Shown here: in pieces, positions 1 through 64,000 of the stretch
Layout of the letters: the number at the start of each line of letters is the position of its first letter
Position numbering within the stretch: the stretch's first letter is position 1
Sequence record: LC768500.1
Length of the DNA stretch: 64,000 bases
Reading direction: 5' to 3' (one strand)
The notes under the pieces: generated by a model
Seen by the model: only the letters and a program-made list of their open reading frames with translations
What the model was told of the DNA's origin: nothing
Database searches by the model: none
Program-made: the position numbers and the translations under genes

Positions 1-27
1 ACTCCAAAAACCTTTAGATTCCCAAAA

Positions 28-672
28 ATGGATATTGGGGATATGTTTGTCGGCGCTCCCCTTATCAGCTTTGGCACTCCCGGTGAGCTCATTAACGACG
101 TGATCGCCAGAGCCATGAACCATCATGAAGCTGGATTAGTTAGCGGCGTGGATTTCGATTTAGGTGAAGAGCAATTAGATTTCCAAGAAGGTACAAGCGT
201 TTACCTTAATGTTAAGATACTCTCTTCATCTTTGATGTACAAAGGGAGCTTCGGACTAACCATTTATCGTGCTGACCTGTCGCCGCTCACCCAACCCATT
301 GAACGTGATCTGACATCAACGATTCCTGATTACTCTTCACTGGACTGGATGGTGTATCTCAGTACTCGGATTTTTAATGTCGAGTACGATATTGAAATCG
401 GCGATGTCATTCCTGAGTCTTGGAAAACCCCACTGTGGCCATTGCTTTACACCATGGATCAGGCTTTCAATATCGACGATGTGTTGGACGCGATTACGGG
501 TTCCGAAGTGCTGGAAAAATACACGGATGAAATTTCCAACCTGTCGGTGATCAAGTTAGAGAGCGGAGAACTCACCCTTCGGTACACCTTTGACAAGACC
601 CAGACCGTAACCTACATTACCGATTTTGAACTCCCCGGCGACCCAGCTATCACTGACGCGTTACTCCCTTAA
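28..672 (+). CDS. hypothetical protein, probably virion-associated
   Basis: 214-aa ORF followed by a terminator hairpin; lies just upstream of the structural block; no motif recognised. Confidence 0.55.
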   Translation: MDIGDMFVGAPLISFGTPGELINDVIARAMNHHEAGLVSGVDFDLGEEQLDFQEGTSVYLNVKILSSSLMYKGSFGLTIYRADLSPLTQPIERDLTSTIPDYSSLDWMVYLSTRIFNVEYDIEIGDVIPESWKTPLWPLLYTMDQAFNIDDVLDAITGSEVLEKYTDEISNLSVIKLESGELTLRYTFDKTQTVTYITDFELPGDPAITDALLP

Positions 673-678
673 CAACGA

Positions 679-705
679 GAATCTGGCCCCAGAAAGGCCA
701 GATTC
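679..705 (+). terminator. stem-loop / putative intrinsic terminator
   Basis: GAATCTGGCC-ccagaaa-GGCCAGATTC, 10-bp stem just after the stop at 672. Confidence 0.65.
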
Positions 706-741
706 TATGACCTTATATTTTTAATAGAAGAGGACGTTATT

Positions 742-2256
742 GTGCTCAGAACGTTTGTAAAGGCAGGGGAAACGTACCGTAACGCTCTTTATCCTGCAAT
801 CATCGAATCCCTTCGTCGGGTTTTAGAATTCTACTCGCTGACAGGGATTGACAAAGTGTATTTCAACGGCGATGCAGAAGTCTCTAAGCAACTTTTTTCT
901 GACATCGATAGTGGAGTAAGGGCGGACAGACAAACCGATTTCAAATTAATCAATAAACTTTATATCGTCACCGAAGAGCAACCTTCCGTCTTTAACAATG
1001 GTTACGGTAATGCCCAGAGAACGATTACCAACAGACCGGTGTGGAAGACGGACGACGATAAAGTTATGATCATCCCTACCTACGATGGAAGAGAGATCAC
1101 GGTTGATGTTAACGCCCACTTCAGGACAAGGCAAGAAGCCCGTAATTTCCGTAACAGTTTAGAGCAGGCTAGAAATCGTCAGGCTAACGACCTTAATTTC
1201 AACGCCCACGTCCATTACCCGCTGAACCTGGAAATTATCTACTTCCTTACCACCATTCACAAACGGTTAGTGAACGCAGGCCAGGTTACCGATGAGTTTG
1301 CCCCATGGTTCTTTAAGAATGCGTGCATGCCATTCACCACGATAACTAACCCGGCCGGGAATAACACTCAGGTCGTTTTACAACAAAGACGTGATGAGAT
1401 TGGGATATTCTTTGAAGAACCCACTATTGCGTTGACCCGTAAATCCAACGAATATCTGGGCCGGTACGAAGTTTCTTTCCGTTATAAGTTCTACTGGAAC
1501 GAACAGACCGATTGGGACTTGCGTTACCCTCTAATGATCTATCAACAGCCGTTAGATCAAATGTACATGCCTAAACCTCAGTTGGGTTACCGGAATGGGT
1601 TTAACCCCCATGCTTTTGTAGAGTTGGGTATGATTAACTTGTTGCTGAAAAGCAGGACAAAACATTCACCTTACTATCAGCGAATTCCGGAATACGACAT
1701 GTGGGTTCCACCAGGACAACGTTGGTTAGACACGCAGTTAACAATCGCGATTACGGTTCGAGACGAGGCGAACGTCCCTCTTATTAATATCGTTAATGAT
1801 ATTCCTAATTGGACCTGGGATGACGACTTCTTGGAACACATGTTAAAGTATCGCGAAAACCTCTTCACCCGCCATGAAGACATTTTCCATATTCAGGTTT
1901 ATTCTGATGACATTTTAGTGCTTCCAGAACAACTCAGTATGGATGAGGAAGGGAACATACTTCTTAATCGTAAACCGACGATGGGTAATGTATATCGGGT
2001 CGTTATTTTTGTTGACTGTAATTTAAAAGAATTCAGCGATCAAAATAACCAAAACATATTGGACGATGAAAATTATCTCTACGTCGTCATCCCTAAATTA
2101 TTCCCTTGGTATAAGTGGGATAAGTTCCCGGTGAATACGTCTAACGACCTTGTCAGGATGATAGACGAATCGGGATTAGGGGATATGGGCGGGTTAAGAG
2201 AACCAGTGCCAATGTATATGATGAATAACAGCCTAGCGGCCTATAGGGAGAATTAA
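742..2256 (+). CDS. conserved phiKZ-like virion structural protein
   Basis: 504 aa, GTG start with GAGGA RBS; size and position upstream of the helicase/MCP block match the structural cluster of phiKZ-like phages (synteny inference). Confidence 0.55.
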   Translation: MLRTFVKAGETYRNALYPAIIESLRRVLEFYSLTGIDKVYFNGDAEVSKQLFSDIDSGVRADRQTDFKLINKLYIVTEEQPSVFNNGYGNAQRTITNRPVWKTDDDKVMIIPTYDGREITVDVNAHFRTRQEARNFRNSLEQARNRQANDLNFNAHVHYPLNLEIIYFLTTIHKRLVNAGQVTDEFAPWFFKNACMPFTTITNPAGNNTQVVLQQRRDEIGIFFEEPTIALTRKSNEYLGRYEVSFRYKFYWNEQTDWDLRYPLMIYQQPLDQMYMPKPQLGYRNGFNPHAFVELGMINLLLKSRTKHSPYYQRIPEYDMWVPPGQRWLDTQLTIAITVRDEANVPLINIVNDIPNWTWDDDFLEHMLKYRENLFTRHEDIFHIQVYSDDILVLPEQLSMDEEGNILLNRKPTMGNVYRVVIFVDCNLKEFSDQNNQNILDDENYLYVVIPKLFPWYKWDKFPVNTSNDLVRMIDESGLGDMGGLREPVPMYMMNNSLAAYREN

Positions 2257-2259
2257 GAA

Positions 2260-3555
2260 ATGGGTGTGTTCACTCCAGGTACCGGTGATAATCCCACCGT
2301 AACGACCGCTGAAGGACCTAAGATTTATGCTGATGACTATAAGTCCAGTATCGTCGATTCCGTCTATGTGCACGGGACGAGCTTACTGACTTTTGTTACA
2401 GGTACTCCAGTAAGGACACAATACTACCGCCAATATCTTGGCGCTGATGAAGTTCCCGTCGGGCCACAGTTAGATGATATAAACACCTACCAGTCCTATA
2501 CTCGAATCAACGACCTCATCATGAAATTCGAGGGTAAGCCGGCGTATTCATTTGACACCGATACCGCCGAATCAACAGAGACGGGTGGAGCTTACGTCAT
2601 TTTTGATCTGAACCCAATTCAGGGTGATGTTTTTATCCGGGATATTGGTGACGGTCGTGCGGGTATTTACGTCGTAGAAGGCCAACCTGAACTTCGTAGC
2701 TACGCAGCGGATAAAGTCTATTTTATCCAGTTCAAACTCATCGGTTTGATGACCCAAGCTATAGAAGACAATTTTAATAGTAAAGTCGTCAGGGAATATT
2801 ACTATTCCAAAGATTCCGCTCTAAAAGGTGGGAACGCACTGCTATCTAAAGACCGTTTAGATGGCGTCAAAGAACTGATGCGGCTGTCCTTCGCCATTAC
2901 GCAGCAGCTGTTACGTAAGAACTATTTTAACCCTGAAGAAACTATCACGTTTAAGAACGAAGAAGACGGTTTTGTTTATTACGATCCTTACTTGACGAGA
3001 TTCCTTACGTATGTTTTACCTTACCGAGAATTCCTCGGGGTCAAACCTATTAATCTCATCAATACTCAGGTGGGCGTTAAACACAACTATAACGACCAGC
3101 TTACGGTTTACGACGCGCTTCTCCAAATGAATAAGGATCTGCTTGCTGTTGTACCGCGTAAGATGTACGTTTATTCTCGTCGTCAGTTCTTCGGAACCCG
3201 GACATACGGCTCTCCGTTGATGACGAAAATAGACCGTTTCTATCAGGTGGAGAAACTCGAGTTCGATGGCATTCAGCGACTTAATTTACCTGTTAACGGT
3301 TATATCCTTTATCCTGACCCGGAACCGGGTAGTGAAGAGGATTTCTATTTCAGCGCTGGTTTCTTTGACGGGGTTCCGGCTAATGAATTTGAACGTTTAA
3401 CGCTGGACTTTTTCTTTAACAAAGTCAGAGATCGGGATGCGTTGCTGGCGTACGCTAAAACGGTATTAACGTTACCCGATAAAGATCTGGCTTATCAGGG
3501 CGGGGTTGTGGTGGCTATGATAGAACTATCCCGCAGAGTTTTAACTGGAGAATAA
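2260..3555 (+). CDS. conserved phiKZ-like virion structural protein (neck/tail region)
   Basis: 431 aa, 3 nt after previous stop with GGAG RBS; synteny inference only. Confidence 0.5.
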   Translation: MGVFTPGTGDNPTVTTAEGPKIYADDYKSSIVDSVYVHGTSLLTFVTGTPVRTQYYRQYLGADEVPVGPQLDDINTYQSYTRINDLIMKFEGKPAYSFDTDTAESTETGGAYVIFDLNPIQGDVFIRDIGDGRAGIYVVEGQPELRSYAADKVYFIQFKLIGLMTQAIEDNFNSKVVREYYYSKDSALKGGNALLSKDRLDGVKELMRLSFAITQQLLRKNYFNPEETITFKNEEDGFVYYDPYLTRFLTYVLPYREFLGVKPINLINTQVGVKHNYNDQLTVYDALLQMNKDLLAVVPRKMYVYSRRQFFGTRTYGSPLMTKIDRFYQVEKLEFDGIQRLNLPVNGYILYPDPEPGSEEDFYFSAGFFDGVPANEFERLTLDFFFNKVRDRDALLAYAKTVLTLPDKDLAYQGGVVVAMIELSRRVLTGE

Positions 3556-3557
3556 TC

Positions 3558-4220
3558 ATGATCGAGCTCTTTCGTTATAAAGAGATTAGGAAGTCACTTA
3601 TTGCCCAACACGACATTATCGTTAATCGCAATTATCGTGTGTCTTTTCCTCGGCAATACTTAATGTCCTTGGATCAATTGGAGAACCGAGAAATCGTCCG
3701 TATGACGAGTGTGATCGATCCGGATTCACACACTCGGCCTTCCCCCATGACTGTGACGTTAGAGCGAGTTATCGATATTCTCAAACGGCTTCCTGATAGT
3801 AGGATACTCGCATTTAAACACAGCAGGGACGCACTGGAGATTTACGAAACTATTCAGGGGTATCTCAACAATTGGATAGAGATCATTTTAGAGGCCCCTG
3901 AATTCTCCTACCCTACGATCCAAGAGCTTTATGATTTGGAAAGTGTGGCCAAGTGGGCATTCCCGGTTTATCAACATGAAAAACGAATGATGTCGTTCAG
4001 GGAAAATAGGGATTTCAATAAGCAACAGTTCGCCCATCCTTTGCTAAGCCTGATTGGTGTGTTGAAGTCCGATGACGATGTTCCGTCATTTATCTCATTT
4101 TTGGATAACCGTCTTCCGCAACATCTCAAGGCTTATCGCAACGAAGAACTCTTTACGGAAGACTTAAAAGAAGTTCTTTCTTTTGACAACTCTTTATTTG
4201 GAATTAAGGGTGGGTTATGA
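3558..4220 (+). CDS. hypothetical protein of the structural operon
   Basis: 220 aa, coupled to both neighbours (GGAG RBS; ATGA overlap at 4217-4220). Confidence 0.6.
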   Translation: MIELFRYKEIRKSLIAQHDIIVNRNYRVSFPRQYLMSLDQLENREIVRMTSVIDPDSHTRPSPMTVTLERVIDILKRLPDSRILAFKHSRDALEIYETIQGYLNNWIEIILEAPEFSYPTIQELYDLESVAKWAFPVYQHEKRMMSFRENRDFNKQQFAHPLLSLIGVLKSDDDVPSFISFLDNRLPQHLKAYRNEELFTEDLKEVLSFDNSLFGIKGGL

Positions 4221-5563
4221 TACCCGTTAATATTAGTAACGTCTTAGAACAGGCGAAGCAGGTTGCCGCAACCAAACGCGCTACCATCTCTACGCTCGAG
4301 CTAACTCTTATAACCCCGGAATTACATTATCCCGTTCCTAACGTTCAGAGGCTCTCTAAGAGCTCTAATTTCTTGGAGGACGGGACGGATGTTTGGGCGA
4401 TTAACTTCTTGATGCAGCCTGGCGTTTTCTTAAAACAGATTCTTCCGTACAAAGATAACCTGCTCGTTGACTTAGTTGAGAGCACGGGACTCAATAGAAC
4501 ACTTCGTCGCCTTCGCGCGACAATTCCAATGGACGTTAATCCTCAAACCAGTTCGGATAACAGCGTCTATATTGATCCAGGCGTATTAGATCAAAACATG
4601 GTCGTTCCCGTCACGCTTATTTTGATCGATACAGTATACGAACAGTTACGTAACCAACCACTACTTGATAATTACTTAATGGCTACAACCAAAGACGTTT
4701 TGCATAATGTCTGGAGTCAACAAGGTCACGCCATTCAGTCTAACGGGGTTAACAAGTTTAAAGGAGTTGACATTGAAGAACCCACCGATAACCCTAGAGT
4801 TTATCGGCAGATTATGGTCAAGCACGGGACGCGCCTGACTCGTTTCGCGGACTATCTTCAGAATGAAGAAGGGCTGGGAATTTATACCCGTGGGTGCGGG
4901 TCTTTCTATCGAGACGGAATTTGGTACGTCTTTCCTATTTGTAAGCCCGAAAGATACGGTGCGGTGAAAAAGTCCTTAGATATTTATAAGTTCCCTGAGG
5001 ACGTTTTACCAGTAACAGAGCAAACGTATGGGACGACGGCGAACTCCACGTTAATACTTTCTACAGGTCCATCTAAATTGCTTGACGGTACTGATAACCT
5101 GAGACAGAATTTTGGTGCTGGTCAACAGATCATTTCTTCGGATGCGATTTCAGGAGAAGCTGGGTCACACTATAACAACGGAGCGAGTGTCACTCTACGA
5201 GCAGAGAAAGTGACTGAATACAGAACCACGCAGCGTGCTTCGGGGCAGGAGCTTATCGACATCAACCCCACTCCTACCAATAATGTTTTTAAAGAGATAA
5301 CTAAAAACGCCATGAGGGACTGCAAGGTACTGGAATTGAATTGGAGTAACTCCAATCCTTTTCTCATTACCCCAGGGGCGCCGGTTAAGTATTATTTCCT
5401 TAATGAACAAGGGACCCTCACCATCCAGGAAGGTACGGTAATATCGGAGCAGACCACCTATTACTCTGATTCGACCAGACCCCTCACACCGTTTAGAAAG
5501 AACTCTGTTCTGACCATACTCCTGCTCCCTATTCAGAATAGCACGATAACCCCGAACAATTAA
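4217..5563 (+). CDS. virion structural protein, possibly baseplate hub-like
   Basis: 448 aa, last gene of the operon; beta-rich pattern; hub assignment is inferred from size and synteny. Confidence 0.45.
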   Translation: MIPVNISNVLEQAKQVAATKRATISTLELTLITPELHYPVPNVQRLSKSSNFLEDGTDVWAINFLMQPGVFLKQILPYKDNLLVDLVESTGLNRTLRRLRATIPMDVNPQTSSDNSVYIDPGVLDQNMVVPVTLILIDTVYEQLRNQPLLDNYLMATTKDVLHNVWSQQGHAIQSNGVNKFKGVDIEEPTDNPRVYRQIMVKHGTRLTRFADYLQNEEGLGIYTRGCGSFYRDGIWYVFPICKPERYGAVKKSLDIYKFPEDVLPVTEQTYGTTANSTLILSTGPSKLLDGTDNLRQNFGAGQQIISSDAISGEAGSHYNNGASVTLRAEKVTEYRTTQRASGQELIDINPTPTNNVFKEITKNAMRDCKVLELNWSNSNPFLITPGAPVKYYFLNEQGTLTIQEGTVISEQTTYYSDSTRPLTPFRKNSVLTILLLPIQNSTITPNN

Positions 5564-5580
5564 AATTTGACATGGAGTTT

Positions 5581-5598
5581 TTTATAACACTATATGAC
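5581..5598 (+). promoter_or_regulatory. putative phage early promoter
   Basis: TTTATAACAC-TATATGAC; variant of the phiKZ early consensus TATATTAC and of six similar sites in the window. Confidence 0.55.
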
Positions 5599-5650
5599 CA
5601 CAGTGTATGAAAAACAAAATCTCATTTTTAATTTAATAGAGGAAATCATC

Positions 5651-6109
5651 ATGAAACGTTTTATCTCTGCGGCTATTCTTTCCGTTATTGCTATGAGTGC
5701 TACCGCAACTGAAAATACCAACATCTGGGGTTGTGTTACCAACGCTGGCAAAGTCGCCAGGGTTGATCTGGTAGAAGGAACTGGCGGCGTACAAGCAGTC
5801 TACACGTTCGGTAAGGCTGGGAGCGATCCTGAGCTCTCCGTTGCCAAGAAGCTCTCTGACGTTAAGTATACCGAGAAAGAAGCTTACGCCAACGGCATCC
5901 TGCAAACAACGTATTATCAGCTGACTTTCAATAATGGTCAGTACAGCTATATCACTGAACAGTTTAACAAGATCGCACGTCTTTACGTACTCAAGAACGA
6001 TAAAGTGATTTCGACTATTGAGTGCGAAGATATCATCGACGCGGGTGTTCTTGACAGCGAAAACATGATCAAAATCTTTCCTTACCATGAAAAGGTAAAG
6101 GATGAATAA
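5651..6109 (+). CDS. secreted/periplasmic protein with Sec signal peptide
   Basis: start moved to ATG 5651 (GAGGA RBS); MKRFISAAILSVIAMSATA is a typical signal peptide; two Cys in the mature part; host-like codon usage. Confidence 0.75.
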   Translation: MKRFISAAILSVIAMSATATENTNIWGCVTNAGKVARVDLVEGTGGVQAVYTFGKAGSDPELSVAKKLSDVKYTEKEAYANGILQTTYYQLTFNNGQYSYITEQFNKIARLYVLKNDKVISTIECEDIIDAGVLDSENMIKIFPYHEKVKDE

Positions 6110-6113
6110 ACCT

Positions 6114-6143
6114 CCTACCTCCACCCATAAGGGTGGAGGTAGG
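6114..6143 (+). terminator. intrinsic terminator
   Basis: CCTACCTCCACCC-ataa-GGGTGGAGGTAGG, 13-bp stem, T tract shortly downstream. Confidence 0.8.
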
Positions 6144-6200
6144 GTAACCTAATTTATTTTTTTTTATCCTGCAAAATCGAAGTCCGGGACACTATCCTTA

Positions 6201-6216
6201 TTTAAACCTATATTAC
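6201..6216 (+). promoter_or_regulatory. putative phage early promoter
   Basis: TTTAAACC-TATATTAC; exact phiKZ early consensus TATATTAC at 6209-6216. Confidence 0.7.
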
Positions 6217-6232
6217 GACCTAATGAAACTTA

Positions 6233-7264
6233 ATGGTTTATCGGGAGCATTTAATGGGATCAAGTTTAAGGCGAGATTTAAAAGAATTAGAGGAACATCC
6301 TCATTTTAAGGGGTTCTATAAGTGTCTTAGAGATGGGAGATTATGGCTCAATCCAGATAGCAACAATTACGTTATTTTGGAGAAGGATGGGAAAACTAAG
6401 AAGTTTTTTCTTTCTAAGAGAACGTCCAAAGGAGCCAGAGAGTATTTGAGGGTAACTATTTACGATAGCGGGAAAGAGCAGAACTCCTATCTTTATCACG
6501 TTATCAATGCCGAAACATTTTTAATAAAGCCCGACATACCCGATAGAAAACTGGAAGTTAATCACAAGAATTCTGACAGATGGGACGGGAGAGTTGACAA
6601 TCTTGAATATGTGACATCGCAAGAAAACATACGCCACGCTGTTGAGGCTGGTTCTTTTAATACGTTATCGGGATTTATTATAGATTTAACTACTGGAGAT
6701 AAATATTTCTTTTTCAGTTATTCGAGATTAATAACCGACTGGGGTTTTGACAGGTCCTCGGCAGAAAGCTATTTAAAAACCGATATGTCAGTCCCGCTTC
6801 TGTTTAAATGGGGGATAGAATTTGTCGGAGGTAAAAAATGCACTCTGACCAATGAGGATGTCGGTAAGTTCAGGAGAACACCAAAGTCCCCGATAAAGAT
6901 TTTAAATAAATCAACTGGTGAGGTGTCATGGGCCGTTAGCATGAAGGATTGTGCAAAAAAGATAGACTGTTCTCCTAGATTAATACATAAATTATTCTTT
7001 GGAAAAAATTCCTTCAGGTTAAAACAATGGGAAATTTCTTTTATAAATAATTACGAGGATTTTTTAAAATATCATGAGTATAAATCCACCATCGGCAAGG
7101 TCGGGGGTGTGCCAAAACCTATTTTCTTTATTCATGATAAAACCGGGGAGAAACTATCTTTTAAAACCATTACTGAAGCCTCAAAATACTTTAAGATTAC
7201 AAGAGGGAATCTTTCATTCTTAAGAAAACGCGGAAGTAAATTTTTAGGTTATAGTATAATCTGA
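6233..7264 (+). CDS. free-standing HNH homing endonuclease (HNH_3 type, C-terminal NUMOD1/IENR1-like repeats)
   Basis: LEVNHKNSDRWDGRVDNLEYVTSQENIRHA HNH motif; three C-terminal repeats (IIDLTTGDKY, ILNKSTGEVS, IHDKTGEKLSFKTITEASKYF); visibly AT-rich. Confidence 0.88.
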   Translation: MVYREHLMGSSLRRDLKELEEHPHFKGFYKCLRDGRLWLNPDSNNYVILEKDGKTKKFFLSKRTSKGAREYLRVTIYDSGKEQNSYLYHVINAETFLIKPDIPDRKLEVNHKNSDRWDGRVDNLEYVTSQENIRHAVEAGSFNTLSGFIIDLTTGDKYFFFSYSRLITDWGFDRSSAESYLKTDMSVPLLFKWGIEFVGGKKCTLTNEDVGKFRRTPKSPIKILNKSTGEVSWAVSMKDCAKKIDCSPRLIHKLFFGKNSFRLKQWEISFINNYEDFLKYHEYKSTIGKVGGVPKPIFFIHDKTGEKLSFKTITEASKYFKITRGNLSFLRKRGSKFLGYSII

Positions 7265-7265
7265 T

Positions 7266-7299
7266 TCTATCCTTCCTCGCAAAAGCGAGGAAGGATAGA
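7266..7299. terminator. bidirectional terminator between converging HNH and helicase genes
   Basis: TCTATCCTTCCTCGC-aaaa-GCGAGGAAGGATAGA, 15-bp stem with a downstream T tract. Confidence 0.85.
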
Positions 7300-7316
7300 G
7301 GTATTTGTTTTTTTTT

Positions 7317-8858
7317 TTACCCCATGAAGTCAAAGTCAGGTTGAGATTCGCCGTTTTCGTCTAACATGTGTTTAAAGGATTTCTTACCAGCGCACTTGGT
7401 ATTGATATCGTGAACTAACCCTAACACTGGATCGAGTGGATAGACCCAGAATCTTTCCGATAGAGGAGAACCTTCCCCTCTCATTTTAGACAGGTTTACT
7501 GTCCAGTAAGCTTTGTCGTCCACTGTTTTTGCAACATGCACTGTGATAACGCCATCACATTCGTTCGTTAATTTAGTCGAGCCTTCAGTCATGGACTTCC
7601 CGCCGACTTCTTTAGCGAAAGTCAGTTCTGCGTCGTCGTCTGATTCACGTAAGAACTTTTTAGCCTCTGGAGATAACTGGTGGGGTGTACAGAAACAAAT
7701 ACCGTGATTGACGATGAACCCACGGACACGCTTGTACAGGTCTTGTAAGCGATCAGAGCGAGATTCCCCAGAAGTCCCCTTGAGGTTAGCCATCCCTAAG
7801 TAATCGTAAGCCCAGAAAATGATTTCGTGACCCTTCATCTGTAACTTACGAATACGGTCAGTCATCTCATAATAGTTATCATTGACGGGATCGACTCGGT
7901 TCATGATTAAGAACCAGCCATTCTTCCTAAAACCGTCTGCGATAACTTGAGCGATGGTTTCAGGAAGCTCGTTCTTGAAGTCCCCTTGATGACCGAACTG
8001 GTTAACCATGATGAGTTTATACATACGCTCTATAATGATGTCTAACGCATCCTCAGCGGAATCCAGTACGATGGTAGGTATCTTAGATTTATCACGCAGC
8101 AGAGGTTTATTGTAGAGGCCCATCGACGCTACGATATGCCCCATGGTCAAGCTCTTACCCCTGTTTGTTAACGCCTCCCACATATAGAACTTGGAGCGAC
8201 GCAACCCATTATCGGGATATAGCGCTTTGTTTAGTCCCTGAAGACCTGTCTTTAACACACCTTCTTCCGACGATTCGATTTTAGCACGTTCAATGATATT
8301 AACGATGCCACTCAAATCGTCTGTATTGACTTCTTCTACCAAAGCGACGTTCTTATCAGCCAATACAGCTTCCGTCAATTTGGTTTCAATCATGTCGGCT
8401 ATTTTAGCCCAAGTGGTTTTATCCGTTTTACTCGGGTCGCCAAAATAAAGTTCTTTAATTTCGTTCTTAAAATCTTTATTGAACTTATCGTCACCAACTG
8501 CTTTTTTGACTTCTTGAATATGACGATAAATAATCTGCCGTGTTCTTTCTTCGCTAGGGTAGTCTTCTAATCCTGCTTCAATAGCTTTGGCTAACTCAGG
8601 TGCGTCTTTCATAAAGTCCATTACTCGTTGAGTGAGCAATGATTTTATGATCGGCTCATCTTCGGGTTGAGCTAAAATCCAGTCGATGGTATCGCGAATA
8701 GCGGTTTCTATTTTCTTATCCTGCGTGAACAAGTCGCCTTTAGAAATCGGTATCCCACTCAAAAGATCTTTCGCTTCCCCTAACAGAGTGACGTCTTTTA
8801 TTTTTTTAATTTGGTACATCGCACTGAGAATCTTAACCAGGATCAGTAACGTGCTCAT
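7317..8858 (-). CDS. dnaB: DnaB-like replicative helicase (phiKZ gp118-like)
   Basis: Walker A variant ALTNRGKS, Walker B YDYLG, TPHQLS and KMRG motifs; typical position upstream of and divergent from the MCP. Confidence 0.88.
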   Translation of the reverse strand: MSTLLILVKILSAMYQIKKIKDVTLLGEAKDLLSGIPISKGDLFTQDKKIETAIRDTIDWILAQPEDEPIIKSLLTQRVMDFMKDAPELAKAIEAGLEDYPSEERTRQIIYRHIQEVKKAVGDDKFNKDFKNEIKELYFGDPSKTDKTTWAKIADMIETKLTEAVLADKNVALVEEVNTDDLSGIVNIIERAKIESSEEGVLKTGLQGLNKALYPDNGLRRSKFYMWEALTNRGKSLTMGHIVASMGLYNKPLLRDKSKIPTIVLDSAEDALDIIIERMYKLIMVNQFGHQGDFKNELPETIAQVIADGFRKNGWFLIMNRVDPVNDNYYEMTDRIRKLQMKGHEIIFWAYDYLGMANLKGTSGESRSDRLQDLYKRVRGFIVNHGICFCTPHQLSPEAKKFLRESDDDAELTFAKEVGGKSMTEGSTKLTNECDGVITVHVAKTVDDKAYWTVNLSKMRGEGSPLSERFWVYPLDPVLGLVHDINTKCAGKKSFKHMLDENGESQPDFDFMG

Positions 8859-8872
8859 TTAAAAACTCCAAG

Positions 8873-9430
8873 GTGATGATAATGAATTTAATTTTTCAAG
8901 AGTCTCCTGACCGCCACCAGGTATGGTTATTAACTAATGATATGGTGAAAGCGGTTGAGAGATCTCGTATAAGATTCGATCAGTTAAATCGAATCCCAGA
9001 ATATCGAGATCGTTTTGCGGAATCCGATATTATTGCTATTGCTGTTTTACAATACAGCATGAGCCTTAAATTGGGTCGTCCGCTCCAGGACGTGTTTGAT
9101 CCAGACGCTTATGTGGGTGACGAAGGACTTGTCCTCAAGAGTAAGATTAGCAATGTATTAGCAGAACTCCCTCGTCTGACTGTAATAGCGGCGCTGAGTA
9201 ATCCTGCTCGTTATTACATTAAGAAAGTGGGCAATGACATTATTTTATGTCAAGGTGAGCTGGTTAAACCAGACACTAGCTGGACTGAGCTAAACGAATC
9301 TCTCTTCACTCACGCATTATTAAAAGGGATTTATAGCCAATACGGCTACCATCAATTGCATTTCCGAGAATTGAACCGACCGCAACGAGATAGCTTTACG
9401 TTAGCCGACGTTCTCCGCGTATTGTCTTAA
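8873..9430 (+). CDS. conserved hypothetical protein between helicase and MCP
   Basis: 185-aa ORF in a syntenic position; no motif recognised. Confidence 0.6.
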   Translation: MMIMNLIFQESPDRHQVWLLTNDMVKAVERSRIRFDQLNRIPEYRDRFAESDIIAIAVLQYSMSLKLGRPLQDVFDPDAYVGDEGLVLKSKISNVLAELPRLTVIAALSNPARYYIKKVGNDIILCQGELVKPDTSWTELNESLFTHALLKGIYSQYGYHQLHFRELNRPQRDSFTLADVLRVLS

Positions 9431-9460
9431 TCCCTGATGCATAAGGGGTTAAGTACATTT

Positions 9461-9464
9461 TATG
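9461..9464 (+). promoter_or_regulatory. putative late promoter (TATG, nvRNAP type) of the MCP gene
   Basis: TTTTATGTAC about 55 nt upstream of the MCP start; TATG is the known phiKZ late consensus, but a 4-mer is weak evidence. Confidence 0.45.
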
Positions 9465-9518
9465 TACTAGTGCCGTAAACAAATATTTGTTTAAAGCTTT
9501 GAATAAAGGAAATTATCG

Positions 9519-11705
9519 ATGAAGCGTACAATTAACGTCCGCAAAGGCTCCACCGCTGTAAAACCCCTGAACCTCGCGATGAGCGACATGTTTAGTCAGG
9601 GCGGCTTTAAATCTTTTACTGGTGTTGAAAACCTGGATACTGCGACCGACCAGTTCAATGCCATGTTTGCTGGCACCGAGTCACTGGCTAACGGTATTAG
9701 CCCAGAGTCTTCCAAACTGCTCAGCAACCTGACCAACTCTCAGCGTTTCGCGACCATCTCCAGCATCGCGTCGATGCAAAATGCGTTCCCGACCATTGAT
9801 CGTCGCCTGGCTGACTTCGCCGGTACCGAAGGTTTCTCAATGGCGCAGTTTGCTGGTGAGTCCGCTAAAGTTAAAGGCGTGAACATCACTCTGAACGCCC
9901 TGTCTCACCGTCAGACTGACGCTGCTGAAGCGCTATTCACAACCGTCACCATCCCGTACGCTGATGAGTACCTGGAGTTCTCCGTGCGTACTGCCGGCCT
10001 GGGTCGTTACATCTACGGTGCTGCTGCTGGCGAACGTGCTTCTGAGCTGGTACCGGTAATGAGCCTGATCCGCAAAGGTAAAGCCTTCATGGCTGATACC
10101 CTGCGCATGTATCCGGTTTATCCGACCGACTCGGCTGACCCGAACCGTAAATACTTCATGGCTGAGTCTGTATCTGCTGCTACCGAAGCCACTTACGACA
10201 GCGCCGATCCGCTGAACCGTCAAGCTCACAAGACCCAATACCTGAAAGTTCCGGTATCCGTACCGAACCTGGTTGGTCTGTCTGAAGCCCCGGGTCAGAA
10301 CCCGTTCGAAACTTCTGATGAAGTTGAATCCAACTCCATCCAGATGACCAACGTCGCACTGACCGCCAACGTCGGCGCTTCCGGCTCTGCTACCGCAGTT
10401 GTACTGCGTATGCCGACCGTGAACATGTCTCAGGCGCATTTCGGTATCGCTGCAATGGGTGCTTCTTCTGACGATCGTCAGATGGACTTCCAGGTACAGG
10501 GTCTGCCGGCGTCTGCACTGTTCAACATCGGTAGCGATACTGTTACCACCGCACTGGATGCACTGAAAGCGAATGGCGCTCAGCCGTTCTTCTCTCTGAG
10601 CATCACCGGTACTTACCAGCGTCAGACCAATACCCTGAAAATCCAGGGCGGTTCTTTCGAACTGGAGTACATCAAAGATGCGGCTGGCAACAAACATCTG
10701 CCGACCACTTCCAGCGCAACGATCAAAGCTCTGTTCGGCCTGTTCAATGATGGCGAAATCGCCGGTGTTGAACTGCGTTACAACCACACCAACATCAACC
10801 GCGTGAACTTCGGTTACCGTGTTGAAGTGTTTGACGCACGTAAAACTCTGACCACTCATCGTCAGACTCCGATCTCTGTTCGCTACCCGGTCAGCAAAGA
10901 AGATACCAATGAGGAATCTCTGAGCTACGCGATCGATCAGATGGCGATCATCCTGAACGCACAGACCACCGCAAACGCGTTTACCAAAGCTGAAGAGCAC
11001 GTTGATTACGTGACCTCCATCAACGGTTCGGCAATCGTGGGTAACGAGCAGGCGTCCAACGTCCTGGCCGGTATGCACTATGCTAACGCTGCGGCGATCA
11101 ACCGTACCCTGAAACTGGCTGACATCGTGTCTACCCAGGATAGCGTCGGTGTGGTCGACAACATCTCTGCGGCACTGTGCAACACCCTGAGCGAAATGGC
11201 AGCAGCGCTGGCCACTAACTCCGGTCTGGCTGCTATTGCCGAATACACCCGTGAAAAACTGAAATGGCAGGTTGTTGCCCATCAGAACATGGGTCGTTAC
11301 CTGATGCGTTCTGGCGACGCTCGTACTATGGGTGCGTATACCGACTTCGCGGTTGAACTGACTAACGTCGAAACCATGATCGGTAAATTCTACCTGGTAC
11401 CGCAGTCCGAAACCGACGGCAACACCATCGACCCGCTGGGTGGCATGGGTGTCTGCGTTGATAAAGAGCACGTTGTTGTTCAGGGTGACGTAACCCGTAC
11501 TGATCGTCAGTTCGGTATCCTGATGACCATGCCGATCTTCCAACACCACTCCGTGTGTCCGATCGTCGGCGTACTGACCGTTGAAGACGCGGTACTGGCT
11601 CTGAACGACGAAGGCCTGATCGACGCTCTGGCTAAACAGCGCGTTGTGGTTAACGGCGTTGTACAGTCTAAAGCCGGCACTGTAGACGACGGTAAGCTGC
11701 CGTAA
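9519..11705 (+). CDS. major capsid protein precursor (phiKZ gp120-like)
   Basis: 728 aa; strongest high-expression codon bias in the window; N-terminal propeptide with repeated F-[AT]-G-x-E sites; position between DnaB and the nvRNAP subunit; strong terminator after. Confidence 0.9.
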   Translation: MKRTINVRKGSTAVKPLNLAMSDMFSQGGFKSFTGVENLDTATDQFNAMFAGTESLANGISPESSKLLSNLTNSQRFATISSIASMQNAFPTIDRRLADFAGTEGFSMAQFAGESAKVKGVNITLNALSHRQTDAAEALFTTVTIPYADEYLEFSVRTAGLGRYIYGAAAGERASELVPVMSLIRKGKAFMADTLRMYPVYPTDSADPNRKYFMAESVSAATEATYDSADPLNRQAHKTQYLKVPVSVPNLVGLSEAPGQNPFETSDEVESNSIQMTNVALTANVGASGSATAVVLRMPTVNMSQAHFGIAAMGASSDDRQMDFQVQGLPASALFNIGSDTVTTALDALKANGAQPFFSLSITGTYQRQTNTLKIQGGSFELEYIKDAAGNKHLPTTSSATIKALFGLFNDGEIAGVELRYNHTNINRVNFGYRVEVFDARKTLTTHRQTPISVRYPVSKEDTNEESLSYAIDQMAIILNAQTTANAFTKAEEHVDYVTSINGSAIVGNEQASNVLAGMHYANAAAINRTLKLADIVSTQDSVGVVDNISAALCNTLSEMAAALATNSGLAAIAEYTREKLKWQVVAHQNMGRYLMRSGDARTMGAYTDFAVELTNVETMIGKFYLVPQSETDGNTIDPLGGMGVCVDKEHVVVQGDVTRTDRQFGILMTMPIFQHHSVCPIVGVLTVEDAVLALNDEGLIDALAKQRVVVNGVVQSKAGTVDDGKLP

Positions 11706-11727
11706 GCAACATTAGCACTGTGAAATA

Positions 11728-11761
11728 ATAACCCCCTACCCCGTTAAGGGTAGGGGGTTAT
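11728..11761 (+). terminator. intrinsic terminator after MCP
   Basis: ATAACCCCCTACCC-cgttaa-GGGTAGGGGGTTAT, 14-bp stem. Confidence 0.8.
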
Positions 11762-11780
11762 ACTTCGTCTTCTTAAATTT

Positions 11781-11797
11781 TTTAAGGACTATATTAT
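11781..11797 (+). promoter_or_regulatory. putative phage early promoter of the nvRNAP operon
   Basis: TTTAAGGAC-TATATTAT; nvRNAP genes are early in phiKZ-like phages. Confidence 0.7.
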
Positions 11798-11884
11798 CTC
11801 TGGGTAAAGGGTTGGTATAAGGGACCGCGCATCCCATACCAGATGAAGCTCTAGTCTAAAAATAAACCTTAAGGAAATTAACAA

Positions 11885-12907
11885 ATGAGTCTTTCGTCTT
11901 ACGGCACACAAAATGCCTTATCTTATCAGTTATTTAATAACACGAGTAAAGAGCTCTTGCTACGTAATAATGGCGGAATGAACAATATTATATCCGCGTG
12001 TCCTAAAAGCGGGTATAATAACACTATTGTTCTGCGGGTTACGCTTACTGTACATAATGTTCACAATGTATTATTCGATTTGGAAGGCATGACCAACGCT
12101 TTGGATAGGGAGATCGCAACTGAATTCATCACTCAGTTAAATGCCCGTAAGAAGAACGACTTTGTTTATTTAGAAATTAACGATACCATTTGTATGACAC
12201 ACACCGTCACCCTAGGGCAACGTCACGCGAGTGGATTAAAAAATGAAATTAAAAGTGACCTGCTCAATTTCACTTTAAGTCAAGAGGTCAATAAGTATAA
12301 AGACAGATTCGTTGGTAAGACCGCAACCGCGATCACCCAAGAGATAAAAAATGATTTAACTGAAGAAGAATCAGAAAACCTCATTGTGTGTATGAGGGTC
12401 AATGATCCTCTTTCCATTGTGAATAATCTCTGGACCACGGCGGGCGGTGAAGCGGTTTTGATACCGAAAACTACCAATGAAGACGAACCAGCAGGCCTGT
12501 ATATTGTGAAAGGTCGTAACGCTTATAACCGTGGAAGTGAATATCATGATATCGCTAAGTGCAGTAAGGAATTCCTTAACGCACTAGGGGTTTATCATAG
12601 TAAACACGAAGCCGATATTGGCGGTAACAGTAAATTGTTACACGACCTTACATCTAAAGTATCAGAAATGAAGAAATCCACTGAGAAAGCTCAACGGGAA
12701 CTAAACACCGCAGAAGTTAAAGCAACCACTCTAAATAATCGGTTGGAGCATGCAAAGATGGTGCAACTGTTCGATAAAGAACGGGCTAAGTTCAAGGAAG
12801 ATATATCCAAAAGCGCGAATACCGGTAGTGGATGGGGGGATGCATTTAAATCTGCAGGGGGGTTCTTGTCGACGCTGTTCTCGATATTTAAACTCCTTCC
12901 CATTTAA
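11885..12907 (+). CDS. conserved hypothetical protein with C-terminal coiled coil and amphipathic helix
   Basis: 340 aa, AAGGA RBS; heptad-like region followed by WGDAFKSAGGFLSTLFSIFKLLPI. Confidence 0.7.
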   Translation: MSLSSYGTQNALSYQLFNNTSKELLLRNNGGMNNIISACPKSGYNNTIVLRVTLTVHNVHNVLFDLEGMTNALDREIATEFITQLNARKKNDFVYLEINDTICMTHTVTLGQRHASGLKNEIKSDLLNFTLSQEVNKYKDRFVGKTATAITQEIKNDLTEEESENLIVCMRVNDPLSIVNNLWTTAGGEAVLIPKTTNEDEPAGLYIVKGRNAYNRGSEYHDIAKCSKEFLNALGVYHSKHEADIGGNSKLLHDLTSKVSEMKKSTEKAQRELNTAEVKATTLNNRLEHAKMVQLFDKERAKFKEDISKSANTGSGWGDAFKSAGGFLSTLFSIFKLLPI

Positions 12908-12918
12908 CAAGGTGCGAC

Positions 12919-14589
12919 ATGGATCCTAAGTTACTGAAAGCGGTATCGGCTACGATGCCTAAGTTTAATGAAACGATAGCTTCAGGTTTCCATCAACGAG
13001 AATTTGAGCAAATACATAAACGTTATGAATATCTTTTAAGAATGACGTTTGAACCCATTGAAAAGAAAGGAGTATGGTTTGTTGGCGTCAGGTCGGTACG
13101 ACCTCATGAAATGTATAACGTCATCGCGAAGAACACACAGCAGAAAACCTTTGAAACAAACAAAGAAAGTCTTTATCCGGTTAAGCTCGTCTTTAAATAC
13201 GGGATGGATAAAAACACTGCCAGGGAGATGGATCCTGTTTACGTACTGCTCCCGTTCTGTGATCGGTATGGGGACGTTTGGATCAGGGGAAGCCAATACA
13301 GCCTACAGATAGTCCTGGCTGACCGAGGATTGAGCGTCACTAAAGACGATCAGATCTTCGTAAGACTCCTGGGATATAAATTCAAAGTAGGAACTGAGCA
13401 ATATGAATACACTCAGATCCACAATGAAATAAATCCTGTCAGGGAAACCAACCTTCCTATCAACCTTCCGGCTAACCGCTTCTACGTGGCCAGTGAAGCA
13501 CGTCGTCCAAACCCAACTAAAACACCCACACCTTTATTGGCGTGGTATGTGTTTGCGGAGTATGGTTTTAGCGAAACCATGCGTAAGTTCGGGGAATGCG
13601 ATTATGCGATAGGTGATCGTGATGCGATCATTCAGCAATATAGTGAAGATAAGGGTTGGAAGCTGTTTGGTAGTAAAGGATTGGCGATTGGTAAAAGTAT
13701 CACGCCATATGTGAATTGCGGGTTAGCTATAGCGGCTAAACCATTAAACGAAAAACGAAGAGGGGAAATACCTAACGTTGCACAACAGTATATTGCGGCA
13801 TTGCTTTATCTGTGTGATGTTGGCGGAGAATTTATTGATTTGGATAAACTCGACGATAAATATTTTTGGCGTATGATGGTCGGACACGCCAGTATTAAAG
13901 CCGGAGGAAATCTCACCCATTTGGAAAAACAGATGGCGGATCACTTCGATTCCATGAACGAAGGTTTAGACCAAACAAGTATCCAACGATTCGCTGAGCA
14001 ACGAATTGTGGTTAAAGATCGTTATGAATTGTTTAATTACATCATAGCGAATCGGGCTGAAATCGTTAAGACTTCCGATAAAGCCAATATGTTACATAAA
14101 GAAATTAGTTCTAGTGAGTTCACATTAGACAAACTGATTACTGCGGCTAACCGCTTTAAACACGATGTCAAAAACACAACAGAACTCAACTATGAACGTG
14201 TTAAGTCATTCATGTCATCTCATTTCAAATTACGCGATATCGAATCGGCTGCTTGGGAATCTAACATGATCCAAGAAGCTACGCCGACAGATTGCCCTAT
14301 CGCCGATTATGGCTTTGGGGTGATGTCTCAGGCGAAAGTGTTCGGTCCTCGTAATAACGGGAGAAACAGTGACTTTAACCCTAACGATCCCGCTAACTGC
14401 ATACATGGCTCTGTACCTTTTGTGATGAGTTTCCAACGGGTAACTAAACCCGACCCAAACGCTTGCGGATTCTTAGCCCCCTGCGTGTATTTGATCAACG
14501 ACAAATACTTGGGACTCAGACCAGAAGATGTGGAACTGTACGAAGCCACTGTGAGCAGACTTACTAAGTCTGAGGTTAAAATTAAATGA
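12919..14589 (+). CDS. non-virion RNA polymerase beta subunit, N-terminal part (phiKZ gp123-like)
   Basis: 556 aa; LPFCDRYGDVWIRGSQYSLQIVL resembles the beta motif LP...G.FIING.E; second gene after the MCP as in phiKZ-like phages. Confidence 0.82.
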   Translation: MDPKLLKAVSATMPKFNETIASGFHQREFEQIHKRYEYLLRMTFEPIEKKGVWFVGVRSVRPHEMYNVIAKNTQQKTFETNKESLYPVKLVFKYGMDKNTAREMDPVYVLLPFCDRYGDVWIRGSQYSLQIVLADRGLSVTKDDQIFVRLLGYKFKVGTEQYEYTQIHNEINPVRETNLPINLPANRFYVASEARRPNPTKTPTPLLAWYVFAEYGFSETMRKFGECDYAIGDRDAIIQQYSEDKGWKLFGSKGLAIGKSITPYVNCGLAIAAKPLNEKRRGEIPNVAQQYIAALLYLCDVGGEFIDLDKLDDKYFWRMMVGHASIKAGGNLTHLEKQMADHFDSMNEGLDQTSIQRFAEQRIVVKDRYELFNYIIANRAEIVKTSDKANMLHKEISSSEFTLDKLITAANRFKHDVKNTTELNYERVKSFMSSHFKLRDIESAAWESNMIQEATPTDCPIADYGFGVMSQAKVFGPRNNGRNSDFNPNDPANCIHGSVPFVMSFQRVTKPDPNACGFLAPCVYLINDKYLGLRPEDVELYEATVSRLTKSEVKIK

Positions 14590-16979
14590 GCAGCATTCGC
14601 CCTACCAATCGCGGTAATGGAGTGAGTATTCCTAACGAAGATCCGAGCATGGGTAATGGTTTCGGTTCACTGGCTACAGGAATGCAACAAAATAGCATGT
14701 ACGGTCAACCGCAACAAATGTTTGATCCGTCTGCGATGATGAAAATGATTTCAACAGGAGGCATGAGCAATAACCCAGCCTCCGGCGGTTGGGATTGGTC
14801 GAACGTAGATAGGCCGAAGAACCCTAATGCTGCATTCTTGGATGAGTTTTTAGGGCATCAGGAAGATGAACTCGAGCACGCGTTGAAAATGGAAGCGCAA
14901 GCTTACGCAACTAAATTCGCAGCGCGTATTATCAACGACATTAAAACGAGAAACACAAGCGGGTATTATAAGTTCTTCCTTAACGCGTATAATATCTTTG
15001 CACTGGTCCCTGACGCCCCTCCTATGATGTGTCCTATCAGGGGGCGGTTCATAGAGGTTATCAAGAATACTCAGGCGGCGCAGTTGCGTATTGCGGGTCG
15101 TGGTGTGACATTCGGTGGTCGTGATTTCGCTTTACAGATCATGGCGCAGAATCCACTTGATCAACGTCTGGTAGAAAACCTCTTCAGTACTGGTATTGCG
15201 AACGCCATGTTTTTAGAAATGGTGGATTGGTTTGCTAAAACGGCTGATGGCAGAGACGCATATAGCAAGCTAACTAATGAACTTAAGTTGACATTGACTA
15301 AATTACCTAAGTTCATTACTTACGCAGCGGAATGCTTCCAGTTCTTCAATATGGATAGCCCGTATAATGACCTGAGTCCAGTCCCTAAAACTTCCCCAAA
15401 CCCAGATCAGAACATGAGTCAGTATGTGGTCAGATCGACGTCAGGGAGCGGAGCGGAGTGGTTAGGGTTCCAGCATTCTACAGAATCTCAACAGCAGAAG
15501 GAGATCCGAGAGATCAATGAATGGGTAGCGAATAATCTTCGTCATCGCCAAGAGTTCCAATATCAACAGGCTCAACAACAAACTCCCGACGCAGCGTATT
15601 GGTCTGGACAGCAGCCACAACAACAGTATAGCTTTGGTGAGCTTCATACTAAACGTGTTGATTTCGAAAACGTCAATCCCGATAACGTGGCGGATTTCTC
15701 TTTAGAGAACTTCAAACGCATCCCAGGGACCGATAAATACGTTGTTGATGAAACCACTTGGAGTTATTTCTCCAAGGCATTCAAACGGGCTTATCGTCCT
15801 TATGGTGAACTTTTTGCCGGAACATACGGAATACGAGTCGTCAAGATCAATTTCGAGCTCAACGACGGTTGGGTGGACAATGTTCTGTTTATAGAAGGAG
15901 TGACTCCAGCCATGGCTTTAGCCAACCCAGCGATGCTACTTCCACATCTCGAGACTGACCAGCAAGGCAACGTGGTCATTGTCGATGAAGTGGTCCTACC
16001 AAAAGAGAAGGACGAAGAAACTGGCATTGAAATGGTTCCGTTACAGAAAGTTAAAGTGATGGAACACGCCCCGACAGCGGTTGTTGTTCCCGAGGTTGTC
16101 ACAGGTGATAGCTTTGGAAATATCGAGACCGTAGTCGATACCATGTTTGAAACCGTTAAACCGTCAACATCAGGATTATTCGGTGTCGCGATCCCGGTAG
16201 AGAACTGGAAACGTTTCTTCGTAGAAGACAGTACGATTGTAGAAGAAATCTACCTTCGTTTGCCTTGGCTGATTAAAGGTAACGGCGGCGGTACTCCACC
16301 TACGTTCTTTGATTTCGTTTCCGAGATACAAAAGACGATGGATCATTACATCGGCTGTGATGAACTTCGTGGATTTGTTGAAACTCATATCACTGACACG
16401 GTTAACCGTTGGTTGGTGGATACGAGAGGTTACGGCGGCAATCGTGATGATCAATATCGCTTCAGAATTAATGGGATCTTCAGCAATCTCAGGAATCTGA
16501 TTAATCACTTAGAGAACAACGACCCTGATACGTTCAGCGTTTTGGTTGATCCTAAACGGTTTAAGCGACTCTTCACTAAGTGTAAATTGTTTGCACCGCG
16601 TGAGACGCGTTCAGCGCTCTTGAATGGCGCTCTGCCGAGTTCTCCAACTCAGGCTGCGATAGCTAAAGAAAACGATAAGAAAGCTATGGTTGTCCTTACA
16701 GACGTCGTAGTGACCCGTATCGGCAATATCCTCGCACCTAATACACAAAAGACCGTTATCAACGTAAAACGTTCAGCGTTCCCAGAGATGTTCTCTTTAA
16801 TCGAACGTTCGTTTGGGAAAACCTCCGATCTGTTACCAGAAGGTGTTGAACAGGTACTGTCTTTTGTCAGTGACGATAGTCTTTGGACTTTCAACACATC
16901 AGGATTTGATTCTAATGTCGCTGTTATGCGTAAGGTGGTCAGAACCCAAGGCATGCTTAATTTTAAATTAATTGAATAA
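14586..16979 (+). CDS. conserved hypothetical protein with low-complexity Q/G/M/S-rich segments
   Basis: 797 aa; ATGA overlap with the nvRNAP subunit gene. Confidence 0.7.
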   Translation: MSSIRPTNRGNGVSIPNEDPSMGNGFGSLATGMQQNSMYGQPQQMFDPSAMMKMISTGGMSNNPASGGWDWSNVDRPKNPNAAFLDEFLGHQEDELEHALKMEAQAYATKFAARIINDIKTRNTSGYYKFFLNAYNIFALVPDAPPMMCPIRGRFIEVIKNTQAAQLRIAGRGVTFGGRDFALQIMAQNPLDQRLVENLFSTGIANAMFLEMVDWFAKTADGRDAYSKLTNELKLTLTKLPKFITYAAECFQFFNMDSPYNDLSPVPKTSPNPDQNMSQYVVRSTSGSGAEWLGFQHSTESQQQKEIREINEWVANNLRHRQEFQYQQAQQQTPDAAYWSGQQPQQQYSFGELHTKRVDFENVNPDNVADFSLENFKRIPGTDKYVVDETTWSYFSKAFKRAYRPYGELFAGTYGIRVVKINFELNDGWVDNVLFIEGVTPAMALANPAMLLPHLETDQQGNVVIVDEVVLPKEKDEETGIEMVPLQKVKVMEHAPTAVVVPEVVTGDSFGNIETVVDTMFETVKPSTSGLFGVAIPVENWKRFFVEDSTIVEEIYLRLPWLIKGNGGGTPPTFFDFVSEIQKTMDHYIGCDELRGFVETHITDTVNRWLVDTRGYGGNRDDQYRFRINGIFSNLRNLINHLENNDPDTFSVLVDPKRFKRLFTKCKLFAPRETRSALLNGALPSSPTQAAIAKENDKKAMVVLTDVVVTRIGNILAPNTQKTVINVKRSAFPEMFSLIERSFGKTSDLLPEGVEQVLSFVSDDSLWTFNTSGFDSNVAVMRKVVRTQGMLNFKLIE

Positions 16980-17023
16980 CCCCACCATCCTAGAACCATT
17001 TAATCGATTAAGTTGTTAACATC

Positions 17024-17052
17024 GGATATCCTTCCTTAGCGGGAGGGTATCC
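17024..17052 (+). terminator. stem-loop / putative terminator
   Basis: GGATATCCTTCC-ttagc-GGGAGGGTATCC, 12 bp including two G-U pairs. Confidence 0.55.
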
Positions 17053-17087
17053 TTTAATAACCATTTCCCACAAAAAAGGAATACGAA

Positions 17088-17723
17088 ATGAATCGTCCAA
17101 TTTTTAAAATTAGTCAGCACGCGCAGTTGTCGATCCCGGCCCTCATCGATGTTACAGAAAATGAAGCGGAATGCTCGTCACTTGTTTACGGCCTCCATCC
17201 TTCCATGACCGGGGTATTCTCTGAACGCCAGAAGGATTCAATGGCAGAGAGTCTTTACCTAATGGGTCAGTACGCCGAAATCATTCCCAGGAATAAGCCG
17301 GAGTGTACGATTGATTATCATCCCATCACTAACGAGCATTACCTTAAATCGTTTAAACATTATTACGAAGCATGGGTTGCTTTGGGTAGAGATGAAGTGG
17401 TGATGCAGGGAGCCACTGTTAGGGTTTCGTCGTTTTTATTATTAAGGACTATGTTCAATGGGGTCATAGGAATTCTACCTTATCTCGACCCCAAAGGACA
17501 TCGGATGCAAGCAAAGGAATACGCTAAATTAGACGATTTGGTTAAACTGACCTACGGCGTGCCCGCTGGGTCATTCTCGGCGACCCCCGATTACCAGGTT
17601 GTTCCTAAAATAGAGGTGCGGGAACAGATCGTGATGAGCTTTACTGACAAATACGGTAACGTCATCACCGTCACCGGAATCGATAGAGAAAAGATGATCG
17701 AACAGATAGAAAAATTAAAGTAA
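17088..17723 (+). CDS. hypothetical protein
   Basis: 211 aa, AAGGA RBS, flanked by hairpins. Confidence 0.65.
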   Translation: MNRPIFKISQHAQLSIPALIDVTENEAECSSLVYGLHPSMTGVFSERQKDSMAESLYLMGQYAEIIPRNKPECTIDYHPITNEHYLKSFKHYYEAWVALGRDEVVMQGATVRVSSFLLLRTMFNGVIGILPYLDPKGHRMQAKEYAKLDDLVKLTYGVPAGSFSATPDYQVVPKIEVREQIVMSFTDKYGNVITVTGIDREKMIEQIEKLK

Positions 17724-17729
17724 TCGTCT

Positions 17730-17761
17730 TCCCTACCACTCCTTAACTGGGGTGGTAGGGA
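17730..17761 (+). terminator. intrinsic terminator
   Basis: TCCCTACCACTCC-ttaact-GGGGTGGTAGGGA, 13 bp with one G-U pair. Confidence 0.75.
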
Positions 17762-17793
17762 GTAAGAAAGCTTTAATTTTTTAACATGAAGAT

Positions 17794-17812
17794 TTTTATA
17801 AGTCGATATCAT
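17794..17812 (+). promoter_or_regulatory. putative phage early promoter
   Basis: TTTTATAAGTC-GATATCAT ahead of the glycine-zipper trio. Confidence 0.55.
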
Positions 17813-17865
17813 TCAGGTGTATAAACAACAAGTATTTTAATTCTTATTCACTAAAGAGGTCCAAA

Positions 17866-18438
17866 ATGGAAATTCGTAAAGATATGATCAATGAAATCGC
17901 CGCTCGTATCATCTCTGGTTGCAACGACGTGGAAGCCAGTGTCCGCGAAAAGCTGCTGCGTAATTTGGTTAATGGTGAGATCTGGCAGTTCGAGCTCAAT
18001 GAAACTGAGCAAGCGGAACTGATCGCGATCGTAAGCAAAGAGTTCGGTATTTCCGATCTGGTCTACGTCGAACCGCAGAAAAACATTTCTGAAGAAGATG
18101 TCGCCAAAGTCGCTGCCAGTGTTAACGGGCATGTCGAACACAAATATCTGAATCTGCGAAATGCGATGGCAGTCGGCGCAGTACTCGGTGCTGGTGCGGC
18201 CATCTTAAAAGAAGGTGCGAACGCAATTAATGCCGGTGCTGGTGTGGTCGGCGCTGCTGTTTCTTACGGCGTGGGTTATCTGGCTGACAAGAAACATATC
18301 GGTATGGGTAATCAGTACGCTGATGTCGCGGCAGGCATTGTTGCCGGTGGCGTTATCGGTGGCGGCGCAGTATTTGGCGCGGGCTTTGTCGCCAAACGTT
18401 TCTTCAGCGATGAAGAAGTTGAAGTTGTTGCAGAGTAA
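17866..18438 (+). CDS. glycine-zipper membrane protein, paralog 1
   Basis: GAGG RBS; soluble N-terminal half, then three GxxxG-rich hydrophobic helices and an acidic tail. Confidence 0.8.
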   Translation: MEIRKDMINEIAARIISGCNDVEASVREKLLRNLVNGEIWQFELNETEQAELIAIVSKEFGISDLVYVEPQKNISEEDVAKVAASVNGHVEHKYLNLRNAMAVGAVLGAGAAILKEGANAINAGAGVVGAAVSYGVGYLADKKHIGMGNQYADVAAGIVAGGVIGGGAVFGAGFVAKRFFSDEEVEVVAE

Positions 18439-18501
18439 TAAACGCATCTGAAATATCCGATGCATCTTAAATTAAACTATCAATAGTAAGGAAATACGAT
18501 C

Positions 18502-18894
18502 ATGAAAAAAGAAAACATTGAACTGACTGGCACTGAACTCGACGAAGCTAAAGCGATGCTGGCTGTTGATGCAGAAACTTCTCTGTTCGACGATATCTGT
18601 GAAAAACTCGGTGGCTACGTAGCTACCGACAAACAGAAAAGCCACGTGAAAGCCGCAGTGATCGGTGGTGTTATCGGCACCGCTCTGAGCATGGCGAGCA
18701 AACCATCTGTCGGCACGCTGATCGGTGGCGTGGTTGGTACCGCAGGTGGCGCTTATGTGGGTAGTCGTATCGCTGATGATCTGAGCAATCAGTTCATTGA
18801 CAAACTGCTCACCGCTGAAATTGGCTTCGTGTGTAGCGCTATCGGCGCATCCATCGGCGGGGCATTAACCCCGAGCAAAGTCGAAGCGGACTAA
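18502..18894 (+). CDS. glycine-zipper membrane protein, paralog 2
   Basis: AAGGA RBS; AAVIGGVIGTAL, GTLIGGVVGTAGGAYVG, SAIGASIGGAL. Confidence 0.8.
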   Translation: MKKENIELTGTELDEAKAMLAVDAETSLFDDICEKLGGYVATDKQKSHVKAAVIGGVIGTALSMASKPSVGTLIGGVVGTAGGAYVGSRIADDLSNQFIDKLLTAEIGFVCSAIGASIGGALTPSKVEAD

Positions 18895-18962
18895 ATCATC
18901 CAGTTCGTTCCACTACCGTTAAATTTTAGGCAACTCAACATCAAAACGTAAGAGGTAATATC

Positions 18963-19358
18963 ATGGATATGGCAAACAAACCTGCAGTTAACAAAGCTGC
19001 CTTGTCAGAAGAAGAAATTCTGAAAATGCTGGCTGGTCACAAATCCACCGATGCTAACTATCGGGTTGGTCGCATTGCTGGTGTGCTGGGCGCAGTTGTC
19101 GCCGGTGCGCATCGGACCGTCACCAATGGGGTTAAACCATCTACGGTGGTAGGTACAGTGGTAGGTGGATTGGTTGGATATAAAACGGGTAAAATGGCAG
19201 ACGGTTTCAGCGGGCTGACCGGAAGTCATTCACCGATTGCAGACGTCGGTGCATTCACAGCAGGGTACGGCGTGGCGCTGGGAATGAGCGCCCTGGCGGG
19301 TACGTTTGATCAGTACATCACACCGCTGTACGAATCAGAAGAAGAAACCGAAGAATAA
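18963..19358 (+). CDS. glycine-zipper membrane protein, paralog 3
   Basis: GAGGT RBS; GRIAGVLGAVVAG, GTVVGGLVGYKTG, AGYGVALGMSALAG; ends ESEEETEE. Confidence 0.8.
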   Translation: MDMANKPAVNKAALSEEEILKMLAGHKSTDANYRVGRIAGVLGAVVAGAHRTVTNGVKPSTVVGTVVGGLVGYKTGKMADGFSGLTGSHSPIADVGAFTAGYGVALGMSALAGTFDQYITPLYESEEETEE

Positions 19359-19364
19359 GAAAGT

Positions 19365-19396
19365 TAACTCCTCTACCCGTAAGGGTAGAGGAGTTA
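19365..19396. terminator. bidirectional terminator
   Basis: TAACTCCTCTACCC-gtaa-GGGTAGAGGAGTTA, 14-bp stem between converging genes. Confidence 0.85.
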
Positions 19397-19414
19397 CTTA
19401 ATTACTTATTTTTT

Positions 19415-22378
19415 TTACTCTGGAAGGGTGTCATCAACTTGGAAGTCGTCTTTCTTATTGCTGTCTTCTTCTGTCTCTGTTTCTTCCTCGGTTTGGTTTT
19501 CTTCTTTGGAAGTATCTGTTCCCGTCTCTTCTTCCTCGGTCGTTCCACCTTCCCCAGGCAAATCTTCCTCTATTGAGAAATCGTCGTCTGTCTGAGTTCC
19601 CTCTTCAGGGGTACCCTCATCAGCAGGTTGGGCGCCGAACTCATTCGCCGGAGGCTGTTCCGCAGGCATAATCTTTTCCAAACGTTTAGCCAGGCGATCG
19701 GTCTCTTTATTCCAGACCTTCATGAACTGTTCTAAGAACATTCCACTGTTGTCTACGTACTGAGATATGTTGTGGATTAACGAATAGATCCCACCTTCTT
19801 TACCCTTGTTACCGATAAGATCGAACGGCATAGGGAGGTTGAATCGATCATAGAGCTCGATCAGATAAGTGCTGCGAATAATGGATTTAGCTTTCTCAAT
19901 ATCCAGACCGCCGTTAGCGTCAACCTTGTTCATGATCATTTCAATCAGGCCCGACGTACCTGACATTTCAACCCACGAGTTTACAAACTGATTGACCGTA
20001 TCGATTTTATCTTTCAGTTTGGTTACTGATTCCTGAGTAGCCGGAGTCGGTAAGGTCACGGTGAGGTTGTTGATAAAGTCAGCCAGGATAACTTCAACGA
20101 TGTGCTCGTTAGTTCCCTCTATCTCTTCGCCGTTATCAGGTTTCCACAACGATTTGTTCTCGTTAATGGTGTCGACCAAACGATTCAACATAACCTGGTT
20201 AACCAACATATCCTTACGTTCGATCTCAGCAACAAAGTCACCCAATACCTTCTGCCAGATCAATGTTTGGTTGCGGAGCATTTCCTGCTCGGCCAATGCT
20301 TCGACCTGGAAGTTGGTTCCTTCTTCTTTATCGTCCAACCAAGTACGTTGGAGCTTAAAGGTGGAGGCGATGTTGTTGAGGAGGTTCTGTCTGGAGGTTT
20401 CGTCAATAGCTTTGAAGTTACCGCGTTCAACCGGTTCCAGAGTTATCTTGGGCCCGACCATCCACGGGTTACCGTTACTATTAACCTCAACGATCAGGGA
20501 TTGGGTCTTCATTGCTTCAACAATGTCGGGTACTGAAACAGTGCCCGAGTTTACTACGTTGTGAAGCGTTGGGTTCACCCTGAAGAACTGCGCCCTGGCC
20601 GTAGCAATCGTGCCATCCGGATCAACGTCATCTTCTTCCAGATCAACCACTAAACGCTGACGAGTTTGAGCTTGATCCAAGTTAGCCAGAATATCAGCAG
20701 TATCTAACGCTGCCAAACGTCCGATATGGAGTTTAGCCTGGTTAGTTAAAGAAGAGCCAATACCAAAGCTATTATAGTCAAACGCGACGTAGGTAAAGTA
20801 TTCGGCCGGAATGTAAAGCACCCGAACACCCTGCTGCTTGAAAGAACGAGCCAGGAAGATCTTCAGGTTAGCTTCAACCAATTCGACAGAAATATTTTTC
20901 CCGCTCACGCCAGAAGCAATTGCCTGGATAAGGGACTTCTCTATTTGATCTTTCGATAACAGGGCGAATTCTGACATATCGAAGTCACAATCAGCACCTT
21001 GCTGAACTTTCTTCAAATTAGCGATAAGTGCGTTAGTCCCACCCGTTTTATTGGGGGTATCGATTTTATCTTTCTGTCCCTTAGAGGACTGATAGAAGTT
21101 AAAGTCCCTCGTGCTTTTTAAGAACTCCCCATTTGACGGATCGAGTAGGGCAAAACCACCGATCAATTTAGTTCGGTCGCCTTCCATATGAACAGGAATA
21201 AACGCTTCACTTGGGATATGATACCGCAAAGGTATTCCATAAACAGAAGTGTCGTAAACCCCAGGACTCCGAATACTAATGGTCTGCCGATGCGGATAGC
21301 TTCGATGCGGATAAATTTCGTTTTGAAGGACTTCTAGCTGGCTCTCTGGCAAAACCTGAGTTTTAGTATCAGCGTTAGGGGTCCCGTTCTTACGTTTAGC
21401 CTTAGAGTCGTCAGGCTCTTTATTCGACTTCTTAGGATCTTGTTTCTTATCCTTGGTTGCCGCGGCCTCTTCTTCCTCTCCCTCGCCTTTTTTCTCTAGC
21501 CGAGATTTAATAAGGGAAGCAAGATCTTCCGTCCCACCAATGTCGTTAACGATCTTCTTCGTTAAAACCTGATTTACGGAACGAAGCGCTAACACCGCTG
21601 GGTTATCGGTTAGTGTGATGCCAAAACCTTCTCCTTCGTCATTCTCGATTAATTCGAACTCAGTAGAGGTGTCTGGCGTGGTGTGGCTAAACAAAGCCTC
21701 TAACCCATGAACCACGTTATTGAGCTGCTTAGGTCCCCTCACCAATCCTTTGTTGATGGCGAGAAACTTACCGTCGACATTTTTAAATTGCTTCTCAATC
21801 TCTGGTTTTATCTGAGCGTTAATGTAACTTTCGTTACCTGTCACTCCGTCTTCTCCAAACTGCTGACCGTTGATAAGGTGATCCAGCGCAGGTCTAGAGA
21901 TGTTCAAAAGCACGTAGGATCCTGTACCGAATAACCCGTCTTTGATGAACTCCGGTAACAGCTTCTCGATTTTATAGTCGCTGGTATAGTAGGTTTCCGT
22001 CTTACGGAGCAACTCTTCATGCAGCTTAGTATTTTTAAATTGAGACCGCAAAGTATCGTGAGTAAGGATCCTTTCCTGTAATCCGTTCGGGTAGAGGAGA
22101 AGCGTCTTCCAGATTAATTCCGCCCGCGAAACATAAGGTGTGATTTCCCTTAAGTCAGTTGCCGCATTGATATTGCTGGCAATGATATCGCTGATCTTTT
22201 TTAATTTGGAAGGTTGGACTTTACGTTCTTTCTCATCCGTATTTCTGGTATGATCTCTCTCGTCCCGAACGAGGTTCCGAACGACGCTTTTTAACGAGGG
22301 GCTGATATTGTTTAAATTACCCCTGAGTTTGGTTTGATCGAGGTAATCATATCCTCGGGTTGAACGCGTTCTATTCAT
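19415..22378 (-). CDS. portal protein precursor (phiKZ gp129-like)
   Basis: 987 aa on the opposite strand, a few genes after MCP/nvRNAP; G-x-E sites in the N-terminal region; long acidic C-terminal tail; call rests mainly on size and synteny. Confidence 0.72.
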   Translation of the reverse strand: MNRTRSTRGYDYLDQTKLRGNLNNISPSLKSVVRNLVRDERDHTRNTDEKERKVQPSKLKKISDIIASNINAATDLREITPYVSRAELIWKTLLLYPNGLQERILTHDTLRSQFKNTKLHEELLRKTETYYTSDYKIEKLLPEFIKDGLFGTGSYVLLNISRPALDHLINGQQFGEDGVTGNESYINAQIKPEIEKQFKNVDGKFLAINKGLVRGPKQLNNVVHGLEALFSHTTPDTSTEFELIENDEGEGFGITLTDNPAVLALRSVNQVLTKKIVNDIGGTEDLASLIKSRLEKKGEGEEEEAAATKDKKQDPKKSNKEPDDSKAKRKNGTPNADTKTQVLPESQLEVLQNEIYPHRSYPHRQTISIRSPGVYDTSVYGIPLRYHIPSEAFIPVHMEGDRTKLIGGFALLDPSNGEFLKSTRDFNFYQSSKGQKDKIDTPNKTGGTNALIANLKKVQQGADCDFDMSEFALLSKDQIEKSLIQAIASGVSGKNISVELVEANLKIFLARSFKQQGVRVLYIPAEYFTYVAFDYNSFGIGSSLTNQAKLHIGRLAALDTADILANLDQAQTRQRLVVDLEEDDVDPDGTIATARAQFFRVNPTLHNVVNSGTVSVPDIVEAMKTQSLIVEVNSNGNPWMVGPKITLEPVERGNFKAIDETSRQNLLNNIASTFKLQRTWLDDKEEGTNFQVEALAEQEMLRNQTLIWQKVLGDFVAEIERKDMLVNQVMLNRLVDTINENKSLWKPDNGEEIEGTNEHIVEVILADFINNLTVTLPTPATQESVTKLKDKIDTVNQFVNSWVEMSGTSGLIEMIMNKVDANGGLDIEKAKSIIRSTYLIELYDRFNLPMPFDLIGNKGKEGGIYSLIHNISQYVDNSGMFLEQFMKVWNKETDRLAKRLEKIMPAEQPPANEFGAQPADEGTPEEGTQTDDDFSIEEDLPGEGGTTEEEETGTDTSKEENQTEEETETEEDSNKKDDFQVDDTLPE

Positions 22379-22403
22379 AAATGTAGACTCTTAGAGAAGA
22401 CTC

Positions 22404-24491
22404 ATGGAAAATATTGATTTTAATGCGTATGTGGCGGATACGATAAGTTTGGTCAGAACCATGGTCGTCAAATGTGAAGCCATAGCGACTATAGATAACT
22501 CGTTGCTGACCTCCGCTGGTTACCCCGTTAGTGACGATAAACGCACTTGGCGGTACTACCTTAACTTAAACGGCCAATATCACGCTGCTGATGTAAAGAT
22601 GTACGTGTCCTCACTGGATACGGGTGAAGAGATTCTTTTTAGTAAAGAATCGTTAGAAGAACACCTTATTACTAAAAAGGCGTATCTTTCTTCCGGTTAT
22701 TGGTATAACCGATTGGTAACTGATTATCCCGCGCAACGAGAGCTAATAAATGGGATATTGGATCCTATCGCGTTAGATGACGCCATTGGAGCCAAGAACT
22801 ATAAAATCCTTCGGTATAACGAAGACTTAGTTTTGTGGAATGAAGATCAGGTTATTCCGAGACTCCAGGATTGGATTGACGCGTTCTGCCATCAGCATTT
22901 CGGGACAGAATACTTTTACACAGATAACTTAATGCTCCCAGTAGTATTGGCTACGCTGTACGGATTAATGCCAGGGGCGTTAATGACGATCCGTGAAGAA
23001 GCCATAGGAACGAGGTACGTCCACGACTTCCATATCTGGGGGCGGTTAAATTCCTACGGTGATTTCACTCAGTATAAAAATGTGCTGAATGGGGTTCAGA
23101 CTCTTTGGCTTTATCGCAATATTGAATGGTTGGCGGATAATGCCGGGAAGAACTACACACTCGGCTTGCTCATTCAAAATCTGCTGACGGTAAGAGGGAT
23201 ACCTATCGCTGAGTTCGAGGTAACCTACAATACTGAAAATCAAATTGAAGATCTATCTCCAACGGTCGCCTTCATTAAGAACAACTTAAACTTACTCGAT
23301 CGATATACCGACAAGCACAAAATTTATACTGCGGAAGAAATCATCGATAAAGAATCTCTTTTGGCTAAAGATAATCCGGCTCAACAAGAAATATATCTGG
23401 ATGACATCAAAGCCAAGGGTAAGTTCGCGTTATTCTCCAGCATCCCGTCCAAGTTACTGGAATCGGAAATGGAGGACTATACCACTCGTCACGCTATTAC
23501 GCTGATGAACTCCGCATATCACCATTGGGTTTATCTTGTCAAGAACGGTTATTACAACGCTGTTATTGACGTCCCTAACCCTAAAGAGGCGACTACCTTC
23601 AGATTGACCGTTAAAGAAGGCTTGATACTCTGGACGTATCTGACCAGAAGGATACGTGGCGAAGATCTCTCTTTAATGGAAGGTGTTTTTTATCAGAACG
23701 TATTAAAGATCACCCCGCCCACTTATTCCGAGTTAAGGGAAAAGGGTTCAAATTCCTTTTTATACGATTACCAGATAAAAGATGCCATCGAACTTCACGT
23801 CCCGTACGAAAAGATAATTTCTACTGATGCTTTTTATCAAAAAGCAAAAGAGAATTATTTGCTGGCTTGGAAATACCAAAAGTTCTACGCTCAGTACCAC
23901 GATCAGTTCCGTCAAGCGGTAGTTAAAAACGTAACGGACTCTTTCTTTGAGCGGGGCAAATGGGATATCAAAAGTGAAGTAACCTCTTTTGATACCTGGC
24001 TGGCTAACAAGGAATTGGATTTCTCTAATTATACTGACGATGAGTTATTAGGGCTGGCTTGGGATACGTTCTCGTTAGCAACTGGCTGGGATAGTTCAAA
24101 CGTAACGTTACGCACGCTGCAATCTAGTCTTATTAAACTGATGTTGGAACTTTCTAGTTACACCATCCACGTTTACACGACTATTGACGACGGTAATAAT
24201 ACTATTGAAGCAGGGTCCCGCATAGATTTGGGGATCCGTAAGGATTCCTTCACCTCTACTATGGATGGTAGGGCGGTTCTGCTTCCGGCCATGTTGCACG
24301 TCGTACCTAATATCGACATGAAGGGCAAAACAACATCCATCGTTGATTTTAATACTTACGGTGGTGTTGACACGGGGTCTGTTGGCGAAGCCACGTTGCC
24401 TCTCGATCCCGAGTTAGTAGAGAATACAACAAGGAAATCCTCTTCCTACGGATTACTCCCCATGTTCTTTACACTCACTAACTCGGAATGA
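22404..24491 (+). CDS. conserved phiKZ-like virion (baseplate-region) protein
   Basis: 695 aa divergent from the portal gene; WRYYLNLNGQYH..D..MYVSSLDTGEEI segment recognised as typical of this conserved family. Confidence 0.6.
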   Translation: MENIDFNAYVADTISLVRTMVVKCEAIATIDNSLLTSAGYPVSDDKRTWRYYLNLNGQYHAADVKMYVSSLDTGEEILFSKESLEEHLITKKAYLSSGYWYNRLVTDYPAQRELINGILDPIALDDAIGAKNYKILRYNEDLVLWNEDQVIPRLQDWIDAFCHQHFGTEYFYTDNLMLPVVLATLYGLMPGALMTIREEAIGTRYVHDFHIWGRLNSYGDFTQYKNVLNGVQTLWLYRNIEWLADNAGKNYTLGLLIQNLLTVRGIPIAEFEVTYNTENQIEDLSPTVAFIKNNLNLLDRYTDKHKIYTAEEIIDKESLLAKDNPAQQEIYLDDIKAKGKFALFSSIPSKLLESEMEDYTTRHAITLMNSAYHHWVYLVKNGYYNAVIDVPNPKEATTFRLTVKEGLILWTYLTRRIRGEDLSLMEGVFYQNVLKITPPTYSELREKGSNSFLYDYQIKDAIELHVPYEKIISTDAFYQKAKENYLLAWKYQKFYAQYHDQFRQAVVKNVTDSFFERGKWDIKSEVTSFDTWLANKELDFSNYTDDELLGLAWDTFSLATGWDSSNVTLRTLQSSLIKLMLELSSYTIHVYTTIDDGNNTIEAGSRIDLGIRKDSFTSTMDGRAVLLPAMLHVVPNIDMKGKTTSIVDFNTYGGVDTGSVGEATLPLDPELVENTTRKSSSYGLLPMFFTLTNSE

Positions 24492-24904
24492 TAAAAATGA
24501 CTAATACACAGCAATGGCCTATCAATCTCGTTAAAAACGAATACTTCAAAGACAACGGAATACGTGGAGAAAGATTGCAGCAACTCATCTCCTTTATTCC
24601 GTTAGGCAGGACAGAAGAAGGCAATTATCTTTATGAGGTCACCAAATCAGGAAGCTGTCCGAATACTGAACAGTGGGAATTAGAACGATACGATCTTTCT
24701 TTTATCTCAAGAAAACATCTGATAAGTGATAGCGAAACCGTAAATCATTTGAACATGCTAATCCCTTTTATTAGTAAGGCGACGGGTTATCACTTATTAC
24801 CGGGTGACATCGGTGGCGTGACCTTTCATAAAACATACTGGATTATCGACGTAGCGAAAGACTCGTTGAGATTCACCGGCTCTTTCTCAATCATGAAGAA
24901 ATAA
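24488..24904 (+). CDS. hypothetical protein
   Basis: 138 aa; ATGA overlap with the upstream gene. Confidence 0.6.
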   Translation: MIKMTNTQQWPINLVKNEYFKDNGIRGERLQQLISFIPLGRTEEGNYLYEVTKSGSCPNTEQWELERYDLSFISRKHLISDSETVNHLNMLIPFISKATGYHLLPGDIGGVTFHKTYWIIDVAKDSLRFTGSFSIMKK

Positions 24905-24915
24905 GGATTTATTCA

Positions 24916-25821
24916 ATGGCAACTGACACTCAACAATCTTCCAACTCCAGACTGCCCAGTCAGATTGTTACCGCAACAGCATTTGGTGTGAAGATCGCGA
25001 TCGCCGCTATTACCAAACAAAACGTGGAAGTCGAACAATACACCACGCTCAACGAAATACATTCCGTCCTGGCTGATGAAAGTTTGGGTGTGAAAGCCGG
25101 TTCTGACTTTACCCTGAAGTATTATGGGTTAGGCGTTAAGGGTTCTCAGTTCATTGGTAACGACGCCAACGGCATTGCCCGTATGTTGGTTAACCAACAT
25201 CAGCCGATCGACTGTAACGCGTTCTATCCCATTCCGCTTGTCGTAAGAGAGCTCTCCGACGACCTCACCGCGGATCAACGTGCTAACTACCGTATGCGTG
25301 TTGTTTTTACTAAAGATAGTGTGACTTACGTCGCTTACTATCTGCGGGTTATCAGTTTTGCGGCGTTCAGTCCGTCGATTGTAAAAATCACGAAGGATCC
25401 TACAACGGGTAACGAAGATCCTGATGTTTACGTTCCGACCTCTGACTATCAGCACCCGACTCCGATCACGCCTAATAGCGACGGTACCGTTCCGCTTTCC
25501 AATCAGTATGTTTCGGCAACGGGTAAACTGGATCTCAGTATCGATGCGTCAGGGCTGGCTGAACTTCGCAACGCCTGTTCAATTATGTTCGGCGATGAGT
25601 CTTACGCCGCTCCAAACGAATATTACGTTTGCACCGGTATCGATACCCCGAGCTCTGGTCAGACGTCCGGTTCCATTAATGTTTCCTATACAGAAGCTGT
25701 CAGCGCAATCATCGCTTACTTCATTACGGAAACTCATCCTCGCGATGCTAATGCGAACGGCGCAATTGAAATGTTCTTTGATATCGGAGCAAGCGCCCCG
25801 TTGTTGCTGGCTTCTAGCTAA
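24916..25821 (+). CDS. virion structural protein
   Basis: 301 aa, AAGGA RBS, high-expression codon bias, within the structural operon. Confidence 0.6.
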   Translation: MATDTQQSSNSRLPSQIVTATAFGVKIAIAAITKQNVEVEQYTTLNEIHSVLADESLGVKAGSDFTLKYYGLGVKGSQFIGNDANGIARMLVNQHQPIDCNAFYPIPLVVRELSDDLTADQRANYRMRVVFTKDSVTYVAYYLRVISFAAFSPSIVKITKDPTTGNEDPDVYVPTSDYQHPTPITPNSDGTVPLSNQYVSATGKLDLSIDASGLAELRNACSIMFGDESYAAPNEYYVCTGIDTPSSGQTSGSINVSYTEAVSAIIAYFITETHPRDANANGAIEMFFDIGASAPLLLASS

Positions 25822-25832
25822 GGAGAAACATC

Positions 25833-26480
25833 ATGCTCTTTAAAGAGTTATCTCCTACCGGGGGGGTCCTTCAACTCCCTAAGTTAGTCGTCGGTAAACT
25901 ATCCACCGATTACTTTGAGATCATTACCGATTTTTATGAAGTCGTTCTGGATCAAAGTGTTTACAAAGTTTCCCAAGTCTATCTCGGCAGTGACGGCAGG
26001 CCTAAACTCGAACTCGTTCCCAATGAAATCAATGTGTTTAACGACATACTTTATTTCACAGGTAAAGGAGTAACGGGATTAACTTATCAGGATGTCGTTA
26101 CAACTATCGCCAACCCTATGCAGACCGTTGCTGATGCGTTTTTGGATCAGTCCCCTGTTTGGGTTCCCGCTATAGAAGAGCTGAGTTTCCTTTCTAATCT
26201 CGAACTCAATACCCCACGTGACATCTTCACCGTGACCGATCAATATCCCCGTAAACTCGCTAATTTGTTGAGCGGGGGAAGGAATCACGTGAAGTGGGGT
26301 GTGGGGTCTTTGAACGAGTATTCCACCGCGGGATTCTCTTTACTGTATTACGGTGATGTGAGTAACGCACCATCGTCTTACGCTTATCCGCCTGCTGCTA
26401 AAACAATCGCTATTGTTTCGCTTAACTCAGGCAATAACAAAGGAATGGTAATGCTGTGCTCGGACAAAAAGATCGAATAA
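25833..26480 (+). CDS. hypothetical protein, probably structural
   Basis: 215 aa, AAGGAG RBS. Confidence 0.6.
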   Translation: MLFKELSPTGGVLQLPKLVVGKLSTDYFEIITDFYEVVLDQSVYKVSQVYLGSDGRPKLELVPNEINVFNDILYFTGKGVTGLTYQDVVTTIANPMQTVADAFLDQSPVWVPAIEELSFLSNLELNTPRDIFTVTDQYPRKLANLLSGGRNHVKWGVGSLNEYSTAGFSLLYYGDVSNAPSSYAYPPAAKTIAIVSLNSGNNKGMVMLCSDKKIE

Positions 26481-27055
26481 GAGAAAAAACGATTATTCGG
26501 ATTATCGGGACCGACCCCAGTACAACGCACATGGGTAATGCCGTTATTGACGTCAACATTACGGAAACTCAAAAATTCCAATTACGTTACGTCAATACGG
26601 TTATCGGTGACAAGGTCGATTTTTACGAGAAGCTGAACTACACTGAGAGACCCGTTACCAAACGCACATTGGGGATGTCAAGATCGTATAAGGATCTCTT
26701 AGAGATCTTTGAGCCTGACATCGCTATTTGCGAGGATAACTTCTTAGGGGCTTCTGCGGATACGTATAAACGATTAGTTGAAACCGTCTCTATGTTGCGC
26801 GATACTGTTAAAGAGCACAGTAAATCGCTGTTCTTTATGAGCGTTCTCCCTAATCTTGCTAAGGCTATCGTTGGCGCCAATTTTAAAGGTACTCAAAAAG
26901 AAGACGTGCTGAAGGGTTTAAAGAACTATCCGCACCTAGATCTTAACGGTATCGATCTTGACACCCTCGATGACCACAGCGTTGACAGTATCGTTATCGC
27001 ATTGTATCTTTGTGAAATGGTCGCAAAAGACTATAAGGTATTTCCTCATGACTGA
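26456..27055 (+). CDS. ruvC: RuvC-like Holliday junction resolvase
   Basis: IIGTDPS (catalytic D), ICEDNF (E), DDHSVDSI (D/D); GTG start uncertain. Confidence 0.85.
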   Translation: MLGQKDRIREKTIIRIIGTDPSTTHMGNAVIDVNITETQKFQLRYVNTVIGDKVDFYEKLNYTERPVTKRTLGMSRSYKDLLEIFEPDIAICEDNFLGASADTYKRLVETVSMLRDTVKEHSKSLFFMSVLPNLAKAIVGANFKGTQKEDVLKGLKNYPHLDLNGIDLDTLDDHSVDSIVIALYLCEMVAKDYKVFPHD

Positions 27056-27449
27056 ACAAAAAGCGCAGGGGGAAGAGGTTACAGAAGAAGATCCGCTGCT
27101 CGAAGTTGAGCATCCTCAGGGATTAGAGGGAAAGGTATTCGGTAAATGGACCGTAAGGTTGCGCAACGTCTGTGGCGTGGTTGCGTGCCTTTCGGTTTGC
27201 TATAATTCCATTAACTACACAGATACCATAAAGAAAGCAGTCCTGGCGGGATACGGTTATCCAGACAGGACGAGCTTAGGGATCGTCTTCATCGGTCCGA
27301 TTATCATCGCCCTTGTTTTCATGAACGCCAGCAAAATCTTGCAGGTTATCATGAAGATTCCTGGTGTGGCGGAAAAGCTGCGCAAAGGAACTATCGGGGT
27401 GCTGACTCGACCTGGAGATAATCCTCCACCGCCTCCACCACAGAAATAA
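27048..27449 (+). CDS. membrane protein with two hydrophobic segments (holin candidate)
   Basis: start moved to ATG 27048 (TAAGG RBS, 8-nt overlap with the ruvC stop); acidic N-terminus, two hydrophobic stretches, Pro-rich C-terminus; converges on the spanin genes. Confidence 0.55.
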   Translation: MTEQKAQGEEVTEEDPLLEVEHPQGLEGKVFGKWTVRLRNVCGVVACLSVCYNSINYTDTIKKAVLAGYGYPDRTSLGIVFIGPIIIALVFMNASKILQVIMKIPGVAEKLRKGTIGVLTRPGDNPPPPPPQK

Positions 27450-27455
27450 GAAAGT

Positions 27456-27489
27456 TATACTCCTCCTACCCTAGGGTAGGAGGAGTATA
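27456..27489. terminator. bidirectional terminator, perfect 34-bp palindrome
   Basis: TATACTCCTCCTACCCT|AGGGTAGGAGGAGTATA between converging genes. Confidence 0.85.
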
Positions 27490-27501
27490 TTTATTTTATT
27501 A

Positions 27502-28035
27502 TTATTTTTGCTCGGTAGTCGTCGAAGAAGTGACTTTCGTTACAACAGATTTAGTTGCTGCTTTGGCTTTGGTCATTAGGAATTTAGGATCAAAGAGATT
27601 GACCGTTCCTGAAGCCTGATCGACAATTTGATCAATGTTGCCGAGTAGGCCTTTGATGGCAACTTGCGAAGCATAAACCAAATCGTTGGCGTTATCTAAA
27701 TCCCTCGTAGTCGTAATAAGTTTTAAACGAGTGAGCTTGTAGCATCTAACATAGTCAGTATTCTGATCCAAGCAATCATTTGCCTTAAGCCATTCGTCGA
27801 GTACGATGAGTTGACTAATGGGTTCTACCGGATTATCAGAAACGAGTTCCTTTGGGACGGTATGGGCAGCTTCTTTCAATTGCTGAAGATTGATTCCCAT
27901 GCTACTGACTTGAGCGGCTTGAGCCTCCACCTGAAGTTTGGTGTTGGCTTCGCTGACTGTGGTCTTGTGGCTGCACCCCGTCACTAAGATCATCAGCGCC
28001 GTAACGGCTAAGCATTTCATTATACGTTTTTTCAC
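27502..28035 (-). CDS. outer-membrane lipoprotein, o-spanin (Rz1-like)
   Basis: signal peptide ending in lipobox LVTG-C; 5' end overlaps the 3' end of an upstream single-TM gene; start may be ATG 28020. Confidence 0.7.
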   Translation of the reverse strand: MKKRIMKCLAVTALMILVTGCSHKTTVSEANTKLQVEAQAAQVSSMGINLQQLKEAAHTVPKELVSDNPVEPISQLIVLDEWLKANDCLDQNTDYVRCYKLTRLKLITTTRDLDNANDLVYASQVAIKGLLGNIDQIVDQASGTVNLFDPKFLMTKAKAATKSVVTKVTSSTTTEQK

Positions 28036-28294
28036 GATCTTGACCTCGACGATCTAACATAAGAGCAAGTTGAGCGTTGAGTTTAGTTTGGCTAGCTGTG
28101 GAGATTTCGATAGCCTCCCGTAAACTCTTCATTTGGTCAGTGATTTTTGCCATCTGACCCACGGTTTCTTGATCGACTGTATCCTTAGGGAAAAACCGAT
28201 TAACCCCAAGAATAATCATGATGACCAATAATAATAAAATAACGATCCCGTCTTTAACTACACTTCCGACATTATCTTTAGTAATAACCGACAT
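27902..28294 (-). CDS. inner-membrane i-spanin (Rz-like)
   Basis: single N-terminal TM (IVILLLLVIMIILGV) followed by a helical/coiled-coil domain; 134-nt overlap with the lipoprotein gene. Confidence 0.7.
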   Translation of the reverse strand: MSVITKDNVGSVVKDGIVILLLLVIMIILGVNRFFPKDTVDQETVGQMAKITDQMKSLREAIEISTASQTKLNAQLALMLDRRGQDREKTYNEMLSRYGADDLSDGVQPQDHSQRSQHQTSGGGSSRSSQ

Positions 28295-28305
28295 GACGAA
28301 TACCT

Positions 28306-29538
28306 CTAAACTAGAGCATGGATTTTGAACACAAAGCCAGTCACAAGGTCATCGCTAAAGTAACGGTTACGGAAAGCATGATAGAGATCCCCCCCGTTAT
28401 CGACGCCCGTGAGGCCATTAACGTAATCCGGGGTTAACCGGATATCGGTACTCCACAGCATTTGGTTACCACCTCTTTTAGAAATATAAGAGGGGAACAG
28501 GCCGTTGCTCAACATAAGAGGATGAGCGTAGGTGTCGTTAACCAAGAAGACTGTAGGGTAGCGATAGGTGATCAGTGGAGTTATCGTAATCCCGAAGTCT
28601 GGATTATCAAACACCACAAAAAAACTGTTTTGATTTAAAAGAAGTGCTTTAAACGTTTCCGCAGTATAAAGCTTATCTTTAGCAATGACTTTACGTTCCT
28701 TAGGATAAAGGTTACTTAAGTCAACGTAATTAAGAGATTCGAAAATTCGCTCGGGCCATTTATAATGACGGTAGTCGATACGTAGTCTTTTCTCACCCGT
28801 TCTTGTAACCAGGGGAGAACCTGTGACTAATCTTCCAGCGATAACTAACCAAACCTTCTTATCTTTGATAGGAACGTCTAGTTCGACTTCTAAACCAGTG
28901 AATCCATCTTCGTCAATGAACTTTATCATATCTTCGGTAAATGGACGTGTCTCTAAAGCAGATACTTTGGAGAAGTCATAGATGTCAACGTGACTGCTGT
29001 CATTAATGCGGTAATTCTTCCCGCCGTTTAAAAGATAGATCCCGTCGTCTCTACTTATTCCTCTAATGAAATGCCCGTTGAGATTAAAAAGACATTTCGT
29101 GATAAGGTCGTCGTATTTGCGGGTTGTCACAATGGTAGTTAGTAACAGATCCGGCGCTTCACTAACACTAACCAGGGCTTGACGATCCACGGACAACAGA
29201 TGATTAGCCGGAGCGATACGATAGCCGCTTAATTGAGCGTCACCACGTTGAACATAAACCAACTTCTCTCCCGGGAGTTCCGAAGAGAGAGTAAGAGGAT
29301 CGTTCTCTTTTGTCAGCAGCCAGGCTTCAATGGTCCCATCGAAAGTTTGAAATTCATACTGATAGTCAAAGGCGTTTAAACAAAGTTGTTTACCTACTAA
29401 TTCGTCGAGAATAACTATTCGTAATTTACTGTAGGTTTTAAAGTACTGGTTGGTCTTTAAAGTGCTTAAATCTACAACGGCTTCTCCAGCGTGCCCTGTG
29501 AGAGCAACGCCTACGGCTCGTACATACTGATAAGACAT
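28306..29538 (-). CDS. conserved phiKZ-like virion structural protein
   Basis: about 410 aa; start moved to ATG 29538 (GAGGG RBS); divergent from the tail-fibre cluster. Confidence 0.55.
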   Translation of the reverse strand: MSYQYVRAVGVALTGHAGEAVVDLSTLKTNQYFKTYSKLRIVILDELVGKQLCLNAFDYQYEFQTFDGTIEAWLLTKENDPLTLSSELPGEKLVYVQRGDAQLSGYRIAPANHLLSVDRQALVSVSEAPDLLLTTIVTTRKYDDLITKCLFNLNGHFIRGISRDDGIYLLNGGKNYRINDSSHVDIYDFSKVSALETRPFTEDMIKFIDEDGFTGLEVELDVPIKDKKVWLVIAGRLVTGSPLVTRTGEKRLRIDYRHYKWPERIFESLNYVDLSNLYPKERKVIAKDKLYTAETFKALLLNQNSFFVVFDNPDFGITITPLITYRYPTVFLVNDTYAHPLMLSNGLFPSYISKRGGNQMLWSTDIRLTPDYVNGLTGVDNGGDLYHAFRNRYFSDDLVTGFVFKIHALV

Positions 29539-29639
29539 AGCGCCCTCTTCCGGAATTCTATGGTTCATTATTTAAATTCATTCATAGGATCGGGCCGCTT
29601 AGCGTGGCGAGGTCTTCTAACCGCCAAACAGGATTCGAT

Positions 29640-32411
29640 ATGTCAGAATATTTATATCCTTGGAATCCCTTCCAAGATGATGATGACGCCCGTATCACTG
29701 GAGAGCTCGCGAGTGTACCCGGGGGAACCCGTGTGCTGGTCGTTCCTAGAGCCGCTCCTTTCTTTTCCGAAAACTTAACTATTGTCAATTCGGATACTAA
29801 TGCCCCGTTGGTATTAGGTGAAGACTACGTCTTCAGTTATCCGTTTATGGATTTTATCAAGAATTATTCCAAAAACGTTTATGGTGGGATAATTCTTCTC
29901 AAAGCAACCACCGCTTTGAACATTTCAATAAGTTATGACACCATCGGCGGGCCGTTCGTTTTAGATGACGTTGCGTACGCTGAAGCTGTGGCCAACATCA
30001 TCTCATCCGGGAGATTGGCAGATTGGAGTCAGGTCGTTAATCTCCCTTCTGGTTTCCCAGCCGATCCCCACGACCATCCAGAAAGCCAAACTTATAACTA
30101 CAACGAGTTCATGGCTAACCTCACTCTGATGATTGAGGCGATGAACAATGAAACGAATAACCCGACTGTCCAGACGCAGCTGACACAGCACAGTGCCGAT
30201 AACTTAAGAATCGCGCATCCCAACGGCGAGCCAGAGGATGTGGGATTAAGCAATCTTCACGATTACCCGGTGGCTCAAGAAAGTGATTTCGACGGTAATT
30301 CCAACCAGTTATATATGGTTCTTGGTATTACGAAGAAACTCATCGATAAAATGTTAGCCGAGTTCTTGAACGGATCGTTACCCGCTGACTTCGAAGAAAC
30401 GGTTCAAGAAATCTACGATCAAATGAACTCTTACTTGCAGCAAACGGCTACGCTCGCTGGGCAAGTTGATAACAAGCTGTCGAACACCATCAACGGTTTG
30501 GAAACCTTCGATAATGGCGCGACACTGACGTCAACCAAGGATATGTTATTCCATACCCCAACTAACAGTTGGTACTATTGGGGTGGGACTTATCCTACTG
30601 GCGGTTACGTTGTCAGCGGCGGGGCTTCCCCTTACGATGCTTCAGGTAATCTGATAGCCGGTTGGAAAGTGGCTGGTGCAGTTGAGCTTGAAACCAGACT
30701 CTCTTCGAAAACCATCGGCCTGGGTGGGGACATCGTAGGTTACACGGCAGTAGCTGGAGCAATAGCCCGTACTGTGAATGACCGACTCCGGGATACGATT
30801 AGTGTAAGGGACTATTATCAAAGTAGTGATAATGGTAACTGGGCCTTGGCTTATAACCGGGCTAAAGCAGTCAACCCTAAAGTTTGGTTCCCGAGATCCG
30901 ATTCTGCGTACATCGTTACTTCAACGTTGGCTCTGTCCGCTGGAGGTGGGATATACTCAAACGGCGCAACTATAAGCTCTCCTCCTGCGGCTGACGCCAC
31001 GGGTACAGCACTGATAAAGGTCATTTCGGCGACAAGTGTTTCCGACATCGAGCTAAGCGGGATAACTATCGATGGTGGGGTTAACGAAACACTGACGTCT
31101 AAAAACTACACTCGACCTGTTCAGATGACCGGATGCACTAATATTCGGTTTAGGAACGTTAGGATCGTAAACAATCCTGATTGGAGTTTTTCACTAGAAT
31201 CGTGTAAACAGATCATTATTGACAATTACTATCAACGTTCTTTCGTCTATGCCAACAGTGCGACGACTACATCGTTAGCGGGCGGTCGAGACGGCGGTCA
31301 CTTGATGGACTGTGTCGACGCAACATTAACGAATCTGGATATCGAGTCTGGTGACGATTGTATCGGGATCACGTCTAAACTGTCAGGCTGTGCTAACATC
31401 ACAGTGAGAGGGCTTAAAGGAAGCTCGGTTATCGCCAGTCTTCTGATTTATAACGAAGAACAGGACGGGTCGTCGAATTATTATTCGCAACCTTGTTCTC
31501 GTTTAAAATTCTCCGAGATCCATGTAAAAGATGGAGCTAACTGTCGCAACATCGTTCGAGTTAAGAAATACGGCTCTACTTCTGTCATTAACGATGTCTC
31601 GATAACGGGAGTAAGCGGGAAAGCCAATAACAGTTACGGTGTATGGGTGGGTGGTGTTAATAACGTTTACCTCAACGATATTAACGTCGAATCAACTCAG
31701 GTTCATGGTGCGTATATTGAGAACTGCTCGAGGGTAAGAGGTAACGTAAAAGGTAAAGCCAACGTTTCCACTTATCACGGCGTTATTGTGTACAACTCCA
31801 ATAACTGTGATCTGACATTGGATTCTGACCAATCTGCGGGTTACGGGATTTATCTGGATACGGTGAGTAATTCAGTAATACGTCCGTATTCATATAACTG
31901 TGGTGCTGGGTTATTCTCCTCTTCGGCAGGCGGTGGTTGCAGGATGGTGAACTGCTCCTACGTCAATATGCCTCAGGGCAATCTCTATGGTACTACAACG
32001 GTTTCCTATTACGGATTGAATTATTCGACTGGAAATACGAACTGTACCTTTGGGTTGGATCTGATGTTCTTCGGCCTGGTTCCTTCCACCAGACTGCCAA
32101 CCGCATATTACTTGAAGGCCCCTGCAGTCAGCCTTAAATTCAAAGAGGACTCCGCGGGAACTTTATCGACCTACTCCGCTATAGGGTGTACGTTGACCCG
32201 TAACGCCGCAGGGAACTATACCGTTGCGTTCTCAAGCAATATGAACTCGACCGGTTTCCAGTGGGTGTTGGAAGCTTACCATAACGGGGCCAGAAGAACG
32301 GTTCAGTTATCTTCAGCGGTGACGGTAGGTGGGTTTAGTTTCTTGACCCAAGACTCGGCCGGAACAACAACATATGCCGATCATGTTAGTTTGATGGCTT
32401 GGAATACTTAA
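29640..32411 (+). CDS. tailspike / polysaccharide depolymerase: phiKZ-type anchor, tailspike head domain and GH28-like beta-helix
   Basis: start moved to ATG 29640; VVPRAAPFF anchor shared with neighbouring fibres; WYYWGGTYP head domain; RTVNDRLRDTISVRDY beta-helix entry; RDG...ESGDDCIGI...RVK motifs. Confidence 0.82.
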   Translation: MSEYLYPWNPFQDDDDARITGELASVPGGTRVLVVPRAAPFFSENLTIVNSDTNAPLVLGEDYVFSYPFMDFIKNYSKNVYGGIILLKATTALNISISYDTIGGPFVLDDVAYAEAVANIISSGRLADWSQVVNLPSGFPADPHDHPESQTYNYNEFMANLTLMIEAMNNETNNPTVQTQLTQHSADNLRIAHPNGEPEDVGLSNLHDYPVAQESDFDGNSNQLYMVLGITKKLIDKMLAEFLNGSLPADFEETVQEIYDQMNSYLQQTATLAGQVDNKLSNTINGLETFDNGATLTSTKDMLFHTPTNSWYYWGGTYPTGGYVVSGGASPYDASGNLIAGWKVAGAVELETRLSSKTIGLGGDIVGYTAVAGAIARTVNDRLRDTISVRDYYQSSDNGNWALAYNRAKAVNPKVWFPRSDSAYIVTSTLALSAGGGIYSNGATISSPPAADATGTALIKVISATSVSDIELSGITIDGGVNETLTSKNYTRPVQMTGCTNIRFRNVRIVNNPDWSFSLESCKQIIIDNYYQRSFVYANSATTTSLAGGRDGGHLMDCVDATLTNLDIESGDDCIGITSKLSGCANITVRGLKGSSVIASLLIYNEEQDGSSNYYSQPCSRLKFSEIHVKDGANCRNIVRVKKYGSTSVINDVSITGVSGKANNSYGVWVGGVNNVYLNDINVESTQVHGAYIENCSRVRGNVKGKANVSTYHGVIVYNSNNCDLTLDSDQSAGYGIYLDTVSNSVIRPYSYNCGAGLFSSSAGGGCRMVNCSYVNMPQGNLYGTTTVSYYGLNYSTGNTNCTFGLDLMFFGLVPSTRLPTAYYLKAPAVSLKFKEDSAGTLSTYSAIGCTLTRNAAGNYTVAFSSNMNSTGFQWVLEAYHNGARRTVQLSSAVTVGGFSFLTQDSAGTTTYADHVSLMAWNT

Positions 32412-32419
32412 GGAAGATT

Positions 32420-32674
32420 ATGTCTATTACCGCAGTACTTTCAGGTACCGTTAATCTCTCTTCGCTGAAAGATCAGAGCAGTAAGGCTCATGTTCTTGAA
32501 ATCATTAAAGAAAGAATGAGTTACGAAAAACCAGACATTGAGTTAACTTTATCGGTCGATAACACGGTCGTTAACAGTTACGCCTTTGTCAGTGGTGACG
32601 CGTTGACAGTTCCTGATGACTTCAGCTTTGTTTTTAACGGTATTGTTGCCGACGTTATCGCTAACGCTAATTAG
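32420..32674 (+). CDS. small protein after the tailspike (possible assembly chaperone)
   Basis: start moved to ATG 32420 (AAGGA RBS), 84 aa; function inferred from position only. Confidence 0.55.
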   Translation: MSITAVLSGTVNLSSLKDQSSKAHVLEIIKERMSYEKPDIELTLSVDNTVVNSYAFVSGDALTVPDDFSFVFNGIVADVIANAN

Positions 32675-32685
32675 AAAACCTAATA

Positions 32686-32717
32686 AGGTAGGGGAGGGCG
32701 TTAGCCCTCCCCTACCT
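32686..32717 (+). terminator. intrinsic terminator
   Basis: AGGTAGGGGAGGGC-gtta-GCCCTCCCCTACCT, 14-bp stem. Confidence 0.75.
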
Positions 32718-32785
32718 AGTCGATTTTATGATTCAGGCTTAATATTCGTGGAGTGTGATACTCACTCCACCACGAGGTGAGATCA

Positions 32786-35700
32786 ATGAACTATCCTAAT
32801 ATTCCCGAATACCGTTTGGATATCACGGGGAAAAACCCAGAGAACTTAATTCATTTTGAACAGCTTCAACGAGAAGATGATGTTCGTAAAATGATCGTCG
32901 TCCCTCGTCACGCTCCATTTTACATAGAAAGCGTAATTTTAACTTTCCCTGACGGCACACCGATGGTTTACGGGACTCATTATGAATTCTTTAATATCAT
33001 GGGAGAGCTTTCTCGCAGAACAGGGAAGGCGGTTGGGTGTTTTATTAAGATTTTGGATAAAACGATAACCCGATTTAACGCTCGTTACCAGACGGTCGGT
33101 TCGGTTTCTCTTTTCGACAAGAGCTTCTTAGATCTCTATAACGCGGTTATAGATGATCAGAGGTCAGTATGGTTTGACGAAATCGACAATAAACCCGCAT
33201 TGTTTGATCCAGAGCAGCACGGGCATGATGTCAGATACGGCGTGTACGCCTTTAAAGATCTCGCAGACGCATTCGAGCAGATGGTAGCCAACACCGTAGG
33301 CGGTGAAGGGTATCACGCACCCTATGAAGAGTTCTTCGTCCAGCGCATCAATAACGCGATCAGTTACCTTTCACAAGTACAGAGTCGTTGCATAGCACTA
33401 ATTAACGAACACGCCAGTAACAAGATCAATGTGCATGGTATCGATAATGTTAAAGTAGGATTGGGTAACGTTGATAACATCGGGACTTACACTTCCGATA
33501 ATTGGGGGGGTACTATCGATGACAAACATCGTATAACTCCAGGGTATCTGAAAAAGTTAGCCGAAAACACCACTGTGGATCTTAGCAACTTGGTCCAACC
33601 TGGCGTTCTCCCAATTGCTCGCTACGGTGAAAACTTTTACATCCCTCCGGTTATCGATGGATCCTTTAAAGGGGTTGGGACCAGACAGCCTTGGCGAGTG
33701 GCCTGTTTAGAAAGAAACGGTTATCTAGTGGCAATAGGTAATTACAAGGACGTCAATACAGACGTGTTGATGTACATGTATAACAAAACCCCGTTTGTTT
33801 CACCGGCCAATTCCAGTAACTGGATAAATACGCGTTATGAGTATAACCCCACTCGTGCTGTTGAAGACGGTGTTAAACTCACCACGGTCATTAAAGGCGG
33901 TGATTATCGCTGGATGATTGTAGGTAACGACCAAACCAACAAGTGGTACGTGGTTAATTGTAATTCTACATTCAACCCGGTGAGTCATGTTCTCACGCCA
34001 ATCAGTAATGTGGACTTTTTCTCCAACATCAGCCACATCAGAATGGCCGTTTGTGGAGAGAGCATCTATCTGTTTAAGGTTACAGACACGCAGGCCGATG
34101 GACGCAAATATGTGACGATGAGGAAGATCGATGTAAGTTCTGTTGATGTCAACACAGAGAGTGTCGCTCTGACCACACCTTCGCTTATTTACACCGATTC
34201 ATCTAATGCCAGTAAAACATCTACGACCGGGGTTTTCGATCCTTTCGTTGTTACCAAAGATGGGTCTAATAAAGTAACCAAAGTGTTGGGTAGTTTTAAC
34301 CCAGTACTGGACTATATTGAGATGGAAAGGGACATTCATATTGAAATGATTCCTGATCCGACTAACCCCACTGTGAGTTATATGCGTTGGTGGACCCCTT
34401 GCATGCATCATCTCGGGACCAAAGCAGTAACGACGACCTACTCCCCGTCTTGGAAATTACAGGAGAGTGGTGGGTTTACAACGATGACGTGGACGAAAGG
34501 ACTAGGGTCTGCTACGATGAACATCACCGCGTGGGATTTGAATTACGCGCCGTGGATGGCTAAACAGAACACAGCGAATACTGCCTTCTTCCAACAAACC
34601 TCATCGTGGTTCCACTCCGCAGCAATGGGTAATGGATTTACTGGCTCATCTTCAATACTCTCTAATGATGCAAGATTCTCATGCGCGTCAACCCACTGGA
34701 ATTTTTTCCCGTTACTGACCGCAACGAGCATGCCGGATTTCTTTACGTCTAACGACCCTTCCACATTTACGACCGCTGATCCAGCAATAACAAATATGGA
34801 TGTTAATGAGGCCGGTGGATATAACCTTAGAACTTTGGCATGTGGGATAACCAACACCACGGTCTATGGATCAGCACCAGCATCAAGTTGTCAGTCCACC
34901 TTGCCATTTACTGAGGCGAATAACTCGATAACGCATTATGAACTTATTAAGTCTGAAGTCAATGATGATACCTTTGTTCATACCGCCAAATTGAGAACGG
35001 GCGATAGAACAACGGCTTCGGTATACGACGCCAACACTTATTACCATATGAGTTACACCAACGACATTTATAAGACCAATATCCCTCCAAGGGGGGTACG
35101 AGTCTCTTACGTTGATGAAATGAATGCGGCTAATAAGGGAGAGACGTTCTTCTCGGTGACCGGCGGGACGGTTTATAGTCTGGGTACCGGGCTTCAGGAT
35201 AATCTGTTAACTCACTCTTTCACTACGACCAGAGATTCTTCCACCAGGACGTTGTCGTTTAACCCATCTCTGTATGTTCAAATTACTAATGCTTTGGTTT
35301 TGTCTTTAGTAACGGCGAACTTCCCAAATGCGGCGGCTTACTATCAAAAAGCTTGGACTTTGTTATGGGTGCCAGGGAAAGAGAGTATTATCGCCCCTAT
35401 GCTGATCGTAGAGTGGATGGGGACGGGTTCTGATACTAACGCCTATATCGGCGTGATGACGTTGAACGTAGTTAAAAACCCAACGTTGACCACTAACCAA
35501 ACCGCGACTGTGAATGGTGTAAAAACCTGCGTAATGAATGTAGGTGATTTGACAGTAGCCAACAAATATACTGTGACGAACGGAACCTATTCTGGCGATC
35601 GTTCTTGGTTTGATGCGATTGGCAACCACTACATCAACTCAGGGTATTTCACTGTTTATCGCAATGCGTCTGGCGAAGTATCTTTCTATTGGGGTTCTAC

Positions 35701-36400
35701 CAACTCTAAGAACTACGGAAGCCCAACCAGTTATGGTGTGGCTAAAACAGCGTACCTGTCTGGTAAAATGTCGGGACCGAAAGTTATTTCTGCTATTAAT
35801 AACTACCCTGGCGGAAGAGATATGCTGGGATCCGTCGTCTACGCGTTAAAAGGTGTCGGTCTATTGCTGATTTCCGATACGATGTCTACTGATATCTTTG
35901 TGGGCGGTGGTATTACTCCGGCTAAGCTGGCGGGGACTACCTACCAGTCGGTTCTGGATGGATATGCCAACACAGCTTTGTTAGGATCGTTCTACATCAT
36001 CGCTGACATCATTCCGGTCAATCAATGGACGTTGTTCTTCTCAGCGAGCAAGATCGTTTTGAAAGGAACCTATTTCGAACTGCCCGTGGGTACTCTGACA
36101 TTAACAGATTACTTCACCGATGTTCAAAATAAAACGTTCTATTTGTTTTTAAAACTCACTGAAGGTAGCCCGGTATATGAGTTGTCATCAACTATGTTGT
36201 CGGAAACCTCGACGTGTATGTTGATAGCGACGGTTACTACCGATAACTTCAGCATTGTTTCTGTAGATACACAAAAGGTCTTTTCAATGACCGGCTATCG
36301 CGTGTCGTCTCAAGCTATCGGTTCGATCATACCTGGGTCGACCGGGGGGATCAACGAATTGGGCGAGACACCGTGGCTGTCGTCTACCTTGGTTGATTAA
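32786..36400 (+). CDS. large tail-fibre protein, paralog A
   Basis: start moved to ATG 32786 (GAGGTG RBS); VVPRHAPFY, HGIDNVKVGLGNVDN and FYIPPVIDGSFKG motifs shared with paralogs; conserved C-terminal domain. Confidence 0.8.
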   Translation: MNYPNIPEYRLDITGKNPENLIHFEQLQREDDVRKMIVVPRHAPFYIESVILTFPDGTPMVYGTHYEFFNIMGELSRRTGKAVGCFIKILDKTITRFNARYQTVGSVSLFDKSFLDLYNAVIDDQRSVWFDEIDNKPALFDPEQHGHDVRYGVYAFKDLADAFEQMVANTVGGEGYHAPYEEFFVQRINNAISYLSQVQSRCIALINEHASNKINVHGIDNVKVGLGNVDNIGTYTSDNWGGTIDDKHRITPGYLKKLAENTTVDLSNLVQPGVLPIARYGENFYIPPVIDGSFKGVGTRQPWRVACLERNGYLVAIGNYKDVNTDVLMYMYNKTPFVSPANSSNWINTRYEYNPTRAVEDGVKLTTVIKGGDYRWMIVGNDQTNKWYVVNCNSTFNPVSHVLTPISNVDFFSNISHIRMAVCGESIYLFKVTDTQADGRKYVTMRKIDVSSVDVNTESVALTTPSLIYTDSSNASKTSTTGVFDPFVVTKDGSNKVTKVLGSFNPVLDYIEMERDIHIEMIPDPTNPTVSYMRWWTPCMHHLGTKAVTTTYSPSWKLQESGGFTTMTWTKGLGSATMNITAWDLNYAPWMAKQNTANTAFFQQTSSWFHSAAMGNGFTGSSSILSNDARFSCASTHWNFFPLLTATSMPDFFTSNDPSTFTTADPAITNMDVNEAGGYNLRTLACGITNTTVYGSAPASSCQSTLPFTEANNSITHYELIKSEVNDDTFVHTAKLRTGDRTTASVYDANTYYHMSYTNDIYKTNIPPRGVRVSYVDEMNAANKGETFFSVTGGTVYSLGTGLQDNLLTHSFTTTRDSSTRTLSFNPSLYVQITNALVLSLVTANFPNAAAYYQKAWTLLWVPGKESIIAPMLIVEWMGTGSDTNAYIGVMTLNVVKNPTLTTNQTATVNGVKTCVMNVGDLTVANKYTVTNGTYSGDRSWFDAIGNHYINSGYFTVYRNASGEVSFYWGSTNSKNYGSPTSYGVAKTAYLSGKMSGPKVISAINNYPGGRDMLGSVVYALKGVGLLLISDTMSTDIFVGGGITPAKLAGTTYQSVLDGYANTALLGSFYIIADIIPVNQWTLFFSASKIVLKGTYFELPVGTLTLTDYFTDVQNKTFYLFLKLTEGSPVYELSSTMLSETSTCMLIATVTTDNFSIVSVDTQKVFSMTGYRVSSQAIGSIIPGSTGGINELGETPWLSSTLVD

Positions 36401-36405
36401 CCCTT

Positions 36406-36430
36406 TAAAAGGAGGGGACCCCTCCTTTTA
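36406..36430 (+). terminator. stem-loop between tail-fibre genes
   Basis: TAAAAGGAGGG-gac-CCCTCCTTTTA, 11 bp plus T tract. Confidence 0.65.
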
Positions 36431-36446
36431 TTTTTATAGGTGTAAT

Positions 36447-39400
36447 ATGTCTGACTTTAAAATCCTATCTTTCGATCCCAGAGGGGATAACACAGATAAT
36501 CTGTTAACCGAGCAGGTGGTATTGGATGACACCACCCTCGATTACATTAAACCGGATTATACTCCATTTTATTCTAGCACTGTGGTTATCACTGATAAAG
36601 ACGGTCAAGTGAGGAATGAAGGGACGGATTATGTTCTGGAAGGGTTGGTGATCCCACTGGTAAAAACTTCCGGTAAGGATGTAAAGGCTTACATCAGAAT
36701 CGTCAATACAGAACTCTATGCTAAGTCTCCACTAAGCATTCAGTATCACTCTTGCGGGATTAACCACTTTCCGAGAGATATGGTTAAGAACACCCCAACT
36801 GGGTCAGAAGGCAACAGCCTCCCTATCGATTGGAATACACAAGTTTTAGGCAAACCTGATTCTTACCCTTTTAAACCTCATATTCATAACGTCGAAACTG
36901 AAATAGCGGCGTGGACTGATCTGGCCGATGAAATAGAAGAAATTTATCAGTACAGAAAAAATCACATCCTCAGCAAATACCAAGAGTTAAAAGGTCTGAG
37001 CGATGCAGTTTGGACTGCGACCGATCTTACTGCCAAGCAGCTCCGCGATAATGTGATGAATCACGATCGTGATCTTGATAACCCTCATGACGTTGATGCG
37101 GCTGACGTTTTACTTGGTAACGTAGATAACTTTGCTACAGCAACCGCCAATGACGAACTCCTGGGTTCGGCTGATAAGTTCTCTACTCCCCTGGGTGCAC
37201 AGTCTATACTTAATAATTCATTACAAAGTACGGACAGTTATCATCACATTGGTCGTCTTCCCCTTTCTTATTACGGAACTGATTTTTACATCCCTCCTCC
37301 GATAGAGGGAGACTTTAAAGGGATGTGGACGAACTGTGAAACGGCCGGATTCTGTTTGGAAGATAACGGAACGTTAATGATGCTCGCCAATGCGTCTGAC
37401 GGAAAGCACAACGGTCTGTTTTACACCACCATTGAAAATTGGGACAGCCCTAATCCAAAAGTCAGGTATACCGGTTATCCTTACCAATGGGGGAGTTTGG
37501 ATTACCGTAAGCTCAACGCCATTGTTGAAGGCTCCGGTAAAGACGTGATGATCGTAGGGAACCGGGCATCTCAGGATTGGTATATTACCCTGACCAAAGG
37601 TACTTTCGATCCAGCGAAACACAATCTTCACAAGATCACTTTCGATACCACCCCTCCTGGGATGTGGGATAACTACGTCGTTAACGAAAGATTCCCTTGG
37701 TTCGATATCAGTAAAGTTTTTGTAGCCGGGGGGTACGTCTGGCTGATGTATCTTAATCATCAGAATTTTAGCAATGAGCTGAGAATAGCAAAAGATCTTT
37801 ACTTCTACCGCATTCCGTTGTCGGCCTTTGATGCTGACGGACCTCTGGTATTCCAAGCTATTACCTTGACGAGCGCGCAGAACGTTTTCGGTACGACGTT
37901 TACTAATGTTAAGCCGCTTCGTATCAGCGATCCCGTCAAGAAAAGCTCAGGGTGGTATAACAACAGTTGGTGTCGAACTTCCCTGGATCTCGTCGCGTCT
38001 TATCAGTGGATAAAATCGGTAATTATTCCTACTGATTACGATTCGACGTCTAATAAGAAACTGATCTATTTAGAAACCAGGATGCATAACTACTATTATA
38101 ATGGTTCGGTGTATAATTTCTATGATCCGGCTCTTCAATTCATTTATATCTTTGATCCGGATAACAATACCTTCTTACTACACCCAGATAGCGGAAGGAA
38201 CTACCTCATTGACGTGGTAACTACCTCCAATAACCCACAGAGGGTAGGAGGAAGGATGGCTAATGGTGATAATTGGGTTAACATCGGTAGGAACCAAAGG
38301 CCGTCTATAACCCACCTCAATGGTTATATCCTAAAATCGGAAATAAATCAGGTCTACACCACCTTTAAATTAAAAACTGATTCACTCAGTTGGTTTAAAG
38401 ACCCCTATTCGGGAGCAACGGGCGGAACCAACGCACTAACAGCCATTAAAAAGTCTTATCCAATGGTAGAACCTCCTGGGGCGGTTCAATCAAGCTATTT
38501 CGATGGAGCCGAAATATATGGGGTTTATGGACCCCACCCATCCAGCGCCTTCAACGTCGCGACCAAAATGGGGCTGTATCTCAGAACCGGATTGGGTGAC
38601 TACGCCGACCATCCTGAGATGAGATGGGACAATACTAATCTCATGATACGTCTTCCCAGCAACCAGGATTTCAAAATTGCGGGTGGTGGGAACTACGCGA
38701 GATGTAGCGTAACCGGTGACGCGGCTGCTTTAACTGCTGCCGGCACCACAATAGGGTGGACCGGATTTAGTGTTTATGAAGACAGGGGTGTTTTCGATAA
38801 ATTCACCAACTGGCCCGCTCAGCCCAGTAATCAGGTTGCTTTACCCGGGAATATCACCTGGAATACCAGCGTTCCTGGGGTCGCGACAGCCCAGGTGAAT
38901 TCTACAGTGAATTACCCAACCACCATTATCAACCAGATTAAGGCGGTGTTGACTAATGGTATCGGAGCGACGAAATATTCGTCATTCACACTCTACGACT
39001 TTACCTATTCCCCATTTGCGGACGTCTATTCGGTAGCTACACTTTTCTATACGAAGCCCGGATCCGCTGGATTGTGGACAAGGTTTATTTTGTTTAAACC
39101 TACGGTAACAACGTCCGGTACCGTAAAAACTGTGACGGCTTATTCTGTTCTGTACAACTCCGGGGAAGTGGTTAACGATGGTCCGAGGTTCTTCGCGAAC
39201 ATTGACATGAGTTATTTTAGGGGAAGTAATACTTATCCCATAGTAGAAGTCTATGTCAATCGAACCACCGGGATCCATTATTACAACATTTATCCGGGTG
39301 TTTGCTTCTATCCGTCAGGAAACACGACAGCGTACGCGGTCGCTTATATCGTGCAGCCCCGTATACAGTTGCAGAGAGCGACCTCTAACAATGTTATTAC

Positions 39401-39959
39401 TGTTACCGAAAACACAACAAGACCTACTTGGTATAACGATGAATATTACGTCACCGTTGTTCCTAAAGTGGGGAGGGTTACCGTTTACGGCATTGACGTG
39501 TTAACTGAGATGGCGAATACCGGATCGATTACAACAGTAAACGGGACGCGATATGTGACCGCTCACACTTATCCGGCGGATAACTGGTATGTGTACTTCA
39601 CCAACGCGATTAACGTAACGATAGAAGGCGGCAGTTATCTCATGCCGACGGGCAGTATATCGCTTTACGACATTGTGAGTAATCCCGTTGATAAGACGTT
39701 CTACGTTTATATCAGGTTGAACGGAACCAAAGCGGAATATTTCGTTACTACCAAAAAGCTTTACGTTTCTAGCAAAATGTTGTTTGTTGCAACGATAACG
39801 ACTAACGATAAAGGGATCAGCAACATCGATCTTCTCCAACCGATGATGGTGGGAGATTTGGTTCTCTCTAACGTACGTCGTGGTCAAGCAATTCCTGTTG
39901 TGGACGGGTCGCTGGGTCAAGAAGCAACTGTGGTATGGAAACGCAGCCAAGATAATTAA
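36447..39959 (+). CDS. large tail-fibre protein, paralog B
   Basis: start moved to ATG 36447 (AGGTG RBS, past the hairpin); HDVDAADVLLGNVDN and FYIPPPIEGDFKG; C-terminal domain aligns with paralog A. Confidence 0.8.
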   Translation: MSDFKILSFDPRGDNTDNLLTEQVVLDDTTLDYIKPDYTPFYSSTVVITDKDGQVRNEGTDYVLEGLVIPLVKTSGKDVKAYIRIVNTELYAKSPLSIQYHSCGINHFPRDMVKNTPTGSEGNSLPIDWNTQVLGKPDSYPFKPHIHNVETEIAAWTDLADEIEEIYQYRKNHILSKYQELKGLSDAVWTATDLTAKQLRDNVMNHDRDLDNPHDVDAADVLLGNVDNFATATANDELLGSADKFSTPLGAQSILNNSLQSTDSYHHIGRLPLSYYGTDFYIPPPIEGDFKGMWTNCETAGFCLEDNGTLMMLANASDGKHNGLFYTTIENWDSPNPKVRYTGYPYQWGSLDYRKLNAIVEGSGKDVMIVGNRASQDWYITLTKGTFDPAKHNLHKITFDTTPPGMWDNYVVNERFPWFDISKVFVAGGYVWLMYLNHQNFSNELRIAKDLYFYRIPLSAFDADGPLVFQAITLTSAQNVFGTTFTNVKPLRISDPVKKSSGWYNNSWCRTSLDLVASYQWIKSVIIPTDYDSTSNKKLIYLETRMHNYYYNGSVYNFYDPALQFIYIFDPDNNTFLLHPDSGRNYLIDVVTTSNNPQRVGGRMANGDNWVNIGRNQRPSITHLNGYILKSEINQVYTTFKLKTDSLSWFKDPYSGATGGTNALTAIKKSYPMVEPPGAVQSSYFDGAEIYGVYGPHPSSAFNVATKMGLYLRTGLGDYADHPEMRWDNTNLMIRLPSNQDFKIAGGGNYARCSVTGDAAALTAAGTTIGWTGFSVYEDRGVFDKFTNWPAQPSNQVALPGNITWNTSVPGVATAQVNSTVNYPTTIINQIKAVLTNGIGATKYSSFTLYDFTYSPFADVYSVATLFYTKPGSAGLWTRFILFKPTVTTSGTVKTVTAYSVLYNSGEVVNDGPRFFANIDMSYFRGSNTYPIVEVYVNRTTGIHYYNIYPGVCFYPSGNTTAYAVAYIVQPRIQLQRATSNNVITVTENTTRPTWYNDEYYVTVVPKVGRVTVYGIDVLTEMANTGSITTVNGTRYVTAHTYPADNWYVYFTNAINVTIEGGSYLMPTGSISLYDIVSNPVDKTFYVYIRLNGTKAEYFVTTKKLYVSSKMLFVATITTNDKGISNIDLLQPMMVGDLVLSNVRRGQAIPVVDGSLGQEATVVWKRSQDN

Positions 39960-39971
39960 TCGTTTTCACAC

Positions 39972-39990
39972 GGGGGAGTAACCCTCCCCC
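39972..39990 (+). terminator. short stem-loop between tail-fibre genes
   Basis: GGGGGAG-taacc-CTCCCCC. Confidence 0.5.
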
Positions 39991-40004
39991 TAAGAGGTCA
40001 GATA

Positions 40005-43000
40005 ATGATCATTTTAGATGAAACCATTCCTCCTAATGGTCAAGAGGATGAGCGCTTCGGTCTTTTACTTTACGCGTTAACTGACTACGGGATTAAAAGG
40101 GAGTTACAGCACGTCGCCAGTGTGGCGGTGTTGACCGATAAAGTTGCCGAAGCGAATGCTAAGATGACATCGGTCAGCTCAGCGGTAAACGATGCTCTTG
40201 ACGCCCACATTGCGACAAAAGGACCTATCCATGGAGAGACCAAGGAAACGATAGGTCTGGGTCTTGTTGACAATTTACGGACGGCTACGTTAGAAGAACA
40301 TGTTGACGGTAGCGACGACCTGTTCTGTACTCCTGCTGGAGTAAAATACGCGGCTCAGTTTTTGGTTGAACCTGATTACACCGGATTCATCCCGCAGACC
40401 GTACTCCCTATTGCTTATTTCAAAAGACTGACTGGGGATCTGAGTATTAACTCAACCTCGTTTAGTCCATGGACTCAGAGTAACAAGAAAGGTAACCTGT
40501 ACATCACAGACGGTGCTTATTACGTCAGCCTGTTAAGTAAGAATGGCGGTGGAGTCAACTACCTGAGTGATCTTTTAACATCAAGGGATTTGATGTACTT
40601 CACACCTAGTGGTGGGACGACAGTACCTAAACTGGCATACGGCTGGAACGCTAAGACGGGATACCAAATCCTGAGTGATGGTTCTAAACAGCTTACCTTC
40701 TTCGATTACACTCACAATGGTACTGGTGGGGAGTTCGCTCTTAATTTTTCGGGGTCTGTAACAGGTGACTATCTGTCGACCTTATTCGATCCTTTACTCG
40801 ACACGTCTTCTTTAATAGGCGGGCTGCGCTTAACTCAGGCTGGATTAAATGTCACTCTGACGACTATTACCCAGCCAGATGAGTCGGTCGCAACGCTACT
40901 GGTGGACAACACTACCGGTTTCAGTTTTAATGCCACAGGACCGAAGGGAACGGTTAGAACAGGGACGATTAATAACCTCATTCCTTTAGCCGACTTCATC
41001 ACGGTAACGGACGCTACGGCGGTTACAATTGACCCGACCTACACAGCCATTGACCAAACCCATGGTTATGGGAATATGGAATGGGAGGTTAAGGGGAAAT
41101 CTGCGATCCTTTACACCGATGCTATCCTGAGGACAACATTCCAGGGAGTCGTTAAGAAGATCGTCGCCAGAATAGCGTTAAGGTTGACGATAAGTGGGTC
41201 CACTTACACGATCACTCCCTTGTCTCAAGTGAGTATGGCGACGATAACTGCTGGCGCTATTGCTGTATCTGGGAACATCCTTTTTGAAGAAGAAATTGAT
41301 AACGCTTTACACCCCGTTTACGGAAAAGGTCCGTTCTTAAGCGAGGGTGGGCACGCCACATCAATGGCTTCCAACCAAAGCTTCTTCTTAAGGGCGTTTA
41401 CCCACAATCTAACTAACCTCGTTGACCTGGCTAAAAACTATCACGAAACCCTTTCTCTTTCTGGGGAGTATACAAAGGAATATCCGGGTAGTTTTGCGGC
41501 TCCGATAGGGGTGAACATTAAACGCTTCATACCGTTTAATAGTACTGCTTCGGGGTTAAAGGTTTTAACCTATCCGATGGCCAATACCTCAGAAGACTAC
41601 TACGGGGTATTAAGTTGGGATAGCCCTCAGATTCTCCAGTCGTCTAAGAACAAGCCGCTGTATTATCGGTTCAAGCAGGCGGGCTCTTTAACCAACTTTA
41701 CATTAAGCTCTACCATACCGACCAGGCTGATTGTTAACTCCGGTGCTGATGGCAGTGTTACTGTGAGGGGGCTGAGTTTCTTACGCAGCGATTATACTGC
41801 CGGTACGGGTAAACTGGTCATTACGGAGAATGAGGTTAAAGCGTCGGAAACTTGGGCGTTGGACGCCGACTCCATTACCACAATGGAATCTATCTTGTCG
41901 ACGTTCTCCACCAGAAGTCACACAGCGTACACTTCTGCCGGCGTGGCGTACGACGCAACTAAACAGTCAATGAGCTGGTCTGTTGGGATTTTGACGACCT
42001 CTGACGACATTACCGCAGTAACAAGATGTGTTGTGTTATTATCAGATGGTTGCGGTTATGTGGGGTGTCAAATCGTTCCTACGACGCCTAATAGCGGAAC
42101 AAGAACGTTTACCATCAACAGAGCGTCATTGGGTACACTGACATCCATGACCTTTGGGATGGCTGCTGTTCCTGATTTTAGTGCGGCCGAATATCTGACC
42201 CCGCCAGCGTACAACGACATAATGGTATTAACTCGTTCCGATAATTCGTTAGAGATCGCATTTAATAACGCGTTTAAAACGAAGTACGGGATGGCGTCAT
42301 TCTTATATTCCGGAACAACACTGACGCTGGATAAAATAGAAAATCCAAGAGTCAGTGTAGGGAATTTCCCCATCGTCGGGAAACGCGGCTGTTGCCCTAT
42401 CAGCGTTCCTTACTACGGTATTTTCAGGATGACGGATAACGAGGAGGAGTTTTTCAACGCCAACCTCAATCGTTATCTTAACCAGTATGGTGATTTAACG
42501 GACGACGTAGTCACTATGGGGGGTTCGGATTATCACCTAATCAGAATCCCTGCCGGGACCAAAGTGTTCTTGGATGGTCGAGAATTCCAAATGATCTCCG
42601 GTTTAGTCGTCTACGCTCAGGTAGGAGTGACGTCGTATATTTATCTCACAGCGGCGGCCGATAACGTAATGGCTGAGGCCAGAACCGTAAAATCAGAACC
42701 TGCTGTTGATGAAATCATTTACGCAGTAATGGATGAAGCGGGGAATCTCGTTATCAATGACACGTACACGGTCATCGACGGATTCGCAGTGTCCTACACT
42801 CGTCAGGGTAGTTCTATCCCGTATACCACGGGTTACCCTATGGATCTTGGCGAAACGCTCTTCTTTAAAACAACCTTCGGGGATCCAGATCTCGATGTAA
42901 TCATGAACTCTACCATGCCAGAGTTTGGCGGGATGGAGTACATGCCTGATCTTGATGAGGAGATCAACGACATCATTCCTTCTTGGGATAATCTCGAAGA

Positions 43001-43220
43001 TCAAGCCATGGACCTCATGATGAACCAGATTCTCCCAGAGGATATTGGAACATTGGAGGAAAATATCGATGAGCGCATCAACGAAATTCAACCTGAGTAC
43101 GTCGAAGACTACAGAGATTCCAACGACATCATTGTTAACCAATTGATGCCGGAAATAGGTATGTCTCGATTTGTATTGACGGATTATATCGTTAACCAGA
43201 TCTTACCTGATTCGGAATAA
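40005..43220 (+). CDS. large tail-fibre protein, paralog C, with C-terminal repeat extension
   Basis: HGETKETIGLGLVDN motif; C-terminal domain (RQGSSIPYTTG) homologous to A and B, followed by six 19-aa repeats. Confidence 0.8.
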   Translation: MIILDETIPPNGQEDERFGLLLYALTDYGIKRELQHVASVAVLTDKVAEANAKMTSVSSAVNDALDAHIATKGPIHGETKETIGLGLVDNLRTATLEEHVDGSDDLFCTPAGVKYAAQFLVEPDYTGFIPQTVLPIAYFKRLTGDLSINSTSFSPWTQSNKKGNLYITDGAYYVSLLSKNGGGVNYLSDLLTSRDLMYFTPSGGTTVPKLAYGWNAKTGYQILSDGSKQLTFFDYTHNGTGGEFALNFSGSVTGDYLSTLFDPLLDTSSLIGGLRLTQAGLNVTLTTITQPDESVATLLVDNTTGFSFNATGPKGTVRTGTINNLIPLADFITVTDATAVTIDPTYTAIDQTHGYGNMEWEVKGKSAILYTDAILRTTFQGVVKKIVARIALRLTISGSTYTITPLSQVSMATITAGAIAVSGNILFEEEIDNALHPVYGKGPFLSEGGHATSMASNQSFFLRAFTHNLTNLVDLAKNYHETLSLSGEYTKEYPGSFAAPIGVNIKRFIPFNSTASGLKVLTYPMANTSEDYYGVLSWDSPQILQSSKNKPLYYRFKQAGSLTNFTLSSTIPTRLIVNSGADGSVTVRGLSFLRSDYTAGTGKLVITENEVKASETWALDADSITTMESILSTFSTRSHTAYTSAGVAYDATKQSMSWSVGILTTSDDITAVTRCVVLLSDGCGYVGCQIVPTTPNSGTRTFTINRASLGTLTSMTFGMAAVPDFSAAEYLTPPAYNDIMVLTRSDNSLEIAFNNAFKTKYGMASFLYSGTTLTLDKIENPRVSVGNFPIVGKRGCCPISVPYYGIFRMTDNEEEFFNANLNRYLNQYGDLTDDVVTMGGSDYHLIRIPAGTKVFLDGREFQMISGLVVYAQVGVTSYIYLTAAADNVMAEARTVKSEPAVDEIIYAVMDEAGNLVINDTYTVIDGFAVSYTRQGSSIPYTTGYPMDLGETLFFKTTFGDPDLDVIMNSTMPEFGGMEYMPDLDEEINDIIPSWDNLEDQAMDLMMNQILPEDIGTLEENIDERINEIQPEYVEDYRDSNDIIVNQLMPEIGMSRFVLTDYIVNQILPDSE
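42894..43217 (+). repeat. six tandem ~19-aa protein repeats D-x-x-[IMV]-N-x-[ILT]-[ILMQ]-P-[EDS]
   Basis: conserved Asn at offsets 5, 25, 44, 63, 82, 101 of the last 108 aa; Asp at -4 and Pro at +4 in all six copies. Confidence 0.85.
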
Positions 43221-43224
43221 CGTT

Positions 43225-43260
43225 TATAGCGGAGAGGGGCGTGAGCCCCTCTCCGCTATA
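43225..43260. terminator. bidirectional terminator
   Basis: TATAGCGGAGAGGGGC-gtga-GCCCCTCTCCGCTATA, 16-bp stem between converging genes. Confidence 0.85.
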
Positions 43261-43267
43261 TTTATTG

Positions 43268-44254
43268 TTAACCGCCGCCAACCGGCATACCACCTGTACC
43301 GCTGCCACCTGAATTGCTATGACGATGTTTCAATAGGGATACCGCACCACCCCCTGCTGTAACATCACCTTTGGCATTTATAGATTCTTCTGCGTTAATG
43401 GTTCCTGAACACTGCATGGTTCCATCACCGCCTTCACCCGCAATTGTGGTAATGTTACCCGCCACACCCAGGTTACCAATAACTGATGTGTTAGCCTTTA
43501 TATTCACTCCTTCTGGAGCAACGACGTTGACGTCTTGCGCACTAACCAGCATTTGTTTGCAGATTATGCTTAATAGTTTATCGGCACTAATTCCAAATGT
43601 GTCCGCGCACTTAATTAAGATGTTCATCTTAGCCAGTGTAATTTCTGACCCATCCTGATTTCGTACGCTCGTGGTGTGCGACATCGAATCGGTAGCGATG
43701 ATGTTGCCTTCACCATCCCCAAGGAGAACGGTCCCTGCTTGGGCGTCTACTTGGAATTGATATTTGGTCTTCTCTCCGTTAGCTTGGGATGTCATAAACC
43801 CAACTTTACCCGTGTGGGTGGAGATCTCAAACGTGTAATAGTTATCCAGAGAGAATTCAGCATTCTCGTCTAAATTAGGATTGGCGGAAAATCCCCAAAC
43901 CACTGTCTCCAGTCGTTTAGTCTTCGTATCGACCCCATGGAGTGTCCAGAGTAATTGATCTGAATCCCCATACCGATATATGGCAACTGGTGTCCCTTCT
44001 CTGACATCCGGAGCCGTCATTCGGTTACCGCCGTCACCCATCCACTTAGCCGTCACTGAGTTAGATCCCAAAACCTGAGAAGTTTTGTTAGTTCCGTCGG
44101 CTGTTTGCGATGTTTGAACAGAGGTTTGGGCTGTGGCGACTTCCCTACCATCAGCCATCATGTTATACGATGGAAGGGAAACGGTAATTTCTTTTGAGTC
44201 AGTTTGTTTAGTCGATGTTACCGTTCCGACACCTAAACAATTCAGTAAATTCAT
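43268..44254 (-). CDS. baseplate central spike (gpV/gp138-like)
   Basis: N-terminal OB-like region (APDVREGTPVAIYRYGD), beta-repeat C-terminus, HxH metal-binding tip LLKHRHS. Confidence 0.8.
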   Translation of the reverse strand: MNLLNCLGVGTVTSTKQTDSKEITVSLPSYNMMADGREVATAQTSVQTSQTADGTNKTSQVLGSNSVTAKWMGDGGNRMTAPDVREGTPVAIYRYGDSDQLLWTLHGVDTKTKRLETVVWGFSANPNLDENAEFSLDNYYTFEISTHTGKVGFMTSQANGEKTKYQFQVDAQAGTVLLGDGEGNIIATDSMSHTTSVRNQDGSEITLAKMNILIKCADTFGISADKLLSIICKQMLVSAQDVNVVAPEGVNIKANTSVIGNLGVAGNITTIAGEGGDGTMQCSGTINAEESINAKGDVTAGGGAVSLLKHRHSNSGGSGTGGMPVGGG

Positions 44255-44304
44255 ACCCTGTCCCTTTATTTATAAGACTTTGTCATTTAAAAAATGGTTA
44301 CTAT

Positions 44305-46779
44305 ATGATCGTTAAGCTGATATTAAAAGGTTACATTCCTTTGAACACCAAAGGAGTAGAATATTTTGAGACGGATCAATTGGGCTTAATGAATATCCTG
44401 ATTGGACGCAATGGGCATGGGAAGAGTTCCATACTCAACGAGGCGTCGCCGATGCCTCCTGAAAACGCCGACTATGTAGAAGACGGCTATAAATACGTCG
44501 AAATAATTAATAAGGGAAAACGGTATTATTTGGAATCTTTCACGGGATCAAAAAGCAAACACTCGTTTAAAGATTCAGAAGGTAACGAACTCAACTCAGG
44601 CGGTACCCAAGCGGTACAAAAAGAACTGGTCAAACAGTATTTTGACCTCACTCCGTTGTACTTTAAAGTTCTTACCGCAATCAATGAAAACTATCGTTTC
44701 ACAGCACTAGGCGTGGCGGAAAGAAAGTTCCTCTTAATGGACCTCTACCCTAACGATACCAAATACGCGCTGATTGTCTATAACAAAATCAAATCAGCGT
44801 ATAGCGATACCGTAGGGGCGTTAAAGAACCAAAGTCAGAGATTGATTGAGGAACAGCAACGCGTAAGTGCTTTAGGAGGAAAAACCAAAGAAGAACTCCT
44901 CCACGATATCTCTCAGCTCGATAAACGTATTAACGAAATCGTTTACCTGCAAGGCGAACTCAACGGAACAGCTAACGTTAGTGGCGATCTTCGTTTAGAA
45001 ATTGAGGATTTCAATAGTAAAGTAAAATCCTTGCTCGTGATGGGGATGACCACAGGGACGCTGTCACGTCAACAGTTAATAGCGAGCATTGAGAGTTTAA
45101 AAGCTTCGTTGGTTTATCACGAAACCCAGCAGAAGATGTATCAGACGCAACTGAATGATATTTCCTCTGCGATGAGCGGACTGGAGTTGAAAGACCACGA
45201 CCCTAAACAATTTGAAACACAACTGTTGGATCTCGAGTATCGTCATGCCGTACTCGAAACAGTATTGAACGACTCGGAAGAACTCATCAAACGAGAACCG
45301 TTTATATCTGAACACCGGGAACGGCTAATTAACCTCGCTCCTGGTTTTAGAACCTTGATAGATCGGATAAACTTAATCCCCCTTTGTTCTAATCCAGAGT
45401 TAACCACGAGCCAGTACCAAAACTGGTTAGACAAGTCCGAACAGATTTTTAACGAAGGTAAACAATCCAGGGTTGAGTTGGAACACGTCCAACATCAACT
45501 CAAACATTATCGTGATGCTTCAGAAGTCCAGTGTCCTGAATGCTCTTCTCAGTTTAAACCTGGGTTCGATAAGACCTACGAATCTAAATTGATTAAACAG
45601 GAAGATGGATTAAAATCGACCATCGCTCACCTAACGAGTAAGTATAAGCAATACAAACAAACCCTCGCTTTGGATCAAGAATGGTTCAGTCAAATGAGGG
45701 CTTTGGAACAGTACGTAGAAAGCAGTCATGAAGCGAAATTCTTGCTTCATCTGTTAAGCGAGTATAAGGTAGGTTATGAACCAGCCGATAGGCTCATAAA
45801 CATCATTAAAACGCTCGCTACGACGCTGGATTATAAGAAACAACAGGATGCCTTGACCGAAGAAATAAACGTCTTAAAAACCCGTATAAACGTGTTTAAA
45901 ACGAATAATATGGAAGAGGCTCTGGCCGCGTACTCACTCAGCGAAGAAAGGCTGGGTGATAGTAATCGTGCAATTCGTCGTTGTATGGCATTGTTGAGGG
46001 AACACCAGAAGACCTTAAAGGATTATGACGCTTACGAAATAACGATTGACGCGATCAGAGAAGGGCAAGCAAGAATCCTCGACTTATTACGGGATGAGGG
46101 TAAGGTAAGTTTGCATAGGAGACTCAACGAAGTAATGTCAAGTCTTCTCCCTCAGAAAGATGAAGTCATGTCTCTGATGATCAGACAGGAGTCGTTAAAG
46201 ACTCTGGTCGAGTCTATCGAAGATAACATCGCGAACCTTAAGAAAAGACAATCTGATCTTAAGATCTTGATGGACGGACTCTGCCCTAAGAAAGGATACA
46301 TCGGGGAATTGATGAAGGACTTTATTACCGCAATTTGTGCGAATATGAATGCGGTAATACGGGACATATGGAGCACGCCTCTCTTTGTTAAACCGTGTGT
46401 TAATAAGAAAGGTGAAATGGATTATAACTTCCCAGTTATTAATGGCGACTCTAGCAGAACAGCTTCTGACGTGGCTAAATGTAGCGGGGGAGAAAAGGAG
46501 ATTATTAACTTCGCATTTCGGTTAGTTGTCTCTCGGTACGTGAAATACGACAGCCCTCTTTTCTTGGACGAGGTTGGCGTTAACATGGACGAATACCACC
46601 GTGGTCGCTTCTTTGATTATGTCAAACGACTGATGGCGACGGGTAAGATCGATCAATGTTTTATGATCAGTCATTACTCTTCACAATACGGACTTATGGA
46701 CAACGCTAACATTATTGCTTTAAATACAGAAGGTTTAACGGTTCCCCCTAACGTCAATCTCAGTACAACGATAAGGTAA
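44305..46779 (+). CDS. sbcC: SbcC/Rad50-like SMC ATPase
   Basis: Walker A GRNGHGKS, zinc hook CPEC, signature CSGGE, Walker B LFLDE; start moved to ATG 44305. Confidence 0.9.
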   Translation: MIVKLILKGYIPLNTKGVEYFETDQLGLMNILIGRNGHGKSSILNEASPMPPENADYVEDGYKYVEIINKGKRYYLESFTGSKSKHSFKDSEGNELNSGGTQAVQKELVKQYFDLTPLYFKVLTAINENYRFTALGVAERKFLLMDLYPNDTKYALIVYNKIKSAYSDTVGALKNQSQRLIEEQQRVSALGGKTKEELLHDISQLDKRINEIVYLQGELNGTANVSGDLRLEIEDFNSKVKSLLVMGMTTGTLSRQQLIASIESLKASLVYHETQQKMYQTQLNDISSAMSGLELKDHDPKQFETQLLDLEYRHAVLETVLNDSEELIKREPFISEHRERLINLAPGFRTLIDRINLIPLCSNPELTTSQYQNWLDKSEQIFNEGKQSRVELEHVQHQLKHYRDASEVQCPECSSQFKPGFDKTYESKLIKQEDGLKSTIAHLTSKYKQYKQTLALDQEWFSQMRALEQYVESSHEAKFLLHLLSEYKVGYEPADRLINIIKTLATTLDYKKQQDALTEEINVLKTRINVFKTNNMEEALAAYSLSEERLGDSNRAIRRCMALLREHQKTLKDYDAYEITIDAIREGQARILDLLRDEGKVSLHRRLNEVMSSLLPQKDEVMSLMIRQESLKTLVESIEDNIANLKKRQSDLKILMDGLCPKKGYIGELMKDFITAICANMNAVIRDIWSTPLFVKPCVNKKGEMDYNFPVINGDSSRTASDVAKCSGGEKEIINFAFRLVVSRYVKYDSPLFLDEVGVNMDEYHRGRFFDYVKRLMATGKIDQCFMISHYSSQYGLMDNANIIALNTEGLTVPPNVNLSTTIR

Positions 46780-46783
46780 TACC

Positions 46784-47068
46784 ATGTTGACCTTTACTAC
46801 CACGGTGCGTAATAAAGCCGACAAGCTCGCAGCGGAACTCGATAAGGTTATCAGTAACTCATCGATAAACACCCGTAAAGCGACTTGGTTATTGCGTTAC
46901 GCCAATGTCATTAACTACGCAAACGTCAATGGATTAAAATTAGTTGAATTCAATACCAGAGCCGAAACTATTCGCAAATGGATAGCCACAGGACATGTTT
47001 TCTTTGAGGGTAACAAAGCCATCTCTCTTGAAGAAATCGGTATGGATTTCAACTCCGGCCGCCGGTAA
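46784..47068 (+). CDS. hypothetical protein
   Basis: 94 aa, AAGGT RBS, 4 nt after sbcC. Confidence 0.6.
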   Translation: MLTFTTTVRNKADKLAAELDKVISNSSINTRKATWLLRYANVINYANVNGLKLVEFNTRAETIRKWIATGHVFFEGNKAISLEEIGMDFNSGRR

Positions 47069-47070
47069 AA

Positions 47071-47089
47071 TAAGACAGATCTATATCAT
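47071..47089 (+). promoter_or_regulatory. putative phage early promoter
   Basis: TAAGACAGATC-TATATCAT; core matches the other copies, upstream T tract weaker. Confidence 0.5.
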
Positions 47090-47101
47090 ATTTAGAGAAC
47101 C

Positions 47102-47142
47102 GTGAAGGGTGTCTCATTTTCTCTTACACCCTTCACTTTTTT
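47102..47142 (+). promoter_or_regulatory. leader hairpin plus T6 (attenuator/terminator-like) ahead of the lytic transglycosylase gene
   Basis: GTGAAGGGTGT-13 nt-ACACCCTTCAC, perfect 11-bp stem, then TTTTTT just before the GAGGA RBS. Confidence 0.6.
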
Positions 47143-47161
47143 ACTACGAGGAAATGAAAAA

Positions 47162-47830
47162 ATGAAGACCGTTTTTGGTTTAATGTTCGTTCTTATCATG
47201 GGGATAAGCAATGCACTCGCATCCGTGAGTTCGTCTCAATCAGACTATCACTACTTTAATAAACAGAAAGGTTATATTTTTGAAGCGTCTAAACTAACAG
47301 GGGTTTCTCCTGAATTAGTCACAGCCATAGGGTCCATCGAAAGTGGATTAGGTCGTAATAAGGTCAACAAATATTCTAAAGTCAAAGGTGTGATGCAAAC
47401 CACCAAGCGGACTTATAACTCTAACCTCAAGAAACACCACGAAAGACTTGGGTTATCTCCTAACGCTTCTATCAAAAACGATAGAGCAAATATCTTAGTT
47501 GCTACCGCAGCATTAGCAGATAACAAACGTTACTTAGAGAAAGTCACGAATAAAAAAATCACAGATGGGGATGTGTTCATTTCCCATCTGGTAGGTTTAG
47601 GTGGTGCAGCTAAAATAATTAAAGGTAAACCTAACGCCCCTATAAGCCGTTATATCACGCTTCATAAAGGGAACATGCGACTCTATACTGACAAAGGACG
47701 GGTATTGACCGTGGCGCAGTTTAGGAGGAGTATGGATCGGTTGGTAAAGAAAGAAAGCGCGAAGTATGCCGTGGTTATCAATCAGAACAAGTTGGATCGT
47801 TTGATAACAGCTGTCGCGTATAATCAATAA
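47162..47830 (+). CDS. lytic transglycosylase (SLT/lysozyme-like, phiKZ gp144 catalytic type) with signal peptide
   Basis: AIGSIESG (catalytic Glu), KGVMQ, ANIL and HLVGLGGA motifs; start moved to ATG 47162 giving signal peptide MKTVFGLMFVLIMGISNALA. Confidence 0.85.
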   Translation: MKTVFGLMFVLIMGISNALASVSSSQSDYHYFNKQKGYIFEASKLTGVSPELVTAIGSIESGLGRNKVNKYSKVKGVMQTTKRTYNSNLKKHHERLGLSPNASIKNDRANILVATAALADNKRYLEKVTNKKITDGDVFISHLVGLGGAAKIIKGKPNAPISRYITLHKGNMRLYTDKGRVLTVAQFRRSMDRLVKKESAKYAVVINQNKLDRLITAVAYNQ

Positions 47831-47920
47831 ATTTCCACCGATCGAATCCTTTATATAGGAGGATGTTTACTGTGGGTTGAGCGTGGTAACTTAACCCACT
47901 CTTTTTAAAGAGGCAGTATT

Positions 47921-48178
47921 GTGAACAAGACAATGCAATTTTCCCTTAACGACAAAGGGGTTTTAGTGCAAGACGACAACGGTAACATTCCCGTTCAAAT
48001 TATTGAAAATCAGACTGAGGACGGGCGTAAAACAGCCGCTATCGTATTCGGTGGAGAAACCCAAGGTTTCGCTTGTTTCGATTCTAATCAGAATAAACCG
48101 ATAAGCGTAATCCCCTCCAAACCGTTTCAAGATCCAAATCTCGATGAATCGCTGTACAATATTTGTAAAGCCATCTGA
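47921..48178 (+). CDS. hypothetical protein
   Basis: 85 aa, GAGG RBS, GTG start, followed by a terminator. Confidence 0.6.
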   Translation: MNKTMQFSLNDKGVLVQDDNGNIPVQIIENQTEDGRKTAAIVFGGETQGFACFDSNQNKPISVIPSKPFQDPNLDESLYNICKAI

Positions 48179-48182
48179 TTTA

Positions 48183-48207
48183 ATAGGGGAGGTTCTTCCT
48201 CCCCTAT
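48183..48207 (+). terminator. stem-loop / putative terminator
   Basis: ATAGGGGAGG-ttctt-CCTCCCCTAT. Confidence 0.6.
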
Positions 48208-48237
48208 CCCTTATACCGCATTTTCGGAATTCTAAGA

Positions 48238-48648
48238 ATGAATAAAAATGAAATTATTGACCTCCGTTTTGGTCGCAGCGAATTCAAAGTCAATGGGTAT
48301 TTCGTAGCCTTTACCGCCGGGATGACTAAGCAATTCGGTAGGGTTGTTAAAATCGAATTTAAAATTAAAAACTCTGCCTCTCGTTTTAGGCTGATCGCTC
48401 ACGCATTGACGGTTATTGAAGAAACCGATCTCATTCTTTTGCATGGCGGAGATTCAAATATTATGGAATTTGTGCTCGACGCCTGTGAGCAAAGCAAGAG
48501 TATTGTTGAATACGGCGGTGAGCAGTTCGAAGCCTTTAATGTTTTGGAACGTGCCATCAAAGAAGACCCCGTTAATTGGGAACGGATGTTAAGTAAAGTG
48601 CAGTCGTCCTTGTTAACTAATAGTCCTTTGAGACAACATTATCACTGA
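48238..48648 (+). CDS. hypothetical protein
   Basis: 136-aa ORF in a co-directional run. Confidence 0.55.
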   Translation: MNKNEIIDLRFGRSEFKVNGYFVAFTAGMTKQFGRVVKIEFKIKNSASRFRLIAHALTVIEETDLILLHGGDSNIMEFVLDACEQSKSIVEYGGEQFEAFNVLERAIKEDPVNWERMLSKVQSSLLTNSPLRQHYH

Positions 48649-48667
48649 CTTTAGATGGGAGTGTGCT

Positions 48668-49138
48668 ATGGATACGACGGTTGCTTCAGAGATACCATTA
48701 GATCAGACCCCTCAGTACGCAGACGATGTAGAGTGCACGGATGCGTATATTTTTGAAACCGACGAAGACGGAATAGGGTTAGAGCTAGCGTTGTTCTCAC
48801 CCTTACCTGATAGCTTTACTCCCGTATTAAGAATGGCTCTGGTCAAGTTGGATACCGCTATGCCTATTGACGGTATAGAGGGTTTATACCGGGATCTTGA
48901 CCAGACATTTGTAAACAATTACATGACAGGGTATCTGGAAGATGATTTCGAACGCTTCTTTATCCATTTAGCAGAGCATCTGGAAAGACATGGTGGGGAT
49001 ACCCACCCGGCGATGATTGCGACAATTGAACAGATAGCCTGCATGACTGAGATCTACGAGCTAAAGGATTTCAGAGAGTTCATTTACGGCGTGACCGTTA
49101 TGGTCAAACTCTTTAATCCAGAACCCACCATCCACTAA
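48668..49138 (+). CDS. hypothetical acidic protein
   Basis: 156 aa, GGGAG RBS. Confidence 0.6.
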   Translation: MDTTVASEIPLDQTPQYADDVECTDAYIFETDEDGIGLELALFSPLPDSFTPVLRMALVKLDTAMPIDGIEGLYRDLDQTFVNNYMTGYLEDDFERFFIHLAEHLERHGGDTHPAMIATIEQIACMTEIYELKDFREFIYGVTVMVKLFNPEPTIH

Positions 49139-49146
49139 AGGTTTTT

Positions 49147-49773
49147 ATGGACACCAAATCCCCGGATTTTTATTTTGATCTAGACGACACCCTGACCGGC
49201 ACCAACCCTTATTTATATCGCCGCGCTAAAACGTTTACTAAGCTGAATGGAGAACATGACGTTCACGACGTTCTCGTTCAATCAGAAAAGAATGGATTAA
49301 CGACCCTACAACTACCTAAACCAATAGGTGATTACATTTTTACCCACTTCCTGGAAGACGGTAACTTTATGTTATCGGTTAACCGGTCTCCGTTATTAGA
49401 AGGGAATCTGGACGCTTTTATTTGCTTGCTTAAAACGATAAGAGCCAAAGGTGGGAAGGTAGGTGTTTGTACTCATCGCGGGTTTCATCCCAAAGCCAAG
49501 TCCTACTCCGAATATTGGCTGGACGTCAATATTGGAATGAAACATTTTGACGAAGTCCATGTCCTCGACCCCAAGGTTCATCCTGATAAGTTGAAGTACC
49601 TCGAGACACAGTCAGAATCCTTTAAGTTGGTTGACGATAATCCGTTCCATGATTTGAACAAAGTTCATGCCAGAGATAATCGAATCTTGCATTATAACGG
49701 GATTTCCGATTACTCGGGTTACCGCTTTCAACGCAAAGTCAAATCCGTTTCTGATATCATGCAATTGCTTTAA
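49147..49773 (+). CDS. HAD-superfamily hydrolase (5'-nucleotidase-like)
   Basis: motif I FDLDDTL, motif II CTHRG, motif III K (PDK), motif IV LVDDNP. Confidence 0.8.
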   Translation: MDTKSPDFYFDLDDTLTGTNPYLYRRAKTFTKLNGEHDVHDVLVQSEKNGLTTLQLPKPIGDYIFTHFLEDGNFMLSVNRSPLLEGNLDAFICLLKTIRAKGGKVGVCTHRGFHPKAKSYSEYWLDVNIGMKHFDEVHVLDPKVHPDKLKYLETQSESFKLVDDNPFHDLNKVHARDNRILHYNGISDYSGYRFQRKVKSVSDIMQLL

Positions 49774-49787
49774 ATTTAAACGACACC

Positions 49788-49817
49788 TACTATCTCTTGG
49801 GAAACCAAGAGATAGTA
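49788..49817 (+). terminator. intrinsic terminator
   Basis: TACTATCTCTTGG-gaaa-CCAAGAGATAGTA, 13 bp with GNRA loop, T tract downstream. Confidence 0.75.
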
Positions 49818-49850
49818 AAACCACTTTTTTGCATTTAGGAAATTTTTACC

Positions 49851-51755
49851 ATGAGAGAGCAACTAGCTGAACAAATCAAGTATCATAATAAACGTTATTT
49901 TTTAGATAACGATCCGGAAATATCCGACGATCAATACGACGAATTAAAACGGCAATACGACGCGTTGGGTGGTAATAAAAGTTCTTCCCCCGTCTTGTTA
50001 GACATGGAGGGGAGTGCTCTGCACAAGGTAGGGTTAGACATCCCCATGTTATCTTTATCTAAGAAATTGAACTTATCGGAATACGAAGCCTGGGAATCCG
50101 ATTACGAAGATAAGGATAAGTATCATTCTTACAAACTGGACGGTCTGGCGATTGAAGCCTGTTACGAGTTTGGTTTGTTAACTAAGCTCCGTACACGAGG
50201 AGATGGGCTAACTGGCGAAGATATCTTAGATAATGCCGGGGTTTTCTCACCAGATCAGCTCCCTTTAGAAAATCCGGCTTTAAAGGATTTTCACCGGGTT
50301 TGGTTACGAGGGGAAGGGTACGTCAGACTGGACGATCTGGTTGTTATCAATGAGATCAACGCCAAGACTTATCCCAATTGTCGTAGTGCGGCATCGGGCC
50401 TTATTCGTAGAAATCCAAAAGACAACGAAGATCTGGCAGGTAAGATTTCTTATAACGTTTATTGGTGCAGTGAACGTTTCGGTTTAGAGACTTACTCCGC
50501 CGTTATGGATAAACTCCGTGACTTCGGTTTCAGTACTGCCCCGGAATGTCAGTATGAAGACATTGTCAATAATAACCGTCCCCCACTTCTTCCTACTGAC
50601 GGAATCGTTTCCGTTATCGATAGTTTTTCTGATCAAGATGAATTGGGTTCGACTAACGAATATCCTCGCTGGGGAGTGGCATATAAGTTCCCTCCGGAGC
50701 AAGCGGAAACCATCGCTGAAAACGTTTCATGGGAAACGGGTAGAACGGGACGAGTCACCCCAGTTCTCACTTATAAGGCGGTTACGTTAGGCGGTAATAC
50801 AAACACGGAATGTTCTTTGTTCAACTATCGTCATTTTATCAAAACCGGGGTACGTAAAGGGAGTCGGATCATCATCGCCCGTAACGGTGACGTCATTCCT
50901 TATTTCGTTAGGGTTGTAGAAGCCGGATTAGGCGATGAGTTTAAAACCCCTAAAGTCTGTCCGTCGTGTTCGTCCATTCTGATGTATGAAGGGAAAGACG
51001 AGAAGAACATCTTCTTAACCTGTAAAAATACCGCGGATTGTCCAGCGCAGCATATCCAGCGATTCATTAATTTTGTCAGTCGTAAGGGATTGGATATCAA
51101 AGGTTACGGCGATAAGATGATGGAGAAGCACGTCGGGGAAGGGAAAGTCAGTACGCTTTCTGACATTCTTAACTTAGGAGAAATCCTTTCAGGGGAGGGT
51201 TTGGATAGGAATACTGAGAAGGTTATTGAGAAACTCAATAACTTAGGAAGTTACCCGGCATATAAGGTACTGGGTGCTTTGGGTATTCCTGGTGTCGCCG
51301 AAGGAACAGCTAAACTCATTACCGCTCAAGTCGGCAGTGTGGAAGATCTAATCGCTCTGCTTAAAGACGTTAAACGTTTGCTGGAGATTGAAGGTGTTGG
51401 AGTGAGTACCGTAAATGAGATCCAATCGTTTTTAAGTAACCCGGCTCTTTTTACGGATGTCGAAAACGTACTGAATAAACTCACATTAACATTTGAAAAA
51501 GGACAAGAACACGATATCAAAGTTTGTGTTACCGGGGGGTTATCCATTCCGAGAAAAGCAGCAGAAGAGAAGTTCAATCTTTCTGGGATTGAGTTACTGG
51601 ACGGTGTAACTAAAAAGATGGATGTTCTCGTCTTCGCACCTGGAGGGAGTCAGGGTAAGAAGGATAAAGCTATCGCCATGAATAAAGTGGTTATAGAAGC
51701 AACCGACGTTCACACTGTAGAACAAATTATCGATCAAATATTAACAGCCATTTAG
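49851..51755 (+). CDS. ligA: NAD-dependent DNA ligase
   Basis: domain Ia YHNKRYF..NDPEISDDQYD, KLDG adenylation motif, PRWGVAYKF, GRTGRVTPV, Cys4 zinc finger, HhH repeats, C-terminal BRCT (VCVTGGL). Confidence 0.95.
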   Translation: MREQLAEQIKYHNKRYFLDNDPEISDDQYDELKRQYDALGGNKSSSPVLLDMEGSALHKVGLDIPMLSLSKKLNLSEYEAWESDYEDKDKYHSYKLDGLAIEACYEFGLLTKLRTRGDGLTGEDILDNAGVFSPDQLPLENPALKDFHRVWLRGEGYVRLDDLVVINEINAKTYPNCRSAASGLIRRNPKDNEDLAGKISYNVYWCSERFGLETYSAVMDKLRDFGFSTAPECQYEDIVNNNRPPLLPTDGIVSVIDSFSDQDELGSTNEYPRWGVAYKFPPEQAETIAENVSWETGRTGRVTPVLTYKAVTLGGNTNTECSLFNYRHFIKTGVRKGSRIIIARNGDVIPYFVRVVEAGLGDEFKTPKVCPSCSSILMYEGKDEKNIFLTCKNTADCPAQHIQRFINFVSRKGLDIKGYGDKMMEKHVGEGKVSTLSDILNLGEILSGEGLDRNTEKVIEKLNNLGSYPAYKVLGALGIPGVAEGTAKLITAQVGSVEDLIALLKDVKRLLEIEGVGVSTVNEIQSFLSNPALFTDVENVLNKLTLTFEKGQEHDIKVCVTGGLSIPRKAAEEKFNLSGIELLDGVTKKMDVLVFAPGGSQGKKDKAIAMNKVVIEATDVHTVEQIIDQILTAI

Positions 51756-51765
51756 GAGAAAAGCA

Positions 51766-52092
51766 ATGCGAATTATTAAAATCGTAACTGTTTTTGTAGA
51801 TGCGACTATGGAGGAGATCAAAGCGATCGTGAAACAACACGTCGATCGTAATTTATACGAAGATCATATCCTCGAATACAAAGAAGGTTCGGCCGTTTTC
51901 TTGGTTGCCGAAAACCAAGCTGGATTGGTTGCGACCTCTTTGCAAGGCGCTTTCGATAATTCGGAATACATGCCTCGCTCTACGTTAACGGATACTGACA
52001 AGGGATTGATCGTATTGCGTTACACCAAACTCACTGGGGACCTGCGCGCTTCTAACGGTACTCGTAATCAAGCCAAAGCCATGTTTAACTAA
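51766..52092 (+). CDS. hypothetical protein
   Basis: 108 aa, AGGAG RBS. Confidence 0.65.
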   Translation: MRIIKIVTVFVDATMEEIKAIVKQHVDRNLYEDHILEYKEGSAVFLVAENQAGLVATSLQGAFDNSEYMPRSTLTDTDKGLIVLRYTKLTGDLRASNGTRNQAKAMFN

Positions 52093-53355
52093 TTGGATAT
52101 CGACAAAATGACCAAAGAAACTAAAGTAGAGAAAAAAGAAGCAGGCGTTTTTAAACTTAAAGAGAAACAGATACAGGTTGCTAATCCTAAACGTGATTAT
52201 CATCTGATGATCGACGGAGAAGATAAAACTTCCGAATTAGTTGACGTGGATAAAGCGGGCATGGACGATTTCCAATTTCGGTTCGGATTCTTTATGTACA
52301 TCCGCGATAAAAACAAGAAGCTAAAAAGACTCTTTGAATACGGTTCTGCTGAGGGTTTGAAAGAGTTTACGTTTAAGCAATCTGATAAAGAATATCGGAT
52401 CGTTTTAGGTAAAGGGTCCTCTGTGACGCTTGAGACTAAATCTGGCGGTAGGATGTTCGACGAGGACTTCATGCCCATGGGAGAGGACGTCTCAGTGAAC
52501 GATTACCGATTACGTGATGCGTTCCACCCCTCTTTTAACCTTAAACCTGAGACAGGAAACAAAACTACTCTGGTAGTTCTTAACTCCACTGTTTCACTCA
52601 AATATGTTTACGGGATTAATCTCGTTATCAATCAGGATATCACAGAAGGAACGCTGATATCCTCCTATGTTTACAATTCTCGGTATTCGGATTACCATAA
52701 GCTGGTTAACCCGACCATTGTGCGGTCAGAGATTGATGAAGGGTCGTTATCCGAATCACCTTATATTGTAAAAAGTGTTATTCGTGACTCCGGACTGAGA
52801 GGAAAGAGGGTTTCCGTCGTCAACTCTGTGTTTCTTAAAACCAGAATTAATGCCGAAGGTGGGATCACAGCAAGTAAAGTTAGTTTAGAAAACTCCAACA
52901 TCAGCTCCAGAAGTTCTAACGTAGATTTCGACGGGAGCTCTTTCAACGTTTACTCAGGCGTACAGCTTAATACGGTCGCCGGCGTTCTAATCAAACGTAA
53001 AGTAGATTTTTTAGAGTACTCCATCGGTGATGTCACTCTGATAGCGGTACGTAAAGGCGGGCTTTATCCTCGCACCTATGAATCCGACAAGGGTGTTGAA
53101 ATGATTATCTCGACACCTTATCGTTACGTCGATGTTAGGGACGAAATTGTTGTTAGAGAGAAAGATTCCCGCAGTGAAATCACGGCTAAAGTAGCTAAGC
53201 TCATTTTCAATAGGGATACTGAACAGACTATTTATCAGGGTCCGTTCCAGAGTAACACTGTGGAGTCGACTATCGTTGAATCTTTCTCCGACGCCATTAT
53301 GTCCAGACTTCGTCTGTTGGGGATGATTGATACAGCTTTAAGTGTGGGGATTTAA
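52093..53355 (+). CDS. hypothetical protein with probable beta-solenoid repeat region
   Basis: 420 aa (start may be ATG 52108); periodic S/V/I-rich stretch (TIVRSEID, YIVKSVIRDS, SVVNSVFL, SLENSNIS). Confidence 0.6.
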   Translation: MDIDKMTKETKVEKKEAGVFKLKEKQIQVANPKRDYHLMIDGEDKTSELVDVDKAGMDDFQFRFGFFMYIRDKNKKLKRLFEYGSAEGLKEFTFKQSDKEYRIVLGKGSSVTLETKSGGRMFDEDFMPMGEDVSVNDYRLRDAFHPSFNLKPETGNKTTLVVLNSTVSLKYVYGINLVINQDITEGTLISSYVYNSRYSDYHKLVNPTIVRSEIDEGSLSESPYIVKSVIRDSGLRGKRVSVVNSVFLKTRINAEGGITASKVSLENSNISSRSSNVDFDGSSFNVYSGVQLNTVAGVLIKRKVDFLEYSIGDVTLIAVRKGGLYPRTYESDKGVEMIISTPYRYVDVRDEIVVREKDSRSEITAKVAKLIFNRDTEQTIYQGPFQSNTVESTIVESFSDAIMSRLRLLGMIDTALSVGI

Positions 53356-53358
53356 ATC

Positions 53359-53964
53359 ATGTTAAAAATTCGTTTCGAAGAATTAAAGACGTTTAACAAA
53401 CTCATTGTTAACGACTTTACCATTAAGGTCGATAAAGGTCACGAGAACCTCCCTGCTGAGCTTTACGAAGGTAAGACGCTCATTGCTACAATACCGACAA
53501 CAAAATCGTCCTCAGGCGTTCCTATTAAGCCTATGGGGTTGTTCCCGTTTGTTACTTTAATGGCCATGGGTGGGGCTATTATCAGTCAACAGAAAGAAGG
53601 GGTCTTTGATAAACTCCAGGGTTTATCCGAAGAGATCTTTTCTCAAGTAATCCATCGACAAACGATGGGAGAGCAGTTCTGCGACGATCCTAAGAATCAC
53701 AAGTACCTTCGTGTGTGCTTGGATAATGGGGCGTGGTCAACTGAGAAGGAAATCCAACCCGGTATTTTTGTGAATAACGAGTTTTACGTGTCGTCCAACG
53801 TTAATTCGAAAAATCAACGTTTTATGAAGGTTATTTCTATAACCGACGTCGCCTCCCCTAATCGTAAAAATATCGTTAGGCAGGAACTCCGTCAGGTTTA
53901 CGTCTTCACTGTACCGTTTGGGGAATTCGGATTTAAACACGAATTGGTCCAGTCGATTAAGTAA
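53359..53964 (+). CDS. hypothetical protein
   Basis: 201 aa, 3 nt after the previous stop. Confidence 0.65.
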   Translation: MLKIRFEELKTFNKLIVNDFTIKVDKGHENLPAELYEGKTLIATIPTTKSSSGVPIKPMGLFPFVTLMAMGGAIISQQKEGVFDKLQGLSEEIFSQVIHRQTMGEQFCDDPKNHKYLRVCLDNGAWSTEKEIQPGIFVNNEFYVSSNVNSKNQRFMKVISITDVASPNRKNIVRQELRQVYVFTVPFGEFGFKHELVQSIK

Positions 53965-53971
53965 CGTTGAG

Positions 53972-53993
53972 AGGGGAGATTAAGTTCTCCCCT
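53972..53993 (+). terminator. short stem-loop
   Basis: AGGGGAGA-ttaagt-TCTCCCCT. Confidence 0.5.
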
Positions 53994-54016
53994 ATTTAAC
54001 CAACGAGGATAAGATT

Positions 54017-54538
54017 TTGGATCAAATTACTATTTACACCGATGGTAGCTGTCTTGAGAATAGCGCGGCCGGAGGACCGGGAGGATGGGCGTACATTATC
54101 GTAGGCAAGGATGAAAAATATTCGATAGAGCAAAACAAAGGTTATTTTAAAACCACAAATAACCGAATGGAAATGATGGCGTGTTTAGAAGCGTTATTGG
54201 AGTTCGATTACCCGAAAAGAATTATCATTCATACCGATAGCCAATATCTCATCGACGGGATGACTAAATGGATTTACGGTTGGAGAAAAAGGAATTGGGT
54301 GACGGGTTACGGAGAAGCAGTTAAAAACAAAGACCTTTGGCAGGCGTTGATTGACGCCAGTAAGTTTCACAAAGTCACCTACGTGAAAGTTAGAGCGCAT
54401 AATGGTGATAAGTACAATGAGCGATGCGATGTTCTCGCTAAAGAAGCGGCGAGAAACCCAGAGCTTGATGACGTAGGATTTGTTCCCGTACACAACCCAC
54501 CCAAAATTAAATATCCTTATTACTTTAGGAAAAGATAA
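54017..54538 (+). CDS. rnhA: ribonuclease HI
   Basis: YTDGSC, GPGGW, TTNNRMEMMA, TDSQY, VKNKDLW, HNGDKYNERCD; all catalytic acidic residues present. Confidence 0.95.
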   Translation: MDQITIYTDGSCLENSAAGGPGGWAYIIVGKDEKYSIEQNKGYFKTTNNRMEMMACLEALLEFDYPKRIIIHTDSQYLIDGMTKWIYGWRKRNWVTGYGEAVKNKDLWQALIDASKFHKVTYVKVRAHNGDKYNERCDVLAKEAARNPELDDVGFVPVHNPPKIKYPYYFRKR

Positions 54539-54540
54539 TC

Positions 54541-55881
54541 ATGGTTTCAATTGATGATGTGCAGAAAAAACTCACTACTTATTTTGATGACCGTTTAATC
54601 GGGCAACCGGAATTAGTAGAAGGTATCATTACCAATATTAAGTTGCGAGAGATCTACCACAATAATTTAGCGTTTGCTAAAGAAGCCGGTATTTATATCC
54701 CCCCTTTAAATATGCTGGTTAGGGGGAAATCTGGCAACGGTAAAAGTCATTCGATTAACTTTATTTGTCGATCTTTGGGATTACCTTTCGTCAGCGTCAA
54801 CGCCACGGATTTTACTTCTTCCGGTTACGTTGGCGCTTCGTTGTCAGATATTCCTAAAATGCTGATCGATGAAGCGGAAAGGATTCTTAAAGAGAAAGAT
54901 CAAATTAAGGGTGGGTTCGACGTTCCCCCTCCCACACAGGACGATAAAGATGTTGAGGAAGCCGACAATCGTTTTAAAGCAATAGAAAAAGAATTAATCG
55001 ACTTGGGTGTTCGTATGGATAAAATGGGTCCTAAGCGACCTGCCTTCGCCCACTCTATACGTTTGTATGAAAAGGGGATACCGTACAGAATCAAACTTTG
55101 TTTCAGTAACAAAACACCTAAGAAACTTTATGCCGAATTAACCGAAGGGAAGGAATTTACCGATAAAGAGAGGACTAAGATTAATAGTCTGTTAAACAAG
55201 CTGTCCACCCCATATAAACCCTACTCGTTTAAATTCGATACAAGTTTCATTGACAAGTTCAGGTTAGGTGGAATAAAAGATTCTAATCCTGGAGTCAAAG
55301 AGTATGCCCAAAATAAGGGTATCGTCATGATCGATGAGATTGATAAAATCCTCATGGGTAAGAACGGACAATACAACGTTGGGACTCACGGAATCATCAG
55401 GGAGATTCTAGCCTATCTGTCCGGATCAAACATCATGAGCGGAGGTGATATGTTTGATACGTCAAACATCATCTTTATCTGTGCTGGCGCTTTTGACATG
55501 GTCGACTTTAAAGATATCCCCACCGAACTCTTAGGTCGCCTCCCTACACGTTTAACTGTTAAGGACCCTACTGAAGATAGTCTTTACCGGATGCTGACTT
55601 CCCAGGTAGTGGACCCGTGGGGTATGGTCAAACTCATTCTTCGTAACAAAGGATGTGAAAATTTCATCATTAGTGATGAAATTTCTAGACATATCGCCAA
55701 ACGTGTTATCGAGGACGAAAAGATCAAACCCATTGGGGTCAGACGTTTAATGGCTGTGATTAGCGAAATAGCTAAAATCTATTATCTCATGGACGAGATA
55801 GATAAAGAGATAACTTTATCAGAGTTCGTAGCGGATAAAGCACTTAAAACGATTAGAGACGGTTTATTAGAATCGGTTTAA
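54541..55881 (+). CDS. hslU: HslU-like AAA+ ATPase
   Basis: IGQ box, Walker A GKSGNGKS, ATDFTSSGYVG pore loop, Walker B IDEIDKI, FICAGAF, PTELLGRLP, IGVRRL; 446 aa with an I-domain-sized insertion. Confidence 0.85.
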   Translation: MVSIDDVQKKLTTYFDDRLIGQPELVEGIITNIKLREIYHNNLAFAKEAGIYIPPLNMLVRGKSGNGKSHSINFICRSLGLPFVSVNATDFTSSGYVGASLSDIPKMLIDEAERILKEKDQIKGGFDVPPPTQDDKDVEEADNRFKAIEKELIDLGVRMDKMGPKRPAFAHSIRLYEKGIPYRIKLCFSNKTPKKLYAELTEGKEFTDKERTKINSLLNKLSTPYKPYSFKFDTSFIDKFRLGGIKDSNPGVKEYAQNKGIVMIDEIDKILMGKNGQYNVGTHGIIREILAYLSGSNIMSGGDMFDTSNIIFICAGAFDMVDFKDIPTELLGRLPTRLTVKDPTEDSLYRMLTSQVVDPWGMVKLILRNKGCENFIISDEISRHIAKRVIEDEKIKPIGVRRLMAVISEIAKIYYLMDEIDKEITLSEFVADKALKTIRDGLLESV

Positions 55882-55883
55882 AC

Positions 55884-55915
55884 TTATATCCTGGGCGGAT
55901 CCGCCCAGGATATAA
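55884..55915. terminator. perfect 32-bp palindrome / terminator
   Basis: TTATATCCTGGGCGGA|TCCGCCCAGGATATAA just after the hslU stop. Confidence 0.7.
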
Positions 55916-55944
55916 TCTGTTAATTTAACTTTTGGAAACTCATC

Positions 55945-56439
55945 ATGCTTTTAGACGAATGGGTCGGTGTTTTTAACTCGTTATCCTCGGATTTGAAAGG
56001 AAGGGATGTAGAGGGTTACATTTACTTGTTTGGGGATATCATTAATGGTTTGTTGTGGGCTGGATTAGTAGGGTGGTCGATATCGTTAGTGAAGCGACGT
56101 AAGAAAAACAAACGAAGAGAAGAGAATGATTATAAGTTAGCGGAATTAATTGAGTCGTTCCTTGTCTTTGAAGGTATTACGCCGGATAAGTATTCCATCC
56201 CCAAGTTCCTAATAAAGAATGAGAAAGAACTCCTTATCGCACTAGACTACTTTTTAAGGAAGGACGCGATACTGCGTAAGAAACTGAGATTCAAACAATT
56301 AGATGTTAAATTATCGGAGGATAGGATCAAGATAAGATTTAAGTCTATCTTTAGAACCGGTGCATACGCCGTATCAACTGATTCCTCAAAGTTATTAATC
56401 TTCTTAGGTCTATTACTGGAGAAAAATAAAAATGGTTGA
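55945..56439 (+). CDS. single-pass membrane protein
   Basis: TM segment LFGDIINGLLWAGLVGWSISLV followed by KRRKKNKRR. Confidence 0.6.
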   Translation: MLLDEWVGVFNSLSSDLKGRDVEGYIYLFGDIINGLLWAGLVGWSISLVKRRKKNKRREENDYKLAELIESFLVFEGITPDKYSIPKFLIKNEKELLIALDYFLRKDAILRKKLRFKQLDVKLSEDRIKIRFKSIFRTGAYAVSTDSSKLLIFLGLLLEKNKNG

Positions 56440-56818
56440 ATTATCGTTAGTCTCTATCATTTTTGGAATTGGGTTAGGTGTACTGCTGACTCTTTTTTGG
56501 ATTAAATTCTTAAAGGGAGTGTTGGAGAAGAAAGAAGCCGAAAGAAAACTTAAAGAGGAAGTATATGAAAAATCCAAGGAGTTAGACTCCTTGGTGTCGA
56601 AATTAAGAAGAGAGGTTCATAGTCTCGATGAGTTACTTAACCGCCCGGACTTCGCCGAACTGTACGATTTTCTTAAATGCGAAATAATAGTAAGGACCGA
56701 TTGCCTTTTCATTATTTCCCCGTTTTGGATCACCCCCAAAGAAGGCATCAAACACATCGCGATTCATTTAAATGCGGTTGACCGCATTTCCTCGCGTATT
56801 TTAGGTGAACTCTGTTAA
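56432..56818 (+). CDS. single-pass membrane protein with coiled coil
   Basis: N-terminal TM (LSLVSIIFGIGLGVLLTLFWI); 8-nt overlap with the upstream gene. Confidence 0.65.
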   Translation: MVELSLVSIIFGIGLGVLLTLFWIKFLKGVLEKKEAERKLKEEVYEKSKELDSLVSKLRREVHSLDELLNRPDFAELYDFLKCEIIVRTDCLFIISPFWITPKEGIKHIAIHLNAVDRISSRILGELC

Positions 56819-56854
56819 GTCCTATTTTTAAACTATACACTCATTAGGTAAATC

Positions 56855-57094
56855 ATGAAACTCAAAGATTATCAACATCACGTTTCTATCGTCCAACACG
56901 AAGATGGAAAAGAACTCCCCTATTTAAAACAAAAGACTTACTGTGGGGGTGAACCTGAACCTTGGATGTTCCAAGGCGCTGGGCACGCTATACTGGCGAT
57001 TTCTAATCAAAGCTACACACAACCCTGCCCTGAATGTGTTAAAGCCATACAGACGATTACAGAAGGGTATTTAAAGGAAAATTCCAATGGCTAA
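56855..57094 (+). CDS. small Cys/His-containing protein (possible zinc binder)
   Basis: 79 aa, TYCG...GHA...PCPEC. Confidence 0.65.
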   Translation: MKLKDYQHHVSIVQHEDGKELPYLKQKTYCGGEPEPWMFQGAGHAILAISNQSYTQPCPECVKAIQTITEGYLKENSNG

Positions 57095-57191
57095 ATCCAA
57101 AATGTCCGACTTTATTGATATTGCCGTGCTATTCCTGGTAATATCTCTCGTCTTAACCTTTTTCTTTTACGCTATTATTAAATATGGATAA
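57087..57191 (+). CDS. 34-aa single-TM micro-protein (not in the ORF track)
   Basis: MAKSKMSDFIDIAVLFLVISLVLTFFFYAIIKYG; AAGGA RBS; 8-nt overlaps with both neighbours. Confidence 0.6.
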   Translation: MAKSKMSDFIDIAVLFLVISLVLTFFFYAIIKYG

Positions 57192-57534
57192 AACTACTAT
57201 GTTTGACCTTATTAAACTTCTCGAGATTTTCCTGGGGTTCTTTATTTGCATTTTACTGATCGTTCTGCTCGTCATAACGACACGTAAGAATAAACGACCC
57301 CAGCTCCCTCCTACGCATGAAACCCTTCGGTACATCATCTCTGGCGCCCTACAGACGGGAGTTTATAATACTCCCGATCTTTATGTCGAACTCGCCTTAA
57401 AACTCTCTAAGGACTACGGAGAGCTCTTAAACGTTAAAATAGAGTACGATCATTTATCGTCGTCTAGCCATAAAACGTTTTATATAAAGGATTATACACT
57501 TAAACGAGTTTACCCGCTAACCTTTAACGCATAA
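57184..57534 (+). CDS. single-pass membrane protein
   Basis: TM IFLGFFICILLIVLLVIT followed by RKNKR. Confidence 0.65.
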   Translation: MDKTTMFDLIKLLEIFLGFFICILLIVLLVITTRKNKRPQLPPTHETLRYIISGALQTGVYNTPDLYVELALKLSKDYGELLNVKIEYDHLSSSSHKTFYIKDYTLKRVYPLTFNA

Positions 57535-57544
57535 AACGTTGATC

Positions 57545-57576
57545 TACTCCTACTCCCGTAATAGGGAGTAGGAGTA
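57545..57576 (+). terminator. intrinsic terminator
   Basis: TACTCCTACTCCC-gtaata-GGGAGTAGGAGTA, perfect 13-bp stem. Confidence 0.8.
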
Positions 57577-57640
57577 CTCTTATGAATTTATTTTTAGTTA
57601 ATTAATTAATGTTAAACCTAGGATAGTATAGTATAAATAG

Positions 57641-57770
57641 CTCTAGCGCAATATATTAGGCCTTCGGCCTAAAGGGCTAGGGTAAGTCTATTCGTTCGTT
57701 TCAGCATCAATCAAGGTATTCGCTACGCTCATACTTTCTTATGCTGATCGATGGGTAGAAAATCTTTCTA
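57641..57770. other. structured non-coding element (three nested/adjacent hairpins)
   Basis: CTAGC..TTAGGCC-ttc-GGCCTAA..GCTAG; TCAGCAT..AAGGTAT-tcgctacgctc-ATACTTT..ATGCTGA; TAGAAA-atc-TTTCTA. Confidence 0.5.
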
Positions 57771-57860
57771 TTTTAGTTAAATACCAGTTAAAACGGGTTT
57801 GGGCGACGTCTTTTTGAAAATTTAACTAGTGGCTATCATCTTGGTACTTAACTTATTTAA

Positions 57861-57877
57861 TTTAAACTCTATATCAT
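57861..57877 (+). promoter_or_regulatory. putative phage early promoter of tnpB
   Basis: TTTAAACTC-TATATCAT, near-identical to the HNH promoter (TTTAAACC-TATATTAC); GGAGGA RBS at 57884-57889. Confidence 0.65.
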
Positions 57878-57896
57878 AAAGTCGGAGGAACTTATT

Positions 57897-59033
57897 ATGT
57901 TTATTTCTAAACGAGGTAAACTCCGGCTCTATAAAGAGGACGTGGAGTTAGTTAATCGCACCTTTGGTTGTCGGAGATTTGTATGGAATCAATTATTGGG
58001 TTTACACAAAGAGCGATATGAAAAATGGAAGGAAAATAATAACTTAGAAAAACCCACAGTTTCTATTTCTGCATTGAGAGAAGATTTTAAACGTATTAGA
58101 TCGGAGCATTCTTGGTTAAATGAAGTAAGTTCTGTTGCTTTATATGAGACCATTACTGATCTTTATAATGCCTTTCAACGCTTCTTCAATAATCAATCCG
58201 GTTACCCTAAGTTTAAATCTAAGAGAGGCGCGCAGACTTTTCGTATCACCTCTAGGGTCAACCTGCGGGTCGAGGGTAATATGGTTAGGTTACCCAAATC
58301 CAATTGTTATTCGATATTCTCTAAAAATACTGTCTTAAATGATCCTTCTTCTTATACCGTTACTAGGGATAGCGTAGGCGATTATTTCATCTCTTTCGTA
58401 GACCAAATTGATGAGATAGAGCCAGAACCCGAAAGTAAGGGCAAACATGTAGGGATCGATTTAGGAATTAAATCCTTAGCGATTGTTAAACCTAGTAAGG
58501 GAGAACCTTGGGAATTAATCAACCCTAGAACGTATACGAAATATCAAAAACGCAGAACGACGCTACAACGCCGTTTAATGAAAAAGAAGAAAGGGAGTAA
58601 AAACAGAAACAAAGCTAGAATTAAATTAGCGAAGTTAGAACGTAAAGTTGCTAATATTCGTAAAGATCTTTTACACAAATTTACGACTACACTGATTAAA
58701 GAAAACCAAATGATCAGTATCGAAGATTTAAATGTAAAAGGGATGTTAAAAAACCATAGCTTGGCTAAACATATTCAGGATTGTTCTTTTGGTACAATTA
58801 GAACGATGCTGGAATATAAAGCTAAACGTTATACTCGAAATAAAACGATCACCATCGTTAATCGGTTCTTTGCAAGCACTCAACTTTGTTCTCAGTGCGG
58901 TGTTCTCCCTAAAGAGCGTATCGGACTTAAAATCAGGAACTGGGTATGTTGGAACTGCGGCACTAAACACGATAGAGATATTAACGCTGCTACGAATATC
59001 CTTAACCAAGGATTACGTTTAACAACCTCCTAG
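57897..59033 (+). CDS. tnpB: TnpB RNA-guided endonuclease (IS200/IS605 OrfB family), no adjacent TnpA
   Basis: N-terminal RTFGCRRFVWN; RuvC-I VGIDLG, RuvC-II IEDL, zinc finger CSQCG...CWNCG, RuvC-III DRDINAA; all three catalytic residues intact. Confidence 0.93.
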   Translation: MFISKRGKLRLYKEDVELVNRTFGCRRFVWNQLLGLHKERYEKWKENNNLEKPTVSISALREDFKRIRSEHSWLNEVSSVALYETITDLYNAFQRFFNNQSGYPKFKSKRGAQTFRITSRVNLRVEGNMVRLPKSNCYSIFSKNTVLNDPSSYTVTRDSVGDYFISFVDQIDEIEPEPESKGKHVGIDLGIKSLAIVKPSKGEPWELINPRTYTKYQKRRTTLQRRLMKKKKGSKNRNKARIKLAKLERKVANIRKDLLHKFTTTLIKENQMISIEDLNVKGMLKNHSLAKHIQDCSFGTIRTMLEYKAKRYTRNKTITIVNRFFASTQLCSQCGVLPKERIGLKIRNWVCWNCGTKHDRDINAATNILNQGLRLTTS

Positions 59034-59305
59034 GTTAAGGGTATTTATTACCCTTGGTCTGAGGGGAAGTTAAGCCTGTGGAGACAAGTTGCAGTAAGGA
59101 CTTTCTATGAAGCAGGAAGTTGAAATATACAAGACATCTTACACTCACCCATGCAACCTGGAGAGAAACCCCGACTGAACAAAGTTGTTTATTCCTTCTC
59201 AGGGGAATAAACAGTTCGTCGGCTAAAGACATAGGATGTTTTATGATCAGTAAAGAAATACGATAATCTAAACTTATTAGTTCAAACACTGTAATCTAGG
59301 AGATA
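59034..59305 (+). ncRNA. TnpB omega-RNA scaffold plus putative guide
   Basis: conserved scaffold signature GCCTGTGGAG...TCTATGAAGCAGGAA; several G-U-containing stems; probable scaffold end TAGTTCAA at 59278-59285; exact boundaries uncertain. Confidence 0.7.
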
Positions 59306-59308
59306 ACC

Positions 59309-59425
59309 ATGAATATCGTAATGCCACTAAAGCTACTCGGAGGGTTACTTATCCTGGGAGTGGGTTTTGGATTACTGGTTTATCTCATCGTTAAACTCTC
59401 TGTTAAAATGGCGTATAAGAAATGA
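59309..59425 (+). CDS. 38-aa single-TM micro-protein (not in the ORF track)
   Basis: MNIVMPLKLLGGLLILGVGFGLLVYLIVKLSVKMAYKK; AGGAG RBS; ATGA overlap with the next gene. Confidence 0.65.
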   Translation: MNIVMPLKLLGGLLILGVGFGLLVYLIVKLSVKMAYKK

Positions 59426-59889
59426 GTGAAGAAGAGTTATCATTAGGTTATATTTCAGTTAAAGTCATTCCCACTCAGGAAGACATTCTTAAAGATAAGG
59501 TGTTGGATGCGGGATGTCTTCCGTTAGATGAAGGGGCATATCACGCTACTCTTATTTTTGATATTCATCAAGATGGCGTGATCCCTAACGTACCTATGAT
59601 CCCTGAAAAGATCTTCGAGGGAAAGGTTATTGGAATCAAGGAACTCGGAGAGCGTAAAGGAGATATTATCTCAGCCGTTGTACTCGAACTGGATTCTCCT
59701 GAATTGACAGAAGAGCATGATCGGTTAATACAATGTGGGTATGGTCATTCCTATCCGGATTACATCCCCCATATTTCGCTCGCTTACAAGGTCACAGAAG
59801 AGCAAATGGAAGATCTCAAACGACAGTGTGAGTCGCTTATTGGTAAAACGTTCTACTTATCCGGAGAGAGCATCGACTGGATAGATTAA
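59422..59889 (+). CDS. acb1: Acb1-like 2H phosphodiesterase (anti-CBASS; T4 gp57B family)
   Basis: two HxT/S motifs (YHATL, PHISL); VVLELDSPELTEEH...YGHSYPDYIPHISLAY pattern; C-terminal DW; 155 aa. Confidence 0.82.
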   Translation: MSEEELSLGYISVKVIPTQEDILKDKVLDAGCLPLDEGAYHATLIFDIHQDGVIPNVPMIPEKIFEGKVIGIKELGERKGDIISAVVLELDSPELTEEHDRLIQCGYGHSYPDYIPHISLAYKVTEEQMEDLKRQCESLIGKTFYLSGESIDWID

Positions 59890-59902
59890 GAGGTAAAGGG
59901 GT

Positions 59903-60331
59903 ATGTCTGATAAACTTACTGTATCACTTTTTAAGCTTATAAAAAACCATACTGGGTTAACGTTAAAGGAAGGCGAATTCTCTTTAACGGGAGAAAGACC
60001 CTTTTGGTTCAGAATACCTCCTTTCTCCCTTAACCCCAGTTCAAGAGATAGATTGAGAGATCTCTTTCAAGATAACTTTGATGTGACTGTAGTTGATTAT
60101 GTCGACGATTACCAGATCATATTCAGCCAAATTGAACCAACAACTTCTCGTCGTATAAAACGAGTCAGGAACATCCTAGATGTGTTAGAAAGAGAGTACG
60201 GTAGAAACTGTCTCAGACCAGAAACTGGTAGAATCTTGAGCGGATATTACTCTACTCATAAAGACAGAATAGAACAGGAAGAACTTGCTTATAATAAAAA
60301 GATTTTAAATGAAGCTTTACGACGACGTTAA
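59903..60331 (+). CDS. hypothetical protein between Acb1-like and Tad2-like genes
   Basis: 142 aa, GAGGT RBS. Confidence 0.65.
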   Translation: MSDKLTVSLFKLIKNHTGLTLKEGEFSLTGERPFWFRIPPFSLNPSSRDRLRDLFQDNFDVTVVDYVDDYQIIFSQIEPTTSRRIKRVRNILDVLEREYGRNCLRPETGRILSGYYSTHKDRIEQEELAYNKKILNEALRRR

Positions 60332-60372
60332 TCTTATGCAATATTTTTAATCTTAAAACGTGGGGTGGGTAA

Positions 60373-60696
60373 ATGACGTACGATGAAGTCGAGAAATATC
60401 TGGAAATGGGAGAGGCTATCTCTAAGGGTAGTTGGAAAGCTAACGAAGCGGTTTATTTAGAGCCGACGACGTTACTTAATCCAGCGCACTATCCTGAGTG
60501 TTTAAAGGCCGCGGGTATTAACTCCCTTTTGAGAGTCGATCGACATTTAGTGCGTGTTACCGCGAGTAACACTGTTGAGCGTTTTATTCCCAACATTGTA
60601 GAAAGAAAAGAAAACGATTGGTACGTTAAGAGTTATACCTTCGAACAAAATAAAGCATTGCCAGAACATAATCAAACCCAAGAAGAAGCTGCATAA
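60373..60696 (+). CDS. divergent DUF2829/Tad2-like signal-sponge protein
   Basis: MTYDEV..YLEMGEAISKGSW (cf. M[ST]F.EA...LK.G..V.R.GW) and RVTASN...FIPNIVERKENDW (cf. KTADN...WVPSQTD.LAEDW); reference pattern recalled, not searched. Confidence 0.62.
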   Translation: MTYDEVEKYLEMGEAISKGSWKANEAVYLEPTTLLNPAHYPECLKAAGINSLLRVDRHLVRVTASNTVERFIPNIVERKENDWYVKSYTFEQNKALPEHNQTQEEAA

Positions 60697-60725
60697 TAAC
60701 ACCCCCCCCCCTACACTTAGATTTT

Positions 60726-60755
60726 AACCAGGAGAGGCTTACGCCTCTCCTGGTT
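60726..60755 (+). terminator. intrinsic terminator
   Basis: AACCAGGAGAGGC-ttac-GCCTCTCCTGGTT, 13 bp, then TATTTT. Confidence 0.8.
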
Positions 60756-60772
60756 TATTTTACTTGTATTCT

Positions 60773-60790
60773 TTTTTGGATCGATATTAT
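60773..60790 (+). promoter_or_regulatory. putative phage early promoter
   Basis: TTTTTGGATC-GATATTAT. Confidence 0.5.
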
Positions 60791-60829
60791 TTATGTGTAA
60801 ACCTCAATAACTTTTTAGGAATCAACATC

Positions 60830-61045
60830 ATGAATGGTCTTTTTGGAACAGGTTGCTTGTTGTTAGGTGCTGCGGTGTATTTCTTCCTGAAGTACCTGGA
60901 ACTGCGTAAAGATTTTAAAGAGAATAAGATTAAAGACAAGGGTCGGGCGTCTGGGTATAAAAATGCCTATTTCTCTTTAACCATTTGCGTTTTGGGTCTG
61001 GGCGTCTTTTTAATGGTTAATGGGACTCTGTTGGAGATCAGATAA
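60830..61045 (+). CDS. small two-TM membrane protein
   Basis: start moved to ATG 60830 (AGGA RBS); two hydrophobic segments around a Lys-rich loop. Confidence 0.65.
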   Translation: MNGLFGTGCLLLGAAVYFFLKYLELRKDFKENKIKDKGRASGYKNAYFSLTICVLGLGVFLMVNGTLLEIR

Positions 61046-61512
61046 TGGATATCGTTATGCTGACCGACGCAGAAACAGTTTTGGATGTCGTCGATGCAGA
61101 GGAATACTATCTTCCTACGGGAATTATGCGGCATTGGATACAGATGGCTATCCGAAGAGGGCCTGGGCATTGTAGGGCATTTTGGTTTGAAGGTGGGATC
61201 TTTGTTTTGACCAAAATACCCTTAACAGGTAGTAATACATGGAACGCTTCGATTTGGATTTCTGAAGATTACAGGCGAAAAGGACTGGCCAAGCGAATAA
61301 CAGTTTTGGCTTTGGATATGTTCAGACTGGCTAACGCGACTCTACGTTTCCATCCTTGGGATCAGCGTAGCGTTGCATTCTTTTCTAATTTGGTTAACGA
61401 GGGATTGTTGACCGGGAAGAATTTTGGGGATATTGGGTCCAGACGTCTTTTATCGTCTGAACTCCTTAAAGATCCGGAAACCTTTACATCCCAGCGCGTT
61501 GAGCTGGTTTAA
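61045..61512 (+). CDS. GNAT-family N-acetyltransferase
   Basis: acetyl-CoA-binding motif A IWISEDYRRKGLAKRI and motif-B-like HPWDQRSVAFF; TAATG overlap. Confidence 0.7.
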   Translation: MDIVMLTDAETVLDVVDAEEYYLPTGIMRHWIQMAIRRGPGHCRAFWFEGGIFVLTKIPLTGSNTWNASIWISEDYRRKGLAKRITVLALDMFRLANATLRFHPWDQRSVAFFSNLVNEGLLTGKNFGDIGSRRLLSSELLKDPETFTSQRVELV

Positions 61513-61536
61513 TCTTTCATAGTAAGAGGTAATAAA

Positions 61537-61917
61537 ATGGACCGTAACGAATTAGCGATTATTCTCATCGATCAACTTAACAAATTCCTTTACCCTAAAC
61601 TTGAGAAAACCAATATGACGAAATTTTGTCTATTGGGAACGCTGAGCCTTGAGGTCGTCACCGGTCAGTTTTATGATCATAAAACATGCGTGGGGTCGGA
61701 GGATATCCTTGCATTGCTCAAAGAGCACGGGATTAACGACGATGGATTCTTAAGCGTAGAAAAACGACTATCGGCCTTTGGCGATATTCTGACTTCCTAT
61801 TCTTATAGAGTTCTAGGGGATCGTTATGGTGATGCTTTTGTTACCGTGAATTTCAATTTGAATTTAACCAATCTTAACATGCTTGAGTTCGCTAATGAAC
61901 TCGCGCGCTACGAATAA
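61537..61917 (+). CDS. hypothetical protein
   Basis: 126 aa, GAGGT RBS. Confidence 0.65.
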   Translation: MDRNELAIILIDQLNKFLYPKLEKTNMTKFCLLGTLSLEVVTGQFYDHKTCVGSEDILALLKEHGINDDGFLSVEKRLSAFGDILTSYSYRVLGDRYGDAFVTVNFNLNLTNLNMLEFANELARYE

Positions 61918-61962
61918 ATCATAATCCCGTCAATTTATTTTATACTTTTAGGAAACGCCATC

Positions 61963-62853
61963 ATGAACATCAATCAACTGCCAGAGAATCATCACGTCAT
62001 TTCTTCTATGGTCAATCCGTTTGACCCTAACGAAGAATTGTTCTTCGTTACCCATCCTCGTGTAAATACTTACTTGGATCTCGACGTCTGGTTCTGTGAT
62101 ATGGGTACCGGGGATATGAGAGTTGTCGAACCCTACGGCAAAGTGTCCGACGTTCGGTTATTTCCCCATATGGAAAAACACGTGTCCGACAATTCGGTTG
62201 AGTTTCTTTACCCCACAGTGATCACCCCTCTTAGTCTCCGAGAAACAGTTCTAAAAGTAGAGGATATCCTCGCTGGTGATAAACTTAATCCATTTCCATT
62301 ATCTGGAAGCGGGGCTGATCCGATGAGTGGATGGCGCTCAGACCCCCACGGAGTGAAAAGGAATATTCAAAAATTACCAGACGCTCTTGATTTATTAACC
62401 GATGAACAGCAAGAAAATTCTTTCCCTCTCGAAAGTCTTAACACCAGTAAAGCTCTTCATCACCCTTCCCCAGAAGAAATATCTGATGGGGCTAATAAGG
62501 AGTACGAGGCGAGGAAAGCAGCTTTGAAAGAACTGCTGGAAAGCGGAGGTGAGATTAAACCAATTCCGAAAACGGTTTACTACACTAAAGAGTTTTCTGA
62601 TGCTTTAGAGGACGTCCGCGCTGAACAGAGAGAGGCGACCGACCAACAAAGTTCCAAAATCCCCACTGAGTCTAGCGTAACCGTGACTGACCTTGGTGAC
62701 GGATTTTCAAGGATAGAAAAAACAATCGGGGGAAGAACCTTGGTAAGTTACGATGAAAAGGCTCACATTCCTTTTCCAAGAAAGCGCAAGCCCAAGAAAC
62801 CCAACCATAATCTTAACGCGATCATGGGTTTGTTAGCGAGGGCCAAGAAGTGA
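61963..62853 (+). CDS. hypothetical protein with basic C-terminus
   Basis: 296 aa, AGGA RBS; ends RKRKPKKPNHNLNAIMGLLARAKK. Confidence 0.65.
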   Translation: MNINQLPENHHVISSMVNPFDPNEELFFVTHPRVNTYLDLDVWFCDMGTGDMRVVEPYGKVSDVRLFPHMEKHVSDNSVEFLYPTVITPLSLRETVLKVEDILAGDKLNPFPLSGSGADPMSGWRSDPHGVKRNIQKLPDALDLLTDEQQENSFPLESLNTSKALHHPSPEEISDGANKEYEARKAALKELLESGGEIKPIPKTVYYTKEFSDALEDVRAEQREATDQQSSKIPTESSVTVTDLGDGFSRIEKTIGGRTLVSYDEKAHIPFPRKRKPKKPNHNLNAIMGLLARAKK

Positions 62854-63224
62854 CAGAAATGTATCAGAGTTGGGTCACTGAGTTTAAAAAATCGGTCAGC
62901 GAGCTCAAAGAAGTCGAATCGGCCGGCTACGGCAAATATCGTTTAGGCGTGCAGGATCCGCCAGGAAAGCCCTACGTCCTGGTAGAAGTAAAAACCTCCG
63001 ATTGTGCATACACGCCCAACTATTCGTTGGACCTTGTGAAAACGATTAAGATTCCAAAACCTAAAGGGTTGAGGTTATCGGTAGAACGTCGTATTCGGTT
63101 AGTGGGATATCTTTTAGAAATCGGCGTGTTTAATTTACTCACTCAGGCCGAATGGGGGATGATCTTTAATGTCTCTCGTGGATCCATTTGGCATTATAAG
63201 AAACAGAACGAGGAATTACTATGA
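62850..63224 (+). CDS. hypothetical protein with C-terminal HTH-like motif (paralog of 63538..63903)
   Basis: LTQAEWGMIFNVSRGSIWHYKK; GTGA overlap. Confidence 0.6.
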   Translation: MTEMYQSWVTEFKKSVSELKEVESAGYGKYRLGVQDPPGKPYVLVEVKTSDCAYTPNYSLDLVKTIKIPKPKGLRLSVERRIRLVGYLLEIGVFNLLTQAEWGMIFNVSRGSIWHYKKQNEELL

Positions 63225-63535
63225 AGATTTATGCTGTAGTTAGTAAGGAAACTGATAATGTGATCGCTCAGTTTCTCGATCACGGGACGGAGAAAGTCAA
63301 GTTCAACGGGATCAAATTGGGGATCTTGGATCAACAGGTTCATCCAGATGAAAGAGAACTGCTGAAAGTCGTAGAGGTTTATCTTTCATCTTCAAAGGGA
63401 AAGATGGATCAGACGAAACAACTCGATTCCGACACGTTTATTGTTGAGAGCCTCAGTTATTATGAGGAGGTTGATTTTGTCTATCTATCTCGTAACCCTG
63501 AGCGTGACATCGCTCTGTGCACACCAAAGGAATAA
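63221..63535 (+). CDS. hypothetical protein
   Basis: 104 aa, GAGGA RBS, ATGA overlap. Confidence 0.65.
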   Translation: MKIYAVVSKETDNVIAQFLDHGTEKVKFNGIKLGILDQQVHPDERELLKVVEVYLSSSKGKMDQTKQLDSDTFIVESLSYYEEVDFVYLSRNPERDIALCTPKE

Positions 63536-63537
63536 CG

Positions 63538-63903
63538 ATGCCCGAGATTGTAACCGCTTTTAGTGCTTGGGAATCGAAGTTCGTTTCCAGTTTAAATGAA
63601 ATGGAAAATTTTCTGAAGACTCCGCCCGAACACACCAAAATCGAATCGACGATCAAAGGGACCAAACACGGTGTTTGGATTACGTTACTTTATTTCAAAG
63701 ACCGGGACGTTGTTCTAGGTAGAAGTTTCTCTATCACCAAGTGTCCCATCTACGTTGCGAATAACGTTGTGAGAACCAAACTGATTCGTCATATCGCGGA
63801 CCGTGGATTAGAGTCAATTGTTTCGATGACTCGGTGGGGCAATATCTTAGGAATGAGTTCCGCTACCACCATCCGTTCTTTTAAAGAAGTTAAAACTCAA
63901 TAA
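63538..63903 (+). CDS. hypothetical protein with C-terminal HTH-like motif (paralog of 62850..63224)
   Basis: start moved to ATG 63538 (AAGGA RBS); VSMTRWGNILGMSSATTIRSFKE. Confidence 0.6.
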   Translation: MPEIVTAFSAWESKFVSSLNEMENFLKTPPEHTKIESTIKGTKHGVWITLLYFKDRDVVLGRSFSITKCPIYVANNVVRTKLIRHIADRGLESIVSMTRWGNILGMSSATTIRSFKEVKTQ

Positions 63904-63934
63904 CCTTTCAATACCTTTATTTAGGAAAAATATC

Positions 63935-64000
63935 ATGGGCAAACATTTTGCAGAAGATTTTAAATTAATGCTAGATCTTCACCAGCGCGTACCAGTTGAA
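63935..64000 (+). CDS. 5' fragment of a CDS truncated by the window end
   Basis: AGGA RBS, then ATG GGC AAA... open to the end of the window. Confidence 0.5.
   Translation, partial: MGKHFAEDFKLMLDLHQRVPVE

What the first reader, a model, noticed from the sequence alone, without database searches (positions are those of the whole stretch)
17794..19396. Tandem trio of glycine-zipper membrane proteins in their own early operon
Seen: three adjacent paralogs (190, 130, 131 aa), each with three GxxxG/GxxxA-rich hydrophobic helices, a charged N-terminal leader and an acidic or short polar tail. They have strong RBSs and host-optimised codons like the MCP, one early-promoter motif and one terminator, and are inserted next to the portal gene. 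No signal peptides are visible. Known: glycine-zipper helices oligomerise in membranes in pore-forming bacteriocins (e.g. two-component CdzC/D type). Inference: a possibly undescribed hetero-oligomeric membrane system, such as early-infection-vesicle or membrane remodelling, superinfection exclusion, or a phage-encoded pore toxin. I cannot assign it to a named family.
Basis: partly seen in the sequence, partly recalled or inferred. Interest (0 to 1): 0.7.

Follow-up and report, generated by a model that had tools for sequence, protein, structure and literature searches.

The report
Early glycine-zipper protein trio, jumbo phage
A nucleus-forming Klebsiella jumbo phage carries a self-contained, apparently early and very strongly expressed operon of three related small glycine-zipper proteins that probably sit in a membrane; they fit no named family and their role early in infection is unknown.

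Summary
The window is Klebsiella phage phiKp_32, a Miami-like chimallin-encoding jumbo phage. Three genes (17866-18438, 18502-18894, 18963-19358, + strand) are real: pN/pS is 0.06-0.17. They have the highest small-xxx-small zipper density of about 279 genes, and their codon bias lies at or above the genome's 95th percentile. BLASTP does not detect paralogy; profile comparison does (96-97% probability). The A-B-C order recurs in three divergent metagenomic lineages. Single C-like genes occupy the same slot in RisingSun and EL, also with very high codon bias. The unit lies between two strong hairpin terminators. Its upstream block is conserved better than the proteins and belongs to a family of 12-18 sites that also precede the PhuZ and chimallin genes, so it is probably the early (virion RNA polymerase) promoter class. 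No Pfam, NCBIfam, PADLOC, PDB or Foldseek match reaches significance; only sub-threshold glycine-zipper hits appear. Best reading: an abundant, early, membrane-embedded hetero-oligomer that modifies the host envelope, with superinfection exclusion or permeability control as my leading guess. Membrane location, assembly and function are all inferred. Rivals are holin-like lysis control, action on the early-infection vesicle, a virion protein, and a soluble bundle. It is a new variant of a known kind, of moderate interest.

The parts
17729..17762 (+). Hairpin terminator that closes the upstream 211-aa gene and isolates the trio
   Evidence: 14-bp stem followed by a T-run; dG -28.1 kcal/mol, z -5.7 against shuffles. 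Divergent relatives L016 and L018 have a hairpin of different sequence at the same place.
17781..17830 (+). Conserved promoter block, probably the early (virion RNA polymerase) class
   Evidence: Nearly invariant in 6 Miami-like phages. Largely kept in L016 and L018, whose proteins are only 24-50% identical. Member of a family of 12-18 plus-strand sites, each 70-125 nt upstream of a gene start, including the PhuZ and chimallin genes.
17853..17859 (+). Shine-Dalgarno site of gene A
   Evidence: AAAGAGG lies 6 nt before the ATG. Comparable sites precede genes B and C.
17866..18438 (+). Gene A, 190 aa: helical N-terminal domain of about 95 aa, three glycine-zipper helices and an acidic tail
   Evidence: ORF; pN/pS 0.06; Fop 0.62. 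Orthologues P0009, P0014 and the genes in L018 and L020. AF2 model is all-helical but of low confidence, pLDDT 54.5.
18502..18894 (+). Gene B, 130 aa: polar leader, glycine-zipper helix-loop-helix, third helix
   Evidence: ORF; pN/pS 0.17; Fop 0.72, fourth highest in the genome. Only sub-threshold glycine-zipper Pfam and NCBIfam hits. Orthologue P0011 and the genes in L016 and L018.
18963..19358 (+). Gene C, 131 aa: polar leader, three glycine-zipper helices, strongly acidic tail; closest to the single-copy genes of RisingSun and EL
   Evidence: ORF; pN/pS 0.11; Fop 0.60. AF2 pLDDT is 74.9, with the core at 80-93 and helices at 35-55, 59-86 and 91-113. hhalign to RisingSun gp87 gives 88.6% and to EL gp82 71%. 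Foldseek BFVD hits EL Q2Z0Z9 (E 3.9e-3) and the RisingSun protein (probability 0.98).
19365..19396 (.). Bidirectional hairpin terminator shared with the convergent portal gene
   Evidence: 14-bp stem, dG -27.5 kcal/mol, z -6.6. T-runs follow it on both strands.

Best explanation
The locus is one polycistronic unit: promoter, genes A, B and C, then a terminator. It encodes three paralogous small proteins. Each has a polar cytoplasmic leader, a glycine-zipper helical hairpin, a third glycine-zipper helix and an acidic tail. Shown here: the genes are under purifying selection; the glycines of the GxxxG motifs are the most conserved positions; gene order and very high codon bias are kept across divergent lineages; and the promoter belongs to the same family as those of the PhuZ and chimallin genes. 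Inferred: the unit is transcribed within minutes of infection by the injected virion RNA polymerase and translated in large amounts. With no signal peptide, the proteins would insert from the cytoplasmic side into the inner membrane, or into membrane derived from it. There they would pack helix to helix through the zippers into an A-B-C hetero-oligomer, where phages with one gene would form a homo-oligomer. The most likely role is early modification of the host envelope. My leading guess is exclusion of incoming DNA from superinfecting phages, or control of membrane permeability. The basis for that guess is that the same promoter family also drives several other small genes with a signal peptide or transmembrane segment, which resembles the early envelope programme of T-even phages.
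For: Real genes: pN/pS 0.06, 0.17 and 0.11, and invariant length in 6 phages. Architecture is kept in 16 orthologues, and the invariant columns are mostly zipper glycines. Paralogy: hhalign 95.9-97.3%, E 6e-9 to 3e-11. Similarly composed Kc263 gp72 and N1M2 gp104 score under 1%, which serves as a natural composition control. The A-B-C order recurs in L016, L018 and L020. Single unit: strong hairpins on both sides and unstructured inner spacers. Promoter: the block is conserved beyond the level of the proteins; there are 12-18 sites at a fixed distance from gene starts; these include the PhuZ gene (PDB E 3e-19) and the chimallin/PhuN gene (E 1.8e-4). In RNAP-encoding jumbo phages only early promoters are detectable as conserved motifs (PMC7598289), and phiKZ gp54 carries the early motif (PMC8244752). 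The MCP upstream region lacks the motif. High expression: Fop at or above the 95th percentile, likewise in L016 and L018, in pTD1 gp57/58, and in RisingSun gp87 at 0.84 against 0.82 for its MCP. Membrane leaning: three stretches with no polar residue on any face, too apolar for a soluble monomer of about 90 residues. The only family signals are glycine-zipper membrane domains. The weak Foldseek neighbours are small membrane proteins and holins. Envelope programme: the same promoter family precedes a 41-aa single-TM protein, a 71-aa two-TM protein and two proteins with Sec-type signal peptides.
Against: There is no direct evidence of membrane association, oligomerisation or any phenotype. Hydrophobic stretches 1 and 2 are short (12-20 aa) and glycine-rich; the Kyte-Doolittle 19-residue maxima are only 1.3-1.9, so full membrane spans are uncertain. 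The early class is assigned by analogy with phiKZ and no transcript data exist for this phage group. Codon bias at the level of chimallin or the MCP is higher than I would expect for a typical exclusion protein, and fits a stoichiometric structural role better. The family is absent from the same slot in phiKZ, PhiPA3, RAY and Goslar. No homology to any known exclusion protein was found.
Confidence: 0.4

Rival explanations
1. They act on the early phage infection (EPI) vesicle. Made early and in bulk, the proteins would insert from the cytoplasm into the vesicle membrane. There they would open or remodel it, so that the genome can pass to the nascent chimallin nucleus or RNA can leave.
For: Early promoter class shared with the chimallin gene. 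Very high codon bias fits a stoichiometric structural role. The proteins are glycine-zipper and probably membrane-active, with no signal peptide. How the vesicle bilayer is shaped and resolved is stated to be unknown (bioRxiv 10.64898/2026.04.21.720040).
Against: The family is not found in phiKZ, PhiPA3, Goslar or RAY at this locus, and the exhaustive profile search found only 8 proteins, although these phages also form vesicles. The vesicle forms and exports the first mRNAs before any new protein exists. Nothing in the sequence separates vesicle membrane from inner membrane as a target.
Confidence: 0.13
2. They form a holin/antiholin-type lysis-timing set. The three-helix membrane proteins would accumulate in the inner membrane and trigger or restrain hole formation.
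For: Three hydrophobic helices followed by a charged tail. The weak Foldseek BFVD neighbours include many annotated holins (E 0.5-2). P0009 has a sub-threshold hit to Phage_holin_5_1 (15.4 bits against a cut-off of 22.4). To my knowledge holins of this phage family are poorly defined.
Against: The promoter class is shared with early genes and is absent upstream of the MCP. The N-terminal leaders are long, 25-140 aa. The tails are acidic where holins usually have basic ones. No endolysin or spanin gene is adjacent. All holin matches are non-significant.
Confidence: 0.1
3. They are virion-borne proteins, either internal or ejected, whose glycine-zipper helices enter the host membrane during DNA delivery, as the zipper segments of tape-measure proteins do.
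For: The genes lie inside the structural-gene region next to the portal gene. Codon bias is close to that of the MCP. There are weak local PHROG matches to zipper segments of tape-measure and large unknown proteins (E 0.003-0.09).
Against: The genes have their own early-class promoter and are insulated by terminators from the flanking structural genes. RisingSun gp87 is not among the 31 proteins found by lysate mass spectrometry (PMC6034870); this is weak evidence, because the protein yields few tryptic peptides. The PHROG matches cover only 45-50 residues of proteins longer than 700 aa.
Confidence: 0.1
4. They are not membrane proteins. They would be soluble helical bundles whose glycine/alanine faces drive assembly into a large cytoplasmic oligomer or lattice.
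For: AF2 folds C131 into a compact three-helix unit with a confident core. The hydrophobic stretches are short and glycine-rich. No signal peptide is present.
Against: The three helices carry no polar residues on any face over 12-23 residues, which is hard to reconcile with solubility. All family-level signals come from membrane glycine-zipper domains.
Confidence: 0.1
5. They are an exported glycine-zipper bacteriocin-like toxin of the CdzC/CdzD or class II type.
For: Glycine-zipper composition. A sub-threshold Bacteriocin_IIc hit for B130 (E 0.024).
Against: The score is 15 bits against a cut-off of 27.1. The leaders are long, acidic and helical and are not double-glycine leaders. No transporter, peptidase or immunity gene lies in the unit or beside it. 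A lytic phage has no evident use for such a toxin early in infection.
Confidence: 0.03

Closest known systems
Glycine zipper 2TM / YMGG / Gly-zipper_Omp domains (Pfam PF05433, PF13441, PF13488; bacterial lipoproteins such as SlyB/Pcp, OsmB, YiaD)
   Same: A helix, a short loop and a second helix with repeated GxxxG. The best family-level signals for B130 and its relatives fall on exactly this hairpin.
   Different: All scores are below the curated cut-offs. The phage proteins have no lipoprotein signal peptide or lipobox. They have a long polar leader, a third zipper helix and an acidic tail. They are phage-encoded and tandemly triplicated.
GlsB/YeaQ/YmgE small inner-membrane stress proteins (Pfam PF04226, 'transglycosylase associated')
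   Same: Small proteins built from three glycine-rich hydrophobic helices. Weak hits for B130 and P0011.
   Different: Hits are far below threshold (10-15 bits against 25.3). The bacterial proteins have no N-terminal leader or acidic tail, as far as I know.
Class I phage holins
   Same: Three hydrophobic helices and a charged C-terminal tail. Many holins appear among the weak structural neighbours.
   Different: No significant match. The promoter class is early, the leader is long, the tail is acidic, and there is no lysis-gene neighbourhood.
T4 Imm and Sp (early membrane proteins that exclude superinfecting phage), from my own knowledge
   Same: Small, early-expressed phage proteins aimed at the envelope. 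The wider early regulon here also contains several genes with a signal peptide or transmembrane segment.
   Different: No sequence or fold relationship was detected. The three-paralogue set and extreme codon bias are not features of Imm or Sp.
Single-copy glycine-zipper genes of other chimallin-encoding phages: RisingSun gp87 and EL gp82, and more weakly Vibrio phage pTD1 gp57/gp58
   Same: Same slot before the portal gene, same three-helix layout and the same high codon bias. RisingSun has the same arrangement of terminator, promoter-like block, gene and terminator.
   Different: One or two copies instead of three. Homology to group C is probable but not certain (hhalign 71-89%), and homology of the pTD1 genes to group B is marginal (52-55%). 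All are annotated as hypothetical.

Membership tests
Pfam glycine-zipper families (PF13441 Gly-zipper_YMGG, PF13488 Gly-zipper_Omp, PF05433 Glycine zipper 2TM) | Score at or above the family's gathering cut-off | tested here: not met
   B130 scores 23.3 against 28.9, 21.5 against 25 and 14.4 against 24.2. A190 and C131 have no hit. Relatives P0010, P0011 and P0013 are also sub-threshold.
Pfam glycine-zipper families (PF13441, PF13488, PF05433) | Helix-loop-helix with conserved GxxxG repeats | tested here: met
   The invariant columns in the orthologue alignments are chiefly glycines spaced i, i+4, for example four in register in helix 2 of group C. Zipper density is the highest in the genome.
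Outer-membrane glycine-zipper lipoproteins (SlyB/Pcp, OsmB, YiaD type) | N-terminal lipoprotein signal peptide with a lipobox cysteine | tested here: not met
   The N-termini are polar or charged with no hydrophobic stretch in the first 25 or more residues. The YiaD_Gzip_OmpA hit is 20.1 bits against a cut-off of 175.
Class I holins | Significant match to a holin family model or structure | tested here: not met
   No Pfam or PHROG holin hit for the window proteins. P0009 scores 15.4 against 22.4 for Phage_holin_5_1. Foldseek holin hits have E 0.5-2.
Class I holins | Late expression and linkage to endolysin or spanin genes | tested here: not met
   The promoter family is shared with the PhuZ and chimallin genes and is absent before the MCP. 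The neighbours are a gp124-like gene, a 211-aa unknown and the portal gene. Timing itself was not measured.
Class I holins | Three full transmembrane spans with a basic cytoplasmic C-tail | tested here: inconclusive
   Three apolar stretches are present, but two are only 12-20 aa long. The tails carry a net charge of -1 to -7 in most orthologues.
Class II / CdzC-CdzD type glycine-zipper bacteriocins | Double-glycine leader and match to the bacteriocin model | tested here: not met
   Bacteriocin_IIc scores 15 bits against 27.1. The leaders are 25-140 aa, helical and acidic.
Class II / CdzC-CdzD type glycine-zipper bacteriocins | Adjacent export, processing and immunity genes | tested here: not met
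   The unit holds only the three genes between two terminators, and the flanking genes are phage structural or unknown genes.
GlsB/YeaQ/YmgE (PF04226) | Score at or above the gathering cut-off | tested here: not met
   B130 scores 10.3 and P0011 14.8, against a cut-off of 25.3.
Anti-phage defence or known exclusion proteins (PADLOC, PHROGs) | Match to any model | tested here: not met
   PADLOC gave no hit. PHROGs gave only weak hits (E at or above 0.003) to families of unknown function or to local segments of tape-measure proteins.
Early (virion RNA polymerase) regulon of chimallin-encoding jumbo phages | Conserved A/T-rich promoter motif at a fixed distance upstream, shared with known early genes | tested here: met
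   The block at 17781-17830 is conserved in divergent relatives. It belongs to a family of 12-18 sites 70-125 nt before gene starts, including the PhuZ and chimallin genes. This agrees with the description of early promoters in PMC7598289 and PMC8244752.
Early (virion RNA polymerase) regulon of chimallin-encoding jumbo phages | Transcription in the first minutes of infection, independent of new protein synthesis | not testable with these tools
   No transcriptome of a Miami-like phage was found in the paper library.

The most novel reading that the evidence does not exclude
The trio, together with the single-copy relatives in the RisingSun and EL lineages, could be the phage-made membrane component that acts on the early-infection vesicle. 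In this reading the abundant early glycine-zipper proteins insert from the cytoplasm into the vesicle bilayer and open or reshape it, so that the genome is handed over to the chimallin nucleus. It would be the first phage protein family assigned to that step.
Probability: 0.12. Interest if true: 0.9.

Novelty: new variant of a known kind. Interest (0 to 1): 0.55.

Why it matters
Nucleus-forming jumbo phages start infection inside a lipid vesicle. Which phage proteins touch membranes during the first minutes is an open question. This analysis identifies a family of small, probably membrane-embedded proteins that sit in the same promoter class as chimallin and PhuZ. Their codon bias rivals the major capsid protein in at least four lineages, and they are kept at a fixed genomic slot. 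They are all annotated as hypothetical, and sequence searches of billions of proteins barely find them. Whatever they do, these phages appear to make a great deal of them early, so they are concrete candidates for descriptive follow-up. The promoter family also outlines an early set of genes aimed at the envelope that has not been described for this group. If the proteins turn out to be an ordinary exclusion or lysis-timing device, the finding is a useful annotation and not a surprise.

Tried and rejected
- Pairwise BLASTP among the three proteins was not significant. It was superseded by shuffle-controlled alignment and profile comparison.
- tblastn against 50,697 phage records and the word-indexed search of 5.8 billion proteins found only near-identical Miami-like relatives.
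- The exhaustive profile search of 1.84 billion representatives found 8 proteins in all.
- A pattern-plus-tblastn scan of IMG/VR with the group C alignment found nothing.
- The profile search against PDB sequences found nothing at E up to 10. Foldseek against the PDB had a best E of 2.5.
- The AF2 model of A190 was too poor (pLDDT 54.5) to use for fold search.
- PADLOC gave no hits. Rfam gave nothing meaningful in 16900-19500.
- The sigma-70 consensus scan gave no more sites than shuffles.
- The 211-aa upstream gene is not detectably related to phiKZ gp125.
- Kc263 gp72 and N1M2 gp104 occupy the same slot with a similar layout but show no detectable homology. I treat them as possible analogues only.
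- Literature searches for the phage name, for glycine zippers in jumbo phages and for EL gp82 returned nothing relevant.
Full report
**Identity and observation.** Window 17000-19500 is 100% identical to Klebsiella phage phiKp_32 (LC768500.1; window position = record position minus 62000). It is 90-96% identical to Klebsiella phages Miami, KPN8 and YC1, Raoultella phage VB_ZK_P1 and a phage labelled Stenotrophomonas BUCTxx100. These are jumbo phages of about 250 kb; Miami is used in the literature as a distant relative of RAY in alignments of nucleus-forming phage proteins. The three ORFs are exactly as described: A at 17866-18438 (190 aa), B at 18502-18894 (130 aa) and C at 18963-19358 (131 aa), all on the plus strand. 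Upstream lie a 797-aa gene (phrog_13213) and a 211-aa gene of unknown function. Downstream, convergent on the minus strand, is a 987-aa gene (phrog_3004). It is homologous to phiKZ gp129 and PhiPA3 gp148 and is annotated as portal in two relatives.

**The genes are real and unusual.**
- Among the six Miami-like phages all three genes keep their exact length. pN/pS is 0.06, 0.17 and 0.11, against 0.33 for the 211-aa neighbour.
- Each protein has a polar leader with no signal-like hydrophobic start, three stretches free of charged or strongly polar residues, and an acidic or short tail.
- Across about 279 crude gene calls in the genome the three rank first to third for small-xxx-small-xxx-small density: 10.8, 9.9 and 4.7 per 100 residues, with 4.1 for the next gene.
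- I measured codon bias as the fraction of codons preferred in highly expressed enterobacterial genes; the list comes from my own knowledge. It is 0.62, 0.72 and 0.60, against a genome median of 0.47 and a 95th percentile of 0.60.
- Gene B ranks fourth in the genome, behind a 421-aa gene, the major capsid protein and the chimallin candidate.

**Paralogy.** BLASTP with composition correction shows nothing. Smith-Waterman scores against shuffles that keep local composition give z = 5.8 for B-C and 4.4 for A-C, but only 1.1 for A-B. After divergent orthologues were found, profile-profile comparison of the three orthologue groups gave 95.9-97.3% probability (E 6e-9 to 3e-11). The alignments are collinear from the end of the leader through the helices. 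Two similarly composed three-helix proteins from the same slot of other phages, Kc263 gp72 and N1M2 gp104, score below 1% against all three profiles. Composition alone therefore does not explain the match. I accept the three as paralogues.

**Relatives and synteny.**
- Word-indexed and tblastn searches found only near-identical proteins.
- An exhaustive profile search of 1.84 billion representatives returned eight proteins. Six are divergent, at 24-50% identity.
- Their contigs show the same order in three further lineages: the 797-aa gene, a gene of about 200 aa, A, B, C, then the convergent portal gene. L016 and L018 are complete. L020 is cut within gene A.
- In more distant chimallin-encoding phages the slot between the gp124-like gene and the portal gene varies. 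It holds a single glycine-zipper gene in RisingSun (gp87) and EL (gp82), and two in Vibrio phage pTD1.
- RisingSun gp87 and EL gp82 match group C by hhalign (88.6% and 71%) and by Foldseek on the AF2 model of C131. For EL the Foldseek E is 3.9e-3 with probability 1.0; for RisingSun the probability is 0.98.
- pTD1 gp57 and gp58 match group B only marginally, at 52-55%.
- phiKZ, PhiPA3, RAY and Goslar have no such gene in the slot.
- The likely history is an old single C-like gene that expanded to three in the Miami lineage and its metagenomic relatives.

**Transcription unit.** A 14-bp hairpin with a T-run follows the 211-aa gene (17729-17762; -28.1 kcal/mol, z -5.7). A second hairpin follows gene C and faces the portal gene (19365-19396; -27.5 kcal/mol, z -6.6). 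The two spacers inside the unit have no significant structure. All three genes have good Shine-Dalgarno sites. Between the first hairpin and gene A lies a block of about 50 nt (17781-17830). It is almost invariant in the six close phages and largely conserved in L016 and L018, whose hairpins differ in sequence and whose proteins are only 24-50% identical.

**Promoter family.**
- Scanning the whole public record with a strict pattern, and then with an iterated weight matrix, gave 12 high-scoring and 6 weaker sites. All are on the plus strand, and all but one of the weaker sites lie 70-125 nt upstream of a gene start.
- One shuffle per round set the threshold, which the 12 high-scoring sites exceed by more than 20 bits.
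- The genes served include a PhuZ homologue (PDB match to PHIKZ039 and PhuZ201, E 3e-19 to 2e-16).
- They also include a 670-aa protein with Fop 0.79 whose only PDB match is PhiPA3 PhuN, that is chimallin (E 1.8e-4).
- The review PMC7598289 states that in RNA-polymerase-encoding jumbo phages a conserved motif can be found computationally only for early promoters. PMC8244752 describes the phiKZ early motif as an extended -10 element with a T-rich part upstream, and finds it at gp54.
- The region upstream of the capsid gene lacks the block.
- I therefore assign the trio to the early class. This is by analogy and not by measurement.
- The three strongest copies are those of the trio, window 5567-5610 and record 17855. 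They share an extra upstream part that resembles a bacterial -35 hexamer. I cannot explain this.

**High expression is a family trait.** Fop is 0.72, 0.74 and 0.56 for A, B and C in L016, against 0.44-0.46 for their neighbours. In L018 it is 0.70, 0.77 and 0.58, against 0.42-0.51. pTD1 gp57 and gp58 score 0.60 and 0.67. RisingSun gp87 scores 0.84, against 0.82 for its capsid protein. RisingSun gp87 also sits between a hairpin terminator followed by an A/T-rich promoter-like block and a terminator facing the portal gene. It was not among the 31 phage proteins detected in a crude-lysate mass spectrometry study (PMC6034870). That is weak evidence, because the protein would yield few tryptic peptides.

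**Comparison with known families.**
- Pfam gives only sub-threshold hits, all to glycine-zipper membrane domains and all for B130 or relatives. YMGG scores 23.3 against 28.9, Gly-zipper_Omp 21.5 against 25 and Glycine zipper 2TM 14.4 against 24.2. Bacteriocin_IIc, DUF456 and PF04226 are weaker still.
- NCBIfam gives weak hits to the zipper part of YiaD-type lipoproteins.
- PHROGs gives weak local hits to zipper segments of tape-measure-like proteins and to small families of unknown function.
- PADLOC, PDB sequence search and Foldseek against the PDB give nothing significant.
- AF2 predicts C131 as three long helices with a confident core (pLDDT 74.9 overall, 80-93 for residues 31-120). The A190 model is all-helical but unreliable.
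- In the viral structure library, after the jumbo-phage relatives, the weak neighbours are mostly annotated holins.
- The invariant columns of the orthologue alignments are mainly the GxxxG glycines plus a few flanking charged residues. Helix-helix packing through the zippers therefore appears to be the feature under selection.

**Interpretation.** The sequence shows an insulated three-gene unit of paralogues, strongly selected, strongly codon-optimised, and carrying a promoter of the chimallin/PhuZ class. Membrane insertion from the cytoplasmic face is inferred. The grounds are three helices apolar on all faces, no signal peptide, and resemblance only to membrane zipper domains. Hetero-oligomer formation is also inferred, from the conserved order, co-transcription and subfunctionalised paralogues. 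The biological role is my least secure step. The same promoter family drives a 41-aa single-span protein (Fop 0.82), a 71-aa two-span protein and two proteins with Sec-type signal peptides. This suggests an early programme aimed at the envelope. In well-studied lytic phages such programmes serve mainly to exclude superinfecting phages and to control lysis (my own knowledge). I favour envelope modification of that kind at about 0.4.

The very high codon bias fits a bulk structural role better. That keeps alive the more novel idea that the proteins act on the early-infection vesicle (about 0.12), although the family's absence from the phiKZ clade argues against a universal role. Holin-like, virion-borne, soluble-bundle and bacteriocin-like readings are less likely, for the reasons given under each rival.

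**Novelty.** Small glycine-zipper membrane proteins are a known kind. This family fails the thresholds of every curated glycine-zipper model and lacks the lipoprotein features of the bacterial ones. It is confined to one branch of chimallin-encoding phages, and it combines triplication, an early promoter class and capsid-level codon bias. I rate it a new variant of a known kind, of moderate interest.

**Procedural notes.**
- For the genome-wide motif and codon scans my scripts placed the fetched pieces of the public record LC768500.1 side by side in memory, in record coordinates. Nothing was altered, printed whole or saved.
- Degenerate search patterns and a weight matrix were used only to locate promoter-like sites.
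- Consensus lines printed by the alignment tools were not used.
- The hydropathy scale and the list of preferred codons came from my own knowledge of standard tables.

Noticed in passing
window 5567-5610 and 5651-6109 (+): A second strong copy of the same promoter block lies here. The long ORF from 5594 overlaps it, so the likelier start is the ATG at 5651, which has a good ribosome-binding site. That start gives a 152-aa protein with a Sec-type signal peptide and raised codon bias (Fop 0.59). It has no Pfam hit.
   Followed up: partly
window 60759-60808 and 60830-61045 (+): Another member of the promoter family precedes a 71-aa protein with two hydrophobic segments.
   Followed up: partly
L022 17855-18057 (record LC768500.1): This is the third strong promoter copy. 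It drives a 41-aa single-span membrane peptide with the highest codon bias measured here (Fop 0.82). A related site at record 152673 precedes a 138-aa protein with a signal peptide. The early regulon seems rich in products aimed at the envelope.
   Followed up: partly
L022 2770-3732 and 11014-13026 (record LC768500.1): Both genes are annotated as hypothetical. The first is a PhuZ homologue (PDB E 3e-19). The second is the probable chimallin (weak match to PhiPA3 PhuN, Fop 0.79). Both carry the promoter block.
   Followed up: yes
window 17781-17795, window 5567-5581, record 17855-17869: Only the three strongest promoter copies share an upstream extension resembling a bacterial -35 hexamer, about 18 nt before the A/T-rich core. 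Whether this marks a promoter subclass or dual recognition is unexplained.
   Followed up: no
L013 1-394 (Stenotrophomonas phage BUCTxx100): A gene annotated as 'mobile element protein' lies immediately upstream of the 211-aa gene in this phage, but not at that position in the window or in KPN8, YC1 or VB_ZK_P1. phiKp_32 itself has an annotated IS200/IS605 TnpB at record 147036-148172.
   Followed up: no
record OR529409.1: A phage labelled as infecting Stenotrophomonas maltophilia is about 95% identical here to Klebsiella phages. That is an odd host label for such a close relative.
   Followed up: no
window 17088-17723 (+): The 211-aa gene upstream evolves much faster than its neighbours (pN/pS 0.33, 68 variable positions). 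It has its own terminators and no detectable relation to phiKZ gp125, which holds the equivalent position.
   Followed up: partly
whole record LC768500.1; e.g. window 57546-57572: Many intergenic hairpin terminators reuse nearly the same stem sequence. One 12-mer and its complement occur 6-7 times in the genome, which suggests a repeated terminator module.
   Followed up: no
L005 8825-9439 (Kosakonia phage Kc263 gp72) and L007 7947-8609 (Klebsiella phage N1M2 gp104): These two proteins are homologous to each other (Smith-Waterman z 13-21). They occupy the same slot before the portal gene and have a polar leader, three Gly/Ala-rich hydrophobic segments and an acidic tail. They show no detectable homology to the trio, so they may be analogues or homologues diverged beyond recognition.
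   Followed up: partly
L024 37912-38202 (record 163811-164101): A gene annotated as a HigA-family antitoxin sits among the small genes of the presumed early region.
   Followed up: no

Follow-up and report, generated by a model that had tools for sequence, protein, structure and literature searches.

The third fibre paralog of the Klebsiella phage phiKp_32 (paralog C) ends in a 108-residue acidic tail of six units, for which the leading, though tentative, explanation is a distal binding module, formed by a small and regular repeat domain that depends on counter-ions. Within the peripheral baseplate fibre complex of chimalliviruses, the repeat would be a C-terminal module of arm C specific to this lineage. 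The window analysed comprises 64,000 nucleotides from sequence record LC768500.1 and belongs to phiKp_32, a Miami-like nucleus-forming jumbo phage, in which the gene C product is annotated as a 'hypothetical protein' (100% identity).

Gene context of paralog C

The locus follows the gene order of phiKZ, with a gp130 homolog on the minus strand, a gp131-like gene, a small ORF and three paralogs, of which C is the third, at the gp135 position. Both this synteny (gp130(-)/gp131/gp132/gp133-135) and a homologous N-terminal attachment domain are those of the chimallivirus gp131-like fibre paralog family. The features of the locus are as follows.

28306..29568, minus strand: homolog of phiKZ gp130 (blastp 1.2e-20)
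29604..32411, plus strand: tailspike at the gp131 position, with a gp131-like N domain, Tail_spike_N and a GH28 beta-helix
32777..36400, plus strand: fibre paralog A, 1207 aa, ending after a neck-like segment
36393..39959, plus strand: fibre paralog B, 1188 aa, ending after a neck-like segment
40005..43220, plus strand: fibre paralog C, 1071 aa, at the phiKZ gp135 position
40005..40424, plus strand: N-terminal chimallivirus fibre-attachment domain of C (about residues 1-140), a shortened gp131-like N domain
42522..42764, plus strand: beta-sandwich domain of C (residues 840-920), common to A, B and C
42765..42893, plus strand: conserved neck-like segment of C (residues 921-963), in which alignments show S, G, I-P and G to be invariant
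42894..43217, plus strand: acidic repeat tail of C (residues 964-1071), six units
43225..43260, no strand assigned: 16-bp GC-rich hairpin with a T-rich tail (on the plus strand), between gene C and the gp164-like gene
43268..44254, minus strand: homolog of phiKZ gp164 (central spike), convergent with gene C (phrog_3216; blastp 6.5e-24)

The hairpin is a likely terminator, perhaps for both gene C and the gp164-like gene, so that the ORF does end with the repeat. The phiKZ fibres are attached underneath gp130, and a low-resolution model describes the fibre complex as a hetero-hexamer of gp131x3 + gp133 + gp134 + gp135 (PMC13250141). By analogy, paralog C would be part of the peripheral baseplate fibre complex in the Miami-like virion, with one copy in each complex. 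The 84-aa ORF, which with the tailspike precedes the three paralogs, was considered as a partner of the repeat and is unlikely to be one, since it is itself acidic (pI 4.3) and an unrelated 64-aa protein takes its place at the locus of a distant ortholog.

Domain architecture

With tblastn the N domain of C was found in 74 records of jumbo phages, EL, OBP, Goslar and PCH45 among them, and blastp matched it to residues 183-289 of phiKZ gp131 (1.5e-5) and to gp132 (4.6e-4). Residues 40-140 match phrog_2163, phrog_3573 and phrog_11029, and the match of C to phrog_14667 is limited to residues 1-921. Residues 840-920, modelled by AF2 from a 6-sequence alignment (pLDDT 67-86), appear in this model to have a fold like that of the shoulder (or intermediate) domain found in phage receptor-binding proteins. 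VIA-align superposed 72-83 residues of the model on 12 phage receptor-binding protein or fibre entries at Z 5.8-6.8, among them Mtd (71-172), the lactococcal p2 receptor-binding protein (49-144) and two tail fibres, those of A-1(L) and HFTV1; after a clear gap, the best unrelated structure reaches Z 3.1. Foldseek gave this model E values of just 0.04-0.6, and the sequence identity to phage receptor-binding protein shoulders is 8-17%, a likeness at the level of the fold only. The neck-like segment that follows has low pLDDT in the monomer model. Alignment confirmed the statement of the preliminary description that paralogs A and B end where the repeat of C begins: A, B and EL gp116 all terminate just past the neck-like segment (within a few residues for A and B), and the acidic module of C is fused directly behind the shoulder-like beta-sandwich and this segment.

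Anatomy of the repeat

The last 108 residues of the 1071-aa ORF, translated in frame, contain D-x3-N-x3-P exactly six times, with D at 964, 984, 1003, 1022, 1041 and 1060 and the motif Asn at 968, 988, 1007, 1026, 1045 and 1064, that is, at spacings of 20, 19, 19, 19 and 19. Recomputation reproduced the motif strings, their count and the Asn spacing as originally described.

42894..42923, plus strand: motif 1, DVIMNSTMPE
42954..42983, plus strand: motif 2, DEEINDIIPS
43011..43040, plus strand: motif 3, DLMMNQILPE
43068..43097, plus strand: motif 4, DERINEIQPE
43125..43154, plus strand: motif 5, DIIVNQLMPE
43182..43211, plus strand: motif 6, DYIVNQILPD, absent from the distant ortholog P0005

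Each unit consists of a 12-residue core, phi-D-phi-phi-phi-N-x-phi-phi-P-E-aromatic, and a connector, about 7 residues long and acidic; the tail carries a net charge of -25, with only three Arg and no Lys, and its hydrophobic fraction is 0.40 against 0.34 in the body. Hydrophobic positions -5, -1, +2/+3 and +6 recur across units. Six motifs arose in none of 20,000 whole-protein shuffles (maximum 4), and when the tail was shuffled 200,000 times together with the eight residues before it (956-1071), there were never more than 3.

The copies had been judged too diverged in their DNA for a recent duplication, which agrees with the present results: Tandem Repeats Finder found no DNA-level repeat in the tail, and the 30-nt motif cores are 40-63% identical in pairs. 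Low synonymous divergence in the tail was considered as a sign of nucleotide-level constraint and discarded, since the 5' end of the gene is equally low, pointing to a variable middle of the gene and not to a special tail.

Conservation and distribution

At the protein level the motif is kept, as the preliminary description had supposed. The distant ortholog P0005 is 46% identical to C overall and 52% identical in the tail, where five units retain the D/N/P positions and the 20/19/19/19 period of phiKp_32, so that no unit of the two proteins (11/11) departs from D(-4), N(0) and P(+4); the connectors between the cores are also conserved between these distant orthologs. The six sister phages Miami, phiKp_32, YC1, ZK_P1, BUCTxx100 and KPN8 have six units each. 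The tail is under purifying selection, with dN/dS of 0 to 0.22 on few substitutions.

The repeat profile proposed earlier was searched against 1.84 billion representative proteins and recovered the array only in orthologs of paralog C. Word-index protein searches returned only three clusters, a scan of IMG/VR for the repeat gave no match, and a scan of JGI metagenomes gave one near-identical phage contig only. The array has no relatives beyond two phage lineages; its fold is therefore likely to be unfamiliar. Literature searches found no published description of this repeat. Three further, non-phage matches of the profile search were judged to be convergent or partial and not relatives, namely P0008, an archaeal acidic protein carrying DIIVNEVMPE eight times at a 53-residue period and encoded beside NikR, ZIP and TerC genes, P0009, an Ig-like repeat protein, and P0010, a helical repeat protein.

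Order and the proposed repeat domain

The fixed period, the retention of D/N/P at 46% identity, the hydrophobic fraction and the purifying selection described above support a repeat domain. Its five or six units would stack, with the invariant Asn and Pro closing each turn, and the net charge suggests that folding is to be expected only with bound counter-ions (Ca2+ or Mg2+); Ca2+ binding by such a tail is physically plausible. A disorder score based on composition does not set the tail apart from the folded body, whose range includes it. Against a repeat domain, the AF2 monomer model of the C-terminal 206 residues, built from two sequences, has a pLDDT of 37, with the tail at about 30 and showing short helices, too low to be informative there, the tail falls on the disordered side of the charge-hydropathy (Uversky) plot, and no ion-binding or solenoid family matches it. 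Position -3 of the unit is moreover Glu in 3/11 units, a poor fit for a buried strand. On the supporting side, the core motif occurs singly in two globular enzymes in the PDB, a dihydrodiol dehydrogenase and an ArsA-type ATPase, where it is presumably a buried strand followed by Asn and Pro.

The repeat occupies the place where modular phage receptor-binding proteins carry their head. Across orthologs this C-terminal site of arm C is exchangeable, holding nothing in EL gp116, an unrelated globular module of about 135 aa in RisingSun and the Erwinia phage Joad, and the acidic repeat in Miami-like phages. Judging from this position and from analogy, a host-facing role is most likely, and the repeat domain would be a distal binding module turned towards the host envelope and not a rack with one site per tailspike. 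The distal ends of chimallivirus baseplate fibres are unmodelled in phiKZ and Goslar, and these fibres are only now being resolved. Should the tail prove to be a binding domain that depends on cations, or an adaptor for tailspikes, part of the host recognition by Klebsiella jumbo phages would be explained and a compact handle for engineering them gained.

A possible docking strip and tailspike number

The preliminary description had proposed a multivalent docking strip. In this form the tail would be disordered, its motifs being short linear motifs that capture a virion partner, for instance the shared N-terminal anchor of the accessory tailspikes, and fold on binding; this is rather unlikely. 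The accessory tailspikes of Miami-like phages carry an anchor of siphovirus type, about 55 aa long, the siphovirus tail-tip proteins able to dock such an anchor have no homolog in phiKp_32, EL and Joad lack both anchors and repeat, and the disorder predictions for the tail suit a strip of this kind. However, anchor-bearing tailspikes number 4 in Miami, 7 in phiKp_32, YC1, ZK_P1 and BUCTxx100, and 9 in KPN8, whereas the number of units stays at six; copy number does not track tailspike number, a check that the preliminary description had suggested, and a rack with one site per tailspike is therefore unsupported. The variant of one site per baseplate sector, drawn from the six-fold symmetry of the tail, is weakened by the five units of the distant ortholog. 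Fixed spacing and conserved linkers are also unusual for linear-motif arrays, the anchors are neutral to slightly acidic and thus offer no charge complementarity, and the same anchor occurs in siphoviruses and Aeromonas chimalliviruses, both without the repeat. A spacing of 19 residues per site would probably be tight for trimeric spikes of about 200 kDa, and no other protein of phiKp_32 carries the motif array.

It is quite doubtful that the strip is a new kind of adaptor by which the phage's own fibre holds a variable complement of 4-9 capsule depolymerases of siphovirus type, each 19-residue unit capturing the anchor of one tailspike through addition of a strand or helix, perhaps with Ca2+ as the gate. 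Such an adaptor would explain the many tailspikes of Miami-like phages without the DUF7941 fibre system of other chimalliviruses. PF25613 (DUF7941) matches phiKZ gp126, gp127 and gp143 and neither the window proteins tested nor the whole phiKp_32 record, and phmmer and jackhmmer searches with the phiKZ DUF7941 proteins found nothing; docking of the DUF7941 type was rejected on the absence of this family. Adaptors of the CBA120/RaK2 type, scaffoldin-like or branched, likewise offer several docking sites on one protein for many depolymerases, but they consist of folded domains and not of 19-residue acidic units, and in Miami-like phages the copy number is untied to the tailspikes.

Less probable readings: helical needle, brush or assembly aid

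The tail could alternatively form acidic amphipathic helices punctuated by Pro, extending the fibre as a coiled-coil-like or helical needle, perhaps as a homotrimer should C trimerise by itself. This is improbable. AF2 places a helix in each unit, from after P-E up to the Asn, the hydrophobicity of the tail has periods of 4.75 and 3.75 residues (19/4 and about 19/5), and the recurring hydrophobic positions noted above would suit such helices. The confidence of the model is nevertheless very low, three hydrophobic residues in a row and the Pro in each 19-residue unit are a poor match for a continuous coiled coil, and phiKZ, by analogy, points to one C chain in each complex.

Equally improbable is a tail without a specific partner. 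It would be either a polyanionic brush that makes the tip of the fibre soluble or holds it off the anionic capsule, or an aid to assembly that the mature virion has lost or does not need. The strong negative charge without Lys, the heavily capsulated Klebsiella and Raoultella hosts and the fact that EL manages without any extension speak for it, but a brush has no need for an invariant D/N/P, a fixed period and hydrophobic cores conserved at 46% identity, and an assembly aid of the Peptidase_S74 type is not indicated by its signature: no Pfam match to this chaperone, which has a Ser-Lys dyad, was found on C or the tail, and the tail has no Lys. A dispensable tail would be a mere curiosity.

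Comparison with known systems

The closest counterparts, phiKZ gp133-gp135, EL gp116 and Joad gp101, share with C the locus order and the homologous N-terminal attachment domain. Homology between C and the EL and Joad proteins extends to about residues 939-955, whereas phiKZ gp133-135 are only about 460 aa long with bodies unlike that of C, and all of them lack the acidic repeat. Lactococcal p2 ORF18 and Mtd of the Bordetella phage have a shoulder or intermediate beta-sandwich to which the modelled domain preceding the repeat appears similar; the C-terminal position of C is swapped between lineages, as their heads are, but they bear a lectin-like head in place of a polyanionic 19-residue repeat.

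That the repeat belongs to no named family, as first noted, was borne out by the absence of matches to it among Pfam, PHROG and PDB-sequence families. Pfam gave no match of the tail to RTX, EF-hand, dockerin or cadherin linker families, and its PDB sequence matches are weak and at chance level (E at least 0.3), with no Ca2+-binding repeat family among them. The RTX beta-roll is comparable as a tandem acidic repeat for whose folding counter-ions are expected, an expectation that for the tail comes from its charge; RTX repeats, however, are Gly- and Asp-rich nonapeptides, and the tail has no such Gly pattern.

Leucine-rich repeats (LRRs) have units of 20-30 residues around the core LxxLxLxxNxL, with hydrophobic positions 1, 4, 6 and 11, and the short bacterial LRRs of the YopM/IpaH type have 20-residue units. 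The repeat resembles the latter in its hydrophobic residues at -5, -3 and +2 around the invariant Asn, followed by phi-P-E-phi, and in its period of about 20. It differs in the exact period of 19, in a Pro two residues closer to the Asn and in an unconserved first Leu position; at the equivalent of LRR position 1 only 3/11 units have a hydrophobic residue, and at that of position 6 only 7/11, which falls short of an LRR, no Pfam LRR family matched at E<=10, and the PDB profile search returned no LRR chain. LRR domains are present on other chimallivirus fibre paralogs (PMC13742148), as database annotations also indicate.

The acidic repeat of fibre paralog C

The window comes from Klebsiella phage phiKp_32 (LC768500, 100% identity), a Miami-like myovirus of 251 kb belonging to the nucleus-forming chimallivirus group. 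The 3' end of gene C is organized as follows.

40005-43220, + strand: ORF of gene C (1071 aa), with the repeat at its 3' end
43218-43220, + strand: stop codon of gene C, end of the ORF
43225-43260, 3' of the gene C stop: 16-bp hairpin, the likely terminator

Because the ORF stops at 43218-43220 and a hairpin terminator follows, the repeat is the genuine C-terminus of C. Translation and motif counting confirmed the preliminary description of six D-x3-N-x3-P motifs, which start at residues 964, 984, 1003, 1022, 1041, and 1060 within the final 108 residues with Asn-to-Asn spacings of 20, 19, 19, 19, and 19. The repeat is real and non-random: at most four motifs arose in 20,000 shuffles of the whole protein, and at most three in 200,000 shuffles of residues 956-1071 (the tail plus eight residues upstream). 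The DNA is as diverged as had been stated, since Tandem Repeats Finder found no repeat in it and the motif cores share only 40-63% nucleotide identity.

Alignment of the six units of C with the five of its distant ortholog P0005 showed D(-4), N(0), and P(+4) without exception in 11/11 units, so that the invariance noted for C extends to the ortholog. Position -1 is hydrophobic throughout (11/11), as are -2 and +3 in nine units, +6 in eight (often aromatic), and -5, -3, and +2 in seven, while +5 is acidic in 8/11. This positional conservation defines the core phi-D-phi-phi-phi-N-x-phi-phi-P-E-aromatic, and approximately seven mostly acidic residues come after each unit core. A dN/dS of 0 to 0.22, based on few substitutions, was obtained for the tail among six Miami-like genes, in line with purifying selection. 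The low synonymous divergence of the tail is also found at the 5' end of the gene: comparison of 40005-43220 with the loci L001 and L007-L010 showed that the ~108 codons at either end have three- to fourfold less synonymous variation than the more variable middle, which suggests a mosaic, recombining central body of gene C between conserved ends.

Distribution of the repeat

The repeat is unnamed, as originally surmised, and confined to one small phage clade. The tail matched nothing in Pfam or PHROGs, and PDB sequence and profile searches returned nothing meaningful. The proposed profile search, run with the repeat unit against 1.84 billion representative proteins, retrieved the two clusters of this fibre as the only genuine matches; the other hits were an unrelated acidic repeat protein from an archaeon and three partial ones judged spurious. 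No motif array was found elsewhere in the 251-kb phiKp_32 genome. The only carriers are seven Miami-like records, one metagenome contig, and one distant Logan contig encoding P0005, whose five units keep the spacing of C (20/19/19/19) and whose tail is 52% identical to that of C versus 46% overall.

The archaeal protein (647 aa, extremely acidic; contig JAZRYJ010000040.1, L005:2709-4652) carries DIIVNEVMPE eight times with a period of 53 residues, and its gene lies between a group encoding a NikR-like regulator, ZIP, and TerC and a gene for a Na+/H+ exchanger. A relation to metals is possible for this acidic repeat protein, whose likeness to the phage motif probably arose by convergence. A likeness to short bacterial LRRs was rejected, having no profile support and two core positions that are not conserved. 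Among the carriers, OR529409 ("Stenotrophomonas phage BUCTxx100") has a gene C sharing 96% nucleotide identity with its counterpart in the Klebsiella phages, and like them it encodes seven anchor-bearing tailspikes; its Stenotrophomonas maltophilia host label looks doubtful.

Position of the repeat in the fibre

The locus mirrors the phiKZ fibre module from gp130 to gp135.

28306-29568, - strand: gp130 homolog (1e-20)
29604-32411: tailspike of 935 aa with a gp131-like N domain (2e-15), Tail_spike_N, and a GH28 beta-helix
32420-32674: 84-aa ORF at the gp132 position
gp133, gp134, and gp135 positions: paralogs A, B, and C, three large proteins
downstream of gene C, convergent: gp164 central-spike homolog

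In the phiKZ atlas, twelve fibres sit beneath gp130, and the candidate hetero-hexameric base of each fibre consists of gp131x3, gp133, gp134, and gp135 (PMC13250141). By analogy, one copy of C would be present per fibre complex, beside a tailspike trimer. The product of the small ORF at the gp132 position is acidic and 84 aa long in phiKp_32, and its counterpart in the distant relative (L002:2469-2663) is an unrelated, coiled-coil-like protein of 64 aa; neither resembles gp132, which does match residues 60-110 of C.

Residues 840-920 of C, modeled from six sequences (pLDDT 67-86), superposed at Z 5.8-6.8 on the shoulder/intermediate beta-sandwich of phage fibre proteins, namely Bordetella phage Mtd, the lactococcal p2 RBP, and the tail fibres of A-1(L) and HFTV1; the best unrelated superposition reached Z 3.1. 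The repeat would therefore stand where such modular proteins carry the receptor-binding head. Homology between EL gp116 (956 aa) and C extends to about residue 939; EL gp116 terminates a few residues past a conserved neck-like segment, and paralogs A and B stop at the same point, before the repeat, as first described. Joad and RisingSun gp101 (1109 aa) differ in carrying an unrelated module of ~135 aa where C has the repeat. The module of Erwinia phage Joad (L003:11851-12255), without a Pfam match, is beta-rich-looking and lies exactly at the position of the Miami-like acidic repeat.

Possible nature of the tail

The fixed period of the tail, the conservation of its connectors, its hydrophobic content, and the place it occupies favor, tentatively, a small regular repeat domain needing counter-ions, a putative distal binding module replacing the receptor-binding head. 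In a charge-hydropathy plot the tail falls in the disordered region, and its composition-based disorder score is within the range of the folded body. Its net charge is -25; it lacks Lys, and hydrophobic residues make up 40% of it versus 34% of the remaining protein. The AF2 monomer of the tail placed short helices from after P-E to Asn, at an uninformative pLDDT of ~30 from two sequences. A disordered docking strip is unlikely, the unit number bearing against one site per tailspike. A helical extension is quite improbable, and so is a polyanionic brush without specificity or an aid to assembly.

Accessory tailspikes

Seven phiKp_32 genes encode proteins that begin with a common tailspike anchor of ~55 aa.

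L006:1499-19796 (LC768500 126998-145295), just past the window end: seven anchor genes

This anchor is common in ~46-kb siphoviruses, with homologs in Sf11, Jersey-like, and Klebsiella siphophages, and is present in Aeromonas chimalliviruses, where the repeat is absent. With the homologous Sf11 anchor as probe, none was detected in EL and Joad; four anchor-bearing tailspikes were counted in Miami, seven in phiKp_32, YC1, ZK_P1, and BUCTxx100, and nine in KPN8. The six Miami-like phages in this count all have exactly six repeat units, so the unit number does not track the tailspike number, contrary to what the docking proposal had anticipated. The tailspike anchors are not basic.

No homologs of siphoviral tail-tip proteins were found in phiKp_32. 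DUF7941 modules are proposed to be universal in chimalliviruses (PMC13742148); a profile search of the whole phiKp_32 record for DUF7941 (PF25613) found none, with control genomes likewise lacking a match and sensitivity thus unproven, and phmmer and jackhmmer searches with phiKZ gp126, gp127, and gp143, also of unproven sensitivity, found no DUF7941 protein. Within the tailspike cluster, a 259-aa ORF (L006:8398-9177) has the anchor without a beta-helix, and the following 445-aa ORF (L006:9333-10670) starts inside a beta-helix without an anchor; the pair resembles a single tailspike gene that has been split.

Follow-up and report, generated by a model that had tools for sequence, protein, structure and literature searches.

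A probable free-standing RNA-guided homing-nuclease cassette, TnpB with its omega-RNA, in the Klebsiella jumbo phage phiKp_32

The inserted cassette and its surroundings

The stretch of DNA analysed here (the window, 64,000 nt) corresponds to positions 62001–126000 of the Klebsiella phage phiKp_32 record (LC768500.1, 251,460 bp; 100% match). It carries a solo tnpB gene, tnpB_1, within an inserted cassette of about 1.39 kb (Table 1). By blastn comparison with phages Miami and BUCTxx100, the insert extends from 57746 to 59136/7; these bounds hold to ±2 nt, and a CT is common to both junctions. Seven relatives lack the gene at this site (Miami, BUCTxx100, KPN8, YC1, VB_ZK_P1 and contigs L020 and L025), and in all seven the equivalent of position 57745 runs directly into that of 59138. 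Homology among 12 cassette copies ends at the same ...GACA, which is position 59136 of the window. Against the relatives, the bounds first proposed from the sequence alone (57861–59305) started 115 nt too late and ended about 170 nt too far downstream.

Miamivirus is placed in Chimalliviridae, the nucleus-forming phiKZ-like family, and phiKp_32 is a jumbo phage with 95.9% identity to phage Miami (PMC10581060); to call the source a phiKZ-like jumbo phage, as was done from sequence, is therefore fair. The cassette interrupts a non-coding resident element, some 190 nt long, that begins at a promoter-like ATATATTA (57651). This element is near-invariant in four complete relatives, while the adjacent genes differ by up to 12%, and a search of Rfam with the uninterrupted intergenic region of Miami returned no fitting family and only chance-level matches at E≤5. 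Downstream of the insertion lie an ORF for a membrane-like protein of 38 aa (59309–59425) and the anti-CBASS gene Acb1, whose Pfam match bears out the linkage to anti-defence genes; a Tad2-like ORF 1 kb beyond Acb1 scored 23.4 bits, slightly under the cut-off of 25. Three TnpB cassettes of three phages (tnpB_1 and those of L025 and L020) occupy three points within 1.3 kb around Acb1. Since other cassette sites are scattered over the genome, no specific association of TnpB with Acb1 is claimed.

The strong ribosome-binding site attributed to the gene is indeed present, 8 nt upstream of its ATG. A promoter-like motif also lies within the insert. In phiKp_32 the 8-mer CTATATTA has seven occurrences outside coding sequence and a single one inside it, and about 20 intergenic copies of the core have a T-run upstream and genes downstream on the coding strand. 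In form the core resembles the early promoters used by the virion polymerase in phiKZ-related phages such as AR9, the consensus of which ends TATATTAT-(6N)-G+1 (PMC5312081). The form of the motif in the cassette agrees with this consensus, as the phage-type early promoter first proposed would have it; its core is one mismatch from CTATATTA, and a single mismatch can suffice to inactivate promoters of this kind (PMC5312081). A phage-type early promoter for tnpB_1 is thus plausible from its sequence.

Table 1. Coordinates of the features discussed, in positions of the window
Feature	Position	Strand	Basis or remark
Empty site within resident promoter-like core; cassette in VB_ZK_P1	11791..11797	+	Relatives comparison
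Empty site; cassette in BUCTxx100	17009..17017	+	Relatives comparison
Empty site; related cassette in contigs L017/L018	47148..47155	+	Relatives comparison
Resident non-coding element, left half, split by the insertion	57651..57745	+	Right half ~59138–59240
Left flank CTTATGCT, with TAM candidate TTAT/TTATG	57738..57745	+	Directly 5′ of guide match in uninterrupted allele
Inserted solo-TnpB cassette	57746..59136	+	blastn against Miami and BUCTxx100; junctions; seven uninterrupted relatives
Left region of insert (151 nt), without conservation typical of a transposon end	57746..57896	+	Copy comparison; DNA fold
Promoter-like motif TATATCAT-(6N)-G within insert	57870..57884	+	Core one mismatch from CTATATTA
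Ribosome-binding site GGAGG	57884..57888	+	8 nt upstream of tnpB_1 ATG
tnpB_1, 378 aa, intact RuvC triad and CxxC...CxxC zinc finger	57897..59033	+	Pfam; PDB alignment; copy comparison
Predicted omega-RNA scaffold, 5′ limit provisional	58990..59136	+	Covariation, fold, conservation to 59136
Predicted guide, resident DNA directly 3′ of right end	59137..59156	+	Conservation stop at 59136
ACACTGTAATCTAGGAGATA, guide of the sequence-only reading; resident 5′UTR/ribosome-binding site of the 38-aa gene	59286..59305	+	Outside element
Acb1 (anti-CBASS) gene, neighbour of tnpB_1	59422..59889	+	Pfam PF23474, 50.3 bits against cut-off 27
Empty site; related cassette in contig L020	60339..60345	+	Relatives comparison

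TnpB protein, RNA scaffold and guide

The product of tnpB_1 matched the Pfam families HTH_OrfB_IS605 (32 bits), OrfB_IS605 (104 bits) and Cas12f1-like_TNB (71 bits), all above their cut-offs, and aligned end to end with the ISDra2 TnpB structures (PDB 8h1j/8exa; 366 residues, E=2e-55). The RuvC triad D188, E276 and D361 and the zinc-finger cysteines C331/C334/C351/C354 are invariant across 14 TnpB copies, which corroborates the intact D/E/D triad and zinc finger seen earlier. Pairwise dN/dS between tnpB_1 and nine other copies was 0.09–0.27, a tenth comparison being saturated at synonymous sites; tnpB is under purifying selection. The phage carries a second TnpB, tnpB_2 (record 147036..148172; 63% amino acid identity), which lies 27 kb away, outside the window, and had been overlooked. 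TnpB homologues occur in 420 records, and solo TnpB genes are common among phages. The clade of tnpB_1 (at least 48% protein identity) comprises about 26 clusters, and a step separates it from the next relatives (45% or less). TnpB peptide patterns found no match in a viral contig collection, and Rfam, searched at the gathering threshold and also at E≤5, revealed no group I intron around tnpB_1.

The end of the coding sequence and the segment behind it carry the marks of an omega-RNA. A long stem (58995–59012/59028–59045; 18 nt, 17 predicted pairs) spans the tnpB_1 stop codon, and the 104-nt tail from stop codon to right end is 72–98% identical between copies, against 44–69% at third codon positions. 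RNAalifold gave 32 consensus pairs, with 94.7% of cells paired compared with 38–58% when the partners were slid, and compensatory changes in 12 scaffold pairs compared with 2–6 in the slid controls. The fold of the single sequence was likewise stable (z=-2.97). No Rfam family was matched at the gathering threshold in the whole window, and around the element only chance-level matches appeared at E≤5. As judged by covariation and conservation, the right end of tnpB_1 is thus predicted to encode a structured, conserved RNA with a flank-derived guide.

These observations bear on the idea that the cassette is an inactive passenger, or that TnpB acts independently of its nuclease as a regulator, for example a TnpB-derived repressor. 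The tnpB_1 site is occupied in one genome only, which would suit a passenger. Against it stand the triad and zinc finger invariant in 14 copies, a dN/dS well under 1, an RNA scaffold conserved far above synonymous sites and a locus that is not fixed at a single site, and we regard this explanation as highly improbable.

The conservation stop at 59136 places the predicted guide in the resident DNA directly 3′ of the right end. Its target is identical in Miami, BUCTxx100, KPN8, YC1, L020 and L025 and has one mismatch, at position 20, in VB_ZK_P1; the first 20 nt are unique within phiKp_32, with no other match. The sequence-only reading had instead designated ACACTGTAATCTAGGAGATA as guide and expected a TAM directly before it at the empty-site junction. 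This candidate is ruled out: it lies about 150 nt inside resident DNA and is present in all TnpB-less relatives, and the true junction is at 59136/59137, not at 59286. That reading was correct about a downstream omega-RNA, the predicted scaffold of which covers the end of tnpB_1 and the segment behind it, and wrong about the guide position (59137, not 59286); as an observation it was largely right and mislocated at the 3′ end.

The 20-nt guide had no match in the viral contig collection. When compared with one genome per bacterial species, it matched one mis-binned phage contig and one other sequence without similarity to the window, and about one such match is expected by chance at this collection size. 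With no other match in phiKp_32, and bacterial matches explained by a phage contig and by chance, the suggestion of a nuclease repurposed against host or competitor DNA was not upheld.

In the uninterrupted allele, the sequence directly 5′ of the guide match contains the TAM candidate TTAT(G) (57739–57743). Over 13 empty sites, the 4–5 nt upstream of the guide match are rich in A and T, with AT or AC as the last two bases in most, a pattern that in several cases holds only with 1-nt slack at the right end. The tetramers at this position are TTAT (three sites), CTAC, CTAT and AAAT (two each) and ATAC, CGAT, TCAC and ACGT (one each), and no single consensus emerged from the 13 sites without ad hoc 1-nt shifts. 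The absence of any relative with the guide sequence next to a consistent TAM had been named as evidence against an active system: the guide match is found in seven relatives, and the TAM is inconsistent over the 13 sites.

Occupied sites and junctions in relatives

On Miami-like backbones, related cassettes were located at 14 distinct sites. Of these, phiKp_32 accounts for two, VB_ZK_P1 for at least two, Miami and BUCTxx100 for one apiece and metagenomic contigs for eight. Contig L034 has a cassette at the Miami site too, which brings the contig insertions to nine at eight new sites. Five of the 14 sites lie unoccupied within the window (see Table 1 for four of them). At all 14, presence and absence among close relatives were seen at otherwise collinear intergenic positions, and in each of the 16 clade contexts examined a solo TnpB lies among phage-like ORFs, co-oriented with its neighbours. 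The flanks are about 92–98% identical between phages, whereas the TnpB proteins share 63–87% and their synonymous divergence is saturated; near-identical flanks with divergent TnpB indicate that a diverse pool of cassettes recently entered near-identical genomes. The gene had been called domesticated. Catalytic loss and fixation at one locus, by which domesticated or nuclease-dead TnpB is recognised, are not seen in tnpB_1: the triad is intact and the locus polymorphic, and presence and absence at 14 sites are the behaviour of an active selfish element, so that the term does not apply.

The right end is constant among copies; the distance between left boundary and ATG ranges from 5 to 151 nt. 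The left region of tnpB_1 is shared over 57795–57896 with the L025 copy and over about 57850–57896 with other copies; it is unstructured (DNA fold z=-0.44, no hairpin), and no left end is conserved between copies, in line with the earlier remark that no intact left end is recognisable. Occupied and empty alleles overlap by 2, 2, 7, 7, 8, 9, 9, 9 and 123 bp, apparent target duplications that start at the right-end junction, and at other occupied sites 18, 38, 43 or 214 bp of resident DNA are missing. In L021 the upstream gene has its final 41 codons duplicated around the cassette. The right duplicate there is of the resident type and acts as guide, while the left duplicate keeps the protein with DNA only 76% identical and departs from the guide at base 7 and beyond; the left flank of this contig is 87% and its right flank 96% identical to phiKp_32, with the duplicated gene end recoded. 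No clear conversion tract was seen at the flanks of tnpB_1. The left junction of L025 falls within 8 nt that are the same in the resident gene and in a left region of the tnpB_1 type, and in two copies the right end gives the downstream gene a ribosome-binding site and an in-frame ATG. In five copies other than tnpB_1 (tnpB_2, ZKP1-b, L032, L033 and the Miami/L034 site), the left junction coincides with the 3′ edge of a resident promoter-like core.

IS200/IS605 elements have hairpins at both ends and insert at a fixed tetra- or pentanucleotide target without duplication (PMC13565253). Neither feature is found here: the left side lacks the subterminal hairpin, and the junctions show overlaps and deletions. 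Consistent with the statement that no TnpA or serine recombinase lies nearby, none is annotated in 250 kb of the record, where most entries read 'hypothetical protein', and none had a Pfam match among the 10 ORFs neighbouring tnpB_1; no transposase domain is on record in the 16 clade contexts either. The phage records FBKp34, Vibrio 501E54-1 and c-st each have TnpB alone. A tnpA elsewhere, with several IS copies, had been named as the sign of an ordinary IS; the second TnpB exists, and TnpA is absent from the annotations. As read from their sequences, the junctions are not like the products of TnpA peel-and-paste or of a Y1 transposase, and we infer from them break repair off a cassette-bearing template, with homology or microhomology on the left. 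Two other routes were considered: IS607-type mobility by a serine recombinase does not fit duplications of 7–9 bp and 123 bp, and RNA-templated insertion, suggested by a constant 3′ end with variable 5′ ends and duplications, was set aside because the right flanks differ between copies.

The cassette may instead be a conventional IS200/IS605 element, non-autonomous and of IS1341 type, moved by a TnpA that the host or another element provides in trans, with TnpB only guarding against loss after excision. Its Pfam architecture and PDB match are those of an IS200/IS605 TnpB, TnpB-only IS1341 elements are a recognised group (PMC13565253), phiKp_32 holds two copies, and solo TnpB is frequent in phages, as the 420 records with homologues attest. 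Nevertheless, the shifting left boundary without conserved or stable hairpin, the duplications (2–9 bp and 123 bp) or deletions (18–214 bp) at the junctions, the absence of TnpA from all 16 contexts as annotated and the phage nucleus, which largely excludes host proteins (PMC11087766), speak against this origin, and we consider it unlikely.

From the 14 junctions we built a model, which we hold only tentatively and rate as rather doubtful, in which TnpB-only cassettes of nucleus-forming jumbo phages relocate without transposase. An RNA-guided cut at a target-like site would be repaired from the cassette-bearing genome, leaving a precise right junction, a left junction at short homology and a short duplication of the target start. 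In one subclade the left junction lies at the repeated early-promoter core at four different sites, and A(C/T)ATTATCT follows directly 3′ of the right end in the three copies, at three different sites, for which the right junction was seen (3/3). The resemblance between targets in this subclade would thus lie in the repeated core, which fits relocation. Each move would re-arm the nuclease for its new site, because the flank templates the guide. Features that may spare the host phage also fit: the ribosome-binding site and ATG offered by the right end, and the recoded, guide-mismatched duplicate of one contig.

Homing into uninterrupted relatives and comparison with known systems

Taken together, we give a probability of about 0.6 to the reading of tnpB_1 as a free-standing RNA-guided homing-nuclease cassette, made of TnpB and its omega-RNA, with neither a transposase nor a defined left end. 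The cassette behaves as a selfish mobile element, one that probably spreads by copying into related phages without it. Counting against this reading are the lack of a single TAM and the occupation of the tnpB_1 site in one genome only, where spread at that site would put it in several. As the true guide matches the uninterrupted allele of seven TnpB-less relatives, its most economical role would be to home into such phages or to cut them, and this sequence evidence favours the earlier proposal of such an activity; its interpretation as RNA-guided homing or interference between related phages was right in kind and is partly supported.

In the scheme that we propose, the polymerase of phiKp_32 itself would transcribe the cassette from the promoter-like motif of the left region, by read-through, or both. 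TnpB would bind the RNA from its scaffold, the 3′ extension of which (59137 onward) would serve as guide. During co-infection with an insertion-less relative, the complex would cut the uninterrupted site at the TAM-like TTAT(G) and guide match, and phage recombination would use the phiKp_32 allele as template for repair, so that the cassette and markers close to it, Acb1 for example, are copied; failing this, the cut genome would be lost. The occupied allele would be immune, as the right end of the cassette, not a TAM, precedes the guide match. The scheme presumes that the cassette is expressed, that TTAT(G) acts as TAM, and that the complex enters the phage nucleus, cuts there and brings about copying. 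Since protein import into chimallivirus nuclei is selective (PMC11087766, PMC12908238), TnpB may not reach the DNA of a competitor.

Alternatively, the cut may serve mainly to harm competing relatives, copying being incidental. The guide target belongs to a non-coding element strongly conserved in all relatives, and chimalliviruses offer a precedent in the intron endonuclease of PhiPA3 (PMC11620839, PMC12908238). That same element is split in phiKp_32 itself and hence dispensable, a repaired cut need not kill, and the many occupied sites argue for frequent copying; we judge a primary weapon function quite unlikely.

TnpB, from which Cas12 descends, is usually seen as an aid to TnpA transposons. 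How very many TnpB copies without TnpA persist and spread is a question for which the Miami-like lineage offers a natural case: near-identical backbones, divergent TnpB, 14 sites and non-TnpA junctions would make TnpA-independent spread testable by sequence surveys alone. As a homing cassette, tnpB_1 would add an RNA-guided element to the few nucleases through which chimalliviruses may compete during co-infection. The anti-defence genes beside it could hitch-hike. For annotation, the lesson is to read a TnpB guide from the insertion boundary rather than from the next downstream hairpin.

Protein homing endonucleases are known inter-phage weapons in chimalliviruses (PMC11620839, PMC12908238), and a 2025 review of these phages discusses them in that role and does not discuss transposon nucleases (PMC12908238); we found no paper on TnpB in Chimalliviridae. 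TnpB homing, including non-restorative homing into co-infecting phages and plasmids, is a published concept (PMC13565253), so that the cassette cannot be called an undescribed system, as it had been.

Among known systems, TnpB and omega-RNA of ISDra2 (IS200/IS605) share the domains and catalytic residues of tnpB_1, a guide RNA encoded where the gene ends and up to the right end of the element, and a flank-templated guide; tnpB_1 differs by having neither a TnpA partner nor a hairpin left end, by the duplications and deletions at its junctions, and by close relatives that are all in phages. IS1341-type elements likewise carry TnpB alone, but are treated as IS200/IS605 elements with both ends intact, whereas only the right end of the tnpB_1 cassette is defined. 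The free-standing homing endonuclease genes of T-even phages (Seg, Mob) are, like tnpB_1, intergenic, co-oriented and present or absent between relatives, and their intronless homing, in which the empty allele receives a copy and neighbouring markers are co-converted, is the outcome expected for tnpB_1; here a flank-templated RNA guide would give each new insertion a new specificity automatically. PhiPA3 gp210, a nuclease of a nucleus-forming phage directed against the unoccupied allele of a related phage, can be likened to tnpB_1, but is a protein-guided HNH endonuclease in a group I intron, and no intron was detected at tnpB_1. Closest to our proposal is the non-restorative homing or gene drive of TnpB (PMC13565253, its ref. 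89), a TnpA-independent spread into homologous DNA, which was shown for IS605 on plasmids and is theoretical for phages, while the natural phage polymorphism described here is consistent with it.

Cassette junctions and possible exchange between cassettes

The RNA tail of tnpB_1, the solo TnpB gene of Klebsiella phage phiKp_32, showed 92-98% identity to the tails of metagenomic contigs L020 and L021 and of the related phage BUCTxx100 (L006). The proteins of these same copies, however, displayed just 63-68% identity, and the closest proteins to tnpB_1 (85-87%) carry another tail type. This mismatch between tail and protein identities suggests that cassettes have recombined with one another. A decayed TnpB copy was also observed in a relative genome (252,837-bp contig): protein P0016 is truncated to 254 aa and aligns with 67% of the query at 81% identity.

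Junctions differed from copy to copy. In L021, the cassette is flanked by a 123-bp duplication in which a resident gene has its 3′ end. The right duplicate is the guide; the left one has been recoded, retaining the protein at 76% DNA identity, and carries mismatches to the guide. At the L033 and L004 sites, where the resident gene downstream has had its original start region displaced or lost, the right end of the cassette contains in-frame start signals for that gene, namely an ATG and a ribosome-binding site. The 1.8-kb contig L025 (SABI01000451.1) is a Miami-like phage fragment, although its binning assigned it to a Spirochaetia MAG; its cassette sits within the small ORF upstream of Acb1, with 38 bp of resident DNA missing.

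Insertion point and neighbourhood

Insertion of tnpB_1 split a resident non-coding element of ~190 nt that is nearly unchanged across four complete relatives. No Rfam family fits this element, which may be a phage small RNA.

Features located in the window or, where named, in contigs and other loci
Feature	Position	Remarks
tnpB_1 RNA tail	59034-59136	
Split non-coding element	57651-57745 and 59138-59240	promoter-like ATATATTA at start, hairpin at end
Acb1 (anti-CBASS)	59422-59889	Pfam match above cut-off
Tad2-like ORF	60373-60696	23.4 bits, slightly under cut-off of 25
Missing-gene point	57087-57095	Miami gene 076 (297 aa)
L021 123-bp duplication	2791-2913 (left) and 4244-4366 (right)	
Right end with start signals	L033:3725-3760; L004:4240-4260	
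Promoter-like motif CTATATTA[T/C]	e.g. 6208, 11789, 60782	
Recurrent hairpin, arms CTCCTACTCCC/GGGAGTAGGAG	57545-57576	many other intergenic sites, genome-wide

Acb1 and the Tad2-like ORF form a small anti-defence cluster, and in three phages TnpB cassettes lie at most 1.3 kb from it, at three different points. At a further point phiKp_32 is without a ~0.9 kb gene that is present in Miami, BUCTxx100, KPN8, YC1 and contig L020; two other genes occupy the matching point in VB_ZK_P1.

TnpB in other phage records

TnpB homologues were found in 420 of 50,697 phage records. Klebsiella FBKp34, Vibrio 501E54-1 and Clostridium c-st (L029, L030 and L035) also carry TnpB without TnpA within 2-2.5 kb. BUCTxx100 (OR529409.1; L002/L006) was deposited under Stenotrophomonas as host. 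Across the compared regions it shares ~96% identity with phiKp_32 and its Klebsiella phage relatives, and the host label may merit a check.

Recurrent terminator-like and promoter-like motifs

Few 8-mers are more strongly enriched in non-coding DNA than those of the recurrent hairpin, and the Miami record annotates a terminator at its position; these hairpins look like a phage-specific terminator family. The promoter-like motif, a T-run followed after a few bases by CTATATTA[T/C], has seven occurrences in non-coding regions of the whole phage and a single one within coding sequence, nearly always on the coding strand. It is similar to the early virion-polymerase promoters of AR9 and phiKZ-related phages.
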